The translations under genes were made by a program, and so were the position numbers. Of a stretch of DNA of 19,369 bases, positions 1 to 19,369 are shown piece by piece (within the stretch, counting starts at the first letter, position 1; each line of letters opens with the position of its first letter). Source of the stretch: a virus; the IMG/VR virus record IMGVR_UViG_3300022538_001114, one strand, 5' to 3'. The notes below the pieces were generated by a model. That model saw only the letters and a list, made by a program, of their open reading frames with translations. It did no database searches and was not told where the DNA came from.

Positions 1-193
1 ATGTCTCTCCTTCCATATTTGCCATTATAAATCTAAGATTTCTGGTTACTTTTTTCAGCTCTGTAATATCAGTTAGTGCGGATATGGAGTATTCAAATTT
101 TCCGTCTTCATCTTTTTCAGAATAAGCACTTAATTGAATGTCAATTTTTTTGCCATTCTTTTTGATGAATTGATAATAGACATCTTTAATTTT
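1..193 (-). other. Open continuation of the PAS-domain reading frame downstream of the TGA at 194-196; it runs off the left edge of the window.
   Basis: The reverse complement of 1-196 read in the frame of ORF 194..1165 gives TGA then KIKDVYYQFIKKNGKKIDIQLSAYSEKDEDGKFEYSISALTDITELKKVTRNLRFIMANMEGET with no further stop. This is the canonical C-terminal half of a PAS fold (..kdG..f..s.s...DITErK). Confidence 0.5.
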
Positions 194-1165
194 TCAATCC
201 TTGAAAAATTTTGGAAGCGAAACGTTTTTTGCATACGCAGCAGATTGTTTTGAGAGAAATTTTGTTAGATGATGACCAATAACCTCATCACGATCATAAC
301 CCATTACTTCTAACCAGTAATTTGAAGCATTTACAATATTTCCATTTTCATCAATACTATGAATCATTGATAAAGTGTTATTATATAATGAATCATATCG
401 AGCTTCAGCTATTTCTCTTTTTTGTTTTGCTATCTTTTCCGCTGTTACATCATAAGAACGAATAACTACTAAGATTTGTTTATCTTTATCTGGGTTTTTG
501 GAGTTTAATATAATAGTGGAGAAGTCGCTTCTAAACCATCTATCACCTAAGGTTTTGATTTGATCTTCTGACCATCTAAAAACATTATATTTTACAACTT
601 CCTTGATTTTTTTCTTCCACTTATCTGCCACTTTTCCATTAATAAAACTCTTAACAAAACTATAAAAGGGTTCACCTTCTATATCCTTTACTTTTTTATT
701 AAAAATTTTGGCACCGGTTTCATTGATTAATTTAATTTTATGTTCTTCAACAGGATTAACAATCATAAGAACCCCGTAAGGTTGATTAACTAAACCGGTA
801 CTTATGGAATCGCTTTCTTCATAGTCAGTTCTTAACTTTATCCTTCTTAAACCAATACTTATTTTTAAGGATATAGTATCAATTAACTCTTTCTCTATGT
901 CTGAGTTTTTGTAATTTGGATCTAAGATTTCTAATTCTCCGACTACTTTTTTGTCTAATTCTATTGGAACAGAAGCAGTTATAGAAGTTTCAATAAAATT
1001 ATCTGACATAAAAGTTTTGTCTCCTATAGTAATTTTACTATAGCATTTATTTCCAATTTCTTCTTTCCATATAGACGAAATTTCTTCAATTATTTTAGGA
1101 AAAATATCATTTAAGTTTTTTTCTATGTCAAAAATGTTACATATTTTGCATGGTATTTTAAGCAT
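194..1165 (-). CDS. GAF-PAS-PAS sensor-domain protein. The ORF ends at an in-frame TGA located in the middle of the second PAS domain.
   Basis: 323 aa. The N-terminal ~110 aa are GAF-like. The first PAS ends with the DVTAEKIAKQ motif. A second PAS begins at SMIHSIDENGNIVNASNYWLEVMGYDRDEVIGHHL. SD AAAAGGAGAAG lies upstream of the ATG at 1165. Stop TGA at 194-196. Confidence 0.65.
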   Translation of the reverse strand: MLKIPCKICNIFDIEKNLNDIFPKIIEEISSIWKEEIGNKCYSKITIGDKTFMSDNFIETSITASVPIELDKKVVGELEILDPNYKNSDIEKELIDTISLKISIGLRRIKLRTDYEESDSISTGLVNQPYGVLMIVNPVEEHKIKLINETGAKIFNKKVKDIEGEPFYSFVKSFINGKVADKWKKKIKEVVKYNVFRWSEDQIKTLGDRWFRSDFSTIILNSKNPDKDKQILVVIRSYDVTAEKIAKQKREIAEARYDSLYNNTLSMIHSIDENGNIVNASNYWLEVMGYDRDEVIGHHLTKFLSKQSAAYAKNVSLPKFFKD

Positions 1166-1241
1166 TTTTACTTCTCCTTTTTATTTTTATTTAGTACAAA
1201 CACCCCCTTATTATCACTAATTAATATATATAGTAATAAGA

Positions 1242-1281
1242 ACAAAAAAAGAATGGGTATAGTTAAATACCCATTCTTTTA
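1242..1281 (-). terminator. Rho-independent terminator with a 12-bp stem plus a U-run on the minus strand and an A-run on the plus strand, so it could act bidirectionally.
   Basis: Perfect inverted repeat AAGAATGGGTAT (1249-1260) / ATACCCATTCTT (1267-1278) with loop AGTTAA. On the minus-strand RNA the stem starts right after the TAA of ORF 1279..2016 and is followed by UUUUUUUGUUCUU. Confidence 0.65.
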
Positions 1282-2016
1282 TATTACATAATTAACACAT
1301 TTTTCAAGAACATCAACCACTTTATTAAGATCAAGATTATCATCAGAATCTCTAACTCCGGTTTCCATATCAATCCAACATATTCCTTTTCCCATATTAT
1401 CTAATACATCAAGGAGAGTTTGAACATTATCTGGATTTATTCCTCCAGCGTATCCACAAAAGAAACCTCTTATTGGTACTGGTGGTGGTTCATCAAATGT
1501 ATATAGTCCTTTACCTCCAGATGAATCAAATAAAATATGTTGTCTTATTCCATAGTGAGTTAGATCCATCCATAATATATCTTTATTACCTTTATGGTAC
1601 TGAGTTATAAAAGAAACACCTGGATAATGGAAAAGAGTTGTAGTAAGATTTTTTGTGAAAACTTCTGCATTATATTTGGATTTACCTATATTGGAGTTTA
1701 TTTGAATTCTACAATTTACTCCACGTTCCTTTAAAAAAACTTCTGGATAAAATGCCCAATCATCGGGTTCTCTATCACCAATTAACATTTTACGAACTAT
1801 TTCTCCACATAGGTGAGCTGAAACGTTCATATTTTCTGATCTTTTATTAGAAATGGTTTCTATCCATTTTATTGAAGGAAATCTTGGTTGTCCTGATTTA
1901 GTTGATGATATTAAAATTCCCCATTCTACAAAAGGAAAGTCTTCTGATATTCTAGTAAGATATTTTATATCAATTTTATCATCAGCTCCAGTTATTGTAA
2001 CGTACTTAAGTTTCAT
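1279..2016 (-). CDS. Phosphoribosylanthranilate isomerase (TrpF)-like TIM-barrel protein.
   Basis: 245 aa. The C-terminal half carries the TrpF phosphate-binding signatures: FDSSGGKGLYTFD (compare DSGGGTGxxFDW) and GYAGGINPDNVQTLLDV (compare LSGGLNPENV). A C-terminal acidic helix is present. SD AAAAGGAG lies upstream. Confidence 0.6.
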   Translation of the reverse strand: MKLKYVTITGADDKIDIKYLTRISEDFPFVEWGILISSTKSGQPRFPSIKWIETISNKRSENMNVSAHLCGEIVRKMLIGDREPDDWAFYPEVFLKERGVNCRIQINSNIGKSKYNAEVFTKNLTTTLFHYPGVSFITQYHKGNKDILWMDLTHYGIRQHILFDSSGGKGLYTFDEPPPVPIRGFFCGYAGGINPDNVQTLLDVLDNMGKGICWIDMETGVRDSDDNLDLNKVVDVLEKCVNYVI

Positions 2017-2035
2017 TTCTTAGCTAACTCCTTTT

Positions 2036-2287
2036 CTAATTGTTTTTTGAAGTAGTAGGTTCATCTGGACGATTATGACAGAAATGACATTTAGGATCAG
2101 AACAAGTAGGTTCTAACCAAATCCAACACATTTTACAATAATAACAATCATAATCTTCGTTTATAATTCCTTTTGTCCCACATTCTTTACAATGAGGAAC
2201 GTGTCCTATAACTGGATGTCCTCTATCACTTTTCATTTTTATATCCAATTTTTGGAGGATTTCTAGGAAACATTTTAGGATCTCCAC
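2036..2287 (-). CDS. Cys/His-rich zinc-finger-like small protein.
   Basis: The sequence contains the pattern HCKECG...CYYCKMC...CSDPKCHFCH. The annotated start at 2287 is GTG and overlaps the upstream ORF by 62 nt; an internal ATG at 2236 (MKSDRG...) is a likelier start. Stop TAG at 2036. Confidence 0.4.
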   Translation of the reverse strand: MEILKCFLEILQKLDIKMKSDRGHPVIGHVPHCKECGTKGIINEDYDCYYCKMCWIWLEPTCSDPKCHFCHNRPDEPTTSKNN

Positions 2288-2654
2288 CCAACTCTTTTAT
2301 ACTTTTCAATAATAATTTATAGTTTTCTTCAAGTCTTCCTCCAAATCTTCTTATAAATTCTCCTAAAGTGGTTTCTCTTTTTGGAGAATAGTCTTTAATA
2401 TATTTAATAGTAAAATCTAAAAAGTTAATTGGAATAATAGATATCGTCGAATCTGTATATTTTGAAATATCTATTCTTACACTATCAGTTACTATATTTT
2501 CAATATAATGAACACCCTCTATTCCAGTAACAATAATTCCAAGAGGTAATTCTATAAAAGCAAGTTCTATTTCAATATGAGATCGATATTTATTTTCGGT
2601 TTGTTCTTTTATTAAAGTATTAATATCATAAACATTTATTTTTTGTATGTCCAT
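2226..2654 (-). CDS. Hypothetical protein of 142 aa.
   Basis: Complete ORF co-directional with its neighbours in a dense array. No recognisable motifs. Confidence 0.45.
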   Translation of the reverse strand: MDIQKINVYDINTLIKEQTENKYRSHIEIELAFIELPLGIIVTGIEGVHYIENIVTDSVRIDISKYTDSTISIIPINFLDFTIKYIKDYSPKRETTLGEFIRRFGGRLEENYKLLLKSIKELGGDPKMFPRNPPKIGYKNEK

Positions 2655-2663
2655 GATGATTTC

Positions 2664-2918
2664 TTAATGGAGTGTTGGTCCTTTATTTTCTTTGGTTAAT
2701 AATGGATTTGCTTCTATATTAAAATAATCTTCGTTTTGCATTTTTATAATTAAGTCTCTTATTTCAATTAAAAATTCTTGTGATCTTCCATCTCTAACTG
2801 CAGCAGATAATGCAATAGCAAACCCACATATAGCAGCTCTAAACATCGAATCTAATTTAAACAATTCTTTAATTGATTCAAACATTATTTTTTCATTTTC
2901 AGTCATTTCTATTTCCAT
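2664..2918 (-). CDS. Hypothetical protein of 84 aa.
   Basis: Its ATG overlaps the ligase stop (TAATG), which suggests translational coupling. No recognisable motifs. Confidence 0.45.
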   Translation of the reverse strand: MEIEMTENEKIMFESIKELFKLDSMFRAAICGFAIALSAAVRDGRSQEFLIEIRDLIIKMQNEDYFNIEANPLLTKENKGPTLH

Positions 2919-4024
2919 TATTCATAATCCCTTATAGCTAATCCAATAGGTTGACTTGGAATTCCACTATCAGTAAATTCTGGATATCTGACAGTTAACA
3001 TTTTACCAATATCATTTTCAAGTTCGAGATACCATTTCTGTCTATCTTCTAATGATCCTTTTGGGCTAACATCGAATTCAAGACCACTCTCAGTAATACA
3101 AGTATATACGACACAACCTTCATGGGTTCCGGTTGCTTGTTTTCCACCAATTATTTTAAATTCTGAATCTTCAAATTCTTTAACTTTTTCAAGATCATCT
3201 GAATTATATTGAAACATATAAATTCCATTTTTATTTTTTAACATTCCACCTTCGAAACCATTACTAATAAAAACATCATGAGCTCTTTTAACTTCATCTC
3301 TATTATTAACTATTATTGTTGGTGTAACTATTATTGGACTAAATATGTTATCATGAATATTTTCTGTTATCCATTCCCATCTTTCTTCAAAAGTTGGTCC
3401 AACCCATGCGATATCATAAACCCAAAATTGAAGTCTATGAGCATCTTCTTTTAAGTCTTTTGTATAGGAACCAATTTTTTGAAGACTCCAATCAGGATGA
3501 AATAGTTCTCCATGTAGTGGAGCTGGAGGGGCAATGTCTTGAATATATGGGTTAAGATGTTGTAATGTATGAAATGTTTTTCCACCTCTTGAATGATGTA
3601 TTACCATATGAGGGTTACCAGGTATATCTTCAGTTAAATCACATATACCATTTAATTTAGGTTGCATGAAGCAAGGAAAAATTATTTTTCCTTTACCCAT
3701 ACCTTTTGCTAACATTGGTAACATAACATTTGGAAGGTAATTATTTGGATCTGGAATTTCTTCTTCATAATTTTTATCTTTTTTACTATTCCATTTAGAT
3801 TGAGCTTGAGATAATGCTTGGATAAATGGAGTAGTCTCATTTGACTTACCAATATTTTTTCCTTTAGTAATTGTCTTGGGTCGATCTACAATCTTTCCAT
3901 CTATGTAACCTGATTCAGTATGGATAGTAGCAGAACCATTTTCATTCTGTTCTACCCAAGTAGTCCATTGTTTGATCTTTTCTGTTTTTGCTAAAGCATA
4001 TAACGTTGGAAATTCTTTTTTCAT
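2918..4024 (-). CDS. ATP-dependent DNA ligase (nucleotidyltransferase domain plus C-terminal OB domain).
   Basis: 368 aa. Motif I-like QPKLNGI (Kx[DN]G). Motif IV LHGELF. Motif V EGGMLKNKNGIY. The C-terminal OB tail LTVRYPEFTDSGIPSQPIGLAIRDYE resembles the ligase motif VI region. SD GAGGAG lies 9 nt upstream. Confidence 0.7.
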   Translation of the reverse strand: MKKEFPTLYALAKTEKIKQWTTWVEQNENGSATIHTESGYIDGKIVDRPKTITKGKNIGKSNETTPFIQALSQAQSKWNSKKDKNYEEEIPDPNNYLPNVMLPMLAKGMGKGKIIFPCFMQPKLNGICDLTEDIPGNPHMVIHHSRGGKTFHTLQHLNPYIQDIAPPAPLHGELFHPDWSLQKIGSYTKDLKEDAHRLQFWVYDIAWVGPTFEERWEWITENIHDNIFSPIIVTPTIIVNNRDEVKRAHDVFISNGFEGGMLKNKNGIYMFQYNSDDLEKVKEFEDSEFKIIGGKQATGTHEGCVVYTCITESGLEFDVSPKGSLEDRQKWYLELENDIGKMLTVRYPEFTDSGIPSQPIGLAIRDYE

Positions 4025-4030
4025 TCTAAC

Positions 4031-4225
4031 TTACTCCTCTTCTAAAAATTTAAGACGTGGTGTATTTAAATTTGGATCAAGATTATCTAAAACTTTATCA
4101 TATTCTATTTTACAAGTAGCTCCCATATCTTGAGCATGAGTATCCATAAGTGAAATACCATTTTTACATTTCTCACATTCTAAACTATGTGGCCAAGTAT
4201 ATATTATTGTTGTATATTTTCCCAT
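4031..4225 (-). CDS. Small zinc-ribbon-like protein of 64 aa.
   Basis: Contains CEKCKNG and a later C/H pattern. SD AGGA upstream. Stop TAA. Confidence 0.45.
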   Translation of the reverse strand: MGKYTTIIYTWPHSLECEKCKNGISLMDTHAQDMGATCKIEYDKVLDNLDPNLNTPRLKFLEEE

Positions 4226-4247
4226 AATTATTTTATCCTATAAATAT

Positions 4248-4270
4248 GGGTGGGGAATAAATCCCCACCC
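4248..4270 (-). promoter_or_regulatory. GC-rich intercistronic hairpin, member 1 of the GGTGGG/CCCACC family.
   Basis: GGGTGGGGA-ATAAA-TCCCCACCC, a perfect 9-bp stem. It sits between the stop of a 48-aa ORF (4283) and the start of ORF 4031..4225. Confidence 0.5.
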
Positions 4271-4282
4271 TTAAATAGTTTA

Positions 4283-4429
4283 TTAAGGTTCATATTTTTC
4301 AATAAATTCATTTAAAATAGATTCTCGTTCTTTTTGAGTTTTTGCTTTTTTTATCTTATTTAGGTAATACTCAAAAGCTCTATCTAAATCTTTTTCAAGA
4401 ACCCTAAAGAATTTTTTTACTAGATCCAT
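4283..4429 (-). CDS. 48-aa small ORF (MDLVKKFFRVLEKDLDRAFEYYLNKIKKAKTQKERESILNEFIEKYEP), absent from the ORF track because it is under 60 aa.
   Basis: ATG at 4429 preceded by the SD TTGAGGT with 5-nt spacing. Stop TAA at 4283-4285. It fills an otherwise unexplained 219-bp gap in a tightly packed array. Confidence 0.35.
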   Translation of the reverse strand: MDLVKKFFRVLEKDLDRAFEYYLNKIKKAKTQKERESILNEFIEKYEP

Positions 4430-4444
4430 AATAACCTCAATTTG

Positions 4445-5569
4445 TTAAGGCTGATAATGTTCTGAAACTCTTTCCGATTTAGACCATGATCTCTTTCGGA
4501 TAGAAACAGCAGTTTCACCAACACCAGGTTGAAATAGAACTAAGCGTTCCCATTTTGATCTTTTACCCTTTGGGACATAATCCTTTTCCCACTTAACTCC
4601 TTTTAACCAAGATGGAAGTCTATCGGGAGAATTATAATGAGAAAGCTCAGTTACCCTGGTCATAAATCGAAGTCTTTCAATAGATTTACCATAATCACTA
4701 TATAGATTACTTACTAATACCAAACTATCTTGACTACTTTCATAATCACGATAAGTTGTTTTCGAGTAGTCAGGAAAATCAATTTCAACTTCAAACGAAT
4801 CAACTTGAATTTGTTTTCCAGCGTCTATTTCAGAATCAGTATAAGTTAATGGAGTCTTTTTCCAAGTTGGTGGATAACTTATTCCTTCGGTAAGCATTCT
4901 TTTCTTTACTTTGTTTAGATATGCTCTTTCTTCAGTCAATCGAGCAATCAAGAGTTTACTAATTATGTAATGATGACCAAAGAATGAAGTCCATCTATTC
5001 GGGTGTACAAAATCTCTGAAGATAACCGTATTCCCAGTCCATAGATTATTTTCGGTAAGAAATCTGTTTTCCTTTCTGGTTGGAACAAATTCAATTTTTT
5101 GCCACCCATTATACCAGGTTCCATCGAAGTCGGTCAATGAGAGGGTCCTAAAATCTCCAACTTTATCTTCACCTATAACATTTTGATCTATGATTCTTAT
5201 TGAGAACCTGAAGTTGTCTTTGTTTCCAAGAACACCAATGAGTTGACCATTCCGATTAAATTTTGAAATCAATTCCTGATCTTTTTTAAATCTGGTTTGG
5301 CGAAATGATTTGTAGTGTGGGACATTTATAATCGAGTCTCTTCCCAATAGTGCATAGAGAAAACACGCAAGATCAAGATTCACCCCTTGAAAAATTCCGT
5401 TTTCACTATAAACACGACCTGGTTTTCTTGTCATCAGATCATAATTCCAATAACCTTGAATTTCATTAATAGCGAATGATAAGTAAGTACTTTTATTAAA
5501 AATATCTTGAATCATTGGATGAACTGGAAGCGATTTAATTGTTTGTGCTATGTGCTTTTTTTCTGTCAT
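4445..5569 (-). CDS. Hypothetical protein of 374 aa.
   Basis: Long clean ORF with SD AGGAGA 7 nt upstream of the ATG. I cannot assign a family from the sequence. Confidence 0.55.
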   Translation of the reverse strand: MTEKKHIAQTIKSLPVHPMIQDIFNKSTYLSFAINEIQGYWNYDLMTRKPGRVYSENGIFQGVNLDLACFLYALLGRDSIINVPHYKSFRQTRFKKDQELISKFNRNGQLIGVLGNKDNFRFSIRIIDQNVIGEDKVGDFRTLSLTDFDGTWYNGWQKIEFVPTRKENRFLTENNLWTGNTVIFRDFVHPNRWTSFFGHHYIISKLLIARLTEERAYLNKVKKRMLTEGISYPPTWKKTPLTYTDSEIDAGKQIQVDSFEVEIDFPDYSKTTYRDYESSQDSLVLVSNLYSDYGKSIERLRFMTRVTELSHYNSPDRLPSWLKGVKWEKDYVPKGKRSKWERLVLFQPGVGETAVSIRKRSWSKSERVSEHYQP

Positions 5570-5640
5570 GATTTTTTCTCCTGTAATTTAATTGTTTGTG
5601 ATATGTGCTTTTTTTCTGTCATGATTTTTTCTCCTGTAAT
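5535..5640 (-). repeat. Perfect 53-bp tandem duplication (2 copies, 1 mismatch) covering the SD, ATG and first ~11 codons of ORF 4445..5569.
   Basis: Copy 1 at 5535-5587 and copy 2 at 5588-5640: ttaattgtttgtg[c/a]tatgtgctttttttctgtcatgattttttctcctgtaat. Confidence 0.85.
5566..5622 (-). CDS. 18-codon upstream ORF (MTEKKHISQTIKLQEKKS) created by the duplication. Its TGA overlaps the main ATG as ATGA.
   Basis: It has its own copy of the SD ACAGGAGAAAAAATC ATG. The stop at 5566-5568 overlaps the ATG at 5567-5569 of the 374-aa ORF. Confidence 0.3.
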   Translation of the reverse strand: MTEKKHISQTIKLQEKKS

Positions 5641-5850
5641 TTAATTTATGTTTTTAACTTCTATTTTTGTGGCAGTTAACTGAATTATCAGTTCAACTTT
5701 TTCACCATTATCTAATTCAATTTTAAAACAAGCTTCTGGAGGACCTTCAATTTCTTCTATTTTTTTATATTTTTCTAACCACTTGTTTCCATTATAACCA
5801 CATTCTTTAAACACTTCTTCAACGAGATCATGATCAACATCCATTGACAT
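5641..5850 (-). CDS. Hypothetical protein of 69 aa.
   Basis: SD AAGGAAAGGAG upstream of the ATG. Stop TAA. Confidence 0.4.
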   Translation of the reverse strand: MSMDVDHDLVEEVFKECGYNGNKWLEKYKKIEEIEGPPEACFKIELDNGEKVELIIQLTATKIEVKNIN

Positions 5851-5914
5851 AAAGACTCCTTTCCTTAAAATTATTAGAACGAAAATGTTTATAAAGTTAA
5901 GTAATTAATATTTA

Positions 5915-5953
5915 TAATAAAAAAAGATTTATAATTTTCTATAAAATTATAAA
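5915..5953 (-). terminator. Candidate weak intrinsic terminator (A/U-only stem plus U-run) downstream of the kinase gene.
   Basis: Inverted repeat TTTATAATTTT-ctat-AAAATTATAAA (5928-5953), followed on the minus strand by UCUUUUUUUAUU. The stem is entirely A/T and therefore weak. Confidence 0.3.
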
Positions 5954-5963
5954 CCTTTTTGTC

Positions 5964-7655
5964 TTACTTCTTTTTGATGATGGAATATAGTTTTTTGTTT
6001 TCATAAAATAATACATTAAGACCATCATTGCATAATTTCATTGTTGTGTTAATATCAGGATCAGTAATTTTATCAATCTCCGGTCTAGCAGGATCTCGTC
6101 TAAAAATTTCTATTGTACCGTCTGATAATATGGTTATAACAATTCCATTGGCTAATGATACAAAATTTATATCTTGTAAATCAACATCTTCAATTTTTCT
6201 ACAATGATATTTTTTATATAATTCATCAAAACGGATTATAAATAGATCGTAAATATTACCTTTAAGACCAGTTAGTATGACAACTCCATTTTCATGTTTA
6301 GCATTTATAATTTTATAACCATTAATCTCAGGAATTTCCATTTCAAAATATGATGTGTCTTCTCCAGCTTTTGGTACTGGAATTACAAAATATGGTTTTC
6401 CCATTATAAGTTGATAAATTATTCCATCAAATATTTCACTAGTAGTAGGCATGATATTCCACGATGAATTAACAAATGCCACAATTTTGTTTCTCATATC
6501 AAGAAAACCAATCTCATCTAAATCCGATCCACTGGTTATAAATAAAGAATTATCTACTACCATCATGTTATTAGCACTAAGAATTTGATATGATAAACTC
6601 TTATTTTTATCTAAACATTTTAGTTTAAGACTTTTATCCTCTATCTTAGCTAAAATCAGATTTAAATCTAAATCTGTAATAAGGAGATCAACTCCAGTAT
6701 TTACCTTATAGTGGATATTATCAATCCATATTCCACTTTTTGTCCTGACCACTTTTCTTCCAAATATATTTTTATGAGAAACTATATAATCATCATATTC
6801 CTTGGTATAAGTAATTTCAAAACTATCTGTATTTGTAATAACTCTAATTGTTACTGGAATAATAGTAACAGTTCCAGGTAGAAGAGGTGGCGTAGATCTT
6901 TTACCCTTTTCGAAGAGATCTTTATACCATTCTTTATAATGAGTTGGTATTAAATCAAAACCTCTTACTGATCTAGGTAGTCTTACATCTGAATTGAAAA
7001 TAGAAACATGATCTTTCATTCTTCCCTTAATATCTGCTCTATTATATTTATTATGACTTCCTCTAAACGGATGTATTCCAAGGAAAAGGTAACAGGTAAT
7101 AATGGCGAATGAAAACCAATCGGTTAAAGTGTTAAAGGTATTGGATGTCCAATCTCTCACGTTCGGATTTATTGCTGTAGCAGGAAAGTTTGGGGTTTCC
7201 CAAGCATTTATATCAATAAATCCAGGAGTTATCCAATCCCAATTTACGATGATATTCATATCGTTAATGTCGACTAATAAGAATCCCCTTTCATGAACTT
7301 TTTGAATAAAACTTTTTATATTTTCAACAAGATCTACTGAATGGGAATTACTTATTCCATTATCATTTCTAAATCCAGTTGTATAAAGTTTTATTAATGG
7401 ATCTCCAATAGCTTTATTCATAGTAAAACCAATAGGTTTCTTTTTCCTATTTAGAATAAGATCTTTTGGGACAAATATATTAGAAATTTTCAAACTTTGT
7501 AGCTCCTGAATTTTTTCTGGTGGAATCATATGTTTTGGATCATGGAATATTTTATAAACCGTATTTCCTTTTATCCAAACTTTAGCTTCTCCACCTTGTT
7601 TAAAATCAGAGGGATCCACGGTTACAGGTTTTTTACCTTGAATTAAAATTTGCAT
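5964..7655 (-). CDS. Ser/Thr protein kinase (eukaryotic-like kinase fold) with a ~300-aa beta-rich C-terminal domain.
   Basis: 563 aa. Gly-rich loop region FKQGGEAKVWIKGNTVYKIF. Catalytic-loop-like LLVDINDMNIIVN (D..N). DFG-equivalent GFIDINAW. TDWFSFAIITCYLFLGIHPF resembles subdomain IX. The SD AAGGAGGG is embedded in the 3' end of the PP2C gene, and the stop and start are adjacent (TAAATG). Confidence 0.65.
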   Translation of the reverse strand: MQILIQGKKPVTVDPSDFKQGGEAKVWIKGNTVYKIFHDPKHMIPPEKIQELQSLKISNIFVPKDLILNRKKKPIGFTMNKAIGDPLIKLYTTGFRNDNGISNSHSVDLVENIKSFIQKVHERGFLLVDINDMNIIVNWDWITPGFIDINAWETPNFPATAINPNVRDWTSNTFNTLTDWFSFAIITCYLFLGIHPFRGSHNKYNRADIKGRMKDHVSIFNSDVRLPRSVRGFDLIPTHYKEWYKDLFEKGKRSTPPLLPGTVTIIPVTIRVITNTDSFEITYTKEYDDYIVSHKNIFGRKVVRTKSGIWIDNIHYKVNTGVDLLITDLDLNLILAKIEDKSLKLKCLDKNKSLSYQILSANNMMVVDNSLFITSGSDLDEIGFLDMRNKIVAFVNSSWNIMPTTSEIFDGIIYQLIMGKPYFVIPVPKAGEDTSYFEMEIPEINGYKIINAKHENGVVILTGLKGNIYDLFIIRFDELYKKYHCRKIEDVDLQDINFVSLANGIVITILSDGTIEIFRRDPARPEIDKITDPDINTTMKLCNDGLNVLFYENKKLYSIIKKK

Positions 7656-8429
7656 TTATCCCTCCTTTTTTATAAGAAATGCACCAATTGAAATATCGTC
7701 GAAATGAAAATTTTTATCATTTTCATATGTTGATATAAACCTTATCATTCTTCTTTGAAGAAATGATCCATTAGTAGTTTTGAAACTAACACATTCTTTT
7801 ACTACTTCTTTTATATTAGTTCCTGGATTAAAAGATCCTATTCCATCAGAGGCGATTGCTATTGTTTTAAATAGATAAACAGGAAAGTTCCATATATTAG
7901 GATCACTATAATCAGATTCTAAATCAGAACCAATAAAGGTTTTTACTTTTTTTTTAATTTCTTTTTTTCTGTATGATTCTAGATTATCTGGAGATAGATT
8001 ATATGATAAGTAAAATGGATAACTATCAGTAAATGAAACTTCACAATATGAAATTCCTCCATCATTATTTTCAAGGATAATATAACCATCACCATACATA
8101 TGAACACAAATATAATTATTATGGTAATATGAGATAATTAGAGTTGATGATAAACATGTTGTATCAATTTCTAAAACCCTAGTCATGATTTCGGCGTTAG
8201 ATATAATATTAAAACCCATCTTGTTATGATCAAGTTTTCCAAGACTATTTTTCCAAGTTTTTATATATTTTTCTGCTGATAAACATAACAATCTAGCGCC
8301 AATATCTGTATTTTTAGCTCCAGTACTTCCATCTGCTAAGATTATATAGTCATAACCTTTAATTATATAATCTTCACATATGAAATGACTTTTTCCAATT
8401 TTAGTAAATATATCATTTGTTATTAACAT
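7656..8429 (-). CDS. PP2C-family Ser/Thr protein phosphatase.
   Basis: 257 aa. ILADGSTGAKNTDIGARL (ADGxGG-type metal motif), IAIASDGIGSF (second DG motif) and C-terminal DDISIGAF (compare DDiTvvvv). Confidence 0.7.
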   Translation of the reverse strand: MLITNDIFTKIGKSHFICEDYIIKGYDYIILADGSTGAKNTDIGARLLCLSAEKYIKTWKNSLGKLDHNKMGFNIISNAEIMTRVLEIDTTCLSSTLIISYYHNNYICVHMYGDGYIILENNDGGISYCEVSFTDSYPFYLSYNLSPDNLESYRKKEIKKKVKTFIGSDLESDYSDPNIWNFPVYLFKTIAIASDGIGSFNPGTNIKEVVKECVSFKTTNGSFLQRRMIRFISTYENDKNFHFDDISIGAFLIKKEG

Positions 8430-8440
8430 AGATCCCCCAT

Positions 8441-8472
8441 AGGTGGGCTCCCTACTATATGAGAGCCCACCT
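8441..8472 (-). promoter_or_regulatory. GC-rich intercistronic hairpin, member 2 of the GGTGGG/CCCACC family, between the vWA and PP2C genes.
   Basis: AGGTGGGCTC-cctactatatga-GAGCCCACCT, a 10-bp stem with a 12-nt loop, 12 nt upstream of the PP2C ATG. Confidence 0.5.
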
Positions 8473-8477
8473 CCAAA

Positions 8478-19369: not shown

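Follow-up and report, generated by a model that had tools for sequence, protein, structure and literature searches.

In stop-recoded phages, in which TGA is read as Trp (code 4) or TAG as Gln (code 15), genes contain many in-frame stops, coding density under code 11 is low, and suppressor tRNAs are often present (PMC11210395); the density of such genomes rises from ~78% under code 11 to ~90% under the right code, and code-4 predictions make up ~0.1% of phage genomes (PMC11210395). In the huge-phage study, UAG is the only reassignment reported (PMC7162821). A different layout was described by Liu et al. (2023) in code-11-compatible phages predicted to infect code-25 organisms, which have no in-frame TGA and carry different stops clustered at the ends of their genes (PMC10746230). 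Accessory genes of phages can also carry a nonsense polymorphism or be nascent pseudogenes: one substitution turns a sense codon into a stop, the frame beyond it is intact, and a near-identical genome keeps the sense codon. The locus studied here, an in-frame TGA within a PAS domain at the end of a viral contig, shares these three properties with such polymorphisms, and nothing distinctive sets it apart from them.

The window, by which we mean the whole stretch of DNA that was analysed, is an entire JGI contig of 19,369 nt with ~30% GC and nearly all genes on the minus strand; in the protein database, the 323-aa product of the PAS gene is recorded on that contig alone. The features of the gene are as follows:

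197..1165, minus strand: 323-codon ORF; its N-terminal domain, of unassigned fold, precedes a probable first PAS-like domain, then come a linker helix and the initial half of the second PAS domain (PAS2)

431..793, minus strand: probable first PAS-like sensor domain (residues ~125-245), from library alignments and a weak Diguanyl_cycl_sensor match

59..364, minus strand: PAS2, residues 268-369 of the read-through protein; spans the TGA; Pfam PAS_9

194..196, minus strand: codon 324, an in-frame TGA; the base that varies is window 196, a coding-strand T here and a G in the near-identical contig L004 (GGA, Gly)

2..193, minus strand: same-frame continuation of 64 codons, encoding the second half of PAS2 and a further segment; reaches the contig end

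An earlier reading of this DNA from the sequence alone (the sequence-only reading) held that the ORF ends at TGA while its frame stays open for at least 64 more codons. Retranslation of 2..1165 on the minus strand bears this out: the ORF 194..1165 has 323 codons, followed by TGA at 196..194 and then by 64 sense codons to the window edge, the protein context at the stop being ...SLPKFFKD-stop-KIKDVYYQFIKKNGKKIDIQLSAYSEKDEDGKFEYSISALTDITELKK... The ATG is at 1165, with AAGGAGAAG before it and an RBS-like GGAG upstream. In the two off-frames of the window's genes, stops account for 7.6% and 12.8% of codons; at these rates the chance of 64 stop-free codons is ~0.006 or 0.0002, and we thus do not regard the open continuation as a chance run. 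On the read-through protein with Gly put in at the stop, Pfam PAS_9 (PF13426) matches residues 268-369 over almost its full profile (positions 4-103 of 103, E 1.9e-18, 67 bits against a cut-off of 27), and PAS_4, PAS and PAS_3 match the same span. Since this match spans the stop, a single PAS fold straddles the TGA, and the proposal that the continuation is the missing C-terminal half of the second PAS fold stands. Many PAS proteins found in the library search align over residues ~235-380, and some of the alignments start at ~127-148 and reach ~377; together with a weak Diguanyl_cycl_sensor match at residues 140-174, this points to residues ~125-245 as a probable, not firmly established, first PAS-like domain. 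A single-sequence structure model of the 323-aa product had a mean pLDDT of 36 and was unusable. By analogy with the usual PAS fold, the TGA would fall in a turn or loop before the G-beta strand (KIKDVYYQF), with the H-beta and I-beta strands (KKIDIQLSAY and FEYSISAL) and then a DITE motif following past it.

Two simple origins of the stop were considered and ruled out. A chimeric join at the TGA does not fit, as both the frame and the PAS fold continue exactly across it and L004 matches the window on both sides. An old pseudogene does not fit either, the frame past the TGA being intact and still scoring as PAS; by the same token, the intactness of the 64 downstream codons indicates that the change is recent.

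The comparison that resolves the nature of the codon is with L004, from another JGI metagenome (3300022539, Ga0247426_1003747, 8863 nt), which was found by exact look-up of the neighbouring 245-aa protein. Its overlap with the window covers 1..8832, and of these 8832 bases only 2 differ, window 196 and 5601. At window 196, L004 reads ...TTCAAGGAT GGA AAAATT..., with GGA (Gly) in place of the TGA of the window, and its PAS gene is called for 398 codons, running past the contig end (...KFFKDGKIKDVYYQF...MEGETFDKLKKINPQ) and extending 10 codons beyond the window's continuation. At the assembly level, other data do therefore carry a sense codon at 194-196, a result of the kind that the sequence-only reading had named as counting against its case. 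The TGA is real in this contig, and it is a single G-to-T change of a GGA Gly codon, not a sign of an unusual genetic code. Two of the options that had been listed for it, a recent nonsense mutation and a sequencing error, both survive the GGA of L004 and the 2 mismatches in 8832 bases.

The other mismatch, at window 5601, is intergenic and lies in copy 1 of a tandem duplication:

5535..5640, minus strand: two tandem copies of a 53-nt unit, which holds an RBS (AGGAG), a start ATG and the opening 11 codons of gene 4445..5569

The window has T at 5601 where L004 has G in both copies; the copies are identical in L004, and those of the window differ at this one base (5601 T, 5548 G). At both sites, then, the coding strand has G in L004 and T in the window, and each time the T of the window contig looks like the derived state. 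The duplication bears on this two-haplotype comparison and not on the PAS gene. Its upstream copy would also start a short ORF of 24 codons.

The residue expected at the stop can be judged from homologous domains as well. An exhaustive HMMER search of 1.84 billion representatives returned thousands of PAS proteins, and PAS2 was realigned to the 150 best. Across the 325 PAS domain alignments that these 150 best matches provide, the column of the TGA holds Gly in 206, Trp in 2 and Cys in none, the next commonest residues after Gly being Gln, Glu, Lys and Arg. GGA is the commonest Gly codon in the window, with 183 uses, and makes up 23% of all window codons that are one substitution away from TGA; because of this large share, it is unremarkable that a TGA should have arisen from GGA.

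Among the 150 best matches of the 1.84 billion representatives, just one other protein has the N-terminal region of the window's PAS protein. This homologue, P0015 (302 aa), is 41% identical to it over residues 6-293 and is encoded on L005 (ENA ERZ24794666, 4046 nt, 2.7x coverage), whose region 1797..3442 contains it in synteny with the window. Its neighbours on L005 are 49-80% identical to window genes, with 80% for the adjacent PRAI-like gene and 74% for the 140-aa gene beside the PRAI-like one; at 41%, the PAS gene is the least conserved of the genes common to L005 and the window, and the sensor gene thus evolves faster than its neighbours. In P0015, ...DYWLEALGYEGDRK is directly followed by a TAA that closes the gene within PAS2, ~29 codons short of the position of the window TGA; behind it lies a separate, unrelated 234-aa gene with its own RBS. 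Because P0015 ends naturally at this point, a ~300-aa protein without most of PAS2 does exist in a related phage, as seen on one low-coverage contig. The C-terminal part of the PAS gene differs between related phages, and this single low-coverage contig hints that it is dispensable or exchangeable.

Other searches returned little. An exact-pattern scan for the 44-nt neighbourhood with any triplet at the TGA gave no match in viral_contigs or metagenome_contigs; a protein-guided search for the locus found none in viral contigs and two distant PAS matches, L002 and L003, in metagenome contigs; a word-indexed protein search returned the query itself and one weak PAS match only; and tblastn against GenBank phages gave two weak matches only. 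Bacterial multi-PAS sensor histidine kinases offer a cellular comparison: PAS2 is 35-49% identical to PAS domains of large cellular sensors, and L002, an unrelated histidine-kinase contig, has a PAS-GAF-histidine-kinase layout after a similar half-PAS. Unlike these kinases, the window gene has an N-terminal stretch of ~120 residues with one relative, P0015, among the 150 best matches, and any output domain would lie beyond the end of every assembly.

With regard to its origin, the best reading of the window is that of a piece of a huge-phage genome, judging from the similarity of one large protein:

13874..16420, minus strand: 848-aa protein in which Pfam (E 2.5e-28) recognises the shoulder and repeat domains of major vault protein

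ORFs of LR756500, LR756501 and LR756503, which are uncultured huge phages of 462 kb and 735 kb, align with 94-96% of this protein at ~41% identity. Genes identified through Pfam include an ATP-dependent DNA ligase, a PP2C-type phosphatase, and kinase-like, isochorismatase/nicotinamidase-like and PRAI-like genes; a further gene encodes a Ros/MucR-like protein. A cluster of signalling type lies on the minus strand at 5964..9242, with a 563-aa protein that weakly matches protein kinases, a 257-aa PP2C phosphatase and a 254-aa protein that is vWA-like by eye; together with the PAS gene, it suggests a phage-encoded signalling module. One gene is split:

10651..12190, minus strand: RtcB gene, interrupted by an insertion at 11392..11653

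The insertion (262 nt, minus strand) has no ORF, shifts the frame and separates two conserved motifs, GTLGGG and NHFIELQ. U is the last base of the upstream exon and G that of the insertion, and the predicted folding of the region is much more stable than that of shuffled sequences (z -4.2). The insertion, which matches no Rfam family, is probably a self-splicing intron, small and group I-like. Between the 83-aa and the nicotinamidase-like genes, ~260 nt at 10131..10394 are devoid of a convincing ORF and GC-richer than the window average; this stretch, also without an Rfam match, may be an unannotated RNA or a regulatory region. Across the whole window no Rfam family reached its gathering threshold, and a search of 10100..11750 at E <= 1 yielded no credible match.

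As regards the TGA itself, the balance of the evidence tips, if not by far, towards a nonsense allele that arose recently by a G-to-T change and segregates among the phages of the population. A single and very recent G-to-T transversion would have turned the GGA Gly codon 324 into an ordinary opal stop, in a PAS-PAS sensor gene of a huge (jumbo-class) phage, and the intact GGA allele is present in a near-clonal copy of that phage. The TGA and GGA alleles would probably share at least one sample, which would make this a segregating nonsense polymorphism. In the TGA haplotype, translation would end before the G-beta strand of PAS2, giving a 323-aa product without the last three beta strands and any output module beyond the contig end; going by the Pfam span and general knowledge of the fold, the truncated product would lack three of the five PAS2 strands and everything beyond. 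We infer that the T is present in real phage genomes and not just in a consensus. That the truncated protein is tolerated is plausible, because the sole ortholog found ends naturally at about the same place.

Further support for two alleles comes from a third assembly. The Logan contig L001 (SRR7716471_3488, 5366 nt) matches window 197..5562 without a single difference, and its last letters are ...TTCAAGGAT, which places its end exactly at the base before the variant. It is unlikely that this contig ends at base 197 by chance, since the look-up would equally have found a contig crossing the TGA. Logan assemblies are built with k = 31, and k-mers seen once are discarded. The other Logan breaks fall at a repeat (5617/5562, the 53-nt duplication) or beside a variant (8745): the contig L006 maps to 8749..5617 and has its own variant at window 8745, 5 nt from its start. 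By this reasoning, the ends at 5617 and 5562 are where 31-mers would lose and then regain uniqueness around the duplication, if both copies carry G. As these other breaks sit at a repeat or next to a variant, breaks in this Logan assembly track real branches of the graph, and the end of L001 suggests that the reads of SRR7716471 disagree at base 196.

A consensus error is a genuine possibility as well, one that we hold to be clearly the less likely of the two. The phage would then have GGA, as the sibling contig L004 does, and the T would have entered the consensus through one or a few reads that were damaged or wrong, at a place of low coverage close to where the contig ends. What speaks against the nonsense allele, and for such an error, is that both differences between the window and L004 are G-to-T on the same strand and both apparently derived in the window contig; a same-strand G-to-T pattern is the hallmark of artefacts from oxidative damage, but AT-biased mutation would fit it as well. 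The contig ends 196 nt from the site, and the three assemblies stop within ~225 nt downstream of it, so that coverage near base 196 may be low. The break in the Logan contig at this base would also be expected from one G read and one T read if, as stated above, singleton k-mers are discarded. On the other hand, the variant that the Logan assembly of SRR7716471 has of its own at 8745 suggests real heterogeneity in the population, and an error present in a minority of reads seldom becomes the assembled consensus except at very low coverage.

The ends of the three assemblies are an observation in their own right: the window contig, L004 and L001 all end within ~225 nt of each other inside the PAS gene (window 1..196; L004 8637..8863), and something downstream, be it a repeat, a variable or mosaic region or a drop in coverage, breaks all three.

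The remaining explanations require that the TGA be read as an amino acid, and they have to be weighed against the use of TGA in the rest of the window. The 25 genes counted, with 5679 sense codons in all, are free of in-frame TGA, TAA and TAG, and the off-frames of these genes hold 75 and 343 TGAs. Gly is encoded by GGN 355 times, and all 83 Trp codons are TGG, which confirms what had been said of Trp; the count of no in-frame TGA in 5679 codons of 25 genes likewise upholds the earlier judgement that a genome-wide code 4 or code 25 is unlikely. Coding density is 88% under code 11. The first stop is TAA in 19 genes, TAG in 1 and, besides the PAS gene, TGA in 3:

2226..2654: gene with a TGA first stop at 2226..2228; TAA or TAG 1 codon later

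10395..10646: gene with a TGA first stop at 10395..10397; TAA or TAG 6 codons later

13494..13814: gene with a TGA first stop at 13494..13496; TAA or TAG 2 codons later

A backup stop within 6 codons is thus present in 3/3 TGA genes and in 6/20 other genes, a difference that is marginal with n = 3 (Fisher, ~0.047). Three TGA among ~24 first stops seems ordinary for an AT-rich genome with the standard code. The view that TGA acts as a genuine stop elsewhere in the window is borne out by these three credible genes and by the lack of in-frame TGA in the others; the ATGA start/stop overlaps that had been cited in its favour occur at none of the gene junctions within the window, and one is present in the related contig L005. 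[quoted passage not shown]

A code-25 host (Gracilibacteria or Absconditabacteria), in which UGA is Gly, would make GGA and TGA synonymous and leave the gene intact, and we regard this as very improbable. In that case the polymorphism would be silent, and the huge phage that carries it would have genes readable under both codes, with TGA in frame nowhere else and each TGA stop backed up by a TAA or TAG. The window does resemble code-25 organisms and the phages compatible with them in having a TGA where Gly belongs (GGA in L004, Gly in 206/325 alignments) and few TGA stops, each with a TAA or TAG nearby (1, 2 or 6 codons on, against 6/20 of the other genes, ~0.047 with n = 3). The match to Gly is nonetheless weak evidence, given that GGA accounts for 23% of the codons one step from TGA, and one TGA against 355 standard Gly codons means that TGA is not in regular use as Gly. 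The backup-stop signal differs from that of code-25-compatible phages in consisting of three genes, and it is equally expected in an AT-rich phage with the standard code. Lastly, the nearest known relatives are huge phages, and the huge-phage study reports UAG reassignment only (PMC7162821).

We give slightly less credence still to recoding at this one codon, whether by an opal suppressor tRNA (code-4-like, Trp), by selenocysteine, or by programmed or leaky UGA read-through with two isoforms. It would account for the frame staying open and the PAS domain continuing, and the TGA is followed by A. A UGA followed by A is relatively leaky in E. coli, and leaky read-through of UGA-A by tRNA-Trp is possible in principle; nothing in the data requires it. 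Against any such recoding, the stop is not conserved even in the nearest relative, L004, and the 41%-identical ortholog ends elsewhere and has no extension, observations that give no support to the programmed read-through or suppression that had been suggested. The column holds Trp in 2/325 and Cys in 0/325 alignments, and the 19.4-kb window has no tRNA of any kind, including none with the UCA anticodon that had been put forward as a sign of suppression. TGA-to-Trp phages do exist, and the window is like the stop-recoded phages in having an in-frame stop inside a conserved domain, but it has one TGA in ~5700 codons, no tRNA, an ancestral residue that is Gly and not Trp, and a code-11 density of 88% that is near the ~90% typical of phages and above the ~78% of recoded ones (PMC11210395). 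Selenocysteine likewise finds no support: like bacterial selenoprotein genes, the window gene has an in-frame UGA with an open frame after it, but unlike them it aligns here with Gly, and never with Cys, in its homologues. No significant SECIS-like hairpin follows the stop either, as the 91 nt that begin with it have a folding energy of -14.2 kcal/mol (z -1.6), which 12/200 shuffles equal. To our knowledge, PAS domains do not occur as selenoproteins. Even when the code-25 host and the recoding of this single codon are taken together, they are improbable.

To return to the nonsense allele that we favour, the finding carries little biological weight: it concerns one base of an accessory sensor gene in an uncultured huge phage, altered either by a nonsense mutation or by an error in the consensus. 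It does offer a word of caution: an in-frame stop in a conserved domain at the end of a contig can mimic recoding, and in this case one near-identical contig out of another sample sufficed to resolve it. Should the allele prove real and segregating, it would illustrate on a small scale that a host-like PAS sensor gene is still decaying in a huge phage, or that its truncation is tolerated there, a picture that fits the naturally short ortholog in a related phage.
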